Shown here: piece after piece, positions 1 to 64,000 of the stretch | Numbering within the stretch: the first letter of the stretch is position 1 | How the letters are laid out: every line of letters starts with the position of its first letter | DNA from: Podarcis muralis | Lineage: Eukaryota | Direction: 5' to 3' | Length of the DNA stretch: 64,000 nucleotides | Assembly: GCF_964188315.1 (NCBI RefSeq) | Contig: NC_135662.1 | Location: forward strand, 39,122,001 to 39,186,000 | Notes under the pieces: generated by a model | What the model was told of the DNA's origin: nothing | Database searches by the model: none | Seen by the model: only the letters and a program-made list of their open reading frames with translations | Position numbers and translations under genes: made by a program

Positions 1-94
1 GTTGGTGGACCACAACATGCACCGTTCCTGAATATTGGCCAGGCTGGCAGTGGCTGATGGGACTTGGAGTCCAACATCCTATGCAGTTCCCCTG
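1..94. mobile_element. Remnant of a short palindromic hAT-like MITE, cut by the window edge
   Basis: ggctgatgggacttggagtccaac...ttcccctg resembles the ~120-bp elements at 10972-11092 and ~54000-54125. Confidence 0.45.
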
Positions 95-1109
95 TTTGGT
101 TCTACAGCATGCATTTATATAGGATGCTATAGGAACCAGGAATTGGGAGGGACAGAGTGGACATATTTTGTCCTCAACCTGTCATCGATGTGCACTCTCT
201 TTCTCTGAGCTTCTCCCAGGATGAAGGAACATGACCAGTAGGCTTTCAGATGGTCATCCCCCCAGATGTAGCTTCCTCAAGTATGAAAGTTTAAAAGAGA
301 AGCAAAACTCCCCACAACAGCAGTACATGCCCCTACTCCTACATAGACAGCCCACATTCTGAACTAGTCTTTGCATTCTATCTGCATTTTAAAAATTCTG
401 TTTTATCCATGTTTCCTTTGGCATGGTCTACTGTGTAGATAGTGATGAATTATAGTAATAAATAAGAAATATTGCATTCTTCTGATACGGGCAATCCCCC
501 AGGAAGTTTCTCCAAAGCTCAATCCATTACTTCAATTATTGTTTCCACAAGCCAAAGATACAATTTGGTGCCACTACCACAATGCAATTAAAGAAATGGT
601 GTCAAAGTCTCCAGATATTTGTTTGCTGTGTATATGTGCTTATCTTTGAAGTACACATTTCCATTAACATAAATCCTGACAGCAGTGTCATTGTAGCAAT
701 TTAGGTGTGATGTTAATTTCATGTAGGCAATTAACGTCACAATTTTTAAGAAAAGTAGCTGCAGGGGGGGGGGGGGTTCAGGGCCTGTTAATGAAGTTGC
801 ATAAATAGCACAAGCCAAGTCCAGAGAGACAAGTCTTGAGAACTGTACCTTACTGAATAATCTGAACAAAAATTGTGTATAATTTGGGGTGAAAGGAACA
901 GGTGTTGTTCCCAGCAAGAAGAAATAAAACTAAACATACAGAAGAAAACTCTCCCAAAACAACTCAGCTAATTAGAGGGCATGCTGCCTACATGAAGATC
1001 ATGCCACTATGCTTGGCAACACCTCCATCTACCCCCTTCTTGGCTGGTTTACATTAACACTAAGAGAAGGGGAAAACCTGAATATTATCTTTTCCTTTTC
1101 CTTTTGCAG

Positions 1110-1192
1110 AGGCAGATTTAGGTGAGAGTGACTGGTCCACCCACAAGCTGAGAGGGGGTGCTGCAACAATGATGAACAATGGAAGGTGAGAG
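1110..1192 (+). other. Candidate non-coding exon (83 nt)
   Basis: Acceptor ttttccttttccttttgcag (AG 1108-1109) and donor AG|GTAAGT (GT 1193-1194); stop codons in all three frames. Confidence 0.3.
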
Positions 1193-1399
1193 GTAAGTGT
1201 GTGAGAATTTTGGTGGCACACAGAGCATCGCTGAAATTTTAAAGCCCAGTGTCTGCCATTGCCTATTGTGCTTAGCAGGTGAGCTTCTTATCCTAAACCT
1301 CTGCTTCCCATTTGTCAGTGCAGCATATAGCCATCTATACTTGGTCACCCTGGGAGTCTTTTCCTGTTGCATTATCTTCTGTTTTTTTCTTTTCTACAG

Positions 1400-1423
1400 G
1401 AAATCTTCATCCTTAGGATGCAT
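1400..1423 (+). other. Candidate 24-nt microexon
   Basis: 41-nt AG-free pyrimidine tract ending ttttctacag (AG 1398-1399) and donor CAT|GTAAGT (GT 1424-1425). Confidence 0.3.
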
Positions 1424-2387
1424 GTAAGTAATGAGGCAATTAGCAGCATGTCTAGTTTGACAACCCACCCCCAAACTCATAGAACCCTCATCATGCTTGG
1501 ATTGCTTGTGCTTCTTATTTATTTATTAAAAGCCTCCACAAAGAAAATTAAGTCTATTATTCAATACATTTTAAAAAATTAATATTTAATAGAGAACCTC
1601 TGACCATGTATTTAGTCATGGCAAGGGGAAAGAGATATTGATAATTTCCTTTCTGTGTCTAGCCACAGAGAAAGGGCAAAGCATTTGTTTCCATTCTTGG
1701 AAGGTGTTAGTTTTATTTATTTCCTGAGTAGGACCAATCAGTGAGGACCATAAATACCAAGCACCACCACTTTGAAACATGCCTCATTATCCTCCACATG
1801 CTTTGGGTCTCTCTGAATGCATTTTGACAAAACATTTACATAAAATACAACTTTTAGCTCTTAAAGAACATGAGAGAAAAGGGTACAAGTGCAGCTCCTG
1901 TGGGATGAAAAGCCCATTCTGGATTCGAGCACCAGCAATGGATTAGATTTACAGCACAGCAAAGTATATGGGAGCACTTTAATTTAACTAAGTTATGTGA
2001 CTCAGAGCCAAAATTGTCTTTAATGCAAGCACTCAAGGTTATAGATGAAGCTCTTGGGGCTATAGATTAAGCTGCCCGGCAGTTCTGATATAAGACAGTG
2101 TCAAAGAGTCAAGAAGATGGGAATCAAAAGTCCCCCCTCCTCTTCTTGACTCCTTGAATTCCTTTCTCCAGTACCAAAATATCAGAATCAGCTTAGAGTC
2201 CTTGGGATGAGAGTCTTTCGAAGAACAAAAACCTGAAGGCGTGGACGGAACTTGAAGGGGGGCACTGGACTGATATTCATATTTTAAAGTCCTGCCTGCT
2301 GTTGCCAATGGACCTCGGCTAGTTGGACCAAAGGTGACAATGGGTTTCTTTCTGAGAGATCCTATAGTATCTACACAATACTAATGT

Positions 2388-2550
2388 GTTAGCTCATTTA
2401 GTTGGAGCATGGTGCTGATAACACCATGGTTGCAGGTTTGGTCCCCATATGGGACAACTGCATATTCCTGCATTGGGCTGGAGTAGGTGATCCTCAGAGT
2501 CAGCGAATCAGAGAATCATAGACTTTACATTTCTATGATTCTGTGATTCT
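2388..2550 (+). mobile_element. tRNA-Ile-headed SINE with CR1-type 3' tail
   Basis: Head gttagctca...ggtgctgataacaccatggttgcaggtttggtcccc resembles tRNA-Ile; then tcctgcattg... and a ttctatgattctgtgattct CR1-type tail. Confidence 0.65.
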
Positions 2551-2700
2551 CTGTATACCATTCTCAACTTGTCCCCAATGACTAGAAGCTGGGGGGGGGG
2601 GCATTCCACTGTTTACTCCTAGCGCAGTGTGAGCAAACATATTAACAAAATATGGTGTCATCCTGGGCCAAACCCTCTGGTTGAATAATAATTTGATCAA

Positions 2701-2850
2701 ATCATAATCATAATAATTTATTTATACCCCACCCATCTGGATGGGTTTCCCCAGCCACTCTGGGTGGCTCCCAACAGAATTAATGATAATCATAATAAAA
2801 AAGTGATAAAACATCAGACATTAAAAGCTTCCCTAAACAGGGCTGCCTTC
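2701..2850 (-). mobile_element. L2 LINE 3' end fragment
   Basis: Reverse complement of the ccacccagagtggctgg...cagatgggtgggg...aaataa end seen at 7150-7347 and 29479-29792. Confidence 0.7.
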
Positions 2851-4489
2851 TTACTCAGTGTTGTAAACTGCAAATCTTGGCCAACTGTTTCTGTGGAGAT
2901 GTCGGAGGAACAATAATTCATCATCGTGAAGCTAATGCTAAACTTGAGCACTGTGGCAACCTGGTCCCTTAAACAGCCTTCTTCCACCTTCCAACTGACT
3001 GCAGGAATATCTGTAGAGTGAATCATCCTCACCATGGTGTATCATAGTTTTCTTCCTGCATTTTTGGCTTTGTGTTAATGGGTAAAAAACCCCAAACAGT
3101 TTTGCGTGTTAGATCTGTTTCACATCATTCAGAACAATATCTCTGCAGTTCCATCCTTTGCTACTGGCATGCCTGTTCATTAGAAAAATCTGGCCATATC
3201 TTGTTTCTGTAACCCTGAGTGTCTCTTTTCTTTTCTTTCTACATTTCCCTTGATGTGTCTTTAAATCTCAGCAAATGGCAAATATAAAACTCTTATCAAG
3301 CTGGTGATCACCTTTTGGATCACACCTCATTCGTAGTTGGCTTTAAGTAAGCCTAGGCAGCTCAACAGCAATTGTAAAAATGCAATGAATTCACCTCTAA
3401 AGCTTTATATGGTACTGCTGTCCAATCACTATGCCAACCAGGTTTCTTGGGTAGCTGGACTCTTAAGTGAGAATTCCTGCACTTCCCACGGAAATCAGTG
3501 AAGCCAGTTTCCTTCAGTTTCTCAGTTTCCCCAACTTGATTTCCACCAACTCTTCTTCCACATTAGTTTACAATTTTTAAAAAACCTACACAAGTTATAT
3601 GCATTTATGTGAACATGTCTTCAGATGTATGCCTTGTAATATGAAATTTAGTATACAAAATTCCACCAACTAGAATATAATTTTATTATAACATTTATTA
3701 GATGCCTTTTCTAGCCACAAGCAACTCAATGCATCTTTACAAAAAGAAAACAAAAAACATACGTTCATTAAACTCAGGGGGAAACATTAAAAACATTAAA
3801 GAAGAAAGAAAACATTAAAAACAACCCCTCTCCTTGAATGCAAAGGATGATATCCAATGTTAGTCATATTCAGAGCAGACTCAGTTAAATCAATGCACAG
3901 TAACCAAAATAACATTGATTTTCCTGTCTCTGCTCTGAGTATGATTGTGATACCACAAAGAAGGAAAACTAAATTTGCACTGAATATGCATATATGAAAA
4001 CAATTATTTTCTTATTAAGTGCCAAGGAATAGTCTGTTCTCCCCAGCTGTCTTGAAGAAAAAAGAAGCAAGGAGATTTAAATTTTAAAAGTCCTTAGGAA
4101 AAACACAGTGTTAAAGTTTGACTCTCCTTCTCCATTATCGCTCTTTGTCAGTGCTTCCCAAGTACCAAAATAATTTTTAATGCAATACCATATTTAAATG
4201 TACCACTATGTTTTTATTTCTAAAAGCCTCAGTTATGTCATTCAGTGTAAAATGCTCAGTGACGTTAATTCTGTTTGTTTCAGGTTATTCAAATATTTCC
4301 TTTAGGCTGTTTTTGTGCAACTTCTATTTCAGATTAAATATTATCAAACTACAGTATACAGGTAGTGCTTTGAACTCTGCTGCCATCTGTTGGTGACATT
4401 TAGGAGATGCTGTATAAGAAACATTCTAAACAGGCTGGCTATGTATCCTGCTCAGCTGCAATACAAAAATTTCAGACTGAATTAGTCTC

Positions 4490-5214
4490 TGCTAGGCGCT
4501 GCTGACCTATAAAGCCTTAAACAGTTCTGGACCATAATACCTTAAAGACCACTTCTCCCCCTATGAACCAATCTGGATGCTATGATCATCTCCTGAAGCC
4601 CTTCTTTGTGTGCCTCTTCCATGAGGCCTTTTCTGCAGTGACTCCCCATTTGCTGAATGCTCTCCCCAGGGAGACTCGCCTGGAGCCATTGTTACCTATC
4701 TTAGAACATTCCTCTTTTCCCAGGCCTTTGGCTAATTAAGCAGTCTATGAGGAGGAGCCCTGAGTGCTCACTGGAAGGACAGATCCTGAAGGTGAGGCTC
4801 CAGTACTTTGGCCACCTCATGAGAAGAGAAGACTCCCTGGAGAAGACCCTGATGTTGGGAAAGATTGAGGGCACAAGGAGAAGGGGACAATAGAGGACGA
4901 GATGGTTGGACAGTGTTCGTGAAGCTACAAACATGAGCCTGACCAAACTGCGGGAGGCAGTGGAAGACAGGAGTGCCTGGCGTGCTCTGGTCCATGGGGT
5001 CATGAAGAGTTGGACACGACTAAGCGACTAAACAACAGCAGCAACAGCAGCAGCAGCAGCAGCAGCAGCAACAACGTGGTCTCTTCGATTGGGGGTGGCG
5101 GTGGCATTGTTTTGTTTGTTATTATGTACAGTATTTTTTGTGTTTTTATACTGAAAACTGCCCTGTGACCCTCTCATGAAGGGTGACATAGAAATTTAAT
5201 AAATAATAATAATA
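4490..5214 (+). mobile_element. L2 LINE 3' fragment interrupted by a Bov-B piece
   Basis: ggccttttctgcagtgactcccc...ccaggcctttggc before 4750; L2-type end ctgccctgtgacc...gaagggtgacatagaaatttaataaataataat after 5076. Confidence 0.6.
4756..5075 (+). mobile_element. Bov-B (RTE) LINE 3' fragment with CAA/CAG tail
   Basis: Closely matches the 3' ~290 nt of the long copy (57894-58178); tail reads CAA(CAG)2CAA(CAG)8(CAA)2. Confidence 0.92.
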
Positions 5215-5318
5215 CTTTTGGCGTAAAGTAGAAGAAAATGTAATGTTGCTGCTAATGTATTCCCTATAGTTCATTTTCTGTCTTCTTTTGTACAACATTA
5301 AGGCTCTAAACTTTAGGG

Positions 5319-5809
5319 CACAAGTGGAGAACCTATCTTTGGCTCAAGGGCCACATCCCCTTCTGGGCAGCCTCCCGGGAGCCACATGTCAATGGTGGGT
5401 GGAGCCCAGGGCAAAAGGGGATGGAGCAACAAATGTAAATTTGACCTTTGTACAGTAGGTTACACAAACACACACCCTTCTCTCTCCAACATGTAGGCAA
5501 CCAAGAGGCATCACAGCGGCAGACTTTGAGCTTTCAAATTTCAGCTGTGCCCTGTGAGTGCCCCCACCTTGCCCTCTATTCTACAGCATTGTGTTGCGGC
5601 CCCTTGCAGTGCTGCGCCCAGTTGTGCCACCCTAAAACCACCTCTGGGCATTGTCAGAGTTCAAGGATGTGTTCCAGTCAGGCAGAAACACTTGAGTAGA
5701 GTGTTAAACATGGTCAGTGAGGGGTGTGGCCTGGTAAGAGTTTTGAGGGCCAGATGGAGAGACATGGAGGGCCACATTTGGTCCTTGATTCTGACCTTCC
5801 CCATACCTG
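5319..5809. mobile_element. Non-autonomous hAT-like DNA transposon
   Basis: Degenerate TIRs cacaagtggagaacct / accttccccatacctg, subterminal gggccacat motifs; flanks ctttaggg / atttagta match 5 of 8. Confidence 0.5.
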
Positions 5810-6322
5810 ATTTAGTATATCTGCTTATCTTCCTGTGTGTGTGGTTTTTTGTTGTTTTTTTATTTTATTTTTAAGAATTGCCCTTTCCCCAGATTTTTCT
5901 TTTTCTTTTTACAACTTGTGTTTGTGTTTCAGTGGGGAGCCTACTCAGGCTAATGAGACTGGCAGAATAGATCAGAATGCAGCAAGAGCCCGGATCTTAA
6001 AACCATTTTAGATTTCAGATGCTATTCAGCAGACCTTCGGAGGAGAAATGGATTAAAAACCCAACACCATCAATTATTTCTGGAGCCAGCCTCAGTAATT
6101 CTCCTATCTCTGGAGCATTTCCACGTTTCTTTTTGTTAGTTTCCTGTCCTCCACAGAACAACTGGCCAGCTTTTAAACCCCTCATGCAATCTGTCCCGTT
6201 GACTCCCTTAACCCCATGGCATCTAAACTCTAAACGGGAGAGATCTGGGATCCCCTCTCTTCTAACTAAATGAGAACATGAAAGGATGCAAATATAGCTT
6301 CTAATTTGAAAAGACTATCTTA

Positions 6323-6338
6323 TAGCACCCCCTAGTGG
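6323..6338 (-). promoter_or_regulatory. CTCF core motif
   Basis: Minus strand CCACTAGGGGGTGCTA vs consensus CCACYAGRKGGCRCTA, in non-repeat DNA. Confidence 0.6.
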
Positions 6339-7149
6339 AATAGATAGTTTTCCAGTTTAGAGCAAGCATTTGGGAATTGCACAAGCCCTGTTTCAGAGAC
6401 CATAGTTGGGCAGCTGAAAACACAATTGTCTCCCTTTCTCCTTCCTGAATGACAGAATTTCCCTCTTCATTCTCAGCTTGGTATTAATGATGGTGTAGCA
6501 TTAAGACTTGTACCTCCACATACAGGGCACCTACCTGTTGAACTTCTGAAACTCACCAAAGAGTCCTATTCCTCCTTTTTATTCCAGTAGGCTATTGAAC
6601 TGAATTCTGATTTTATAGTTTTAGTTCACTTTTAGTCTTATCATATTGGGGCTCCTGTACACCGCTTGGAGATGACTGTGATTAAGCAGTATACAAATTG
6701 TCAAAATAAAGATAAATAAACACAGTGGCAACAATCAGTTTTTTGAAGCAAGGCATGGTGGCTAATCCAAACTTCACACTGATTGAGCTATTCTTGGATG
6801 CTAACCAGGGAAAGGATCATTCAAGTCATGTTTCTACTGCACTGATACTAATTTTGTCGTTTCCCTACTGTCTTTTCCGGGCTAATTTCAGCTGGGCTCT
6901 CAGCCCTGTTTTTGCTTTCTAAAGGAGCCACTGGATGTTATTCATGCATTTTTTAAAAGGCTGATTAAATTGGCCACTTTTGCAGATAAATCAGCTGGGA
7001 GGACCCAATCTGGAATACGTGGACTAGGGCACTAGGAGGGCACTACTGACCCTCTGAAGATGCTGTTGATTGCATAAAGCACCTTTAAGCACAAATAGTA
7101 GTCAAGATGGAGTGACTTTAAGTGGGAAACTGGTTATGGGAGCATGTTT

Positions 7150-7303
7150 CACTCCTGATCGCTGCTTTTCAGAAGACCTCTGAAGGCAGCCCTGTTTAGG
7201 GAAGTTTTTAATGTGTGACATTTTCGTGTATTTTTGGTCTTTGTTGGAAGCCACCCAGAGTGGCTGGTAAAACCCAGCCAGATGGGTGGGGTGCAAATAA
7301 TAA

Positions 7304-7347
<44 letters not shown>
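7150..7347 (+). mobile_element. L2 3' end with (ATT)n tail
   Basis: gaaggcagccctgtttagggaag...ccacccagagtggctgg...gatgggtgggg followed by ATT repeat 7304-7347. Confidence 0.75.
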
Positions 7348-7523
7348 CTCTCCTTTTCTTTCCTGCATACATTCTTTTGCTGCTTTTTCTTCAAAGACTA
7401 AGTGGCCAGTTTAACCATCAACCCTTCTTCCCAGAGAACCCTGGGAACTGTAGCTATGTGAGGGAAATAGAGGACTTATCTTATAGAAACTTTCACAACC
7501 TTAACAAACTACAGTTTCAAATG

Positions 7524-8149
7524 TGTTATGTCAGTGTAGCCACAGAGTCCTCAGAGGAGGACCCCACAGGTCACGTGCCTTGAGGTGCCTGAAACCCGTC
7601 CTCAGAATCCTCTTAAGGGGACCTCTGAAGCAAGGCCTGCTGGAAAACCCTTGAGATTGTCAGAGAAGGTGGAGGTGGGGCCATTCCGCAGGCCTGCAAA
7701 ATGCTAGTGCCAGAAGGTCCATGTCTGGACCAAAGAGTGACACCATAGGATACATATGTCGGTGTCAGATTCCTTGCACAGCTTGTGAGTAAGGGGTCTC
7801 CTTGTGAGGAAGCAATCCCTGAAAACTTTCACTACCATTGGCTACGGTTAGGGTGTGGTGTGGGAGGCCAGAGTATACACAGTCTTCCTCTTCAGTCCTG
7901 GTTTGTTTCACTGTGCTGCACCTTCAACCCTGCTCCCCTTGATGAGAGCTTTGCTTGTACCTCCTGGGACCAGATCCTGCCAAGGGCACTCACAACAGTG
8001 TGCCAGTTGTTGGACTCCAACTTCCATTGTCACTGACCTTTGGCTTTGCTGGCTAGGGCTGATGGATCCATTAAAGTTTGAACTCTGGATTTTGTGTCTT
8101 TTCTCTCTTGGGCTTAGCAAAGTGCCTAGTCTGGGTGGGGGAAAGGACA
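7524..8149 (+). mobile_element. Possible degenerate solo LTR
   Basis: TG start, ATTAAA at 8070-8075, ends ggaca; GC-richer than flanks; no convincing TSD. Confidence 0.3.
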
Positions 8150-8984
8150 TTGTACTGTTGGAGATTTTCCCAAAAAGAAAAGCAACAGGCTGGTGCAGGC
8201 GGCTAATATTATTTTAGCCATAGCAGCAGCATAGTTTTGTAATTCGGTAGCACTTTGTTGAGCCACAAGCCTGTGGTTATGAGGAACAGGGCACTGTTGC
8301 TACCCAATCTGTTGAAAGACAGTGATCCAATTCAGACCACAGAGTCTTGTTACACGCATTCTCCCTTTCCCCCTTCCTTTATGACTAAAGGGAGAAAGCT
8401 GAAAGTTTCTTCCAGTCTCTAACAAACAGTAGTTTCCTGTTTCATCTGAATACTGAAAATTGATGGGGTTAAAAATAATAATCATAGTGAACAAATGGTG
8501 ATATTTGGCCACAACCTAACCATGGTTTGATATCCTGACTTATTAACTAAGCATGCTGTACATATGAGGGAAAAGCATGTGAATCTGAGATCAAACTATG
8601 ATTTGTCATTATATGTGACTCAGACCATTCTCTTCATCTTCACTGAACTTTCTTCTTGAGACTCTTCTGTGAGAAAGCAAGTACGTCACTGTGGAATTAA
8701 AATGGTATATTAAGGAGATCAAGGCACTTGGAAGAAAACCCATTAACAGTGAACTTGTATGAAGCATTTAAGAGCAAAACTGCATACATTGTGACAGAAA
8801 GTAATTTTATTATATAGAGAGATTATAATCTCATTTGCTTCAGGAGTTTGCGTCCTATTTGAGCTCCATGCACAAAAAAGTGTGTGTGTTTGTTTTTGTG
8901 TGTATGTATATAAAGTAGGTGTACTTTAAAAAGAGAAATGTTCCTCAAACAGAGTTTTTAATTTGTAAGGGAACAAACCCAATT

Positions 8985-9128
8985 CCTGGGATAACTCAGT
9001 TGGTACAGCATGCAATCTTCATGTTGTGGGTTTGAGCCCCACGTTAGGCAAAAGATTCCTGCATTGCAGGGGTTGGACTAGATGACCCTCATGGTCCCTT
9101 CCAACTCAACAATTCTATGATTCTATGA
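8985..9128 (+). mobile_element. tRNA-Lys(CTT)-headed SINE with CR1 3' tail
   Basis: gggataactcagttggtacagcatg...gtgggtttgagccccacgttaggc resembles tRNA-Lys(CTT); tail ggttggactagatgaccc...attctatgattctatga. Confidence 0.75.
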
Positions 9129-9364
9129 AACCACCGTCAAGTACCTGGTTACTCCTGTGCTTTCTATGGATCATTTCTGTGAATTTGCTCGCCTGCAAGA
9201 TTGAGACACTTCAGTAGCCACCCTCTTACAGTTGAGTGTTGTAGATTTTCACATAAACTCAGGAAAAAATAGTAAATTCATTAGTAGTGATTTCATGACC
9301 TTTTGGATACCTTCCTCTATACAAGAAAGGCAATGTCTATACAAATAACATCAACACAGAACTG

Positions 9365-9735
9365 AGTCCCTCTACTCACAATTTTCCCCAGCTAAAAAGC
9401 CCCAAATGTGATCACTCTTCTTCATGTGAGAGTTGCTCCAGCGTCCAGGCCCCTTTGCAGCATCACAATATCCTATTTTGAGTAAGGTTGCATCATAGTT
9501 TTGTACAAAGGCATTATGATAGTGTTAGTTTAATTTTCAAATCCTTTCCTAATGATCTTCAACATGAAATCCATGCTTTTCACAGCAGCTGCACTCTGGG
9601 TCAGCATTTTCATTAACCTACAACTCCCAAATCCCCTTTCTAGCCAGTCACCGTCATCTCAGACTCCATCAGTGTAGATATGAAGCTAGGATTTTTTTCT
9701 GCAATGTGAAAGCATGTATAAATTTAATTCCATCT
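9365..9735 (-). mobile_element. Degenerate CR1 LINE fragment
   Basis: ctaaaaagccccaaa, tttgtacaaaggcattatgat, ttcctaatgatc, cagctgcactctggg blocks typical of CR1 ORF2 on the minus strand. Confidence 0.6.
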
Positions 9736-10162
9736 TAAAATTATCATTTCATCTTTAATGCTGTCTCCCTAACTCTCTTTATGACTGAAATAAAAGTAAG
9801 GGCTCCAATATTATGATATATTATGACTGAGAAAAAGCTGATTAAATCCAGCGAGTTCCCTCTTGTGGCCAAAAAGAACTGTCATTCTCTGTCTGAAAAG
9901 TAATCACAGAGCTCACTAGAGACATGAATTCCATAAAATGTCAAACACACACACACATGTCCACCATGAAAACTTTCCCCTCCAGCAAATATTTTGGAAT
10001 GTATCTTTTTGCGAAAAAGACTCGAATATTTTCAGCAGTGCAATGCTATATATAGAAATAACCACTGGGTTAGTAGAAACAACCATTCTTCATCATCTGA
10101 TTTCACTCTTCTAGTAAAGAAGGATCCAAAATCTCTCTATCAGATCAGTGACAGCAGTCGTG

Positions 10163-10280
10163 GGTTGCATCCAACTAAGTTTTACTCACAGTAGACCCAC
10201 TGAAATTAATGGACCTAAGTTAGACATGTTCATTGATTTCAGTGGGCCTACTCAGAGTAGAACTAGCTTTGGATATAACC
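10163..10280. repeat. Short palindromic (foldback) element
   Basis: ~50-bp imperfect arms ggttgcatccaac...gtagacccactgaaattaatgg / ttcattgatttcagtgggcctactc...ttggatataacc. Confidence 0.65.
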
Positions 10281-10579
10281 ACAGTGTTTTAGCAATAGAA
10301 AGATTGTACTATAAGATACCATTTTGTGTACTCCTAAGTGCAGAGTGCAATTTGCACAGTGGCTCCCAAGAGGAGCCTTGGTCTTCTTGGCCAGCTTCCG
10401 AAAGATCCTGTGAGAGGATGCTGGATGGGAATCAATAGCTTAAAAGCCTTACCTACCCAACAGAGAGGGTCATTTTGCCCCACAAGCTTATCCATGGTAC
10501 TAGTGCTTTGCTCTATGTTGCTCTATAAGCTGTCACAACTTTGAGCAGAAATGGCATTGAGCAGGGGCAAAACATAAGG

Positions 10580-10910
10580 TGTGTGTGGGGGAATCCAGTT
10601 AGGGGGCTTGGGGGAGAGAGGCACAAGTCACACCCCATCTCGAAAGGGGTCCAGACTTGTGTTGGTTAATGGGATCCCTGATGTCTGGCTTGCCCCACAT
10701 TGGGGTCTAATAGTGGACAAGCCCCAAGAATGGTTTGAGTGTTTAGCAGAAATAACATTCTAACAGCAAGGGGCTGTGCTGTGCTGCCCTTCTGACAGGC
10801 CAACACCACTGGCTTGCTAGAATACCTAATAAAGTTGTCACCTGTTTCAACCCACAAATGTGTATCCTATGTACTCATTCCCCCCATAGACCCCACAGGC
10901 TCCCAATAAC
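10580..10910 (+). mobile_element. Possible LTR fragment
   Basis: AATAAA 10828-10833 in cctaataaagttgtcacctgtttcaaccc context, G-rich 5' part; termini and TSD unclear. Confidence 0.3.
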
Positions 10911-10971
10911 TTTTGAGAATCACAACGGTTTAAAATGTGCGTACACAAATTGTGATATGTAAGGATTAACT

Positions 10972-11092
10972 CAGGGATAGGGAACTTGTGCCCTTTCAGG
11001 TAGTTTTGGACTCCAGCTCCAATCAGGCCAATGGTCATGGAAGATGGGAATAGTAGTCCAGGCATCTAGGGGGTGCAATTTCTGTATCCCCA
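10972..11092. mobile_element. Short hAT-like MITE
   Basis: cagggata.../...tatcccca termini; 8-bp flanks gattaact / gattaatt (7 of 8). Confidence 0.6.
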
Positions 11093-11361
11093 GATTAATT
11101 CTTCTGCTCCAAATTCAGAGATGGCTGTAAGACAGGAATATTGTGTCATAATGACTCAAATAGCGTGATGGATTACATACACATACAATTCCAACAAGCA
11201 ATGGAAGGTATAAATACTCAAGGGACACCAGCCCCCCTGACCCCTCAAAATATCAATTCACTATTTCTTAGAAACTGAGTTTGTGTGGCTGGGTTTTTTG
11301 TGGGGAGGGGTGATGGAGTTATTTTAATGTAATTAATTTACTATGAAGTAAAGTTCAATAT

Positions 11362-11715
11362 GGGACGCAGGTGGCGCTGTGGGTTAAACCACAGAGCCTA
11401 GGACTTGCCGATGAGAAGGTCGGCGGTTCGAATCCCCGTGGTGGGGTGAGCTCCCATTGCTCGGTCCCTGCTCCTGCCAACCTAGCAGTTCAAAAGCACA
11501 TCAAAGTGCAAGTAGATAAATAGGTACCACTCCGGCAGGAAGGTAAACGGCGTTTCCGTATGCTGCTCAGTTTCGCCAGAAGTGACTTAGTCATGCTGGC
11601 CACATGACCCGGAAGCTGTATGCTGGCTCCCTCGGCCAATAAAGCGAGATGAGCGCCACAACCCCAGAGTCAGTCAAGACTGGACCTAACGGTCAGGGGT
11701 CCCTTTACCTTTACT
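11362..11715 (+). mobile_element. Sauria SINE, full length
   Basis: tRNA-like head gggacgcaggtggcgctgtggg with B box ggttcgaatcc, ACCTTT-type tail; perfect 13-bp TSD taaagttcaatat (11349-11361, 11716-11728). Confidence 0.95.
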
Positions 11716-12200
11716 TAAAGTTCAATATACTCCAGCTGTAATATACCAAATTAATATTAAAACAATAAGATTATTGCTCCCCTCTTTGGCTGCATGTGGG
11801 AGATGACTTTGCTCTCACCCTTTGGGGAATGCAGTACCAAAGACCACCAGCCTGTAAGGAGGCATGGGAAGAGTGGATATTTGAGTGTTCATCCTGCCTT
11901 GGAACCCATTTGTGAGGCAAAGTGTCAACCAGCTCTTTCACTGGATTGCTGTGCAATTCTGGGATTAACTGGCATATGTTTAGCTACTTGCTGCTTAATT
12001 AGGGCTTACCCATACTTACCTTTCACCCCCTCTTTCCAGGCACAGGTCCACACTTCCAAGCTCCTTGTCTGATCATTCTTCTTTTGGCCCCAGAGCGTTC
12101 CCTGTGAAAATCTGCTTCTTAAAGCTGAAGTGCACAAAATGTCTGGGAGGTAGCTAGCTTCCTTTAAGGGACTGACACTCAACAATGGGGTGGAGGAAGA

Positions 12201-12392
12201 AGGGCCAGAGTTCAGGGGTAGAGCATCTGCCTTGCATGAGGAAAGGTTTGAAGTTCAGTCCCTGGCATCTCCAGGTAAGGTTGGAAAATAGGGCCCAGGA
12301 ACCCTGGAAAACTGTTGCCAGTCGGCAAAGACAATACTGAACAAAGATGGACCAGTAGTTTGACCTGGTATAAAGCAGTTTCCTATGTTCCT
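12201..12392 (+). mobile_element. tRNA-Ala(TGC)-headed SINE with CR1-type tail
   Basis: ggtagagcatctgccttgcatg...ttcagtccctggcatctcca head; tail gatggacc...tataaagcagtttcctatgttcc; sisters at 17371, 47054 and 55815. Confidence 0.75.
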
Positions 12393-13144
12393 GCATGGGT
12401 AGCCCATTACTGCATGTGAGAAACTGCAGACTAAGGTATTTAAGTAGTACTAAGATATACCTCCCACATCTAAAATTTGGTTGTGTTTGGAATAATTCCG
12501 TAAACGGAGATACATCGCTTCCTCATACCAAGATGAGGAGAAAACATTAAATACGGGGAAAATGAACCATTACGAGGTCCACAGCAATTAAAGTATGTAA
12601 AGAGATTCAATCTATAAGGAAAGGTATCATATACAACAGGCACGTCCAACAGGTAGATCGTGATCTACCGGTAAAAACAAAAACAAATTCAATATGTATT
12701 TTTTGGTTAGATACTATTTGATATGATTCAGTCCTATAATGGCTTTTCTTGTATATCAAGGGTGGCCAACTTCTAAGAGATTGCAATCTACTCACCGTTT
12801 TGAGCTTTTTTTAGGGGAGCTTCTTTGGGGGGAGACAGTGATCTACCAGTGATCTACCACAACGTCCAGTGATTTGTCACTGTCTTTGTTTTGTCTTTTT
12901 GTCTTTTTTTGTTTCCTTTTTCCTTTCCTTTTTATATATGTTGAGAAGTAATGTTTTTAAGTCTGACATTATTTGATTTATATAGAAGGTACCGAAGTAT
13001 GTATTTATTTGTATGTTTGAAATACAAAATTAAATAAATAAATAAAAAGATATACAGTATCACCCAAATGGAGGGATTCAGGTAATCCTAGCATTGTGAC
13101 ATGGTAATTGGAAGGAAGCAGGCCCATGCCTAAAACAAGATGCC

Positions 13145-13173
13145 TGTTGTTGTTGTTGTTGTTGTTGTTGTTG
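13145..13173. repeat. (TGT)n microsatellite
   Basis: About nine TGT units. Confidence 0.9.
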
Positions 13174-13227
13174 ACATCCATCTGTCTCAGCATGTGACAG
13201 TGGCCAAACCCCAGGAAAACAAGGTAT

Positions 13228-13445
13228 CTAAACCTGGAGTATTCCCCAAGATTCTCAAATTGTTTCTTGAATAGTAGTTTGTATCAGGCAAGCCTCTGCA
13301 TCATCTTTGGGGAAAGCACTCGTTTTGAGAAGCTTCAGATTGAATTTTTCACAAGATGCCTTCCAGAGTTGATGTAGGCTTGCCAGATAAGAACTACTAC
13401 TATTCAAGAAAAGATTTGAGAATCTCGGGAATACTCCAGGTTTAG
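13228..13445. repeat. Long imperfect palindrome, ~76-bp arms
   Basis: 13228-13303 is the reverse complement of 13370-13445 apart from a few substitutions and short indels. Confidence 0.9.
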
Positions 13446-14173
13446 CAGGGAGCTGCTTTCTTCCAATGAGAACTTTTCCTGGTGTTTAGAGAAGTGTACT
13501 TGGACTGAAATTTCCGCTTCCTACTGAAGGTGGCTCTCGACACACGTTGCTACAAAAAAGTAATTTATTTCCCCATCTCCACTTGGCACTTACAAAACAA
13601 CAAGCTGTGAATATTTAAATCTTATTAGGAGATATATATATACCATTTGTAAAATTGCTGTTATTTCCTTATATTTGTTGGGACTTTGGGGGGCTTTGTA
13701 TGTTCTTATCTCCAGTATTTAAAAAAGAAGAAGAAAAGATTGGGATGGTTTTTTAAAAAAATGTGACAAAGATCAAGCTATGACATTTTATGCTAGAGGG
13801 CACTTTCCTTTGCAAAATATTTATATCTAAGAAAGTCTGTACACAGATGATTTGTGCAGCAGTTTAAGCCTTAATTACAGTATTTTTACAGAATAACAAT
13901 AATCACAACTACAAGATGTGTCAGAACTTAAAATACACAATGTGGTTGAATATGGAGGAAAGGAAGAATGAATCAACTAGGCCCACATCCCCCCAATTAA
14001 ATGTGTGGGAGCTGTAGAAGAACACATTACCTTGTCATAAAAGCTTACCTTGTCAAATGCAGAATTAATATGTAATAAAATATGATGGAGGAAGGTAATA
14101 CAGCAAGATAAATATAATACAGGTATCAAACTAGCAGGATTCAGATTCATTAAGCAAAGGCACTCTGCACACC

Positions 14174-14179
14174 TTTATT
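14174..14179 (-). terminator. Candidate poly(A) signal for NPBWR1
   Basis: AATAAA on the minus strand ~410 nt past the stop codon, followed by G/U-rich gtgtgcagagtgcctttgctt; alternatives at 13564 and 13004. Confidence 0.45.
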
Positions 14180-14585
14180 TGGCATGAAAAAACTCCATGT
14201 TTCAATTAGTACTGTTCGGTATATTGGGTCTGCTGAATATTAAATCTTCTTCTTTCTTGTTTTTTTACATTCCAAGGAATTATGTTGCATTCCATACCAA
14301 TAGGAGGAGAATCCACAATGAATCGATGTAGTGCCAAAAAAGAAAGAACAAGGGGAAAAATGCCCCGGAGGATGTAATGTGGTGATGCAGCAAGCTTCTT
14401 CACCCTGGCAGGGATACGGGGACACTGCTTGAAGAAGAGGATGAGCCAATTCCTGAATTTTCAGTTTTACAACATTTTGGATCTGGTTCTATGGCCAGAG
14501 CTAGTCCCTTCCAATCATGCTTCGGGAAGTTTCTTCAAAATGCATGAAGCTTATTTTAAAAGGGGCTAGAAAAAGATCCGGAATC

Positions 14586-15584
14586 TTAGGAGGGAGTTCC
14601 ACATTCAACCAACTTTCGGAAACTCTTCCGGAAAGTGTCATCTAAAAAGGCGTAAAGGAACGGGTTGAGGCAACTGTTAGCATAGCTCAGGGTGGTGATG
14701 AAATAGGAGATTCCAATTATCAGAGGGGTTTGTGGGATGTCTGTGGTGAGGGCGACCACAGTGCTCAGGTGATAAGGGGTCCAACAGAACAGGCAAACGC
14801 CCAAGATGATCAGCACCATGATTGTCACTTTCTTTTTCGCTTTGTCCAAAGCTTTAGCATTGCTGTGGAGCCGCATACGCCTCAGCTTGAAGAGCATGGT
14901 GCTGTACAGGATGCAGATGGTGGACACTGGGATGGCAAAGCCCAAGATAAGAGTGTAGAGGCGGCTCACTTTCCACCAGAAGCCCTCTGGGCTGGGAAAG
15001 ACAAAGACACACTGGGATCGTCCCTCTTCAGTGTGTATCTTGGCAAAGATACTGAACGGCAATATGATGATGGTGACAAAAACCCAGACACAGAGACTCA
15101 CTGTCTTGGCAGCCCTGTAGGTGCGATAGCACATTTTCTTGGATTTGATGGTGGCAACCACCACCAGGTATCGGTCGATGCTCATGACTGTGAGAAAATA
15201 AATGCTTGAGAAAGTGTTGTACTGGTCGATGGAGATGATCAGCTTGCACATGAATTCGCCAAAGGGCCACTGAAGCAGCAGGTAGTCTGCTATGTTGATA
15301 GGAAGTACCAACGTGAAGAGCTCATCAGCAATGGCCAGGTTCAGAATGAAAATGTTGGTGACGGTCTTCATTTTGGGAGCTTTTAGGATGACATAAATGA
15401 CTGCAGAGTTTCCAGTGAGCCCGACAGCACAGATCACAGAGTAGATGATGGGTACGGCAATGTAGAAGTTAGGAATCAGCTGTGGAGCTGTCATGTTGTG
15501 CCCATGTTGTCCTGACCCATAGCAACCAAAATCCACATCAGTACAGGAAGCATTGAAGTTGGGCTGGGAAGAAAAATTATCCAT
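14586..15584 (-). CDS. NPBWR1: Neuropeptide B/W receptor type 1 (GPR7), class A GPCR, 332 aa, uninterrupted CDS
   Basis: Seven hydrophobic helices, DRY, CWTP and NPFLY motifs, N-terminal sequons (NFS, NAS, NMT). Segments ADELFTLVLPINIAD, DQYNTFSS and PYHLSTVVALTTD match NPBWR1 rather than NPBWR2 as recalled. First ATG 15584 has strong Kozak context (acaATGg); the track start 15599 is a TTG. Confidence 0.93.
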   Translation of the reverse strand: MDNFSSQPNFNASCTDVDFGCYGSGQHGHNMTAPQLIPNFYIAVPIIYSVICAVGLTGNSAVIYVILKAPKMKTVTNIFILNLAIADELFTLVLPINIADYLLLQWPFGEFMCKLIISIDQYNTFSSIYFLTVMSIDRYLVVVATIKSKKMCYRTYRAAKTVSLCVWVFVTIIILPFSIFAKIHTEEGRSQCVFVFPSPEGFWWKVSRLYTLILGFAIPVSTICILYSTMLFKLRRMRLHSNAKALDKAKKKVTIMVLIILGVCLFCWTPYHLSTVVALTTDIPQTPLIIGISYFITTLSYANSCLNPFLYAFLDDTFRKSFRKLVECGTPS

Positions 15585-15903
15585 TGTCTGCAGTGACAAA
15601 TATCAGTCTCCTCTGTTAAATATTGTTTAGTTTAGATGAGAGTACTAGATGCAGTCCTTTTACAAAACCTTATGAGTGAGATCAGTCTATTTGAAATACA
15701 TTACATTAGAGATTTCCTTCAGGTTCTTATTTCTTGAAGCTGCTTGATTCAAGCTAATTTTCAGGTAAATTGCCTCTCCTAGCACTTTCTTTTCTATTTA
15801 CTGAAACCAGTAAAGCAGTCTTTCAGTTAAATAGTTAAATAGTTTTTGCATCCTGCTTCCTTTTTATCTTTCCACTTTGGAGCACTCTGACTGTACAGAT
15901 CTC

Positions 15904-16292
15904 CTAAGGAAAATAAAATTTTAAAACAAATAAATTAAGTTTCAACATGCCCCTGGCTATTTTACATGCAGCTCAACATTGCATGGAAATGACATTTAAT
16001 GTCTCTATATAATTAAGCACAAAATTACCTCTCTTGTTATAGTTTTCATTAATTCTCTTTCCGCGCATTGCCTAGGAGGAATATGCTACGAAAATTCTTG
16101 TTCATGGGAAATAATAAACACATATAAAAACCATGCCTCTGTGACTGAAGAATCCTAAATGAGACTCTTCCCCATCTACACTCACAGATTATGTCTCCGT
16201 CTTCCTTTTCACCCACAGACATTCTTCACACACTATTTTATTACACTCATTATAGCCTGAGTTAATGCTTAGGATCCTCCGTTTCCCCTTAC
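15904..16292 (-). other. Predicted 389-nt intron in the NPBWR1 5' UTR
   Basis: Donor AAG|GTAAGG at 16292; acceptor ttttattttccttag|G at 15904 with branch-like CTTAAT at 15934-15939. Confidence 0.5.
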
Positions 16293-16296
16293 CTTT

Positions 16297-16428
16297 CTAA
16301 CCAAGACTGTGTCCTGCTTTTGCGCATCCTTTTGCAGTCACTGTGCTCTGGAGGCTCAACAGCAAGCTGAGAAACAGGAGTGAAGTGCTGTGATGCTGAA
16401 ATGCTGGACAGCTCCTCAGCAGCTGCAT
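16297..16428 (-). other. Upstream ORF, 43 aa, in the predicted first exon
   Basis: Hand translation MQLLRSCPAFQHHSTSLLFLSLLLSLQSTVTAKGCAKAGHSLG*; purine at -3. Confidence 0.35.
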
Positions 16429-16562
16429 CTCTGAACAGTTCCTGCAGGTCTGGAGAGCTCCTTCTGAACCCCACTCCCTTGGCTAGGAAATGGAGGGCAG
16501 GTATTACCTCAGCACGGAAGCCCTACCGTTTCAGCTCACAGGTCAGTCAACACAGCCACCAA

Positions 16563-16623
16563 TTTATATTCTCCTCCTTATGAGAGATCTGCTTCCTCTG
16601 AAGTTACAGACCCCTTCACGTGA
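16563..16623 (-). promoter_or_regulatory. Candidate NPBWR1 core promoter: TATA box plus E-box
   Basis: TATAAA on the minus strand at 16568-16563; palindromic TCACGTGA at 16616-16623, ~50 nt upstream. Confidence 0.5.
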
Positions 16624-17148
16624 CAATAGCTTGTAGAGCTTCCATCTCTTCTCCTGTTTGTTCATTGCAAAGTGAGATCAGTTTGCTTTACTAATGCAAT
16701 TGTTCATCTTTAGATATACAGCTATATAAAACTTCCTCTTGTTATTAACTTACTATCAATCAGTTTCATTAGATTACTTAGAGTTTATTTTGTTTGAGAG
16801 AGGATAATTTGTACCTAGTTTCTCCATACCAGTCATAAATTTTATAAATCTCTGTCATGCCCCCTCCTCTCAATTATCTGTATTTTGAAATGAAAAAAAT
16901 AGCAAACATCTTATTTGATGACTCCTTATAGGGAAGATGTTTTAATCCAGCGGCAATTTGCTTTGGCATTTCCTATACTTCTCTAGCCTGTACCATGGCA
17001 AAAACTTCATTTGAAGCTCGGTCATGTTATGATAGGAGTTCAGTTATGTGTTACTTGTCCTAAAGCACTTTTTGCAAGCTGCTGGAGTGCCAATACTGTG
17101 CAAGAAGGGCAGATAAGCCAATTCTGCCCTACTTAACTGGAAAATCAC

Positions 17149-17169
17149 ATCAGCACCAAGGACACTGCA
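17149..17169 (+). promoter_or_regulatory. RE1/NRSE-like site
   Basis: ATCAGCACCAAGGACACTGCA vs TTCAGCACCACGGACAGCGCC, 16 of 21, one mismatch in the GGACAG half. Confidence 0.35.
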
Positions 17170-17370
17170 CCTTTTCAGTCTCTACAGGTGATGAAGAGGT
17201 GGTGGGATGCTGCTTGAGATCTGTTGGCATCCCAGCCCAGGCTTCATCCTCGTCTAAAAGGACTTTCTGCATCCCAGTTTTCCTATATAAAGGAGGAAAC
17301 ACAAAGGGGATAGTCAGTTCTGTTAGCTGCTGCATCAACAATACTAAAGCAACTTGATATTGTTGGGAGG

Positions 17371-17550
17371 AGGGCTGAAGCTCAGTGGTAGCTCATCCAT
17401 TTTGTCTTCAGAGATGGTTCCAGGTTCAATCCCCAGTATCTCCAGAGGTGGGAATGTTACCCGTCTGAAATCCTGGAGAGCTCCTGCCAGTCAGCATGGA
17501 CAGGACTGAGATGGATGCTGATTTGATTCAGTATAAAGTAGATTCCTAAC
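17371..17550 (+). mobile_element. Degenerate tRNA-Ala-headed SINE
   Basis: agctcagtggtag...ccaggttcaatccccagtatctcca...tcctggagagctcctgccagtc...gatggatg. Confidence 0.7.
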
Positions 17551-18144
17551 CTGACAATGCAATTTACAATATTTAAAATAAAATATGCTGAGCTAGATGG
17601 TGGTTTGTGGGTTCCCCTGTTGGAACCATACTATTTAAAACCATGTACCAAATTATATGTGGGTGATTATAAGAGTACCCCAGAGACCAATATTTTTCCA
17701 TGGCCAACCCTCCTTGCCCTCCCAATAGGCAGAGTGAGACATTTGCCTTAGGCAGCTGATCTTGGGTGTCATGAAAGGCACCAAACTGTACATTATTTAA
17801 TGTATTATGATTTGGGGAAGCCTGGGAGAGGAGAGGGGAGAAAGCTTCATTGTGCAACCATAAACCTCTGAGCTGGTACAACAAGTGATTTAAGTACTGC
17901 CATTCATGTCAGCTGAAATCAATCAGAATTTCACCACATACTTCAGCATAGTCAAGAATACTGTTGAAGGAGCCTTCAACTGCCTACATGAAGAAACCCA
18001 TTAAACAACAAATTACCGATGTGCGTTGCCGTTATACTTATCTCCTATATTTCCTTTGGGGAATTCAGAGTCGCTTATCTGACTCTCAGCATTCCCTTAC
18101 TGAGCGGCTAACAATGAAATAGGAGTGGATATTTAGAAAGACAT

Positions 18145-18910
18145 GAAGGTCCTGCTCACTCAGACAAACTAAGTCTAGCATCCTCTTCTTACAGTGGCCA
18201 ACCACAGGCTCATGGGAAGCCCACATTCAGAACATGAGCACAACAGCACTCTCCTACTTGTGTTCCCCAGCAACTGGTAGTCAAAGGCATACTAAGGGCC
18301 ACAGGGAGGTTAGGCTGGCCTCAACCAGAGCCAGGGCTTTTTTGGCCATGGCCCCGATCTGGTGGAACTCTCTGTCACAAGAGACTAGGGCACTGCAGGA
18401 CTTGACATCTTTCCACAGGGCCTACAAGACAGAACTGTTCCACCAGGCCTTTGGCCAAGGCACAATCTGACCCCCTCCTTCCGTAATCCTCATAGAACTC
18501 TAGCCCAATGGTTGCCAATAATTTGATTTTGAATTGATTTTAGAATGAATTGATTTTAGAATGCGTTTCAATTAATTGATTGTGATTTTATGTAAACTGT
18601 GTTACTTTTATTGTTGTTAGCCAATCTGAGCTCGGCTTCAGCTAGGGAGGGCGGGATATAAATAAAATTTTATTATTATTATACGGCTCCAATACTGAAG
18701 GCAGTACACAGCCTTTGATAGCCTTGTCCTTCATGAGTGTGCATAATCCCCTTTTAAAGCTAAGTCGGCAACCATCACTACAATTTGTGATGGTGCATTC
18801 CATAGCTTAACTATGCACTGAGTAAAGAAATACTTCCATAGATATATCCTGAATCTTCCAGCATTCAGCTCCATCAGATGATTTGAGATTCCCTAGTATT
18901 ATGTGAGAGC
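18145..18910 (-). mobile_element. CR1 3' end interrupted by an L2 insertion
   Basis: agcatcctcttcttacagtggccaacc...ggcatact resumes at atacggctcc...ttttaaagc...ccatagcttaactatgcactg; same family as 51396-51658. Confidence 0.65.
18294..18680 (+). mobile_element. L2 3' fragment nested in CR1
   Basis: ORF track peptide RARAFLAMAPIWWNSLSQETRALQDLTSFHRAYKTELFHQAF is an L2 ORF2 C-terminus; tail gagggcgggatataaataaaattttattattatt. Confidence 0.8.
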
Positions 18911-21869
18911 AGTAGCAGGCAGCTAGCAAGAGTGCTGGATTGCCTCCCCCAGTGTGTTGACACCATGCTCCCCTTGCCATGGTCTCTCCCCTTCGCTTCT
19001 CAGTAACCTACAGCAAGGCCAGCGACAGGCGGACAGGTAAGCACCATCACTCTGTCCTGCAGACTGCTACTGGGTGAAAGGGAGAAAAACGCCTCTCCAC
19101 CTTTTTCACACCAGACATAATTTTAAACATATGTCCCCCTTACTCACCTTTCATCCCAGATCCTCCCTAGATCACTTCTTATAAAATAATTTGTGTGGTG
19201 TTATTGATCCTACAAAGCAGCCCAGAGCTGGTACACTTATGTTTGTGGGGTGGGGAGAGGGGAATTGCTGAGAGAGAATAGTGAATGACAGTCCTGCAGT
19301 GTAGCCCAGAGTTATCCAGTCTCTTGGTGTTTTTAATTTCTTTAGGGAAATGCAGTTGGGAGGCAGCTGTTGAATATAACAGCAACAGCAGGGGAGAGAG
19401 TGTGATTAATTGCTTTTGCACTCATAGGGGGATTCTTGGGGTGTTTGTGTGGCTGCTGCTGGGATAAAACATGCATAGTGATGTAAAAAAAACAAACAAA
19501 AACCTCGTGTCCCTTTTGATCAAAGAAAAGAAAATGTATCTGTTTGACCCAGGCTGCTAACATTACTGTAGTTTTTATGAGGTATGCTATATTAAAAATA
19601 AATAACCGCAGCAAATGCTCTTCAAGCACTCTGCTTGCTTTTCAGTAACTTACTCCTAGATTTGTCCAAGAACAGACATCAGCACCTTGAACGATGTAAA
19701 TATTAAATCTCTGTTGACCCCACATTGGCCTTTGCAACTGCCATGCTTTGTGCTGAATGCGGTATTGACAGCCTAAGATCAATTAGTTGAAAGATCTGTG
19801 GTCACATAAATGGTTTACAACTGGGTGAGAGTGAGGCTATTGTGCTTCTAGCAGCTGTTTTTCAGGCAGGAATTCAACAGGTCAAGCCTTTCCTAAAATG
19901 GAAATCTTCACCTGTTGACATTTTCGCATGCATCTTACTACTTGTGTGCAGCCCTCAATTTATTTTGGGGCCATCCACCCCACCTGCACAATAGGATATA
20001 CGTTTGCACAGGACATAAAGTGTGTGTATCTCAGACTTAACAGCCCTAGGATGCAGATCCTGAGCTATGAGGCCCACCCCAGGTCTTTGGATCACTGCCT
20101 TATTTGCTTGTTGCCTTGATGCCACTGGGGTCCATATCCACCTCCTAGTACCAAAAGTTTAAAAGTCTTAAATCCCATTAAAAAAACAATGAGTCAATTT
20201 TGCTGTTTTAAAATCGAGGGCATATGGAATTGTTCTTGGTGGCTGCCCAACATGTGATAAATATATACTGATGGTGAACTTAGGTCTCTCAGTTCTCATC
20301 TGCCACTTCACTATCCACATATGAGAGGGAGATATCAGTAGGCTTGGGGGAAATTTATACATGTACAAAAGAAACTTTAAGGGTGAGGGGGAACCAAAGG
20401 AAAGAGACCTCTTAAGCAACCCAATGACAACTGAGCATGCTCAGTGGGTACAGAGTGCTGACACTGCTGTGGGGAATGGGATGGAAAACTGGGTTAGAAG
20501 GAGGAAGACTGGAACAGAGTATCCTGGATAGGGCAAAGTTTGTTGCCTAGAGCTCTGGATGGAGGCACTCTATGCTGCATGGGGCATTCCCACTTGTTAC
20601 AATCGTAAAAAAAACCCCAAACCTATCAGAATGTGAGTTAAAGTGATATAGTGTTGGCGTTTTAGTTAAAGAATAAATAAATTCAATTTTATCACATGTT
20701 TTCTGCAGGCGTATATGGAACTATCCCCATTTTATGTTCTCTGCAACCCTGTCAGGCAGGCTAAACTGGGAAGCTAGTTCAAGGAAGGATCATGGCTAAA
20801 TGGAAATTTGAAACCAGATTTCCCCAGTCAACCCACTATCTGCTAAATCCCACCAGCTCTTGGTATTTTTAAAAAAATATATATGCATGTTTTAAATATG
20901 TATATATGCGTGCACACATTATTACTTGCCCTGCAGCCACAATGAATTAAAGAACTGTAAAGCAACCATTAGTGATTCATTGATTTACAGAACATGTTTA
21001 CTCAAAATTCTGAATTCTGTGGGATTTACTCCCCAGTAAATGTGTTTGGAATTTCAGCCAAAAGTCTCCAAGTTATCAGCTATATGCTATGCAATGTAAA
21101 TAGAACAGAATTCAGTCTTTTGCCTTGGGCTCTTTATAAGGTGCATTATGAAGTGTGTAATTAGCATTTAGAGCTTGTGATTATTGTAAATGTGATTAAA
21201 AGCTTAGCTGCTCTAAAACTTAATGTTCTGTTGTGAAAAGTGGTATATTTGTATAATATACCTTTTGTTTTCTTACGGGCTGTGGTCAATACCAGATAAA
21301 TTATGGCTACTAGGGATATAATGTTCTTTGAATGTCCTTTATTAGTGGACTTGCTGCAACACAATGATATTTTCTCTCTCTTTGACTATGCTATTATTAA
21401 ATATTAGAAGAAATTTTAACAATTGTGTTTACCCAAGCGTTTGATTACTGAATTATACTGTTCCTAGCAACCTTGAAATTTTTAGCTGTTTTTAGATTAT
21501 CTTAATGTTTTAAAAAGTTTTGGAACTTTTTAATTGATTTAAAATGTTTTTATGCTATTTTTAATTGTATAGTTTTAACATTTTGGTGTTTACTACCCTG
21601 GGCTCCTTTGGGAGGATGGGAAAGAAATTTGATAATAAACAAAAGAAAACAAAATAAAACCAATAAATGAAAATGACACTATACACTTTTTACTTCTGAG
21701 AAAATTTTTGTAGGACTGAGCAGGCTGCCCAGTGAATTACAGTGATGTTTCTGAACAGGAATTAGTATCCTATATTCCTACAAACCAACTCATAATGAAT
21801 AATTCCAACACAACTTTTTGAAGGAGGTATTTTGTATTCACCACTAAAATTAGTAGGATCAGGTATGTA

Positions 21870-22128
21870 CAGTGGTACCTCGGGTTAAGTACTTAATTTG
21901 TTTTGGAGGTCCATTCTTAACCAGAAACTGTTCTTAACCTGAAACTGTTCTTAACCTGAGGTACCACTTTAGCTAATGGGGCCTCCTGCTGCTGCCGCGC
22001 CACTGGAGCACGATTTCTGTTCTCATCCTGAAGCAAAGTTCTTAACCCGAGGTACTATTTCTGGGTTAGCGGAGTCTGTAACCTGAAGCGTATTTAACCT
22101 GAAGCATATGTAACCCGAGGTACCACTG
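21870..22128. mobile_element. Tc1/mariner (Tigger-like) MITE
   Basis: Perfect 18-bp TIR cagtggtacctcgggtta; TA TSD at 21868-21869 and 22129-22130. Confidence 0.92.
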
Positions 22129-23230
22129 TATGAGAAAAAGATGGCCGCACACATGCAATTATGTGGGGGTAGCCATATTTTCCCTATACAAATACTATAA
22201 AAAAACATCATGTGATCCCAGAGCACCACTTCCAGGACCATTTCTGCCCCCATTCTGAATTACGGTAGAGCAGGGCCTGTGCTTCCTGGTCTGTCTCAGA
22301 TTTTTAAAAAAATATTTATTTTAAAAGCTGCTGGATCAACTCAAAGAAGTTCAATTTAAAATGCTTCCAAATCTTGTAATAACAAAACATTTGACTGAAC
22401 TGGACTTGCAACTCAACAAGAAACTATGAATTATAGTGGGGCAGTTCATTAATCAATGTATATAGAGTAATCAAATATGTAGGATTAAGAACTAGCTCTG
22501 TACATAATAAAGACCCACATCCTGTAGTCATTATTCAATTCACAACCTAGTACATTTGTGACAAAGGTCATGAACCTTCCCTTTGGAGCAGACAAGAATA
22601 CTGAAGAGAGAAAAAGGGAGCAGCTCAAGGTTATGAAAGGAATTAATTACTTAGATTCAGACCTAAAATAATGGGCCACATGGGTCCTGTGAATATCTGA
22701 GGAAAACGCCAGCATGGATGAGAAGAAACACACTTGTCTGTAGAAGAAGCCAGGCCATTTTGAGACTGATGATGTCTGAGCAATTATAAGAGGACACTCT
22801 GACCGCAAAAGTGAAAAATGCCCATGCCACTCTATTCAGCTCATGTCCCCAGAATCAGAACAGTTTAAGTTCTCGTTAATTAGAAGCAAATTTAAAAAAG
22901 CAACTTACAAGCTGATGCCGAGTTTCCCTGGGTACCCATTATCTTCAGGAAAATAAATTGCCCCTTGTTTCACAAACATCTATTGCTCTGAAAAATATCT
23001 TGCACTCAATTTAAAAGTTGGGATGACATTTATTATAGGAGCAGAAAGATTTAGACCAAGAATATGACCTGTGTCAAAAAGCCAGCTTGACGGGTTATTT
23101 AGGAAATGCCACATTATGAGCACTACAATGTGCACTCTGTGAGGTTGCAAAGAACAGCAGATCTCCTCACCACCACCCACCACCACCACCAATCTTCCCC
23201 ATCTGCACTATGCATTTAACCTTCATGGAT

Positions 23231-23360
23231 TTCCCCAAAGAATCCTGGGAACTGTGGTTTGTTAAAGATGTTGAGAACTGGAAGTCTGTGAGGACAATAG
23301 GAGTCTTCTGAAACTCTGAATACCCTTAACAAAACACAGTTCCCAGGATTCTTTGGGGAA
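23231..23360. repeat. Foldback core of a palindromic MITE family
   Basis: 35-bp arms ttccccaaagaatcctgggaactgtggtttgttaa, 34 of 35 complementary. Confidence 0.85.
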
Positions 23361-24342
23361 GCTGTGACTGTTTAAAGTGGTCTGATACTGCTTCTAATGG
23401 GTAGTGCAGGTAGAGCCATAGCCTGGATGCTGCCCCACAGAAATATGCTCATTTCTAACCCCCTTAAAGTTGCTTTGTTAAAATCAAATGACATTAAACC
23501 AAGAATGGCAAAATCTGTAGCCCCTTTTCATCATACTGCAGGCTGAATGGAATGATCTTCAGGGGGTGATGGCAATAGTGAACACAACTGAAACAAAACG
23601 TTGCACTGTGGGATGCTGCTGTTCAGGAGCTCAGCCCCTCCATTTTATCCCCTCCCCCTTCCTTTTTGATTCCTGTATGCCAACACTTGTAGTCCCTGGA
23701 GATGTACACATGTCATTGGGTTGTTTTTTAGAGTTTCCTCCTTCCTTCAGGGTTTAAAAGCCTTCTTTTTTGCTTCTGAAACCCTTCGGGTGCCCCCAAA
23801 TCTGCTGATACCGCCTTTTTGTGTGGAGGTAATGTTGCTTGCAACACCACTCTCACAAGAACGTTGAAAATAGAAGGCATTCTAATTATACCTAAACTAT
23901 CAGAAAGAAGAGAAAAGGGACTCCAGCTAATATACTTGAGATGCCTTCTGTTGTTAGGTATCAAAAACTATGCTTAATCTTTTACATCTCATTAATTTCA
24001 GGGTGATGCAGCATTTTGTTACTGTGACAATGAAAATATTAGTCATATTATTACAGTTTAAGTTCTCCCATCTGGATTCTCGGTGGCCTCTCCAGGAAAG
24101 CAATTTTGCCTAAGTACAATTATTGTTTTTAATGAAGAAGGAAGGAATTCATTGCAGCAATAAGATGGTAGTTGCATCAGTGCAAGGATTTCTACTTGCC
24201 AAATGGAACTTCCTCTTCTGTCATTTCACTTCCCCCACCACACACTGTTTTGAGCTTTCTCTTGATCCTGCAGAGCACATTGGAAGGAGGTACGTGGTGA
24301 GGCAGCAGCAGGAGGAAGACCTCTGTTGTGCACTGGCTTAGT

Positions 24343-24662
24343 CAGGGCCGGATTTAGGTCTGCTAAGGCTCTAAGCTACTGAAGGTAATGGGGCCCTTTA
24401 TATGTCCACCTGTCCTCTGTCAACAACAAATTGTCGCTGTTTTCTGTGTTGAATATATGCTATATGGTAATTTATGGACCTAATAGGTCCATACACAACA
24501 CAAAACACTGTTGCTGTATGTAGGTTTTATTTTATTTGTTTTTTATCTTATATTTGGAAATGTACATCCAGGTGTGTTTTTTCCTTTATATTTTTTTGGG
24601 GCTCCCAAGAGAGTGGGGCCCTAAGATATAGCTTGCTTAGCTTATAGGTAAATCCAGCACTG
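24343..24662. mobile_element. hAT MITE
   Basis: TIR cagggccggattta / taaatccagcactg (12 of 14); 8-bp TSD ggcttagt / ggtttagt. Confidence 0.85.
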
Positions 24663-25214
24663 GGTTTAGTTCAATCTGGCTCAAAACTTTTTAATCCTAT
24701 GAACATTACTACTTTACTACTTATCATTACAATTAAGAACTTGTGCTATTTGGACATAAATTATTTTAAAACATTTCTCTTTTCCCACCCAGTCTTGCTT
24801 AGTTGCTCTATACTGTATGCAGTAAATCAAGTACTTTTTGTTGATCATTCATGACATTTAACTTGAAGCCACCACAAATAGCAAATAAGCATTTTCTATT
24901 ACCATTACATTTTATTAATCCCATATCAGGATCCTCCTGTAAGCATCAAAGGTTTGTTTTCTTTGTTATTATTTATCTATAGTTCCTGTTCCGTGTTCAA
25001 GATAAATGTATTGGTCCCATAAACATCTCACTATAAAAGTGTATATTTATATGTTCATTTGTAGCATTGCAGCTAGGGATGGCTTTGCCAAATTTGGTTT
25101 CCCCCAGTTTCCCATTTCTTCCAATCTTAAGTTCAGTTCTCCATATGAGCATGGAAAAATACAAGTCTGAGAGCCTCTGTGATGCTCCGTGGTGGTGCAG
25201 GAAATGTGAACAGT

Positions 25215-25428
25215 GAGAGGCAGTGTGGTGCAGTGGTTAGAGTGTAAGACCTAGAAGACCGAGTTTGAATCCCCACTCCACCATGAAGTCATTGGGTGAT
25301 CTTGGGTGGTTCACTGTCTCTCAGCCTAACCTACCTCACAGGGTTGTTGTGGAGATTAAATGAGGAGAGGGGTAACCATGTACACCACACCTGGAGCTCC
25401 TTGTTGGGGAAAGGTAAGCTATAAATGC

Positions 25429-25466
<38 letters not shown>
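25215..25466 (+). mobile_element. tRNA-headed CORE/MIR-like SINE with (AAGT)n tail
   Basis: gcagtgtggtgcagtggttagag A box, gagtttgaatcc B box, gggtgatcttggg...ctcagcctaacctacctcacagggttgttgt core. Confidence 0.75.
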
Positions 25467-25468
<2 letters not shown>

Positions 25469-26120
25469 CTGGCATGAAGTCATTTGCTAACTTCCCCTTA
25501 TCCAGGCCATAGCCATTTTATGTGGGTCACATCTCCTCTATGGAGGGATTGCGCCCTTTGTCTCTATAGCTTCTATCACACTGTTAATGGCACACCTCTC
25601 TATGACAATTTTCAGGGGTTGGAGTTAGTGTCGGTCCGAACAGCCTACCTGCAATTACAGAAATGTGACTTCAAAGTAAACAATTCCACTTTCCTTTGAA
25701 AGGAAATAATTCTGATGAATTCACAGGCTGGGGCTCTGAGTACACCAACCACATTATTATAAAAATGACTTGTTGACACCGAAAGCACTGACAGTACCTA
25801 AACTCTGGAAAAGTCACAATGTGTGGCTTCTAATTGCACAGTTGTCTATTAGACATAAGGAGGGGGGAAATGTATCCATATGGATTTTTTAAATTAAGCC
25901 ACCATTCAACTCCACTGCTATTACTCTCTAAGAATGAAAAACGAGTTCTTCGGATTAACGGGTATATTTTATATACTTGAGAAATAAAAATTTGTTTAAA
26001 TTACATAAAGGTCTGCTTGTTCCAGTGCCCCTCTCTACCTTTGGTTTGCATTTTCTTTCTTTCCTTTTTCTTCTGCTGATCTTCATACACACCCTTCTGA
26101 TGCTCTTCTCCCCACACCTC

Positions 26121-26122
<2 letters not shown>

Positions 26123-26163
<41 letters not shown>

Positions 26164-26174
26164 GTGTGCGTGTG
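26123..26174. repeat. (TG)n microsatellite
   Basis: Long TG run with two CG interruptions. Confidence 0.95.
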
Positions 26175-26302
26175 CATATCCATAGCATTGTGCACCCTTG
26201 CACATGTAGAGTTGAAAACTGAAATCAATAGATGTGGCTAACTTAAGTCCAGTCATTTAAATGGTTCTACTCTGAGTAGGACTTAGCTGGATTCAAACCA
26301 CA

Positions 26303-26535
26303 GAGGTGTCATCCACAGCATACATTCAAAGCACCCTCATACCAGTTCAACAGTCATGGCTTTCTCCCAAAGAATCCCAGGAACTATAGTTTGTTAAGGG
26401 TGCTGAGAGTTACTATGAGATCCCTTGCAGAGCTACAATTCCCAGCATCCTTAGTATACTGCAGTTCCCAGGATTTTTGGGGAGATGCCATGACTGCTTT
26501 AGGGTGCTTTGAACGTATGCTGTGGATGAGACCTC
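26303..26535. mobile_element. Palindromic MITE (superfamily uncertain, possibly PIF/Harbinger-like)
   Basis: 33-bp terminal arms gaggtgtcatccacagcatacattcaaagcacc with 2 mismatches, plus inner inverted cccaaagaatcccaggaact / agttcccaggatttttgggg. Confidence 0.75.
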
Positions 26536-29325
26536 AATCTTTCAGCATTATCAATTTTCAATGTTCTCTGGCACTGAATTCTTATTGGGCTGCACTGGAA
26601 GCTTCTTCCTCCCTAAGTTCCCTTCCCCTCTGAAGATTGTCTGAGCATCTTCAAGCCTTCAGGAGAACCCTAAAATGTTCTGGTGCTTTCTCTCTTGCGC
26701 ACATGTAGTTAAGGTTTGGCTTACATAAGCATGAGCATGGGGAAACATGAATTGGCATCAGAAGGAATGGTTGCTGCTTTGCAAGTAATCAAATGATTGT
26801 GTAAGTTCCGAGTAGCCTCATATGATGTGGCAAAGCCTCTATTGTTGCCTGGCTTTCCTTACTCCATCCCAGTGGACTAAAGAAATTGACATGGTGAGCC
26901 AGTGGTGGCACTTACTATGGATTGTAATGAATGAGTAAACTATTCAGTGAGAGGGGTTATGATGAGACATTAAAGATGTGAAGTCCTCTAAGACTCTATT
27001 ATTTGTTCTCCACCCATCTCACTCCCAAAACCAAGATCTATAATGAAACTGCTATCAAGGGATATTTCTCATTGTAAATTCCCAGGAAAGAATTTACTGC
27101 ATTTAATTCAATTTTGAAGCTGCTTGGCATACATTGGCTGTAATAATCTGTGATTCTGTTTATTCCAGATCAAAGATCCCTATTACTAATTATTCTCCAT
27201 TCAGTTATTTTTTCTAAAGCAATGTGTCTCTAATACACATTTGAAGATAAGGCACTTATCATTTGAAGATAAGGCACTTAGAATCGCTGGAAAATCCTGC
27301 TCAAGCTCATTTACAGTTTGATCTTCATCATGAACTCATTCAGTCATTTAAATTGGATGATTGCTAATGAACACAGTGGGTGAAGTAAAGGACATCACTC
27401 ATTACCTTTCATACACTTGAATGGTATAATTAATAGGAATGCCATCACTTCTCAATCAGATAACTTACTGAATGTATCATTTGTAAATCAGTAGTGCCCC
27501 TATACTAGCATGTACTGTGCGAGGAGAAAAAAATCCACAAGTGACAATTTTCCACAGCCATTGAATTATTCTGCTCTTGCAACCTACCCACCCCACCCCC
27601 CATTTTTAATATATATTTCTTTTAGCAAATCTGTTAATTTCTGTCTAAAGCACAAAACATATGCAACAACTTTTGAGGATTCAGCATATAACTTATTGGA
27701 TACCTAGGCAGAGTCTGGGAGACCAGAACATAGCAATTGGGAAACAGACTGGTTGGTAGTCCTTAATAAACGTAAAACGGGGTGGAAGTTGTAGTACTTC
27801 TATCCATTTGCATGTGTGTTACTTTCATAGAAAAATAATGGCTTTTATGGCTCATCAGTTTTCTAGTATCCTATAGCCTGGGAGACTTCAGAAACATTAA
27901 GAAATCTTGTAAAGATATTGTCATAATCAAGCCCTATTTATATTGAGTGAGGCTTATATCATGTTGAATGTTATACTTGACCCATGAGAGGTGCCATGCA
28001 CATTAGGATTAATTGAACTGCATGTTATATTTGGCTGATTCATTTAAAAAAGTCATAAAACAAAATATATCCATTGGGTTGCGTCCTGTCCTAGCTTGGT
28101 TCAAGGCTCCTAGGAGAGGCTGGTTGAAACAATGGCACTTACTGGAAGGAGTAAGTGGAAAAACAGAATCAAGTCCAGTAGTCAAGTCAATGTAGGCTAG
28201 ACTAGGCTGGATCATATTAGGCACAGCATAGTCTTTCAGGTCCTGGGCAGATCCCCATGGCAAGGGCTAGCTGGAATTCATCTAACAAATGCTGTGTCTA
28301 AGCAGCATTCTGAAACCTTTTGAATGCTGGCTGCTCTGGTGTTAACCCCAACCCTGCTGAGGAGCTGTCTGTTTACAAAGCGACAGTGCCTGATTCTGCA
28401 GCCACTGGCTCCTACAGCATGAGACTGGTGAGGGCTGCATTGGGGATGGTGTCCTCTGAGTGTAAACAGTCAGGTAAAGCTATTTATTCTGGCCGGAACT
28501 GGCCTAGACAGTCCTGGATCAGGGAACAATGGCTCCCCATGGGATGTCTCACCCCCTTCTGAATCTCTTTCAGAGTCAGAAGTGGGACTGAGGCCACAGA
28601 TCAACAGGATATTTTTTAGAATGCCACAAGTGGAGTTCCACTCACAGAAGGGGCACTCCAAGCCTCCACTAGTGGAAGGAGAGAAAAGGTTTTATCAATT
28701 CCCACTTCCCTCTGTTGCCCTTAAACATGCTGAAAATATGCACTGGACTATTGGAAGACCCACTTACTAAATACAAGATGGCGCATGGATTATAGGAGAG
28801 GAGAAACGAACAAAATTTCCATCCTACACGTTTGCTGGTTTGTGACCATTGCATTTATGGAAGAGCTCCTATGGATGTTTTCCTTTTTTAAACTTTTTGA
28901 AGGCAATCTTGAGACGTAGACAGATATAATATTGTACAGGACAACCTACATCAGATGATGAACCATTTGTCAGGGTGAGAGCAAGACAGGAACAACTCTA
29001 TTTGTTGCCACAAGAGGGATCTCCTTCTTGACAGAGCTGCCAAAAGCCTTCTAGTCTGTCCTTGAAGTTTTTCAACCTAAGTCTGGTGAGTTTTTTCTGC
29101 ATCAGCAGGGAAATAACTGACAGCTAGCTTTTTGTTCTTTTCTTTTTCTAAAGGATTCAGATGAGTCTATTGACTTACTTCTCTGGCATTATCCCAAATT
29201 AACTTTTCTGCTCTCATCTTCTGTATGCTGGTGATTTACTTTTCATTCAAAACACTTCTTTAAAATATGTCCATTATTTGAATTATTTTATTACTTTTCC
29301 AGAGACCACAGGAAATACTTGCCCT

Positions 29326-29380
29326 CTATTCTATTCTGTTCTGTTCTGTTCTGTTCTGTTCTGTTCTATTCTATTCTATT
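29326..29380. repeat. Compound pentanucleotide microsatellite
   Basis: (CTATT)2(CTGTT)6(CTATT)3. Confidence 0.95.
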
Positions 29381-29478
29381 CATGCAATTTAATAACAAAA
29401 AGAGAACTGAAATCATGTATTTCAAACAAACAATGTGCATTAAATTAGGATTTGGCCATCGGCTCTTATTTTGACTAG

Positions 29479-29792
29479 TAACAACAACAACAACAACAAC
29501 ACTTTTATTATTTATACCCCACCTATCTGGCTGGGTTTCCCTAGCCACTCTGGGCAGCTTACAGCATATCTTAAAACATAATTAAAAACATCAGACGTTA
29601 AAAATCTTCCATTCTTCAGATATCTTCTAAAAGTTGTGCAATTTTTTATCTCCTTGACATCTGAAGGGAAAGCATTCCACAGGGTGGGCACCACAACCGA
29701 GAAGGCCCTCTGCCTGGTTCCCTGTAACTTCACTTCTCACAGTGAGGGAATCAGCAAAAGACCCTTGGAGGCGGACTTCAGTGTCTGGGCTG
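29479..29792 (-). mobile_element. L2 3' fragment
   Basis: Peptide GTRQRAFSVVVPTLWNAFPSDVKEIKNCTTFRRYLK is an L2 ORF2 C-terminus; (GTT)n-modified tail. Confidence 0.85.
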
Positions 29793-30710
29793 TCATTTGC
29801 TCTGATTCAGTGGTAAAAATTGGGTTTCCCCGGGGGAAAGCAGTGGGACAAGCAAAAGTTTAGACAAGCCCTAAATAATGAAAATGATTTTTAAAGTGCC
29901 TTTAGATGGCTCTGATCCTTTACTAAGACAATATCTTCCCAAAGTTCAGCCATCATGGGAACTGCCCAAGGCCCAGCTCAGCTCAACTTGTCTTGCTTTG
30001 CTTATCAGAGGCTGAGTTCATTAATTCAATTGCCCGAAACACCAAGGCCCATCAGAAAGAATGGATCCAACCAATGGTCCACCTAGTCTAGCATGTTTTG
30101 TCCCACAATGACCAGCCACATGCTTCTGGGAGACCCACAAGCAAGTGTCCCCTGCTATTGGTCTAGAGTTGGGGACTAGCTTGGTTTTACTTAAAGAAAG
30201 TGTTGTGTAAGTGCTTTCATTAAAATAAATAAAACTCAGTCAGTCCCTGACTGAAATGATCACAAAGAACAGTACAACATCAGGTCCTAGCAATTATATA
30301 TTCACATCCAGTGTTTAGAATATAAAAAAAAAGCTGCAGCAGTTTATATTCACAGCAGGAAGAAAATATATGCAATTTAAAAGCTATTAAAAGAGAGCCT
30401 TCCAATTTCACAGCCCCATCATCTAAATTGTTTAAATTGCAGGAAGAATTCCTTCCTTGTACTGAGGACCATACAGCATTTAAGAATCTCTTGTGGGTGT
30501 CATGCCCTTAAAATATAACCAAGAAGAATGTTAAAGCAAGCTGGTAAGCAACAACGAATGATGAATTTCCTTCAGTAGCATTAACAAGAACAACTTTTCC
30601 AAAAACTGTTCAGATGGATACTTTTTTAGTTGTTATAAAGAAGGGCTGCATTGTGGCGTACACCTCAAAGTTTGCTCAGTGAATGAGAAACACTTGCTGC
30701 ATACTCTAGT

Positions 30711-31054
30711 ACGCGGGTGGCACTGTGAGTTAAACCACAGAGCCTAGGGCTTGCCGGTCAGAAGGTCAGTGGTTCAAATCCCCGCGATGGGGTGAGCTCC
30801 CGTTGCTTGGTCCCTGCTCATGCCAACTTAGCAGTTCAAAAGCATGTCAAGATGCAAATAGATAAATAGGTACCGCTCCAGCGGGAAGGTAAATGGCATT
30901 TCCGTGTGCTGCTCTGGTTTGCCAGAAGCGGCTTAGTCATGCTGGCCACATGACCCGGAAGCTATACGCTGGCTCCCTTGGCCAATAAAGTGAGATGAGC
31001 AGCGCAACCCCAGAGTCGTCCGCGACTGGGCCTAATGGTCAGGGGTCTCTTTAC
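30711..31054 (+). mobile_element. Sauria SINE
   Basis: Collinear with 11362-11715; TSD not clear. Confidence 0.93.
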
Positions 31055-31307
31055 ATAGTACTAAAAAGCAGAATATGTTATTTCTTTAAAGTGTTTTGGT
31101 AGGCACCTCAAGTACAAAAGTGCTGGTAATCAAAAGTGGTACCTACAACATTGGTTCTCATGACCAGCACTTGAGTTGCTTTAGAGGCCATGAAGGTTTC
31201 CCCTCTTATCCCTCCCCCTCCCCAAAATCCCTCAACCAAACCTGTTTTTACATGTCTACTAGTGATCTCTAGCTCACTGAGAGTTGTGTTACTGTCATTG
31301 GCATAAC

Positions 31308-31657
31308 TAAAGGTAAAGGTAGAGGACCCCTGATAGTTAAGTCCCATCGCAAATGACTCTGGGGTTGCAGCACTCATCTCACTTTACTGGCTGAGGGAGC
31401 CAACGTTTGTCCACAGACAGTTTTTCCAGGTCATGTGGCCAGCATGACTAAGCCACTTCTGGCGAACCAGAGAAGCACACAGAAATGCTGTTTACCTTCC
31501 TGCCGGAGCAGTACCTATTTATCTACTTGCACTTTGACGCGCTTTCGAACTACTAGGTTGGCAGGAGCTGGGACCGAACAACAGGAGTTCACCCCATCGC
31601 GGGGATTCAAACGGCTGACCTTTCGATCGGCAAGCCCAAGGCTCTGTGGTTTACACC
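31308..31657 (-). mobile_element. Sauria SINE, slightly 5'-truncated
   Basis: taaaggtaaaggt tail; head stops at ggctctgtggtttacacc. Confidence 0.92.
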
Positions 31658-32929
31658 AAATTTGTGGAGAACTGAAGTCCACACATCCCAAAGATCTGCA
31701 TAGGTAGTAACTATAATGAACCAGTTTGATGGTAGCTGACTGCTGTGGTCCAGTGCAAAGTGTCTTTTTGCAACCTTCGATTTGTAGTATTTATGCATGC
31801 AAGCTGCAAATGCATGCAATACCTCATAATTCCAGCCTAAATCCAAAATCAATGCTGAATTTTTCCCACACTTTTTTTTGCCCTAAACACTTTTATCTTG
31901 CCTAATTAATGTTCTCTGTATCTTCTCCTTTTCAACATTCATCAACACTTAGGGGCACCTTATGTTCTCATTTGCCAAATTTCTAAAGCTAGTGTTCTGA
32001 GGTCTGTATAAAATATGTAAGAAAAGCTTCTACTGACAACAGCAATTATATTGCCTTCAGCCATTTAGCTCATGGGATTATGCCCCTGTAATTGACAAAT
32101 CTGCCAATAGGCATTTTGTGTGAGAGTTCATTCAGCTACTAGCAATTTTAAAATCTATGTCATTATTTATAACTCCTTTTGTGCTATTTCAGGTATCTCA
32201 CATAATTGCATTTTAGAATCCACACTCCAGTTTTGAAGTAAGTGACTTTTATGCTTAGGCAAAGCATTTTGTAAACTTCTCTGTTCTGTGCATCTTCTCT
32301 TTGGCAAGGTGAGGTAAACTGTCAGCTCAGCATATTTCTGAATTGCAGCTACTCCTCTCTACTATTTAGCTAATGTTACTTCATGCAAACCTAATTCTCT
32401 TTCCAACTTTTACTCAGTGGAAACTGTAGTATCCATAGGAATGGAAAGACCCATTTGAGCGTGGTCCATACCAGTTCTGCAAGGGGACAAAACTAAGTCC
32501 ATCCCACCTCATTTCCATGTGGATTCTGAAGGGGGAATCCACAGGGAATCTTAAAGGCAAAACATGTTTAAAAATAAACATAAATACATATGAAGATGAA
32601 AATACACATGAGGTAGTTCAAGGGCTGCAGTGCTAACTGGTCTCTTCCTCATAAAGGGATGTACAGAACTACAGATTTTGAAGACGGTTCATGATCCACG
32701 AGCAGATTGGTTTGCATCAGGAGAGTGTAACTTGAGTCTGGGAAATTCCTTCTCTGTAATCATATGACCAGGGAATATCTGCTTTCTTCTGTAAGAGAAA
32801 TGCTGCATAGGGGCATTTACCATGGCACTGATACCTCCCTGTACCACTGAAAGTTCTGTCATATATAGTGCTCTTTGTGCAATTGCTGTGCACTAGACCA
32901 TTGATAAGGTAGAAGTTATGCCGATCTAG

Positions 32930-33290
32930 TAAAGTAAAGGTAAAGGGACCCCTGACTGTTAAGTCCAGTCGCGGATGACTCTAGGGTTCCAGCGCTCAAT
33001 TTGTTTTACTGGCCGAGAGAGCCGGTGTTTGTCCGCAGACAGCTTCTGGGTCATGTGGCCAGCATGACTAAGCCGCTTCTGGTGAACCAGAACACAGAAA
33101 TGCTGTTTACCTTCCCACAGGAGCAGTACGTATTTATCTACTTGCACTTTGACGTGCTTTCAAACTGCTAGGTTGGCAAGAGCAGGGACTGAACAACGGG
33201 AGCGCACCCCGTTGCGGGGATTCGAACTGCTGACCTTCTGATTGGCAAGTCCTAGGCTCTGTGGTTAGACCACAGCGCCACCCGCGTCCC
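32930..33290 (-). mobile_element. Sauria SINE, full length
   Basis: Ends cacagcgccacccgcgtccc; 7-bp TSD gatctag (32923-32929, 33292-33298). Confidence 0.94.
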
Positions 33291-33741
33291 AGATCTAGCA
33301 CAGAACCCACCTTACCTCTGTAACTGAAAATTGCTATGAACAGTTTTAAATATTCTGCTGTAATGCTGTGTCTTAATATTGTAACCCATCCTGAGACCTA
33401 GGGTGAAGGCAGGTTGCTGTTGTTTTTGTTTTTGCTATTATTACTATTCAGTTCATGCATGGCACTTCACATAAAGTCCATGCTGTGTGACTGTAATTCC
33501 AGAATCCTATGTAAGTGGGGGAAACTTAAAGTGTACCCTTGCCACCCAGCCCCTCAAGGGTGCTTAGCATGACACAGGTGGTTAGAGGCTTGAGAGAAGA
33601 GCAATACCCTCTTCTCTTCTCTTCCCTCTCCACTTCCACTTCTAGTGTCTTACCCCACCCCCCTCCACAGACACCTCAGCACCTAGGAAATTCTGAAAAA
33701 CTATATAGTTTGCGTATCTATGTAGACACCACTTTCTGATT

Positions 33742-33890
33742 TGGGGTGCATCCACACCTCTCTTTATCCCACTGCTTCCCCCCAGGAAAACCCCAGTTTA
33801 GCACTGAATCGGAACAAATAGCAATCAGGTTTTCTGAGGATTGTCATTTGCCCCAATTTAGCGCTAAAAAACTGGTTTTCCAGGGGAAAG
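33742..33890. mobile_element. Fragment of a palindromic DNA element
   Basis: ggggtgcatccacac end; inner inverted repeat ccccaggaaaaccccagtttagcact / agcgctaaaaactggttttccagggg. Confidence 0.45.
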
Positions 33891-34993
33891 TGGCAGGGCA
33901 AAGGCAAAATTCTCAGACCCATGCCAAGACAGCATGAGATCAGGGGAAGACCACTTGGACCTCTGCTTTCTAGGCAATGGGCAAGCAGAAGGGTGGACAA
34001 GCCCTAAGGAAGAAGGCTTGGTTCTCTTTCAGATTGATAGCACACAACCACCTACAATCACCTTGGGAAGAATGAAGATTGTACAATTGCCCATGTTTCC
34101 AAAACTGCAAAATATAATGCCATAGCACATATGCAACCCCCACTTTCAAATTGTTGGCCCATGTGCTACAATCTAGTAAAAGTAATGACCACTCCTCAGG
34201 GAAGTAAAGTTCTGCCATGCAGGGAAATAGCCAACAACTGCTTTGCTCACCATTCTGGCTCCTTCCCAGAAAGACTGTGCTGTTCTGACTTCTCTTTATG
34301 CAAAAGATATTACCCATCTGTCTTAGCTAGAGGAAAAGTAGTTCATAACAGCTGGAGTGTTAGACCCATTATATTTTTAACCAAATGATAACTGGAAGCA
34401 ATCTGGGCTTTCTAATGTTTGCTCTGCCCCACCCTTTCAAAATCTAAACAACACTTAATTGGCCGGTAAATTTCTATTTAGTGCAGTGAAAAACCATAAC
34501 ATCAAATCTTCTCTTCAGTATATTCAAATGATTAGGGTACAGAGATGAGTTAGCAATATGAGGGCTGTTAATAAAACAGCAGGCCTGTGACATAAGAGGT
34601 CAGACTAATGTTCCTGAGTGAATTATGGGATGGAGCAGCTTACATTTCATTCATTGTGGAAGGATTGATGCTGGTAGTGAGTCAAGGCCAAAAAGAGGTG
34701 AGTTCATTTTGCTTTTAATATCATTTACATGAATCATTTTGATGGAAGTAGTTTGAAGGCAGAAACATATATACATCAAAAGAATGGAGTATGGGATTTG
34801 GAGCAAAGTTTAATAGATTTTTAATACAAGATTATAAGTACCAGCATAATAACTAATAAGACTTTTAAGGCTGCATGCACACTATATCTTTAAAGCACAT
34901 TTGAAGCACAATTCCCCCTCAAAGAATTCTGAGCACTGTAGTTTGTTAAGAGTTGTTGAGAATAAAGAGACAGAAAAATAGAACATTGAAGTA

Positions 34994-35247
34994 CAGTGGT
35001 ACCTCGGGATGCGAACGGGATCCGTTCCGGAGCCCCGTTCGCATCCAGAAGCAAACGTAACTAGCAATGGCATGTCTGCGCATGCGCGTGTTGCTTTTCG
35101 CCGCTTCTGCGCATGACGTCATTTTGTGCATCTGCGCATGTGTGAGCAGCGAAACCCAGAAGTAACGCGCTCCGTTACTTCTGGGTTGCTGCGGAGCGCA
35201 ACTCGAACGCGCTCAACATGAAGCATATTCAACCTGAGGTATGACTG
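34994..35247. mobile_element. CpG-rich Tigger-like MITE
   Basis: TIR cagtggtacctcggg / cctgaggtatgactg; TA TSD at 34992-34993 and 35248-35249. Confidence 0.88.
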
Positions 35248-35641
35248 TATGTGGTAAGCTAATGGCCAAGGCAACAAAAATGAGTCCCCTCAACCCCACT
35301 TCATTCAACTGCCTGTCTAAAAAGGATTGGAATTTGGAATTACTGATACACTCATCCCATACTAGAAAGGTGGTCCAGATGTTTACCATGGGCTGATAGT
35401 ATTGAAAGTCACTGCAAAGTTCAGCAGGACAAACAGTAATGCATGTCTAATTCCTAGTGTACATATTTCACCAGTTTGATCAAGGCTGTTTCCATATCAA
35501 AACCTGGTCTGAAGCTGAACGGAAATGGATTCATATTCAGTACTATCTTCCAGAAGTAAGTGTTCATTATAACATGTGTGGAGAGCCTTATGCACACACA
35601 GATTCTGTACTCATATTATCTTTAGCATACCTAGATCTCGT

Positions 35642-35716
35642 CAGTACTTTTTTTCTTTAAAAAAAAATGTTTAGGGGTATGCATCCCCCTGCATCCCCCC
35701 AGAAAAAAAAGCACTG
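35642..35716. mobile_element. 75-bp minimal hAT MITE
   Basis: TIR cagtactttttt / aaaaaagcactg; TSD gatctcgt / gatctagt. Confidence 0.85.
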
Positions 35717-37522
35717 GATCTAGTACAGAGATAGTTGCCACAATTCTGCTTCCCCTAATTTGCATTCATAATACCCAGCTGAGCACCGAAAAAAAAGCTA
35801 AGCTATTTCCTTCAGGAGCTATGGAATCCAGTGCAGAGCACAAACATTTTAATTCCCCTTCTCTCTCATTGCTGAAGTGCCTGTGGCAACCCTGAGAATA
35901 TCTAAAAGCTAGCAGTAATGTGAGCCATTAGAAGATATAAGATCTGTAAAAGATGCTGCTACTCTGGAATTAGAGTTTGCAACACATCCTATACATTTTA
36001 GCCCAACATATATACAATAATGAAATAAAGTCTCCAGAGGGGGAGAGTGACACAGTCCATTACAAAACATACAGCATAACAAAATGGAATAACGTGTGGC
36101 TCATTTCATTGCAGCTATGACTAATATTATATTAACTCCACTGAAGGTTCTGACGAGCACTGCTGAGCAAGCTTTCCATATATTTTCATTTTGCAAATAG
36201 CATTCTAAAATAGAAAAGAAAAAACCACCCATGCTTGTGTTTAAAAAACCAAGAAAATAAGGTGTTTGAAGTGTGCTTCAGTCTCTTGGGGAAACTTGGC
36301 AGCAGTAAACAAAAAATAAAGAACACATATTTCAAATCTGCAAGCTAAACTTATTAGATAAGCAGTTTTGTTTCACTGTATTTGCTAAAGAAATCACTCC
36401 AATGGACACAGTCCAGGATTATTATTATTACTATTATTGTATCTTTGATGCACTCAACTCCATTGAGATCCATGACTCAAAGCAGTTTTAAAACTGCTTA
36501 ATTCTACCATTTATCCAGTTTCTCCAATTGGTCCAGGATACAATGCAAACATATTTCCTCTAACCTTTTGAAGATGGTGACAAGGAAGGGTAACGAATAT
36601 TAGAACAAAATAAGCAAAGCATTAATTTATACCATGATTTCTAATATGCACTATTTAACTCAACGAGGTGGTTGTCTCAGTTGAGTTGTTTTTAAAACAT
36701 TTTTTCATGCTGACATGCAGGCATAACTTGTAAAATGCTAGCAAGGGGCTGTTAAACTTTGTAAGCAGTTAATCTTTAATTTTCTTACAGCTGAACTTAA
36801 TGGAAAATAGTCCCTTTAACTTTCCGTTTGAACTGTGTGTCCTAGTTGTGCAGTGAAGGTGGGCCAGGGAAGAGGGATGTAATCTCTGAAGAGGTCACTT
36901 CAAGATTTCTCTGCTATGCACCACAGCTGTGAAGTGAAGGGTAGAGACAAGATGGGTGGGGAAAGGGTCATGTTACCAGGCAGACTCTAGGCAGCAACCT
37001 CATCTTTGCCAACACAGCCAGTGAGATCTGCTGAGCACAGAGAGCACTTTCATTTTTTAAGCCACTCTTGCCTAACATCTCTGTAGCTTGGAGGGTGATT
37101 TGAGTGGAGCTAACAAACAAACCAATCTTAAATCATGCATTATGATTTCGATATTTTATTTCACAAATGCATAAACTGCTTGCTCCTGCCCCCGAATCTC
37201 AAAGTGACAAACCAATTCAATTATATATCAAACAATGACTAAAATACACAAGACAGTTACAAACAAATATATATATATAATACCATAATTTTAAAAAGAT
37301 AAAATTGATAAAAGATTTAATACAAATGTAACTTCATAATCTCTCTGGACAGGCTTGCTGAAACAGAAAATTTTTCAGTGGGCATCTAAAACAGTATAGT
37401 GAAGATGCCTGCCTCAACCATTACAGGGAAGTTTTTAATAATTGATGCTTTATTGTGTTTTTATTATTTTGTTGCGAGCCACCCAGAGTGGCTGGGGCAA
37501 CCCAGTCAGATGAGCAGTACAT

Positions 37523-37748
37523 NNNNNNNNNNNNNNNNNNNNNNNNNNNNNNNNNNNNNNNNNNNNNNNNNNNNNNNNNNNNNNNNNNNNNNNNNNNNNN
37601 NNNNNNNNNNNNNNNNNNNNNNNNNNNNNNNNNNNNNNNNNNNNNNNNNNNNNNNNNNNNNNNNNNNNNNNNNNNNNNNNNNNNNNNNNNNNNNNNNNNN
37701 NNNNNNNNNNNNNNNNNNNNNNNNNNNNNNNNNNNNNNNNNNNNNNNN
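37523..37748. other. Assembly gap (226 N)
   Basis: Run of n directly after an L2 3' end (37430-37522). Confidence 1.
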
Positions 37749-37904
37749 CTAATAGTAATACACTGAGCTTGACTCCATAACAAATTGGCAGTCAGTGAAG
37801 CTGGCAGGTGCTGACATACTCTACTGTCAGCAATCATACTATAGCATTCGTCAGTTACTCCATTTCTTGGACCGTGTTCAATGGAAACCCCACATAGAGT
37901 TAAA

Positions 37905-38078
37905 TAGTGCTTTTTTCTTTAAAAAATGTTTAGGGATACTCTCCTTTTGACTCAAGAAAACCACCATTTTATAGATCAGTTTTGGGGGAAAACATACAGT
38001 AAATGGACAAAAGTACAAAGATTCACAAAATGTTTAGGGGTATGCATCCCCCTGCATCCCCCCAGAAAAAAAGCACTG
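37905..38078. mobile_element. 174-bp hAT MITE, longer sister of 35642-35716
   Basis: TIR tagtgctttttt / aaaaaagcactg; TSD gagttaaa / gagttaag. Confidence 0.87.
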
Positions 38079-38304
38079 GAGTTAAGGAACCATCATTAAG
38101 GTGAGTAAGCCATGGTTTTTTGTTGCAAACAAACCATAGTTCATAAGCCAATGTTAAGGTGCTGGACTGGGATTGTCTGTAACAACAAACCACGGCTTTT
38201 AAACTTAGGTTTACATAACCTGTGATTTAACTTAACATGTGAACTAGGTGAAAATTGTACCGTATAGATGAATTACTAGTATTATCCCTGCTAAGCTTCT
38301 TGCC

Positions 38305-38633
38305 GGGACACAGGTGGTGCTGTGGGTTAAACCACAGACCTAGGGCTTGCCTAGCAGAAGGTCGGCAGTTCGAATCCCCACGAGGGGTGAGCTCCCATGG
38401 TTCGGTCCCTGCTCCTGAAGCATGTCAAGGTGCAAGTTGATAAATAGGTACTGCTCCGGCGGGAAGGTAAACAGTGCTTCCGTGCGCTGCTCTGGTTCGC
38501 CAGAAGCGGCTTAGTCCTGCTGGCCACATGACCCAGAAGCTGTACGCCAGCTCCCTCTGCCAGTAAACCGAGATGAGCACCATAACCCCAGTCGGCCACG
38601 ACTGGACCTAATGGTCAGGGGTCCCTTTACCTT
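38305..38633 (+). mobile_element. Sauria SINE, full length
   Basis: Perfect 13-bp TSD taagcttcttgcc (38292-38304, 38634-38646). Confidence 0.95.
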
Positions 38634-41600
38634 TAAGCTTCTTGCCATTATCAGTTACTGCACAGCTTAACCCGTGGTAATCTCCTTCTTCAAACAGCTG
38701 ATTTAAAATTGAGGTAAAAACAACTCTCTTTACTGAAAACATTGCCAGCAGGACTGTCACTTTCTAAAAGATACATTAATCTCTACTGGAAGCAAATCAT
38801 CCAGTAACGCTTAGTGTAGGCTGAGAAACCTTTCGGTATTACTGCAATTTGTCAGATAGATTGTATTTGCTCTTTCTTGTGTTCACACTCCCTTTTCTAA
38901 AACTGTTTTACTTATTTCAGTCTTGATCCTTTAAAGCCCTAAATGGCATGGGACCATCATTCTTCAGTGATATCTTCCCCCAGCAAGTGTTTTCTAAATC
39001 ACTAAGATGACACAGAAAAAGGCAAGCTGCCAGGTAGGAAAAGGCCAGCGTTCCTACATTTGGGTTGAGTGATTTTCACTTGTGCTGGCTGTGAATGGCC
39101 AAGTTTAAAGATGAATGGAACTGCTTGGTTTCACTCGGGATTTATGTTTGCCAAGCTGGTTCTGCCATTCCAGAATTAGCCAAACCTTCCAGTGTGGATT
39201 CTGAATTCTGTTGTAAATCACTGAACAGCACTTTTAGCTCTGAGATGCAAACAGAAATGTGTTATGATCCTATAAACCACCATAAAATCGGGCTATGTTC
39301 AGAGCTTCATATTTGAGGCTCTTTCAATGTGAAATTAATGATGTAATTGATCATCCATGATTTTAACCAGTAAAAGGAAATCTGTTATAAGCGTTCCTAA
39401 AGCAGTATCTTATCTGTAGAGAAATATTCTCCAGGTGCACTACCATTTCATATATCTTATATTGTAAACTGTTCTGTGATCTTTAGCTGAAGGGTGGTAT
39501 AGAAATTTAATAAATAATTTAAAAATAATAATAAATAACCCATCTGTATGTATTGATGATGGGGGTGCTTCCATAATCCTATCATGTTGTATATTAATAT
39601 AACTAAGATTCATAAGCAAATAATGCATAGGAATGAATTATAACCAATTACCTTGGTCTGTCCATTTGTCTAATCACTCATTGCCTACACTACCAGAATC
39701 AGTTTTAAACTACCAGGGAATGGTAACAGCCTAATCTATACTTTTTCTAGTCCCCCAAAATGTGCAAATATATTTCAGGCTTTCAATTCTAAATTTCACA
39801 TATAAGCTGCCGGGTGGAATAGAGCAAGTTACCATGACAACAAACAGTGATGTATCCAAAGTAAAGGCAGAAGCTAAAAGCAGAGATAGATTGTGTAATG
39901 TATTTTATTATTTAGCAAAATAGTTGAGATTATAATGCAACAAGGTGAATCCAAGCTATATAGCACCATTCAAGTTATCAGTGTAGGTAATATGCTACAC
40001 TTCTGGCACCCCAAATTGCTCCATTTTCAAGGGCCGGAAGGGAAACATGTTGTAACATGACGTGACATAATTTGAGAGTTGGAGATTTGTGCTTTGGAGA
40101 CTGAAGTATACATTATATATTTCATTTCCATATGCATTTTCAAGTCCGCCAGAAAGGAGTGGGGCCTCCCAAACCCCAGGTTGGATCCAGATTTAGTCAT
40201 AGAGTAGACCCATTGAAATAAATAGTACTGGGCTAGAGATTCCTGTGGAGTTACAGCAGCTAAAAATCAGAGCTATCATTAAACAAGATACGGTGTGAGT
40301 TTCATGATGTTATTATCTAAAGTACTCTACTATTACTGGCAAGAAAATTAGTGTATCTTGGCTGATATGGCTTGTGGTTTAACTTGACTGTCAGACATTT
40401 CATTTTGAGGGGAATAAGATCGTTGATAGTGTGATAACCCCTCTGAGATATCAGAATGAAATTTCATCAACAGGTTCAAGACACAATTTTACATTTAAAA
40501 TTCAAAACTACTTATGCTCAGCTACCAATCCCTACAATTCTCTGTACCAATTCTGTCCATTGTTTTACATCTCAGGGAAGCTTTTAAAGTGAGTTTTTAC
40601 AGTAGGCACTTACGAATGAATTAAAAAGCACTGATTCAGCTCCAAGGGGAACCCCACCGTTCGTGAGAATTGCATTTATTTCTAATCTCAGCTTCCTGTT
40701 CTCCACCTATTAGAAGACCTGTCCTCTTTCAACATGGCTAAGTTTGCTCATGAAACTTCAGTTAGGACTCGGGCTGCTGGAAAGTTCAAATAACCAATGT
40801 CTCCCAGATAAATCCAAATGCTTCTTGGCACTCTGGAAGTGGATATATTGCAAACTGCCATGGGATCTGAATTAATGGACAGTTTAAAAATAAAACAAAT
40901 AAAAAGATAGTGAGGTTACTGGCCAAGCTTGGTCAAGTAACCAAAAGGATGCTGTTTGTGGCAAGGGGTTGAACAAAAGGGAGGCAAGCCAGCCCCCAAA
41001 CTCCAGATGACCCCACTCAGTGGTTTTATTTAGATGCTAAACATAGCATAACCAATACCTTGTTTATAGCATGCATTATCTTGAGCTTTCAGAAATATCA
41101 ATTAATGTGCTGCCAGATCCTTCAGAAGTCAGTGCAGCAAATGTGTCCACCACTGAAGGCATGCTGTGCATTACGTGTGCCTACTCAGAGGTAAGACTTA
41201 CTGAGTTAAATGGGACCCAGGTAAAGTGTCCATAGAAATACAAGCCTTAGAATCTGGAATTGTAAACCCCTTAGGCCTTACAGAGAGAGGGAAGGAAGCA
41301 ATGCTACAGAATAATGGAGAAGAGATTGTTTCACAAGAAGCAGTGAGTCCCTGATCAGAGAGAAAACTTTGGGTTCAGTCCTTCATAAAGATTATGTATT
41401 AACTGCAGAGAATAGTATAAGGGCTATTGGCTTAAGAAAATAGGGAAGACAACTCATGCAAGTAAGTAGATACTAGAGGCATGCACCAGCACCAAAATTT
41501 GACTTGCACCTGTAGCAAAATTTGACTTGCACCTGTCCGAGCTGCTCTGTGTCTTTCCAAGTTGGTTTGTTATTTGGGACCATTGGTCGACCTGTATTGT

Positions 41601-43473
41601 CTTGGTGGGCAAATGGTACTGCCTCACAGCAGGAAGCTGGTCTCAAGACCACAGAAAGCAATATTCTTTGCACTGATGGCAGGGAAATTGAAGGCTAAAA
41701 TTAACAGTGTCTGTTTTAATTCTTAGGGAAATGAATTAAACAGTGTCTGTTTTAATTCTTAGGGAAATTCTTAGGGAAATGCAGAGTAAATATTTCATTA
41801 CCCATCACCCTAAAAAGAATAGCAAGTTGTGTTGTGTTGTGAACCAAGGGGTGTTTTTTTGTTTGGTAATCAGAAAAGGTTCGGAGGTAGATGAGATCCC
41901 TAATGCTTATGGAAGAAGCAGTAATTACTAAACATTTTAATTATAGCTTTTTCTGGAAATAAGCTATTAGTTACTTCAAACTCTAATGAGTTTCTTTTTA
42001 CTTCTGATTGATGCATCCCCCCCCAACAGTATGTTTTCCAGTGCAATTTATTCACTTGTCCTGTTTATATAAATCCCTATATACTGGACTTTGGTCATGG
42101 AAGTTAAGCCTAAAAGGCTTTCATAGAGCGTTAGACACATGGAGGAAAAAACTGTGAATGGCTACTAACCATGATGGCTATGCTGTGCCTCCAAAGTTGG
42201 AGGCAATAATGCTTCTGAATATCATTTGCTGGAAACCACAGGAGGGGATGACTTTTTCTGACAGAATACTCTTTCCACTTACTCAGAAGCAGCTCTTCTA
42301 TGGAAAAAGAAAAAAAAGAAAAAAGCTAGTCAAAGGACATTGCCAGTCTAAATGTTGAGAACATTCCTGAACACCTCTGGAAAATTTTATTAGGAGGAAT
42401 ATATTTTTAATAATAAATAAATAAATAAATAAATAAATAAATAGCTGGTTTCTGGTGTCTGGCTTATTATGGGATATTTTAGCTCAAGGTTGTACATTTG
42501 CGCAAAGCTGTACCTGATTGTATCCTATTTGTTTTCCCTGGTATCTAAAATAATGCATGAATACATTGTCCGATCTGTATTGGAGTGATTTTCAGAACTA
42601 CCACTTTAACAGTGCAATGGAACAGTGATTCTGAAGTCATGATGTGCTATATAAAAGAAAATGGCTTATCTTGACCTGCTGCAAAATAAAATAAAATAAA
42701 AATGAAAGCACCACACAATATGAAAGACTGTCTAATCATGTGGAAGCAAGGGGATTGTATTTGACAAGGAAGAAGAAAGGAATAAGGGAGACAGAGAATA
42801 AAAGAAGACAGGTCTTCTTTATTAAAAAGGTGTTTTTCAGTTACTTGCTTTATTGATCAGGAAATGAATAGCTTGAAGCCTACACACCACTTCGATTACA
42901 AAAGTGAGGAAAGCAGCAAAGCAAACAATGTGTAGCTATTTACTATTGTACAGTCTTTGAAATTGCAGACATTTGGAAAACCAACTATTTTTTTAAGAGT
43001 CTATCAAAGCAAAAGGAGGAAAAGTGTGTAAACTGCCAGAATCCTTCACTGATCCTGTCTAACTTCAGAGGCAAGAATTTGTCTACTGTGCAATACTGAT
43101 ATGTGTCTTAAGTCTACAAAGATAAGCTCTGAATAAGCTACTTTCTGGGCTCTTTGGAATACTATAGAATCATCAAATCCCACAGAGGTTTCAGCCTGCA
43201 ACAGATGAGTGTGGGGCTCAGGTTTTGCTGAGTCATGTTCTCTCTCTAGCAATACTCCTAAAATTGGGATGGGAGTAATCATAGTAAAAGTTTATTGAAA
43301 CTTGTATTTTTCTCCAGTTCCCTTCCTTGCTCTCTCAGCTGTCCACTATTTCCACATCAGTGGGCTATTTCATTTTTTAAAAAAGGTTAGTCACTTTTTC
43401 TTGCCCAGGGCAACCCAAAGCAACTGTAAGCAACCCATTTGCAACCCAAAGCAACCCAAACCAACTGAACAGT

Positions 43474-43850
43474 TGTTGTCTCATGCAGTCTCTGAGCGGT
43501 GCAAGATTCCAGGGGTTCCAAGCACTTACCCAGGGTTTGTGTTTCCTTTAGAATGAGGCACAGGGGAGACTGTGGTGTCTTTACTATATATGGTTTATTT
43601 ACACATATATACAATGTGAGCCTATGATGGAGTGGTTCATAGCATTAACGCCCCAAGACAGTCTTGCTTCTCCAATAGCCGCAGTCTTGGATTCCAGCAG
43701 AAATCAGGCATGGTTCTCTCTCTCTCTCTCTCTCCCAGATGCCTACCAGCAGCCTGTCTCTAGCTTCTAGCTCACACAACTCAACTCTCTCAGCTCCGGC
43801 TTTCTAACTACCAGCGAGCTGAGGGAGGGGGGGAATTGATGCCATAATCT
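43474..43850 (-). mobile_element. Truncated LTR-like element
   Basis: Minus strand has AATAAA (43594-43599) followed ~120 nt later by a ...gacaaca end; internal (GA)n; other terminus and TSD not found. Confidence 0.45.
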
Positions 43851-44352
43851 ACAGTCATCTACATTGAGGAGCAGGGGAGAGGTTTCAGCTACGTGCATTT
43901 GATAAGAATTTTCCTGCTGTTGTTTTAGCTGCCATAGCTCATCTACCCACTTTAGTCTTTCCAAATAAAACTTTTTCAGAAGAGCAAGGAAGTGATCTTA
44001 TTGGAATAATGTGACTTTGGAATTTTGCTATTGCGTTTGCATGTATGGAGACTGTTTAATCTTTATCAGAATTTTCTTCAGGGGTTGAGGTTAAATGAGG
44101 TTTGGCTGTTGACTGATGTTTTGCTCAGTTTAGAATCACTTTTTTAAACTAAAGCCACACAATCTAAAACTTTCTCCTCCCTGGTGGTGATGCTCTTGAG
44201 TCTGAACAAACATTTGCAGTATTTGCCTCTAATAGATTTTCTGTCCTGGAGAAGAAGGAGATGTGAGGTTCACAAGTGAACATGAGATCCCCAGCCTAAG
44301 GCAGTAACAAATGACTGAAAGAAAAGAAAAAAAAAAAATGAACAAAAGGGAG

Positions 44353-45172
44353 CAGTGCTGGATTTATGTATAGGCACTGTGGGTTAAACCACAGAGCCTA
44401 GGACTTGCCGATCAGAAGGTCGGCGGTTCAAATCCCTGCGATGGGGTGAGTGCCCGTTCCTCGGTCCCTGCTCCTGCCAACCTAGCAGTTCGAAAGCACA
44501 TCAAAGTGCAAGTAGATAAATAGTTTCCACTCTGGCGGGAAGGTAAATGGCTTTTCTGTGCACTGCTCTGGTTCACCAGAAGTGGCTTAGTCATGCTGGC
44601 CACATGACCTGGAAGCTGTACGCCGGCTCCCTCGGCCAATAAAGCGAGATGAGCACCACAACCCCAGAGTCGGTCACGACTGGACCTAATGGTCAGAACT
44701 CCCTTTACCATTACCTTTAAGTAGGCTGAAGCCTAGGACCTCTAAATCTAGGGGGCTTTGCCAGCCATCCCGCTCCCCGGTGGGCAGTCTCCCCACTCCC
44801 AAAATTGCAAACCCAAGACTTCATGTAAGGGCAGGGCAACTTAGGCCTCAAAGTCTAGGGGGCCTCAGCAGCCTGCCCTCTCTCCAGTGCCGCTGTCTCC
44901 CCTCTCCCCTCTCCCAAGACTTCATGCAAGGGCAGGGAAACTCAGGCCCAGCAACTATTAGACTCAGAGCTAGCCAGTGGGGCCCAATTTGAAGCAGTGG
45001 GGCACAACTTGATTTTTTTTTTTTGTAGGGCCCCAGATAACAGCCTAAGTCTGCAAAATCTTTTAGATATAAATAAAATCCATCTAGATTGCTGTGGTGC
45101 AGGGACCCCCTTAGGAGCGGCCCGTGGGGCCCAATTTGGCCAATTGCTCCAATTGCCTTAAGGTCAGCCCTG
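44353..45172. mobile_element. hAT-like element(s) with a nested Sauria SINE
   Basis: Left end cagtgctggatttatgtataggc|taagtaggc aligns to the reverse complement of the right end of 24343-24662; right end ttaaggtcagccctg; no TSD, so may be two elements. Confidence 0.45.
44373..44718 (+). mobile_element. Sauria SINE, slightly 5'-truncated
   Basis: Collinear with the other copies; tail ccctttaccattaccttt. Confidence 0.92.
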
Positions 45173-46139
45173 ATGAGACTGTGCAGGGGTTGGACTGGCA
45201 AGCCCTGCACCTTCTAGGTCCCTGGTGCTACCATTCATAGTACAGACTCAAGGACTTGTTATGGAAATAAAGGGGGGCACTTATTGGAAATCAGTTTTGT
45301 CACCTCTTCCCCCTCAAACCCGAAACAATGAGCCCAGCCACCTTTAATTCACAGTCGCATAAACACTACACTACAGCATGGCCATAAACCTGTATGTTCA
45401 ACTGCTTAAATATACACCCAATATGTAGCAATGGAGATATATGTTACTGCTTTATGAATGAACACTGTGTTTTAAGAATGGACTCTGTATTTTGTGAATT
45501 ACCTAAGAGCCACCAATAGGGAACTCTAGTATCTGACAGCTAACCAATTGGGTACTACCAAATAGCGACCCCTATTGCTGATAGCAGGTAACCAGCAGGG
45601 AATGCTTCAGCTCAGCCTTTGCACTGTTGACTGAACACCCGCTGCTGTGCAGATAATGGAGAAAACTCGTAAATTGCATCTCTTCTGGCATCCTGGCCAA
45701 CTCTATTACGCTGGTGTAAACCCTGGTGCACCAGAAGCACAGAATAGCAGCAAATAAAAGCCACTCATTTGTCAGCAACTGATAAGATTGTCAACCAGTT
45801 CTTCCAAAGTCTTCCTAAATTATAAAGCTCCAAAATACAGCCCAAAAGAGAGCAGGTCTGGGAAGAGCAAGGCATACAATGGGCACCACCAGTGAAAAGG
45901 CCCTGCTCCATGTAACTTCTGCGCTGTCATTTGATAGAGTGCCCACTTGCCCTCCTTCTTGACATGGAACGCTCTCTGTTGGAGTCTCCAGGTCCAGTAC
46001 AAAGTCCATAAGAAGGGAGAGCAGGGACCTTGAAGTTCTCAACTGTTAATCAAGCAAGCAAGCACACAGGTCACCTTTGTCATAGTCAGGGCGCCTATGT
46101 CCTGGCCAGGCCTGCACCCAATCTTGTTTTTGTACAATC

Positions 46140-46490
46140 TTGTTTGTCCTCAGTAACCAAAATTATATTTTCAACATATTCAAGCAGAAAAGTTGTTTTC
46201 CTTCATTTGCAAGGAATCGTACAAAACAAAGTGGCACTAATAAAGAAAAGTTCCAGGGTGGCAACAGAAAGCAAACTAAAAGTGCTTTTGCAGTTCATCA
46301 AAACTATCCAGCAATATCAAGTTATAGGAAAACTGGTGCTGTTAACAGTAATCTTTCTAGTTGGCTAATTGGTTCAGCAACTTCCATGCACATGATGTGT
46401 GATGCTAATTATTTCCCCCAAGAGTTAAATGATAACTAATCAGATGCTGCCATGAGATTCAGGTGAGGGTCAGATGCCTTGTCAAGCAGG
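46140..46490 (+). mobile_element. Possible Ty1/copia gag-pol relic
   Basis: SWLIGSATSMHMMCDANYF resembles the copia protease motif WxxDSGAxxHM; SFARNR upstream resembles a decayed zinc-knuckle end. Confidence 0.35.
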
Positions 46491-46533
46491 TATATAAGAG
46501 GACGACCCGGCCTGCCCAGGCCTCTGGCCTGGT

Positions 46534-46586
46534 CATTTAAAGATATGTTCTATGATTGTGTGGATCATAGAACATATCTTTAAATG
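46534..46586. repeat. Perfect 23-bp inverted repeat with 7-nt loop
   Basis: catttaaagatatgttctatgat-tgtgtgg-atcatagaacatatctttaaatg. Confidence 0.97.
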
Positions 46587-47053
46587 TCGAATTATTCTAA
46601 TTTTCAAACCAATAAAATGATGTGGGGCTCTTACATGACATTTCTAATTTCCCCTTTAACACAGTCACTAGAAAAGCTTGCATGTAAGGAAGCACCTAAC
46701 AAATCATTCCAAAATAATTTCTTAGTACGGTAATTTTGGCCATTTTTTTTTTTTTTTTAGAAAACGAAAGTTTTATTGCTGATTGTATTTTTTTAATGAC
46801 ATTTCTCTCTCTCTCTCTCTTTCTCTGTTTATTGATCAAACACCGGCTGTGTATACGCTATACCTTTGAAGTACATTTGAAGCACATTTCGCCCCGTAAT
46901 GAATTCCTGGGCACCGTAGTTTGTTAATGGTTTAACTTTACAGGAATTATAACTCTGTGAGTGTGTGAAGGATGGCATGCTTTATGAGGGAATAGCCAAG
47001 TCTCCAGCAAAAGTGCCTCCATGTTGGAAAAAACTAGCTTTAACAGAGTTAGA

Positions 47054-47246
47054 AACACAGAAAGTTTTCTTATATTGAGCCAAACTGTTGGCCAGTTTAG
47101 CTCAGTGTTGTCTACATTAATTGGCAGTGACTCGCCAGGATTTCAGACAGGTGTCTCCTAACCTTACCTGGAGATGCTGGTGTTTGAACTTGAGAAACTT
47201 CTGCATGCAGAACAGATGCTCTGCCACTGAGCTATGGCTCTTCCCC
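47054..47246 (-). mobile_element. tRNA-Ala(TGC)-headed SINE
   Basis: Minus strand ccatagctcagtggcagagcatctgttctgcatgcagaag...gttcaaacaccagcatctcca. Confidence 0.78.
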
Positions 47247-49460
47247 AGTTGTCATAAAAATATCCAAATACTGAGAAGTACAGATTTGGTGCAACACACA
47301 TTATCTCTATATTTTCGGCATCTAGTTGTATCTAGTCAAACAACGTTGCCACTGATTTTCCAGCAAACCTCATAAGGAAACACTGTATGTCCAGTGACAG
47401 GTGTTAAGTTGCATTTGCTTTGGTCTGCTGGGTGATACATACATTAGCATTTCTGTTAAACAAAACAATAAAAAACAAACTGCCCAGGTGGATATGGTGA
47501 AAATAATATAAACACATGTGGCAGATGAATAATGCATTTTCCAGTTTCTTTCGGTCAAGGCAATGAGTCACCCTCTTCTTTGGTAGAAAGAAACCAGAAT
47601 CAAGGAGCAATTCATGCACTCTAAACAAAGTGGAAATGAGCTAAAAGTATTACGCATGTTGTTTTATCTTTATCAACCTTCCCCAGGAATAAGGTAGGCT
47701 GACAAAGATGAATGAGTATAGGGAAGTAATGAGCATTTGAAAGCTGAACATCCTGGGGTTCAGCAGGAAATTGGACCACACTTTGGGGAAACATTATTTT
47801 CTGAATAATGTATGGAACAAGTAGGTAAAACCTATCCACTTCTGCTATTGGCTGCAACGTGGAAGGGGAAAAGGAGGTGATGGGACCAAGGAAGCAATTG
47901 TAAAGTGAAAATATGCCCTTTTTCATTTGTGTGCAAAGTATGTGATTAAAAGAAGAAGTAAAAACCACGACCACTTCTGCTGCCAGCTGCTGGAAATCAC
48001 CATGACAGGTGAATGAGAAAGAGAACCACATTAGAAGCTGGTGATGTGGAGGCAGGGGGAGGGAGATATGAGTATCCAATAAGGAAATGGAGAAGACACC
48101 ACAGCGATGCATTGGGTTCCTGGTAACTACAGCTTGGAGTTGGATCCTATCCCTGCCTAGATTATCCCTGGAATTCACTGCAAAAAAGAGAGATGTGTAT
48201 TGGGCACTGATTGAGGGTGAAATCATATGGACGGCACCCCCAAATTGACAATCAGCTGTGAATCCAGTATAAACACCAGTGCAGACAGTTTTCCACATTT
48301 CTGCATCAGTCTGCAACTTTAAAATTTGACAGCATTTAAATGCATACTTCCCCTAATATGGACATTTTTAAAATGGAGCTTTCTCCTATATGCACATTTT
48401 ACAAGCTATTTCCCTGAAGATACTGCATTTCTGTATGCTATTTTTCACTAATATATGCACTTTTGTACACATTTTTTGGTTAGTTCCATATTGCATATGG
48501 AAGAACAGCTGTGTTTCAGTTCACATATTGGTTCAGGAAGTATGAATGAGATTTGTTAAAATGCAAGATGAACCAAATTTCTTTCCTATCACTACCTTAA
48601 CCAACATAAACTATTATTCCTAGAATCCACCCAGACCGGAATGCAAAGCATTAAATATATTCATTTAGAGGGCATAGATGGGATCCAGAAAAAGAAGTCA
48701 TTTGACAAAAAAAGGAAAAGAAATTATATTTCTATTTGATAACTTAACCCACAAAACTGGCTCCTCTTTTCAACAGCTATCCTAACCACCAGACTTTAAT
48801 CTATGTCTTTTCTCCTCTCTCTCTCTCTCCAGCCTTCTTTCTCACTTGCCACTTTATACATGTCACAGGCTCTCACACTGCCCACCATATACCACTTCCT
48901 TGCTGTCACTTACTCTGCTACACATTCTTTTATTACACTTGGATTATATGGCTACTCATTTGACTGATTGCACAAACTGATTTCTGATTAATTATGTTCT
49001 TAGTTTCTGGTTCATAAACTCTCTTGACACCAATTTGTTAGTTTCATCCCCTTTGGGGCTCCTTTGATGCTGCCCAACAGAAGACTTATAAATATGTGGC
49101 ATTAGTCTGACACTCCAGGTTTGATGCTAAATTACGTCTACATCAGGTGGACTAGATTAACCATAGGCCTCGAGAATAAAGCAGAAGCCTTGATATTCAA
49201 ATAAGATTAAGAGAAGCTGTCCTGCCTCTATATATCATGTCATGTCATTCTGTTAGTCATCCATAATGAACCTGTAGACCAATGATTTAAAACTGATTAT
49301 GGCTCATTCAAACTACTGGCTCAAGAAAGAGACGTGGAGTTACAGAAAGGCATTCAGGTGTGTAGCCAGTCCCCACAAAGCAGGAATAGGGTTCTGTAGC
49401 ACTGACAGCTCCATCAGGCTGGCCTGATGGTTTTTGCTACTCAGTAACCTTGAGGGGCAT

Positions 49461-49657
49461 GGACGCGGGTGGTGCTGTGGGTAAAACCTCAGTGCCTAGG
49501 AGTTGCTGATCGTAAGGTTGGCGGTTCGAATCCCCGCGGCGGGATGAGCTCCCGTCGTTCGGTCCCAGCTCCTGCCCACCTAGCAGTTCGAAAGCACCCC
49601 TAAGTGCAAGTAGATAAATAGGTACCGCTTTATAGTGGGAAGGTAAACGGCGTTTCC
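49461..49657 (+). mobile_element. Sauria SINE, 5' half only, variant subfamily
   Basis: Diagnostic aaaacctcagtgcctagg and cacccctaagtgcaag shared with 50123-50487; stops at cgtttcc. Confidence 0.88.
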
Positions 49658-49739
49658 AAATATCATGCCAAATATCATTTGTAATAGGATATCTATAATT
49701 AAAATTAAAGTATTTTTCCATAAATGTTTACATGCATAG

Positions 49740-50090
49740 AATAATCGAATTGGAAAGATGGAAGAGACCCTGAGGGACACCTTGTCCCACCCCCTGCAAT
49801 GCAGGAATGTTAACTAGATCATACATTACAGATGACCATCCAAACTCTGCTTAAAACCTCTTCTGGAAGTCTGTTCCACTGTCCAACAGTTCTTCCTGTT
49901 CTTCCTGATGTTTCGTTGGAATCTCCTTTCTTGTAAGTTGAATTAATTGGTTCAGGCCCCACCCTCCAAAGCAGGAGGAAACAAGCCTGCTCCATCTTCC
50001 ATGTGGCAGCTCTTTAGATGTTTGAAGATGGCTATCATATCTCCTCCCGGTCTATTCTTCACCAGGCTAAATATATCCAGTTCCCTTAAC
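49740..50090 (-). mobile_element. CR1 3' fragment
   Basis: caaccccctgcaatgcaggaat-like end, aatctcctttcttgtaagttgaa, ctccatcttccatgtggcagc, tttgaagatggctatcatatctcctc. Confidence 0.75.
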
Positions 50091-50122
50091 ATATAACATG
50101 TCTTGTTTTACATTAAATACTA

Positions 50123-50487
50123 AAAGGTAAAGGGTAAAGGTACCCCTGCCCGTACGGGCCAGTCTTGACAGACTCTAGGGTTGTGTGCCCATCTCACTCA
50201 AGAGGCCGGGGGCCAGCGCTGTCCGGAGACACTTCCGGGTCACGTGGCCAGCGTGACATCGCTGCTCTGGCGAGCCAGAGCCGCACACGGAAACGCCGTT
50301 TACCTTCCCACTAGAAAGCGGTCCCTATTTATCTACTTGCACCCGGGGGTGCTTTCGAACTGCTAGGTTGGCAGGCGCTGGGACCGAACAACGGGAGCGC
50401 ACCCCGCCGCAGGGATTCGAACCGCTGACCTTTCGATCGGCAAGCCCTAGGCGCTGAGGCTTTAACCCACAGCGCCACCCGCGTCCC
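50123..50487 (-). mobile_element. Sauria SINE, full length, CpG-rich (young)
   Basis: 14-bp TSD tacattaaatacta (50109-50122, 50489-50502). Confidence 0.95.
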
Positions 50488-51395
50488 ATACATTAAATAC
50501 TATACATATTCAAATACCATTTCATGAAAACATATATTTAACTTGGATTTCTCACTCAACACCTGGACTCAGGAACGAACTCAACGATATGCTAAAGGCA
50601 TGATTTCATTTCACAACTTTTTTCTTTAACGATAAACACTGTGAAATATAGACACCATCTCTAATATCCAACATTAGTCAGACTCATGACCAGCTGAAAT
50701 CAATGGACAAATCCTTTGCTTATCATGGGTCTTCTCTGAGCATGACTCAATGGGATATCACCCTGTGAATCTAAGATGTTCTTTATAGTTTGCATCAGAC
50801 ATGCTTCCATGCTGTGATCAATCAGGATCATCTGCCATGCAATCAGGCTTATCTAGCACAGATAGCTAAGCCCCTTTCCAATGTAATCAGATGGCTGGAT
50901 GGTCAGGAAGCATGTTATGCATCTTTAGGATGCTTGCTGTAGTGGCAGCTATTTCATGTTCAGAACTTTATTGTGGAAGTAGGTCAGATGACAATGTATA
51001 CCAGCTGAATTTGGATGCACCAGGCTGTCTTCTGTAGCCTGTTGTTACAGGATTATAAGTGAGCATGAGTGGGTTCAAATTATTTGATGAATTGGGGGGG
51101 GGGGAGATGCCCATATAAAATAACATGTTAGCAAGAACTTAGATGGAAAGAGGAGTTTTATTCATTGGGTAACAGCCTAAAACAAGCGTAGCTAATGTGG
51201 TGCTGGACTACAGCTCCCTCCCACCCTAGCAAGCATGGCCAATGCAGTGTAGCTGACATGTGAAGGGCACTGTGCTGGCTAGCCCAACCTAAAGCATTCT
51301 AAAATCACTTTTCAAAAACTGAATATGCTATTTAAATAATTTCTTTTTATTTATGGCTGTTGCTGAATTCCAAGAATTGAACTTAGTTTAATATG

Positions 51396-51658
51396 AACAT
51401 AAGAAAATATGAAGAGCCTGCTGGATCAAGCCCATGCCCCATTAACCCAGCACCCTGTTCTCACAGTGGCCAGCCGGATGCATCTGGGAAACCTACAAGC
51501 CCAAGACCACTCTCCCCTCCTGCATATGGTCATTATGGTCCTGACAACCTTTATTTCCGTGAATTTGTCTAATTCTCTTTTAAAGCCATCTAAGTGCTTG
51601 GCCATCACTGCCTCCCATGGGATTGGGTTCCATAATTTAAGTATGTGCTGCTTGTCCA
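51396..51658 (-). mobile_element. CR1 3' end
   Basis: Peptide LWNPIPWEAVMAKHLDGFKRELDKFTE is a CR1 ORF2 C-terminus; aacataagaa tail. Confidence 0.85.
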
Positions 51659-51816
51659 CCTCCTCAAGCCTTATTAACTGCGATTCATCCAACACAACAG
51701 GTCTAGACATTGCTCAGGACACTCCACAAGATTCATCTGCTACAACTGCAGAATCATGGCAAAGAAGTCACAGCAAGCTACCACTGGTTCCACCACCTCC
51801 TCTGAGGCAGACTGTA

Positions 51817-52065
51817 GAAGAAGAAGAGTTTGGATTTGATATCCCGCTTTATCACTACCCGAAGGAGTCTCAAAGCGGCTAACATTCTCCTTTCCCTTCC
51901 TCCCCCACAACAAACACTCTGTGAGGTGAGTGAGGCTGAGAGACTTCTCTGAAATGTGACTAGCCCAAGGTCACCCAGGAGTTGCATGTGGAGGAGCGGA
52001 GACGCGAACCCGGTTCCCCAGATTACAAGTCCACCGCTCTTAACCACTACACCACACTGGCTCTC
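51817..52065 (-). mobile_element. tRNA-headed CORE-like SINE with (CTT)n tail
   Basis: A box agccagtgtggtgtagtggttaaga, core gtgaccttgggctagtcac; 9-bp TSD cagactgta (51808-51816, 52068-52076). Confidence 0.9.
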
Positions 52066-52076
52066 ACCAGACTGTA

Positions 52077-52195
52077 ATTCCATCCAGAAGAATTCTGTCG
52101 GAAGGCATAGTGAGGAAGTGATGGAGGCAGCAAAGTATGCTCTCTTTGATGCTTTCACTTCCGCTAGGTAGGCTTGATGATGAGCCCTCACCAGT
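52077..52195 (-). mobile_element. L2 ORF2 internal fragment
   Basis: RAHHQAYLAEVKASKRAYFAASITSSLCLPTEFF resembles the L2 pre-RT region. Confidence 0.6.
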
Positions 52196-53112
52196 GTTAT
52201 TAGAGAAAATAACAAATGTACCATAGGAAACAGATCTACAATGATGATGATGATGCTAGTTATAGATTATAGGCTATTTCTGTTCCTTTGATGTTGAATG
52301 GGTATCTGTAAAGCTCCAGTAGATAAGTATCTGAGAAATGAATGATGAGAATGTGTGGATGTGTCTAGTATATTTTACAAAGTGGTTCACCATCAAAGCG
52401 GTGCAGCTGCAGCCTCCATTCCTTTGTAGTTAAAGCTGTGAAACAATCCAACAAAAGACAGACTCAAACAGTTTTCAATAGCACCACAGGAGCCTTTTAA
52501 CTATGCATATGAGGAATCCAAGTTGCTGTGGAACACAGCATGGGAAATTGCCGAACTCCACTTAGTACACCTTATGGGGAATGAACAGGATGTCATTGTT
52601 CTGCAGGTGCGTTTGCTACACTTCTTGAATTTACAGATAAATATAGTCCTTGGCCACATGGAAAAGCTAACAAAACAAAGTAAGTGAGATGATCTGTACT
52701 TTCATGTATAACTGGTACCCATTAATCTCTTCTGTAAATAATGAGCCATTGGTTAAATATCTTCCTGAAAGACAAGTGCCCTTCTGGTGACATACATTCA
52801 CAGCATAATTAAACTAAGTGCCAATGTAATGATAAGGAATTCTTATCTCTTCAACCATGCTTCAGTTATTATATTTTTCTTTTATAATATTTCTCTTTTC
52901 TTATTGCCAATGGGAGCCTTTCTTCAAAGGCTAAGTGGTGCAGGGGGGGGGCAATTTTCACCAGGATTGTGGTGCAGTATGATACCAATAAAAACCCACC
53001 ACACACCAGTAGTTAATTGCTTTTTCAAAACAATAACCAGATGATGTTAAAGTAATGTTTGATTTGTGCACGAATCCTGTCCCTATCAAGGGTATTAATG
53101 TATGGTCTAAAT

Positions 53113-53365
53113 CAGGGGTCAGCAACCCTTTTCAGCCATGGGCCAGTCCACCATGCCTCAAACCATGTGGTGGACCAGACTATATTTTGAAAAAATAATA
53201 ATGAACGAATTCCTATGCCCCACAAATAACCCAGAGATGTATTTTAAATAAAAGCGCACATTCTACTCATGTAAAAAACATGCTGATTCCCAGACCATCC
53301 GCGGGCTGGATTGAGAAGGCGAATGGGCCACATTCAGCCCCCGTGCCTTAGGTTGCCTACCCCTG
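53113..53365. mobile_element. hAT-Charlie-like MITE
   Basis: TIR caggggtcagcaacc / ggttgcctacccctg; perfect 8-bp TSD gtctaaat. Confidence 0.92.
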
Positions 53366-56109
53366 GTCTAAATCTTGGCATATCATTTGGCAAAATCATC
53401 TCATCATCTGTGTCATAGGTTCCTTACCACATCCTGCTAACAAATAGATGTTTATACCCATTCTGAAATCCATTTTTTAAAGGATAACACAAAAGCACTT
53501 TTAAAAAAAGAACATATGGTGCTCTTGGAGTTATTGAAAATATTAATTATCTATGTATTTTAATTTCCAGCAAACACCAGGCCTGCTAATCTTTGTGAAT
53601 AACTGAGCTATCACTTCTGTCAAAAGAATGATAAATGTTTTCATTTGAATCAATTTGTTTCCAGAAACTCTTGATGACTTTGTCTGTGGTTTAATCAATA
53701 CCAGCAAATCCTATTTGCTTACAGCAAATTATTTCTTATTCATAGTACAACATGTCTTTCCTGCTCTAATTTGTCAGGTAGGAATCGACACAAACTCTTA
53801 AAATGGACTAGATAGAAAAAATGGTGAGTTTACTCATTGAGTATCATTTCTCCTAGCTTGTATATAAGATCCATGTTTGTGAAACGTGTCATTGTGTTAG
53901 CAATGTAACTTTAAAGCAGAGGGGACTGCTTATGTTATCACTCATGTATCACATAAGAAAAGCTCTCCAAATATTACCAAATATGTTGTATTGCAGAGAT
54001 GAGGAGCCTGCAGCTCTCCAGAAATTGCTAGGATACAATTCCCATCATTCCTGACAATTAGCCCCGCTGACTGAGATGGATGGAAGTTGGAGTTCAAAAA
54101 CATCAAGAGGACCATGGTTCCCCAATTCTGTTGTATTTTATCACCATCAGAATAAAAATACAATTAGAGAGGAACAAATGAAATTAACTTGCAACCACAA
54201 GTGAGATCTAATCTGGATTACAATGGGATAAAATCACACTCTGTGTATGGTCCCATAGTGTGATGATCAGAGTTCAAAAGTGTGTCATATAAGCCTGTCT
54301 ATGGCAATTATGAAATTAGCACCCTTCAGTGACTTGCTGTGCAATTCCATGTGCATTCACTTGGAAATGCATAATGGGGTGAACAAAACATAAAATTCAG
54401 TTTGGATAAATTCAATTCAGAGGCTGTCCAATTTGGGTCTGAATTCAAATCCTCATTTAAGAAAGCTGAAACTTTGTGCTTCCTTCATTCACTAACGTGA
54501 GGAAATTGAAAAAAATGTCTTTTTGACAGAATTGGATGAAATTTGCAGGCATGGGACACTTCCCAACTTCAGCAACTATACTGTTCTTGAGAATCCTATT
54601 CACAAGAGAGTAATGACCCGTGGAGTTGGACACTCTAAAATCAGTTAAAGGGTATGAAAATGCAGGTGAGGAAGGATAGGTGCTGGATTTGCCCTCAGAA
54701 GACACTATAGTGCTAGAAATGTCTGTGCAAGAAGAATCCCAGCAGCGAGTCTGGCCTGGGGAAATCACTTTGTCCTATCCTTTGGACTCCAGTGACTCTG
54801 TTTCTCAGTCCTCACCAGATCTGAAGACTTTGCAATCCTACAGGAGCCAGCATTGGGAAATAGCCTAACAAGGTTAAACCCCAGCTGTTTCTTCAGAGTG
54901 AGGTGGAACTGGGAACACCAAATCTGAAAGCAGACCTGTTTAAAGTGACTGTGGTGGATAACTACAACAGTCATTTTCCCTGTATAGATCCAATGTAAGA
55001 ATGTGTTTCTTAGTAACTGGATCTCTTCCTATATTCTATGACTACTTGTAGACTTGAGTATACACAGGAAATGCAGTAAACTTAGTGGACATCCACATGG
55101 GAAAGTTCTGGGTTATGTCACAGATACTCTTCATTTAAATTTAGTTACATTGCATACATAAAGAATGTGATTTATTAGCATTTTCCAGTATTCAATAGCC
55201 TTATTGAATTAGCATTCCAGATTAATATTTCATTTTCCAGGGTTGCCTGGAACGTCTTGCAGTTTTTGTATAGAGCTAGAAAACAGCGGTTCAGTGTATA
55301 TGAGCATTTGGTAAAGCGGCAATCAATTTTTAATTAATGTTTTAGCAGCTGTGACCTAAAACAGAATTATTAACTTGTGTTTTATAAACATTTTTTTTTA
55401 AAAAAAGAATTTAATATGATGAATATAAACAAACATTTGTACCAACATAGTGAGGGTGATGACATTTTGGATTTTTATTTTTTTAGTGACTGAAGTGTAT
55501 TGTTCTTCTGAACACTTAAAAGCCATTTAAATAGAGTTTTTGTGTTTAATAGCATTGTTTTCAAATAAGGCATAAGTTGTTGTTTTGCCTTCACTGTCTG
55601 ACTAGTATTTCTTTCTCATTATTTAAAATATTGAAACTAATACATACAGTACACATTAATAATATTGCTAAATGCTTAACACTATGAACTGTTAAAAGGC
55701 TATACATTCCTATACCTTCCTAACGTGGAAAGAAATGCAATATTTTGTCCCCTGAGTTCCTCTTCAGCAATCTGTCCACAGTATCTCAAGTTCCACAACC
55801 ACTGACAAACAAACAACACAGGAAGTCACCTTATACTGAGTCAGACCATTTGTCAGAAACCAGGCAGAGGAGTACAGCTCTGATGAGGAATGGTGGGAAC
55901 CTCCCCCTCCCCCTGCTCCTGACCAGGATCCTGAAGCTGCCCAGGAGCAGTGGAGCAGTATAGATTTGGAACAGTGGTTTAAAGAGGGGCATAGTTCTGA
56001 AGACAAATGTTGGGAAGAACTGGGGAGTGAACAGCAAGGTGAAGAAGAACTGGAAGAGAGAGAGCTAACAGACTCTCTCTCTCGATTGAAAGTGTCGAGC
56101 CTATCGGTT

Positions 56110-58381
56110 GAAGAAGAAGAAGAGGAGGAGAAGGAGGAGGAGGAGATTTGATATCCCGCTTTATCACTACCCTAAGTGCCTGAAGAATTATGGATGGAGG
56201 CTCATAACATTGTACAGGAGGCAGCAACGAAAACCATCCCAATGAAAAGGAAATGCAAGAAAGCAAAGTGGCTGTCCAATGAGGCCTTACAAATAGCAGA
56301 GGAGAGAAGGCAAGCAAAATGCGAGGGAGATAGTGAAAGATACAGGAAATTGAATGCAGATTTCCAAAGAATAGCAAGGAGAGACAAGAAGGCCTTCTTA
56401 AACGAGCAATGCAAAGAAATAGAGGAAAACAACAGAATGGGAAGAACCAGAGATCTGTTCAAGAAAATTGGAGATATGAAAGGAACATTTCGTACAAAGA
56501 TTACCATAATAAAGGACAAAAGTGGTAAGGACCACTTACCAAAAGTGGTAAGAAGCAGAAGACATCAAGAAGAGGTGGCAAGAATACACAGAGGAATTAT
56601 ACCAGAAAGATATGGATGTCTCGTACACCCCAGGTAGTGTGGTTGCTGACCTTGAGCCAGACATCCTGGAAAGTGAAGTCAAATGGGCCTTAGAAAGCAC
56701 TGCTAATAACAAGGCCAGTGGAAGTGATGGTATTCCAGCTGAACTATTTAAAATTTTAAAAGATGATGCTGTTAAGGTGCTACACTCAATATGCCAGCAA
56801 ATTTGGAAAACTCAGCAGTGGCCAGAAGATTGGAGAAGATCAGTCTACATCCCAATCTCAAAGAAGGGCAGTGCCAAAGAATGCTCCAACTACCGCACAA
56901 TTGCACTCATTTCACACGCTAGCAAGGTTATGCTTAAAATTCTACAAGGAAGGCTCAAGCAGTATGTGGATCGAGAACTCCCAGAAGTGCCAGCTGGATT
57001 TAGAAGAGGCAGAGGAACCAGAGACCAAATTGCAAACATGTGCTGGATTATGGAGAAAGCTAGAGAGTTCCAGTAAGACATCTACTTCTGCTTCATTGAC
57101 TATGCAAAAGCCTTTGACTGTGTCGACCACAACAAACTATGGCAAGTTCTTAAAGAAATGGGAGTGCCTGATCACCTCATCTGTCTCCTGAGAAATCGCT
57201 ATGTGGGACAAGAAGCTACAGTTAGAACTGGATATGGAACAACTGATTGGTTCAAAATTGGAAAAGGAGTACGACAAGGCTGTATTTTGTCTCCCTGCTT
57301 ATTTAATTTATATGCAGAATGCATCATGCGAAAGGCTGGGCTGGATGAATCCCAAACTGGAATTAAGATTGCCGGAAGAAATATCAACAACCTCAGATAT
57401 GCAGATGATACAACCTTGATGGCAGAAAGTGAGGAGGAGTTAAAGAACCTTTTAATGAGGGTGAAAGAGGAGAGCGCAAAATATGGTCTGAAGCTCAATA
57501 TCAAAAAAACGAAGATCATGGCCACTGGTCCCATCACCTCCTGGCAAATAGAAGGGGAAGAAATGGAGGCAGTGAGAGATTTTACTTTCTTGGGCTCCAT
57601 GATCACTGCAGATGGTGACAGCAGCCACGAAATTAAAAGACGCCTGCTTCTTGGGAGAAGGGCAATGACAGGCCTAGACAGCATCTTGAGAAGTAGAGAC
57701 GTCACCTTGCCAACAAAGGTCCGTATAGTTAAAGCCATGGTTTTCCCAGTAGTGATGTATGGAAGTGAGAGCTGGACCATAAAGAAGGCTGATCGCCGAA
57801 GAATTGATGCTTTTGAATTATGGTGCTGGAGGAGACTCTTGAGAGTCCCATGGACTGCAAGAAGATCAAACGCATCCATTCTTAAGGAAATCAGCCCTGA
57901 GTGCTCACTGGAAGGACAGATCGTGAAGGTGAGGCTCCAGTACTTTGGCCACCTCATGAGAAGAGAAGACTCCCTGGAGAAGACACTGATGCTGGGAAAG
58001 ATGGAGGGCACAAGGAGAAGGGGGCGACAGAGGACGAGATGGTTGGATAGTGTTTTCGAGGTTACCAGCATGAGTTTGACCAAACTGCGGGAGGTAGTGG
58101 AGAACAGAGGTGCCTGGCGTGCTCTGGTCCATGGGGTCACGAAGAGTCGGACACGACTAAATGACTAAACAACAACAAAAGGAGTCTCAAAGCTGCGAAC
58201 AAGCTCCTTTTCCCTTCCTCCCCCACAACAAACACTCTGTGAGGTGAGTGAGGCTGAGAGACTTCAGAGAAGTATGACTAGCCCAAGATCACCCAGCAGC
58301 TGCATGTGGAGGAGCGGGGAATCAAACCCAGTTCACCAGATTATGAGTCCACCGCTCTTAACCACACCACCACACTGGCTC
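56110..58381 (-). mobile_element. CORE-like SINE split by Bov-B
   Basis: 56110-56176 and 58179-58381 rejoin to match the intact copy at 51817-52065 across ctaccc(t/g)aaggagtctc. Confidence 0.9.
56177..58178 (+). mobile_element. 5'-truncated Bov-B (RTE clade) LINE with a nearly intact reverse transcriptase region
   Basis: ORF pieces 56176-56637, 56612-57076 and 57158-58168 with YADD, FIDYAKAFD and VRQGCILSP motifs; frameshift at ~56534-56551, in-frame TAA at 57074-57076, (CAA)n tail, 3-bp aag duplication. Confidence 0.96.
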
Positions 58382-60546
58382 ATGTAGAGCAGATAAGGTG
58401 GTGATACAAAAAGCACGGTGGTTGTGAGAGCAGGTTACAAGCAGCAGAAGTGAGTAGGGGGGAAGTGGGTGGGAGCCATAATTGGGAGCACCCTTCCTCT
58501 GAGATGGACTCTTTGTTCTTGAGCTGTGATCATTAAAATCTCTTTATATGGTAAGAGACTATTTTTGCTTTCTTCTATTTATCCACGGCCAAAGGGAGGG
58601 AGGAAGTCTCTCTCCCGAAGCATGACACCATTGGACCATTTAGCTCAGTATTGTCTACACTGACTGGCAGTGGCTCTCCAGGATTTCAGGCAGGGGTCTT
58701 CCCCAACCCTACCTGGTGATCCATCTGAGCTATGGCCCTTCTCTATGTTGTTATAAGATTTTTCATAGTTGTCAACCATTCTGATCTTGGACATCAATTA
58801 TTTCCAATGCAGAGGGCAAGAGTTTGAAATCTAAATTAAAGCTATAAAATGAGGCACTTGTTTTACTTAATGCCTGTGATACGAAATGCTATACAACTGT
58901 AATTCAGCTTGATGTATCAACCAATTCACTATGTAGATATTTCAGCCCTCAGCTATGATTGACTGCTTAGTCATAAGCAAAATAAATGGGAACTATGAGC
59001 TGGATTAACTTGTAGAGCATATTCATTAAGATGTTTGGATAGAAATATAAAAGTTATATTTCAGCTAACTGTTGCATACCCAAACGAAAGCAGACCACAA
59101 AAGGACATTGTGATGAATTATAGTGTGACTGTATGATAAAGTGCGATAAAAAAATACCCTGATGTATCTGGGACACTAGTATTTGAAAGATATAAACATT
59201 AAGCCTGAAGGTTGAAATTACTTAGAAGATAGCCCAGAATATACCTTCCAATATTATCAGACCTGACACTACTGCCAAATAGGACAAGTACAGACAAATT
59301 GCCTAAGCCAGACCTTACAAACACCATTAGCACATTTAATGGATGCAGCTTCTTTGTTGTGCTGTAGGCTGAAACACAGCTGAACTTTCCAACTAATCAT
59401 TTCAGATAACCAAGCCTGCAGCAGAAAGCAACTAGAGAAAAGAAAGGGATTTACTTGTAAATGCCGTTCTGGGGAAAGAGACAATGTCCTTCTATTCAAA
59501 TAGACCATAGGGATTCCCAAATGGCTGAAGCCAGCTTTAATTGCTAGTATGACAATTACATTTGCCTTTCAAAGTTTTACATAGCCCCAATTGTATAGAG
59601 AATTCAAAACAGCTCATCCTAGGAGGAGAGGTTAGAAAGGGTTGTGTTGGTAGTGTGGAAAAGCTATCAATAGGGGAGGGCTGTGTCATTCACAAGATAT
59701 GGTGAATGGAGGACCTATATTTTGGGGGTCCTGAAACCTGAACTGTTATGGGGGACCCTTTGCAACTAACAAACTGTAATGGGTGACCATTGTGATCTTC
59801 TTCAATGGGGTTGTTCCATGACAGAGCCTCAAATCTTTACAACATCTGTGGTATTGTTGAAATATATACAACAACAACAAAATCAATTTGAGTCATGCAA
59901 CTCAAATTGTGTCAACTACACTGAAAGTTTTTAAGCAATGTGAACCAAAATTATTTTTGGGCCCCTCCAGGATTAGGGCTTCTGAAGCTGAAGTTTCATT
60001 AGTTTCATAGTAGATCCGTCCTGGCATATGGTACTGGATTGTGACCTGGATAGTATTATGTAAAATTCCAACTTAATGGTTTTACACTTGTAAGTAGCCC
60101 ATGGAAATTGACAACCATGTTATCCTCAAGGCTTATCTGTTAAATGGAGATACCGATTTACTTCAGACAGTTGTTGAACTGTCTGAAGAAAGAGTTAATG
60201 ATTCTGGAGCATCTAACACATTCCAAGAACTATGCAAATTGGGATCTAGCCAACAAAGTTAAATGCTTTATTAAGTCTCATAGGCATTAACTGTAGTGAG
60301 TTAAAACACATTCCTAATTATCCCATTGAACTCAATGGGCCTTCAAGCTTGGGCTGCATTGCATGCATATTAATACTTCTAAAGTTGCTTAGTTTCTTTT
60401 GGTTTGCACCTATGAATAAAGCCAGCTTTAAAACTAGATGGCAGCCTCATAAGTCATACATCTTACAATGCAACATGATGTAGCCAACATTGGAGATTTT
60501 AAATTATATGTTTGTGCAATTATGAAATCTGAAAATTATATATACA

Positions 60547-60962
60547 CCGTATTTTTCTGTGTATAAGACTAAGTTTTTCCCCTTAAAAAAATGCAGTGGT
60601 ACCTTCGGTTACAGACGCTTCAGCTTATGAGATTTCGGGTTGCACACTGCGCCAAACCTGGAAGTACCAGAACAGGTTACCTCTGGGTTTCGGCACTCGT
60701 GCATGTGCAGAAACACTAAATCGTGCTTTGCACATGCGCAGAAGTGCTGAACCTGCAACCTGCACATGCACAGACGCGGTGTGGCGGGTTGCAAACGTGC
60801 CTCCCACACGGATCACATTCGCAACCCAAGGTTCCACTGTAATGTCAAAAATTATGGGATGTCTTATACTCTGAGCCATCTCCCCTCATTTTCTTAAAAC
60901 TGAGTCTCCCAGAATAGGTGGTGTCTTATACATGGGGGCATCTTATAGATGGAAAAATACGG
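60547..60962. mobile_element. Tc2/pogo-like MITE with a nested MITE
   Basis: TIR ccgtatttttctgtgtataaga / tcttatagatggaaaaatacgg; TA on the right flank, CA on the left. Confidence 0.8.
60594..60839. mobile_element. Tigger-like MITE nested in the Tc2-like MITE
   Basis: cagtggtaccttcggtt / aacccaaggttccactg; flanks TG / TA. Confidence 0.85.
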
Positions 60963-62538
60963 TATATTTTCAGTAACCCAAGACTTATGAGGCCTTTAAT
61001 GAAACTCATATCTTAAATCAGTATATTTCACAGTAGTGGCTGGTGCCCGATGGGACTGGTAGGGTGGAAGATAGGGTGACCAACAATAGGTGGAGCCTGA
61101 GTCAATAAAAGAATGAACCACTCCTCATTGGTTGTAAGTAAGAAGATAGGCATGCAGGGGCTGGCTGAGGACTGACTTAGATTGGCCCTAGCAGACCGGT
61201 CTCCACTGCTAAAAAGGAATGAATTTTGACTGAATACTTTTGATTATTGGGGAAATGTAGCACTTTTCTCATTCTTTGACTCAAACCTTTAACTTTTTTC
61301 TTGCTATTTGTGTCAGTAAAGAGACAAAATGAGCTATTCAAGAGTCTCACTAGGGGAGAGTTGGGAAGGTAATGGACCTTTTCATACTCCTGATGATGCA
61401 CCACTTTACCCTGGCCTTTGACACCTGAAACATATATTTTAGGTGCTAAAACACAGCTATTTTCCAAGTTCATGGGAAATAGTTTGTATTTTTCCCAAGA
61501 CCATTCTGAGCCTGGCTGGAGGAATTCTCCCCATCATTAACCTTAACGTTCTTATTTCACAGACGGGGAACTGAAGTGGGAGAGGTGATTTGCCCAAGGC
61601 AGCCTAATAGGTTTAGGACTTCTGCTAGGATCTGAGTGCATGTCTTACAGGTCTAAGACTATTAATTCTTGTGCTAGACCTGACTAGCTCTCCATCAAGA
61701 CTGTCACATTTGGGGGGCACAGTGGTGCTGAATTCTGCTTTCAGCAATCTACTTCTTCAGAGCCATTAGCTAGCTGAAGAACATAAATCATCTGTCATTA
61801 AGCATTAGGAACTTCTAGAGGAAGTATAATGTCTCTTACCATTCTCAAAACCATGTAATTTACACACTAGTTGAATTTATAATGTGAAAACTTGAATATT
61901 TGAAATGGTTTTGCAGCCATAGCACAAAGTGCAAGCTATATGAATATTTGAATTTGTCCAACGACACATCAATCACAGATTGATTCAAAATGGAATGAGT
62001 CATTGACATCAGTTGCAGGGCCAGTGGAACTTCAAATCCTCCTCTGTCTATTTCACTTAGGAGAAGACATGGAAAGGCAGGGATTAATATGCTCACCATG
62101 CTGCTGTTTTTTTAAAAACATAGTGTAACTCTCCCTTCCTATAAATCTCTCTGAGTCTTTCTCCTCCAGGTGTTGGATTCATCCCTCAGCTAAGGTCCAG
62201 GTTTATTTTCTTTTCTTTGGGGTAATGTGATTCACTAGGCTCTTGTTTTGGGCCATTTCTTAGGCCACTCCAACTTTCTACAGGAATCCGCTCTCTGCCT
62301 CTCAGAATGTTTTCCCGCTCCATCCTTTCTCTCCTTCTTGCCATAGCCAGTCTTTCTTCTCCTCTTAGTCTTATAATTATAGACATTTCCTTTCTTTAAA
62401 AGAATAAAATTGCATCTATTACCTCAAAGTAATTACCTCAAAAAATTACCTCAAAGTATCTGTCTACAAATAGCCAGGCCTAATCAACACTGTGCCTACA
62501 AATTTTATCCACTTTTGTGAAAAGGAAAAAAATATATA

Positions 62539-62788
62539 CAGTTGTACCTTGGATGTCAAACAGAATCCATTCTGGAAGTCTCTTCGACTTCCAAAATGTT
62601 CAAAAACCAAAGTGAGGATTCTGATTAGCTACAGGAAGCTCCTGCAGCCAATCAGAAGCCGCAGAAGCCCTGTCGGATGTTTGGCTTCCAAAAATAGTTC
62701 GCGAACCGGAACAGTCACTTCCGGGTTTGTGACATTCGGGAGCCAAAATGTTTGAGAACTAAGCTGTTTGAAAACCAAGGTATGACTG
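62539..62788. mobile_element. Tigger-like MITE
   Basis: TIR cagttgtaccttgg / ccaaggtatgactg; flanks TA / CA. Confidence 0.85.
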
Positions 62789-63040
62789 CAAAGCCATTTT
62801 AGGTTCCCTGTTATACTGAATGGAGCACAGAGTGGCTTAAGAATAAATCAGACTGCTTCCTAAAGGTACAGATACAAGCTGAATTTTCTGTCCTGTACAC
62901 ACGCCTGGGAAATTCCCCTTTAACACAAATTTTAAAGGCACAGAGTCTAGATTGAGAGTGCATGTGTGACAGAGTATGTCTGACAGTAAAAGCTACAGTC
63001 TGGGGAGGGAGGAGTGCTCCTGAAATCACTACCCATTAGC

Positions 63041-63070
63041 ATAGAATAGAATAGAATAGAATAGAATAGA
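63041..63070. repeat. (ATAGA)6 microsatellite
   Basis: Six perfect units. Confidence 0.95.
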
Positions 63071-63281
63071 AATTTAAAGTCATATAGTGATAGGGCTCAT
63101 GACCTGCTTATGGGCTTCCCATGGGCATTTGATTAGCTGTGAGAACAAGATGCTAGATTAGATGGGTTTATGATTAGGAAGCAGAATTGCATAGTGGAAT
63201 TAGTTAGGTAAACTGTTGAGAACAAAGAATATGTTCATTTAACTATATATCAGTTCATTCGTGCTCAGATATAAAGCAATG

Positions 63282-63471
63282 CATAGGAGCCAATTACCAG
63301 GGGCCATGGGGGCTCAGTACCCCACAATAAAATTTTTGAGGGGGCCAGGCCCCCACAAAGCTGATGTGCATTCCTATTCAAATGGTGTGTATGCACTGTA
63401 TCATGTGATCAATTATGTGGGGTGGGGCTTACCTGGCCCCCTACAATATTTTATTCAACTTGGCACCCCTG
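63282..63471. mobile_element. hAT MITE
   Basis: TIR cataggagccaa / ttggcacccctg; perfect 8-bp TSD aagcaatg (63274-63281, 63472-63479). Confidence 0.9.
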
Positions 63472-64000
63472 AAGCAATGCATGTAGAATTATGTTTGAGT
63501 TCTGGCATGCATCTGCATATAAAAAAGTATAAAATGAATGAGCCTAATATTTTAGGAATGGACCAAAATGAGTAATTTCACAGTCTTGCAATGTGATTTA
63601 ACTGATCTATAGTAATAAAATGATCTATAGTATCATCTATTCACATGCTCACAGTAGGGCAGATCATCCTTTAAGTCCAATTTCTGTTTGTTTGTTTTAA
63701 ATTATCCTCATAAAAGAAACAATATCTGATTAGATTCAAGAGCTCCTTTATTTATTATCCACATATTTCATCCACTTTTAGCTGACAATCTGTCAAGTTG
63801 ATGCAATCAATGATTGACAGTCTGGTAAAAGTTGGAGTTCAAACTTTAAAAATAATGAGAAACCAAGAGTATAGAAATAGTAGTGAAGTTATTAGTCTTT
63901 CCAGCCACCGAGTAACATTATTTTTTTTTTTTCATTTACGAGCTTGAAGGGTACCAATTTAAAATAAATAAATTTTCATGGACAAAGCTCAGCTCTATCC

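What the first reader, a model, noticed from the sequence alone, without database searches (positions are those of the whole stretch)
55815..58742. Four-layer nested retroelement: tRNA-Ala SINE > solo LTR > CORE-like SINE > Bov-B LINE
Seen: (1) SINE halves at 55815-55850 and 58633-58742 rejoin to the family sequence. (2) They are split by a TGTCA...TGACA element with a ccatt TSD and ATTAAA. (3) Inside it a minus-strand SINE (56110-58381) matches the intact copy at 51817-52065. (4) That SINE is split at ctaccctaag|gagtctc by a 2-kb Bov-B with an aag duplication. No TSD was found for layer 3. Established: solo LTRs form by LTR-LTR recombination. Inference: a direct relative chronology of four families at one site, with an LTR family possibly missing from libraries.
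Basis: partly seen in the sequence, partly recalled or inferred. Interest (0 to 1): 0.7.

Follow-up and report, generated by a model that had tools for sequence, protein, structure and literature searches.

The report
Four nested jumping genes in lizard
Four mobile DNA elements sit one inside the other at this spot in a lizard genome (an old tRNA-derived SINE, a lone end-repeat of a Gypsy retrotransposon, a Squam3B SINE and a young Bov-B LINE), a real but likely ordinary and functionless pile-up that records their order of arrival.

Summary
The nest is real at the stated coordinates. Layer 1 is a tRNA-Ala-headed SINE (probably Squam2) with CCATT duplicated. Layer 2 is a ~510-bp repeat: 88 of 98 other copies are unbroken across the layer-3 site, and 52 of 54 testable copies have 5-bp duplications. 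I traced its parent: three decayed copies lie behind a polypurine tract at the end of a chromodomain Ty3/Gypsy pol. So it is a solo LTR of a Sushi-type chromovirus, not an endogenous retrovirus; no copy with both LTRs was found. Layer 3 is Squam3B, inserted with 1-7 nt lost and no duplication, as published for this family. Layer 4 is a 5'-truncated Bov-B, 98% like young copies, with a 3-nt duplication and the Tn-TA signature. The order recurs at other sites and was never reversed, but nesting is common: 15 of 98 LTR copies are interrupted, and nest-based chronology is an established method. One loose end: 5 of 98 LTR copies sit in the layer-1 SINE family (about 1 expected), but my replication set was inconclusive. 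The scan noted a different, also ordinary, nest elsewhere in this genome; it held no look-alike of this LTR.

The parts
55815..55850 (-). Layer 1, 3' end and tail of a tRNA-Ala-headed SINE (probably Squam2); last 5 nt are the left copy of the CCATT duplication (55846-55850)
   Evidence: loose ends
55851..56109 (+). Layer 2, 5' half of the solo LTR (starts TGTCA); one frame is open throughout and codes an acidic stretch, the likely relic tail of pol
56110..56176 (-). Layer 3, (CTT)n-type tail and 3' end of Squam3B; AAG at 56174-56176 is the left copy of the Bov-B duplication; TTT at 56160-56162 and T at 56173 form the Tn-TA signature
56177..58178 (+). Layer 4, 5'-truncated Bov-B (RTE LINE), 2002 nt, RT domain, (CAA)n tail; broken by one stop (57074-57076) and a 13-nt net insertion near 56534-56546
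58179..58381 (-). Layer 3, body and head of Squam3B (right AAG at 58179-58181)
58382..58627 (+). Layer 2, 3' half of the solo LTR (ATTAAA at ~58533, ends CATGACA)
58628..58632 (.). Right copy of the 5-bp CCATT target-site duplication
58633..58743 (-). Layer 1, body and head of the SINE, with a ~45-nt deletion near 58720
51817..52065 (-). Unbroken Squam3B copy used for comparison (not part of the nest)

Best explanation
This is a four-layer nest of independent insertions, SINE > Gypsy solo LTR > Squam3B SINE > Bov-B LINE, and it is likely neutral debris. Step 1 (order shown, mechanism inferred): an old tRNA-Ala-headed SINE was already in place. Step 2 (duplication shown, mechanism inferred): a chromodomain Ty3/Gypsy element of the Sushi type integrated into it with a 5-bp staggered cut, and LTR-LTR recombination later removed the internal region and left one ~510-bp LTR. 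Step 3 (junction shown, mechanism inferred): a Squam3B RNA was copied in by an L2-type enzyme, its (CTT)n tail likely priming on a short matching purine run in the LTR; 1-7 target nt were lost, so there is no duplication. Step 4 (shown as junctions, mechanism from the literature): a young Bov-B cut at a Tn-TA site in the Squam3B 3' end, was copied for 2.0 of ~3.2 kb and joined at a 2-nt microhomology, leaving a 3-nt duplication.
For: Both halves of each outer layer are contiguous in natural unbroken copies. LTR family: TG..CA ends, 5-bp duplications in 52 of 54, ends fit the Sushi att motifs TGTYANR / CNTNACA (PMC3601003 passage). Parent: L174 carries gag-PR-RT-RH-IN (Pfam), then a purine tract, then an LTR 81%/72% identical to the two halves; L199 likewise 83%/74%; in L201 one open frame runs from the chromodomain through the tract into the LTR. 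Young chromodomain Gypsy elements of this genome have paired TGTCA LTRs and 5-bp duplications (3 of 3 full-length candidates fetched). Order recurs: 5 of 98 LTR copies lie in the layer-1 family, 0 of 15 inserts in LTR copies are of that family, while Squam3B (1), Bov-B (1) and Sauria SINE (5) are found inside LTR copies and no LTR copy inside them. Likeness to relatives rises inwards: layer 1 79-84% (unselected copies), layer 2 86% mean pairwise, layer 3 85-94%, layer 4 91-95% unselected and 98% to best hits. Another Squam3B insert in this LTR family (L062) also lacks a duplication and deletes target.
Against: No copy of this family with both LTRs was found (10-20 kb fetched upstream of L174, L199, L201), so the 5'-LTR role is shown only for a sister family (L216). 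The chromodomain hit is below Pfam's cut-off (23 bits vs 25.1). The Bov-B duplication (3 nt) is shorter than the usual 7-15 bp for RTE LINEs (PMC6007223) and partly ambiguous. The Squam2 name is recalled, not confirmed (one search found no sequence). Neutrality was not tested.
Confidence: 0.88

Rival explanations
1. Same nest, but the Gypsy element did not land in the SINE by chance: its integrase favoured this tRNA-derived SINE family (as Ty3 favours Pol III genes, recalled) or the chromatin on it.
For: 5 of 98 other LTR copies abut or split the layer-1 family (L008, L013, L033, L071, L233) against a matched null of 1.06% (1.04 expected, binomial P=0.004); the window is a sixth case.
Against: The pattern was found post hoc among 5 families tested. 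The 31 fresh copies gave 1 case, under my pre-set threshold of 2 (note; P=0.28). 93 of 98 copies are not in such a SINE. Duplications are GC-rich (59% vs 46% in flanks) and the SINE is 50% GC, and younger inserts dilute the background.
Confidence: 0.1
2. Layer 2 is a non-autonomous element that spread as a ~510-bp unit (single-LTR or MITE-like), not a recombination product of a full-length insertion at this site.
For: All 98 copies examined look solo and none is paired; only three pol-linked copies were found, none with a 5' LTR.
Against: Inverted ends are only 5 bp, too short for a MITE; the sequence sits behind a purine tract at the end of Gypsy pol in three places; an old family (86% mean identity) is expected to survive mostly as solo LTRs (established knowledge).
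Confidence: 0.05
3. Layer 2 is the LTR of an endogenous retrovirus or a BEL/Pao element.
For: TG..CA ends and 5-bp duplications are shared by ERV3 and BEL (recalled).
Against: The linked internal region has Retrotrans_gag/Ty3 capsid, RT_RNaseH, Integrase_H2C2, SH3_Tf2-1 and a chromodomain in Gypsy order, and no env ORF between chromodomain and LTR.
Confidence: 0.02
4. The nest is an assembly chimera or moved as one block.
For: No single contig or read spans the whole stretch.
Against: Each layer has its own junction signature; a contig from another individual (X9 record 23, 58359-58650, 4 differences) crosses two junctions and one from a second species (X13 record 15, 58361-58506) crosses the Squam3B/LTR junction, though with only 21-23 letters on the short side, under the tool's 31-letter rule.
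Confidence: 0.02

Closest known systems
Transposon clusters used for relative dating (TCF/IMA, PMC1914374; TinT, PMC3014933)
   Same: Younger elements interrupt older ones and the order is read from the nest; the paper's Figure 1 legend describes a five-deep human nest (L2 > L1MB3 > Tigger1 > L1PA8 > AluY; passages seen).
   Different: Lizard families, one site plus 98 LTR copies, not a genome-wide matrix. TinT paper seen as a search listing only.
Sushi-type (vertebrate) chromovirus, Ty3/Gypsy, Metaviridae
   Same: Domain order, chromodomain before the purine tract, att motifs TGTYANR / CNTNACA, polyadenylation-like signal near the 3' end.
   Different: The pol frame runs on into the LTR as an acidic tail; my search found this in print only for plant chromoviruses (PMC3605345 passages). 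No family name could be assigned.
Squam3B SINE (PMC7983390)
   Same: Head and 3' end agree by eye with the supplement's Squam3B rows, (CTT)n tail, very low TSD rate, 16,000-92,000 copies in lacertids (text parts 1-2 of 4 and supplement hits seen).
   Different: This copy is split by Bov-B and has a degenerate tail.
Bov-B LINE of squamates (PMC13295347; PMC6007223)
   Same: RT 98% identical to a wall-lizard protein cluster and 72-80% to bovid and monitor-lizard proteins; (CAA)n tail, duplication starting with A, T stretch upstream (passages).
   Different: 5'-truncated, frame broken, duplication only 3 nt.
Squam2 SINE (named in PMC10702118)
   Same: tRNA-derived, ~190 nt, present in lacertids; head of an unbroken copy hits Rfam tRNA with a UGC (Ala) anticodon loop.
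   Different: Sequence identity to Squam2 is recalled, not shown; the paper's text supplements held none of the motifs.

Membership tests
Solo LTR | TG...CA ends with a 4-6 bp target duplication around a single repeat | tested here: met
   CCATT both sides; 52 of 54 copies <=1 mismatch
Solo LTR | Same sequence serves as 3' LTR behind a polypurine tract | tested here: met
   L174, L199, and (first 57 nt) L201
Solo LTR | Same sequence found paired around one internal region | tested here: inconclusive
   None found; the three pol-linked copies are 5'-truncated or rearranged; a sister family has a 5' LTR before gag
Ty3/Gypsy chromovirus (Sushi type) | gag-PR-RT-RH-IN order | tested here: met
   Pfam on L174 ORFs
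Ty3/Gypsy chromovirus (Sushi type) | Chromodomain at the integrase C-terminus | tested here: met
   SH3_Tf2-1 over cut-off in L199 and L201; Chromo E=7.7e-5 in L201, 23 bits, just under the 25.1 cut-off
Ty3/Gypsy chromovirus (Sushi type) | att motifs TGTYANR and CNTNACA | tested here: met
   TGTCAGA at 55851 and CATGACA ending 58627 against Table 3 of PMC3601003
Ty3/Gypsy chromovirus (Sushi type) | RT phylogeny inside the chromovirus clade | not tested
   No reference RT set on hand; no tree of RT built
Endogenous retrovirus | Retroviral gag/pol and env, tRNA primer site | tested here: not met
   Gypsy domains, purine tract directly after the chromodomain
Squam3B SINE | Sequence match to the published subfamily, (CTT)n tail | tested here: met
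   Supplement rows of PMC7983390 compared by eye; no formal alignment
Squam3B SINE | Very low rate of target duplication | tested here: met
   None here or in L062; the copy at 51817 does show a 9-nt repeat
Bov-B LINE | RTE-type RT close to both squamate and ruminant copies | tested here: met
Bov-B LINE | (CAA)n tail, A-starting duplication, Tn-TA signature | tested here: met
   raw-read joints show 3 letters fitting either side
Squam2 SINE | tRNA-derived head | tested here: met
   Rfam tRNA in 2 of 3 unbroken copies, 38.8 and 26.4 bits
Squam2 SINE | Match to the published family sequence | not testable with these tools
   no sequence in the held texts; name recalled
LTR family absent from repeat libraries | No match in Repbase, Dfam or a de novo library | not testable with these tools
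   No such library is offered

The most novel reading that the evidence does not exclude
An unnamed lizard chromovirus family whose pol protein ended in an acidic tail coded inside its own LTR preferentially integrated into a tRNA-Ala-derived SINE family, a vertebrate parallel of Ty3-style Pol III targeting; the nest would then be a product of targeting, not luck.
Probability: 0.1. Interest if true: 0.55.

Novelty: new member of a known kind. Interest (0 to 1): 0.2.

Why it matters
As it stands, little: a clean teaching example and a ready set of four presence/absence markers for lacertid phylogeny, plus the classification of a few-hundred-copy solo-LTR family as a chromodomain Gypsy. It would matter more if the excess of LTR copies inside one SINE family held up genome-wide, since my search found no report of SINE- or Pol III-directed integration for vertebrate chromoviruses (one unrelated listing).

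Tried and rejected
Purine-tract patterns before the LTR start: one search gave 0 hits (pattern used the window's minority variant), one chance hit (L061); one search gave 49 rows, no more than its control (61), of which 30 loci plus 5 hand-picked places were checked and one (L174) held the LTR. Shared flanks among copies as a sign of an internal region: none that held up. The LTR-coded acidic frame found no longer protein (weak test) and no Pfam family. None of 30 top SH3_Tf2-1 loci carried this LTR. A gag search gave only 2 other places, neither with this LTR. A TGACA upstream of L174 gag looked like a 5'-LTR remnant but matches gag-coding sequence of the sister element L216. Squam2 could not be confirmed from supplements. 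ARAGORN finds no tRNA gene in the window. Reads and contigs could not show alleles lacking Bov-B: joints that skip a layer come from thousands of unbroken paralogues. Insertion bias towards the layer-1 SINE was not confirmed in the 31-copy replication set. L063 and L069 were dropped as non-family hits and duplicate loci were merged before the 98-copy counts.

Full report
Setting. The window lies on contig C8 of a 1.52-Gb genome in 185 contigs. The Bov-B reverse transcriptase is 98% identical to a wall-lizard protein cluster and the inner SINE is of the lacertid Squam3B type, so the host is a lacertid lizard. The only long non-repeat frame in the window is a receptor gene 40 kb away.

Layer 1. 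The pieces at 55815-55850 and 58633-~58743 belong to a minus-strand SINE family with 2297 first-look candidates. In 19 natural copies the two pieces abut and the split pentamer occurs once; in the window CCATT occurs on both sides of layer 2. This copy has also lost about 45 nt near 58720, including the B-box region. I recall this family as Squam2 but could not confirm it: PMC10702118 (passages seen) names it, its three text supplements held none of my motifs, and the four papers that mention it were otherwise seen as a listing.

Layer 2 is contiguous elsewhere. I searched each half on its own and a 22-nt start motif (60 exact hits, none paired within 15 kb). After merging duplicates and dropping two non-family hits I held 98 other copies: 88 are unbroken across the layer-3 site and 15 carry inserts elsewhere or there. 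Of 54 copies aligned to both ends, 26 have a perfect 5-bp duplication and 26 one mismatch; shuffled pairs give 1.5 on average. Mean pairwise identity among 22 copies is 85.8%. Eleven of the 39 copies found by the right half also carry the exact 22-mer, which puts the family at roughly 200 copies or more (my count; likely a lower bound).

The parent of layer 2. One frame is open through the whole left half and codes an acidic stretch. Chromodomain Gypsy elements of this genome run their pol frame through the purine tract into an LTR that starts TGTCA in that same frame, and three full-length candidates had paired LTRs with 5-bp duplications. A pattern for a G run before the LTR start led to L174: gag, protease, RT, RNase H, integrase zinc finger (Pfam), a chromodomain-like stretch, a purine tract, then an LTR 81% and 72% identical to the window's halves. 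A search with its chromodomain region gave 20 places; L199 has the same arrangement with 83% and 74% identity, and L201 has an open frame from chromodomain into a shortened LTR. All three are decayed, and none has a 5' LTR within the 10-20 kb fetched upstream. The ends match the Sushi att motifs in PMC3601003 (passages). Layer 2 is thus a solo LTR of a chromodomain Ty3/Gypsy family; formation by LTR-LTR recombination is established knowledge, not shown here. Read-through of pol into the 3' LTR is in print for plant chromoviruses (PMC3605345 passages); two searches found no report for lizards, on listings only.

Layer 3. The SINE at 56110-56176 and 58179-58381 matches the unbroken copy at 51817 and, by eye, the Squam3B rows in the supplement of PMC7983390 (text parts 1-2 of 4 read). 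[quoted passage not shown] Unbroken LTR copies hold 7 nt between the window's halves (32 of 50 rows); three letters at the tail side and two at the head side fit both SINE and target, so 1-7 nt were lost. An independent Squam3B insert in L062 behaves alike. Tail-target priming is my inference.

Layer 4. The 2002-nt insert is Bov-B: RT 72-80% identical to bovid and monitor-lizard proteins, 97.7-98.4% identical to the 14 best-matching genomic copies, which extend about 1.2 kb further 5'. It ends in (CAA)n. AAG flanks both sides; in 14 of 14 longer copies the two letters before the truncation point are also AG, so part of the left AAG may be microhomology. A TTT 12-14 nt upstream and a T just before the A fit the Tn-TA signature described for lizard Bov-B (PMC13295347 passages; PMC6007223 abstract and section 15). 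The duplication is shorter than the usual 7-15 bp.

Does the order hold beyond this site? Yes, on small numbers. Five of 98 LTR copies lie in the layer-1 family and none of the 15 inserts within LTR copies is of that family; Squam3B (1), Bov-B (1), Sauria SINE (5) and a hAT-like element (1, label mine) occur inside LTR copies, 7 inserts are unidentified, and no LTR copy was flagged inside Squam3B or Bov-B. Identity to relatives rises from the outer to the inner layer, with the caveat that some sets were chosen as best hits. Contigs from another individual and from a second species cross the Squam3B/LTR junction with 4 and 8 differences, far fewer than any paralogue, which suggests layers 1-3 predate that split; the short sides are 21-23 letters, below the tool's bridging rule, and nothing was learned about Bov-B alleles.

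How unusual? With 15% of this LTR family interrupted, and the parent L174 itself holding two LINEs, four-deep nests should number at least in the hundreds in such a genome (rough inference). Reading age from nests is the TCF/IMA method, whose first figure shows a five-deep human nest (PMC1914374 passages).

The loose end. Four of the first 67 copies lay in the layer-1 SINE family. I set a threshold of 2 before looking at 31 fresh copies and found 1. Pooled, 5 of 98 against 1.04 expected gives P=0.004, but this is post hoc, one of five families tested, and GC-rich target sites could explain part of it. I give targeting 10%.

Verdict. Observation confirmed, interpretation supported and sharpened, biology ordinary. 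New member of a known kind; interest 0.2.

Noticed in passing
window 14586-15602 (-): Single-exon 338-codon rhodopsin-family receptor frame (Pfam 7tm_1); looks like a neuropeptide B/W receptor (name recalled). About 40 kb from the nest.
   Followed up: partly
L174 (G000:C20:23530000-23539999): The decayed parent element is itself a nest: a Bov-B (3781-5081) and a CR1-like LINE (1554-2609, opposite strand; name recalled) sit inside its pol.
   Followed up: partly
L212, L213, L214: Young chromodomain Gypsy elements with 96-100% identical LTR pairs; dozens of places share a 1374-codon open frame, so Gypsy activity is very recent. Their pol frames also run through the purine tract into the LTR, and no TGG-type tRNA primer site follows the 5' LTR.
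   Followed up: partly
G000:C20: 22 of the 30 top SH3_Tf2-1 loci lie on this 30-Mb contig; likely the W chromosome (inference).
   Followed up: no
window 56534-56546: A 13-nt net insertion in Bov-B built from a short inverted and direct copy of neighbouring sequence, like a template switch; absent from young copies.
   Followed up: partly
L008, L013, L033, L071, L233: LTR copies inserted in or against the layer-1 SINE family, 5 of 98 against about 1 expected.
   Followed up: partly
L023/L024 (G000:C2:91.47 Mb): Tandem duplication of about 3075 bp that includes an interrupted copy of the LTR family.
   Followed up: no
L216 4384-6884: Array of 153-bp units, 100% identical, inside a sister Gypsy element.
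   Followed up: no
L199 106-1031: Broken intronless frames resembling signal peptide peptidase (HM13; name recalled), a likely processed pseudogene.
   Followed up: no
window 35664-35709 and 38027-38072: A 46-nt exact direct repeat on either side of the N stretch at 37523-37748.
   Followed up: no
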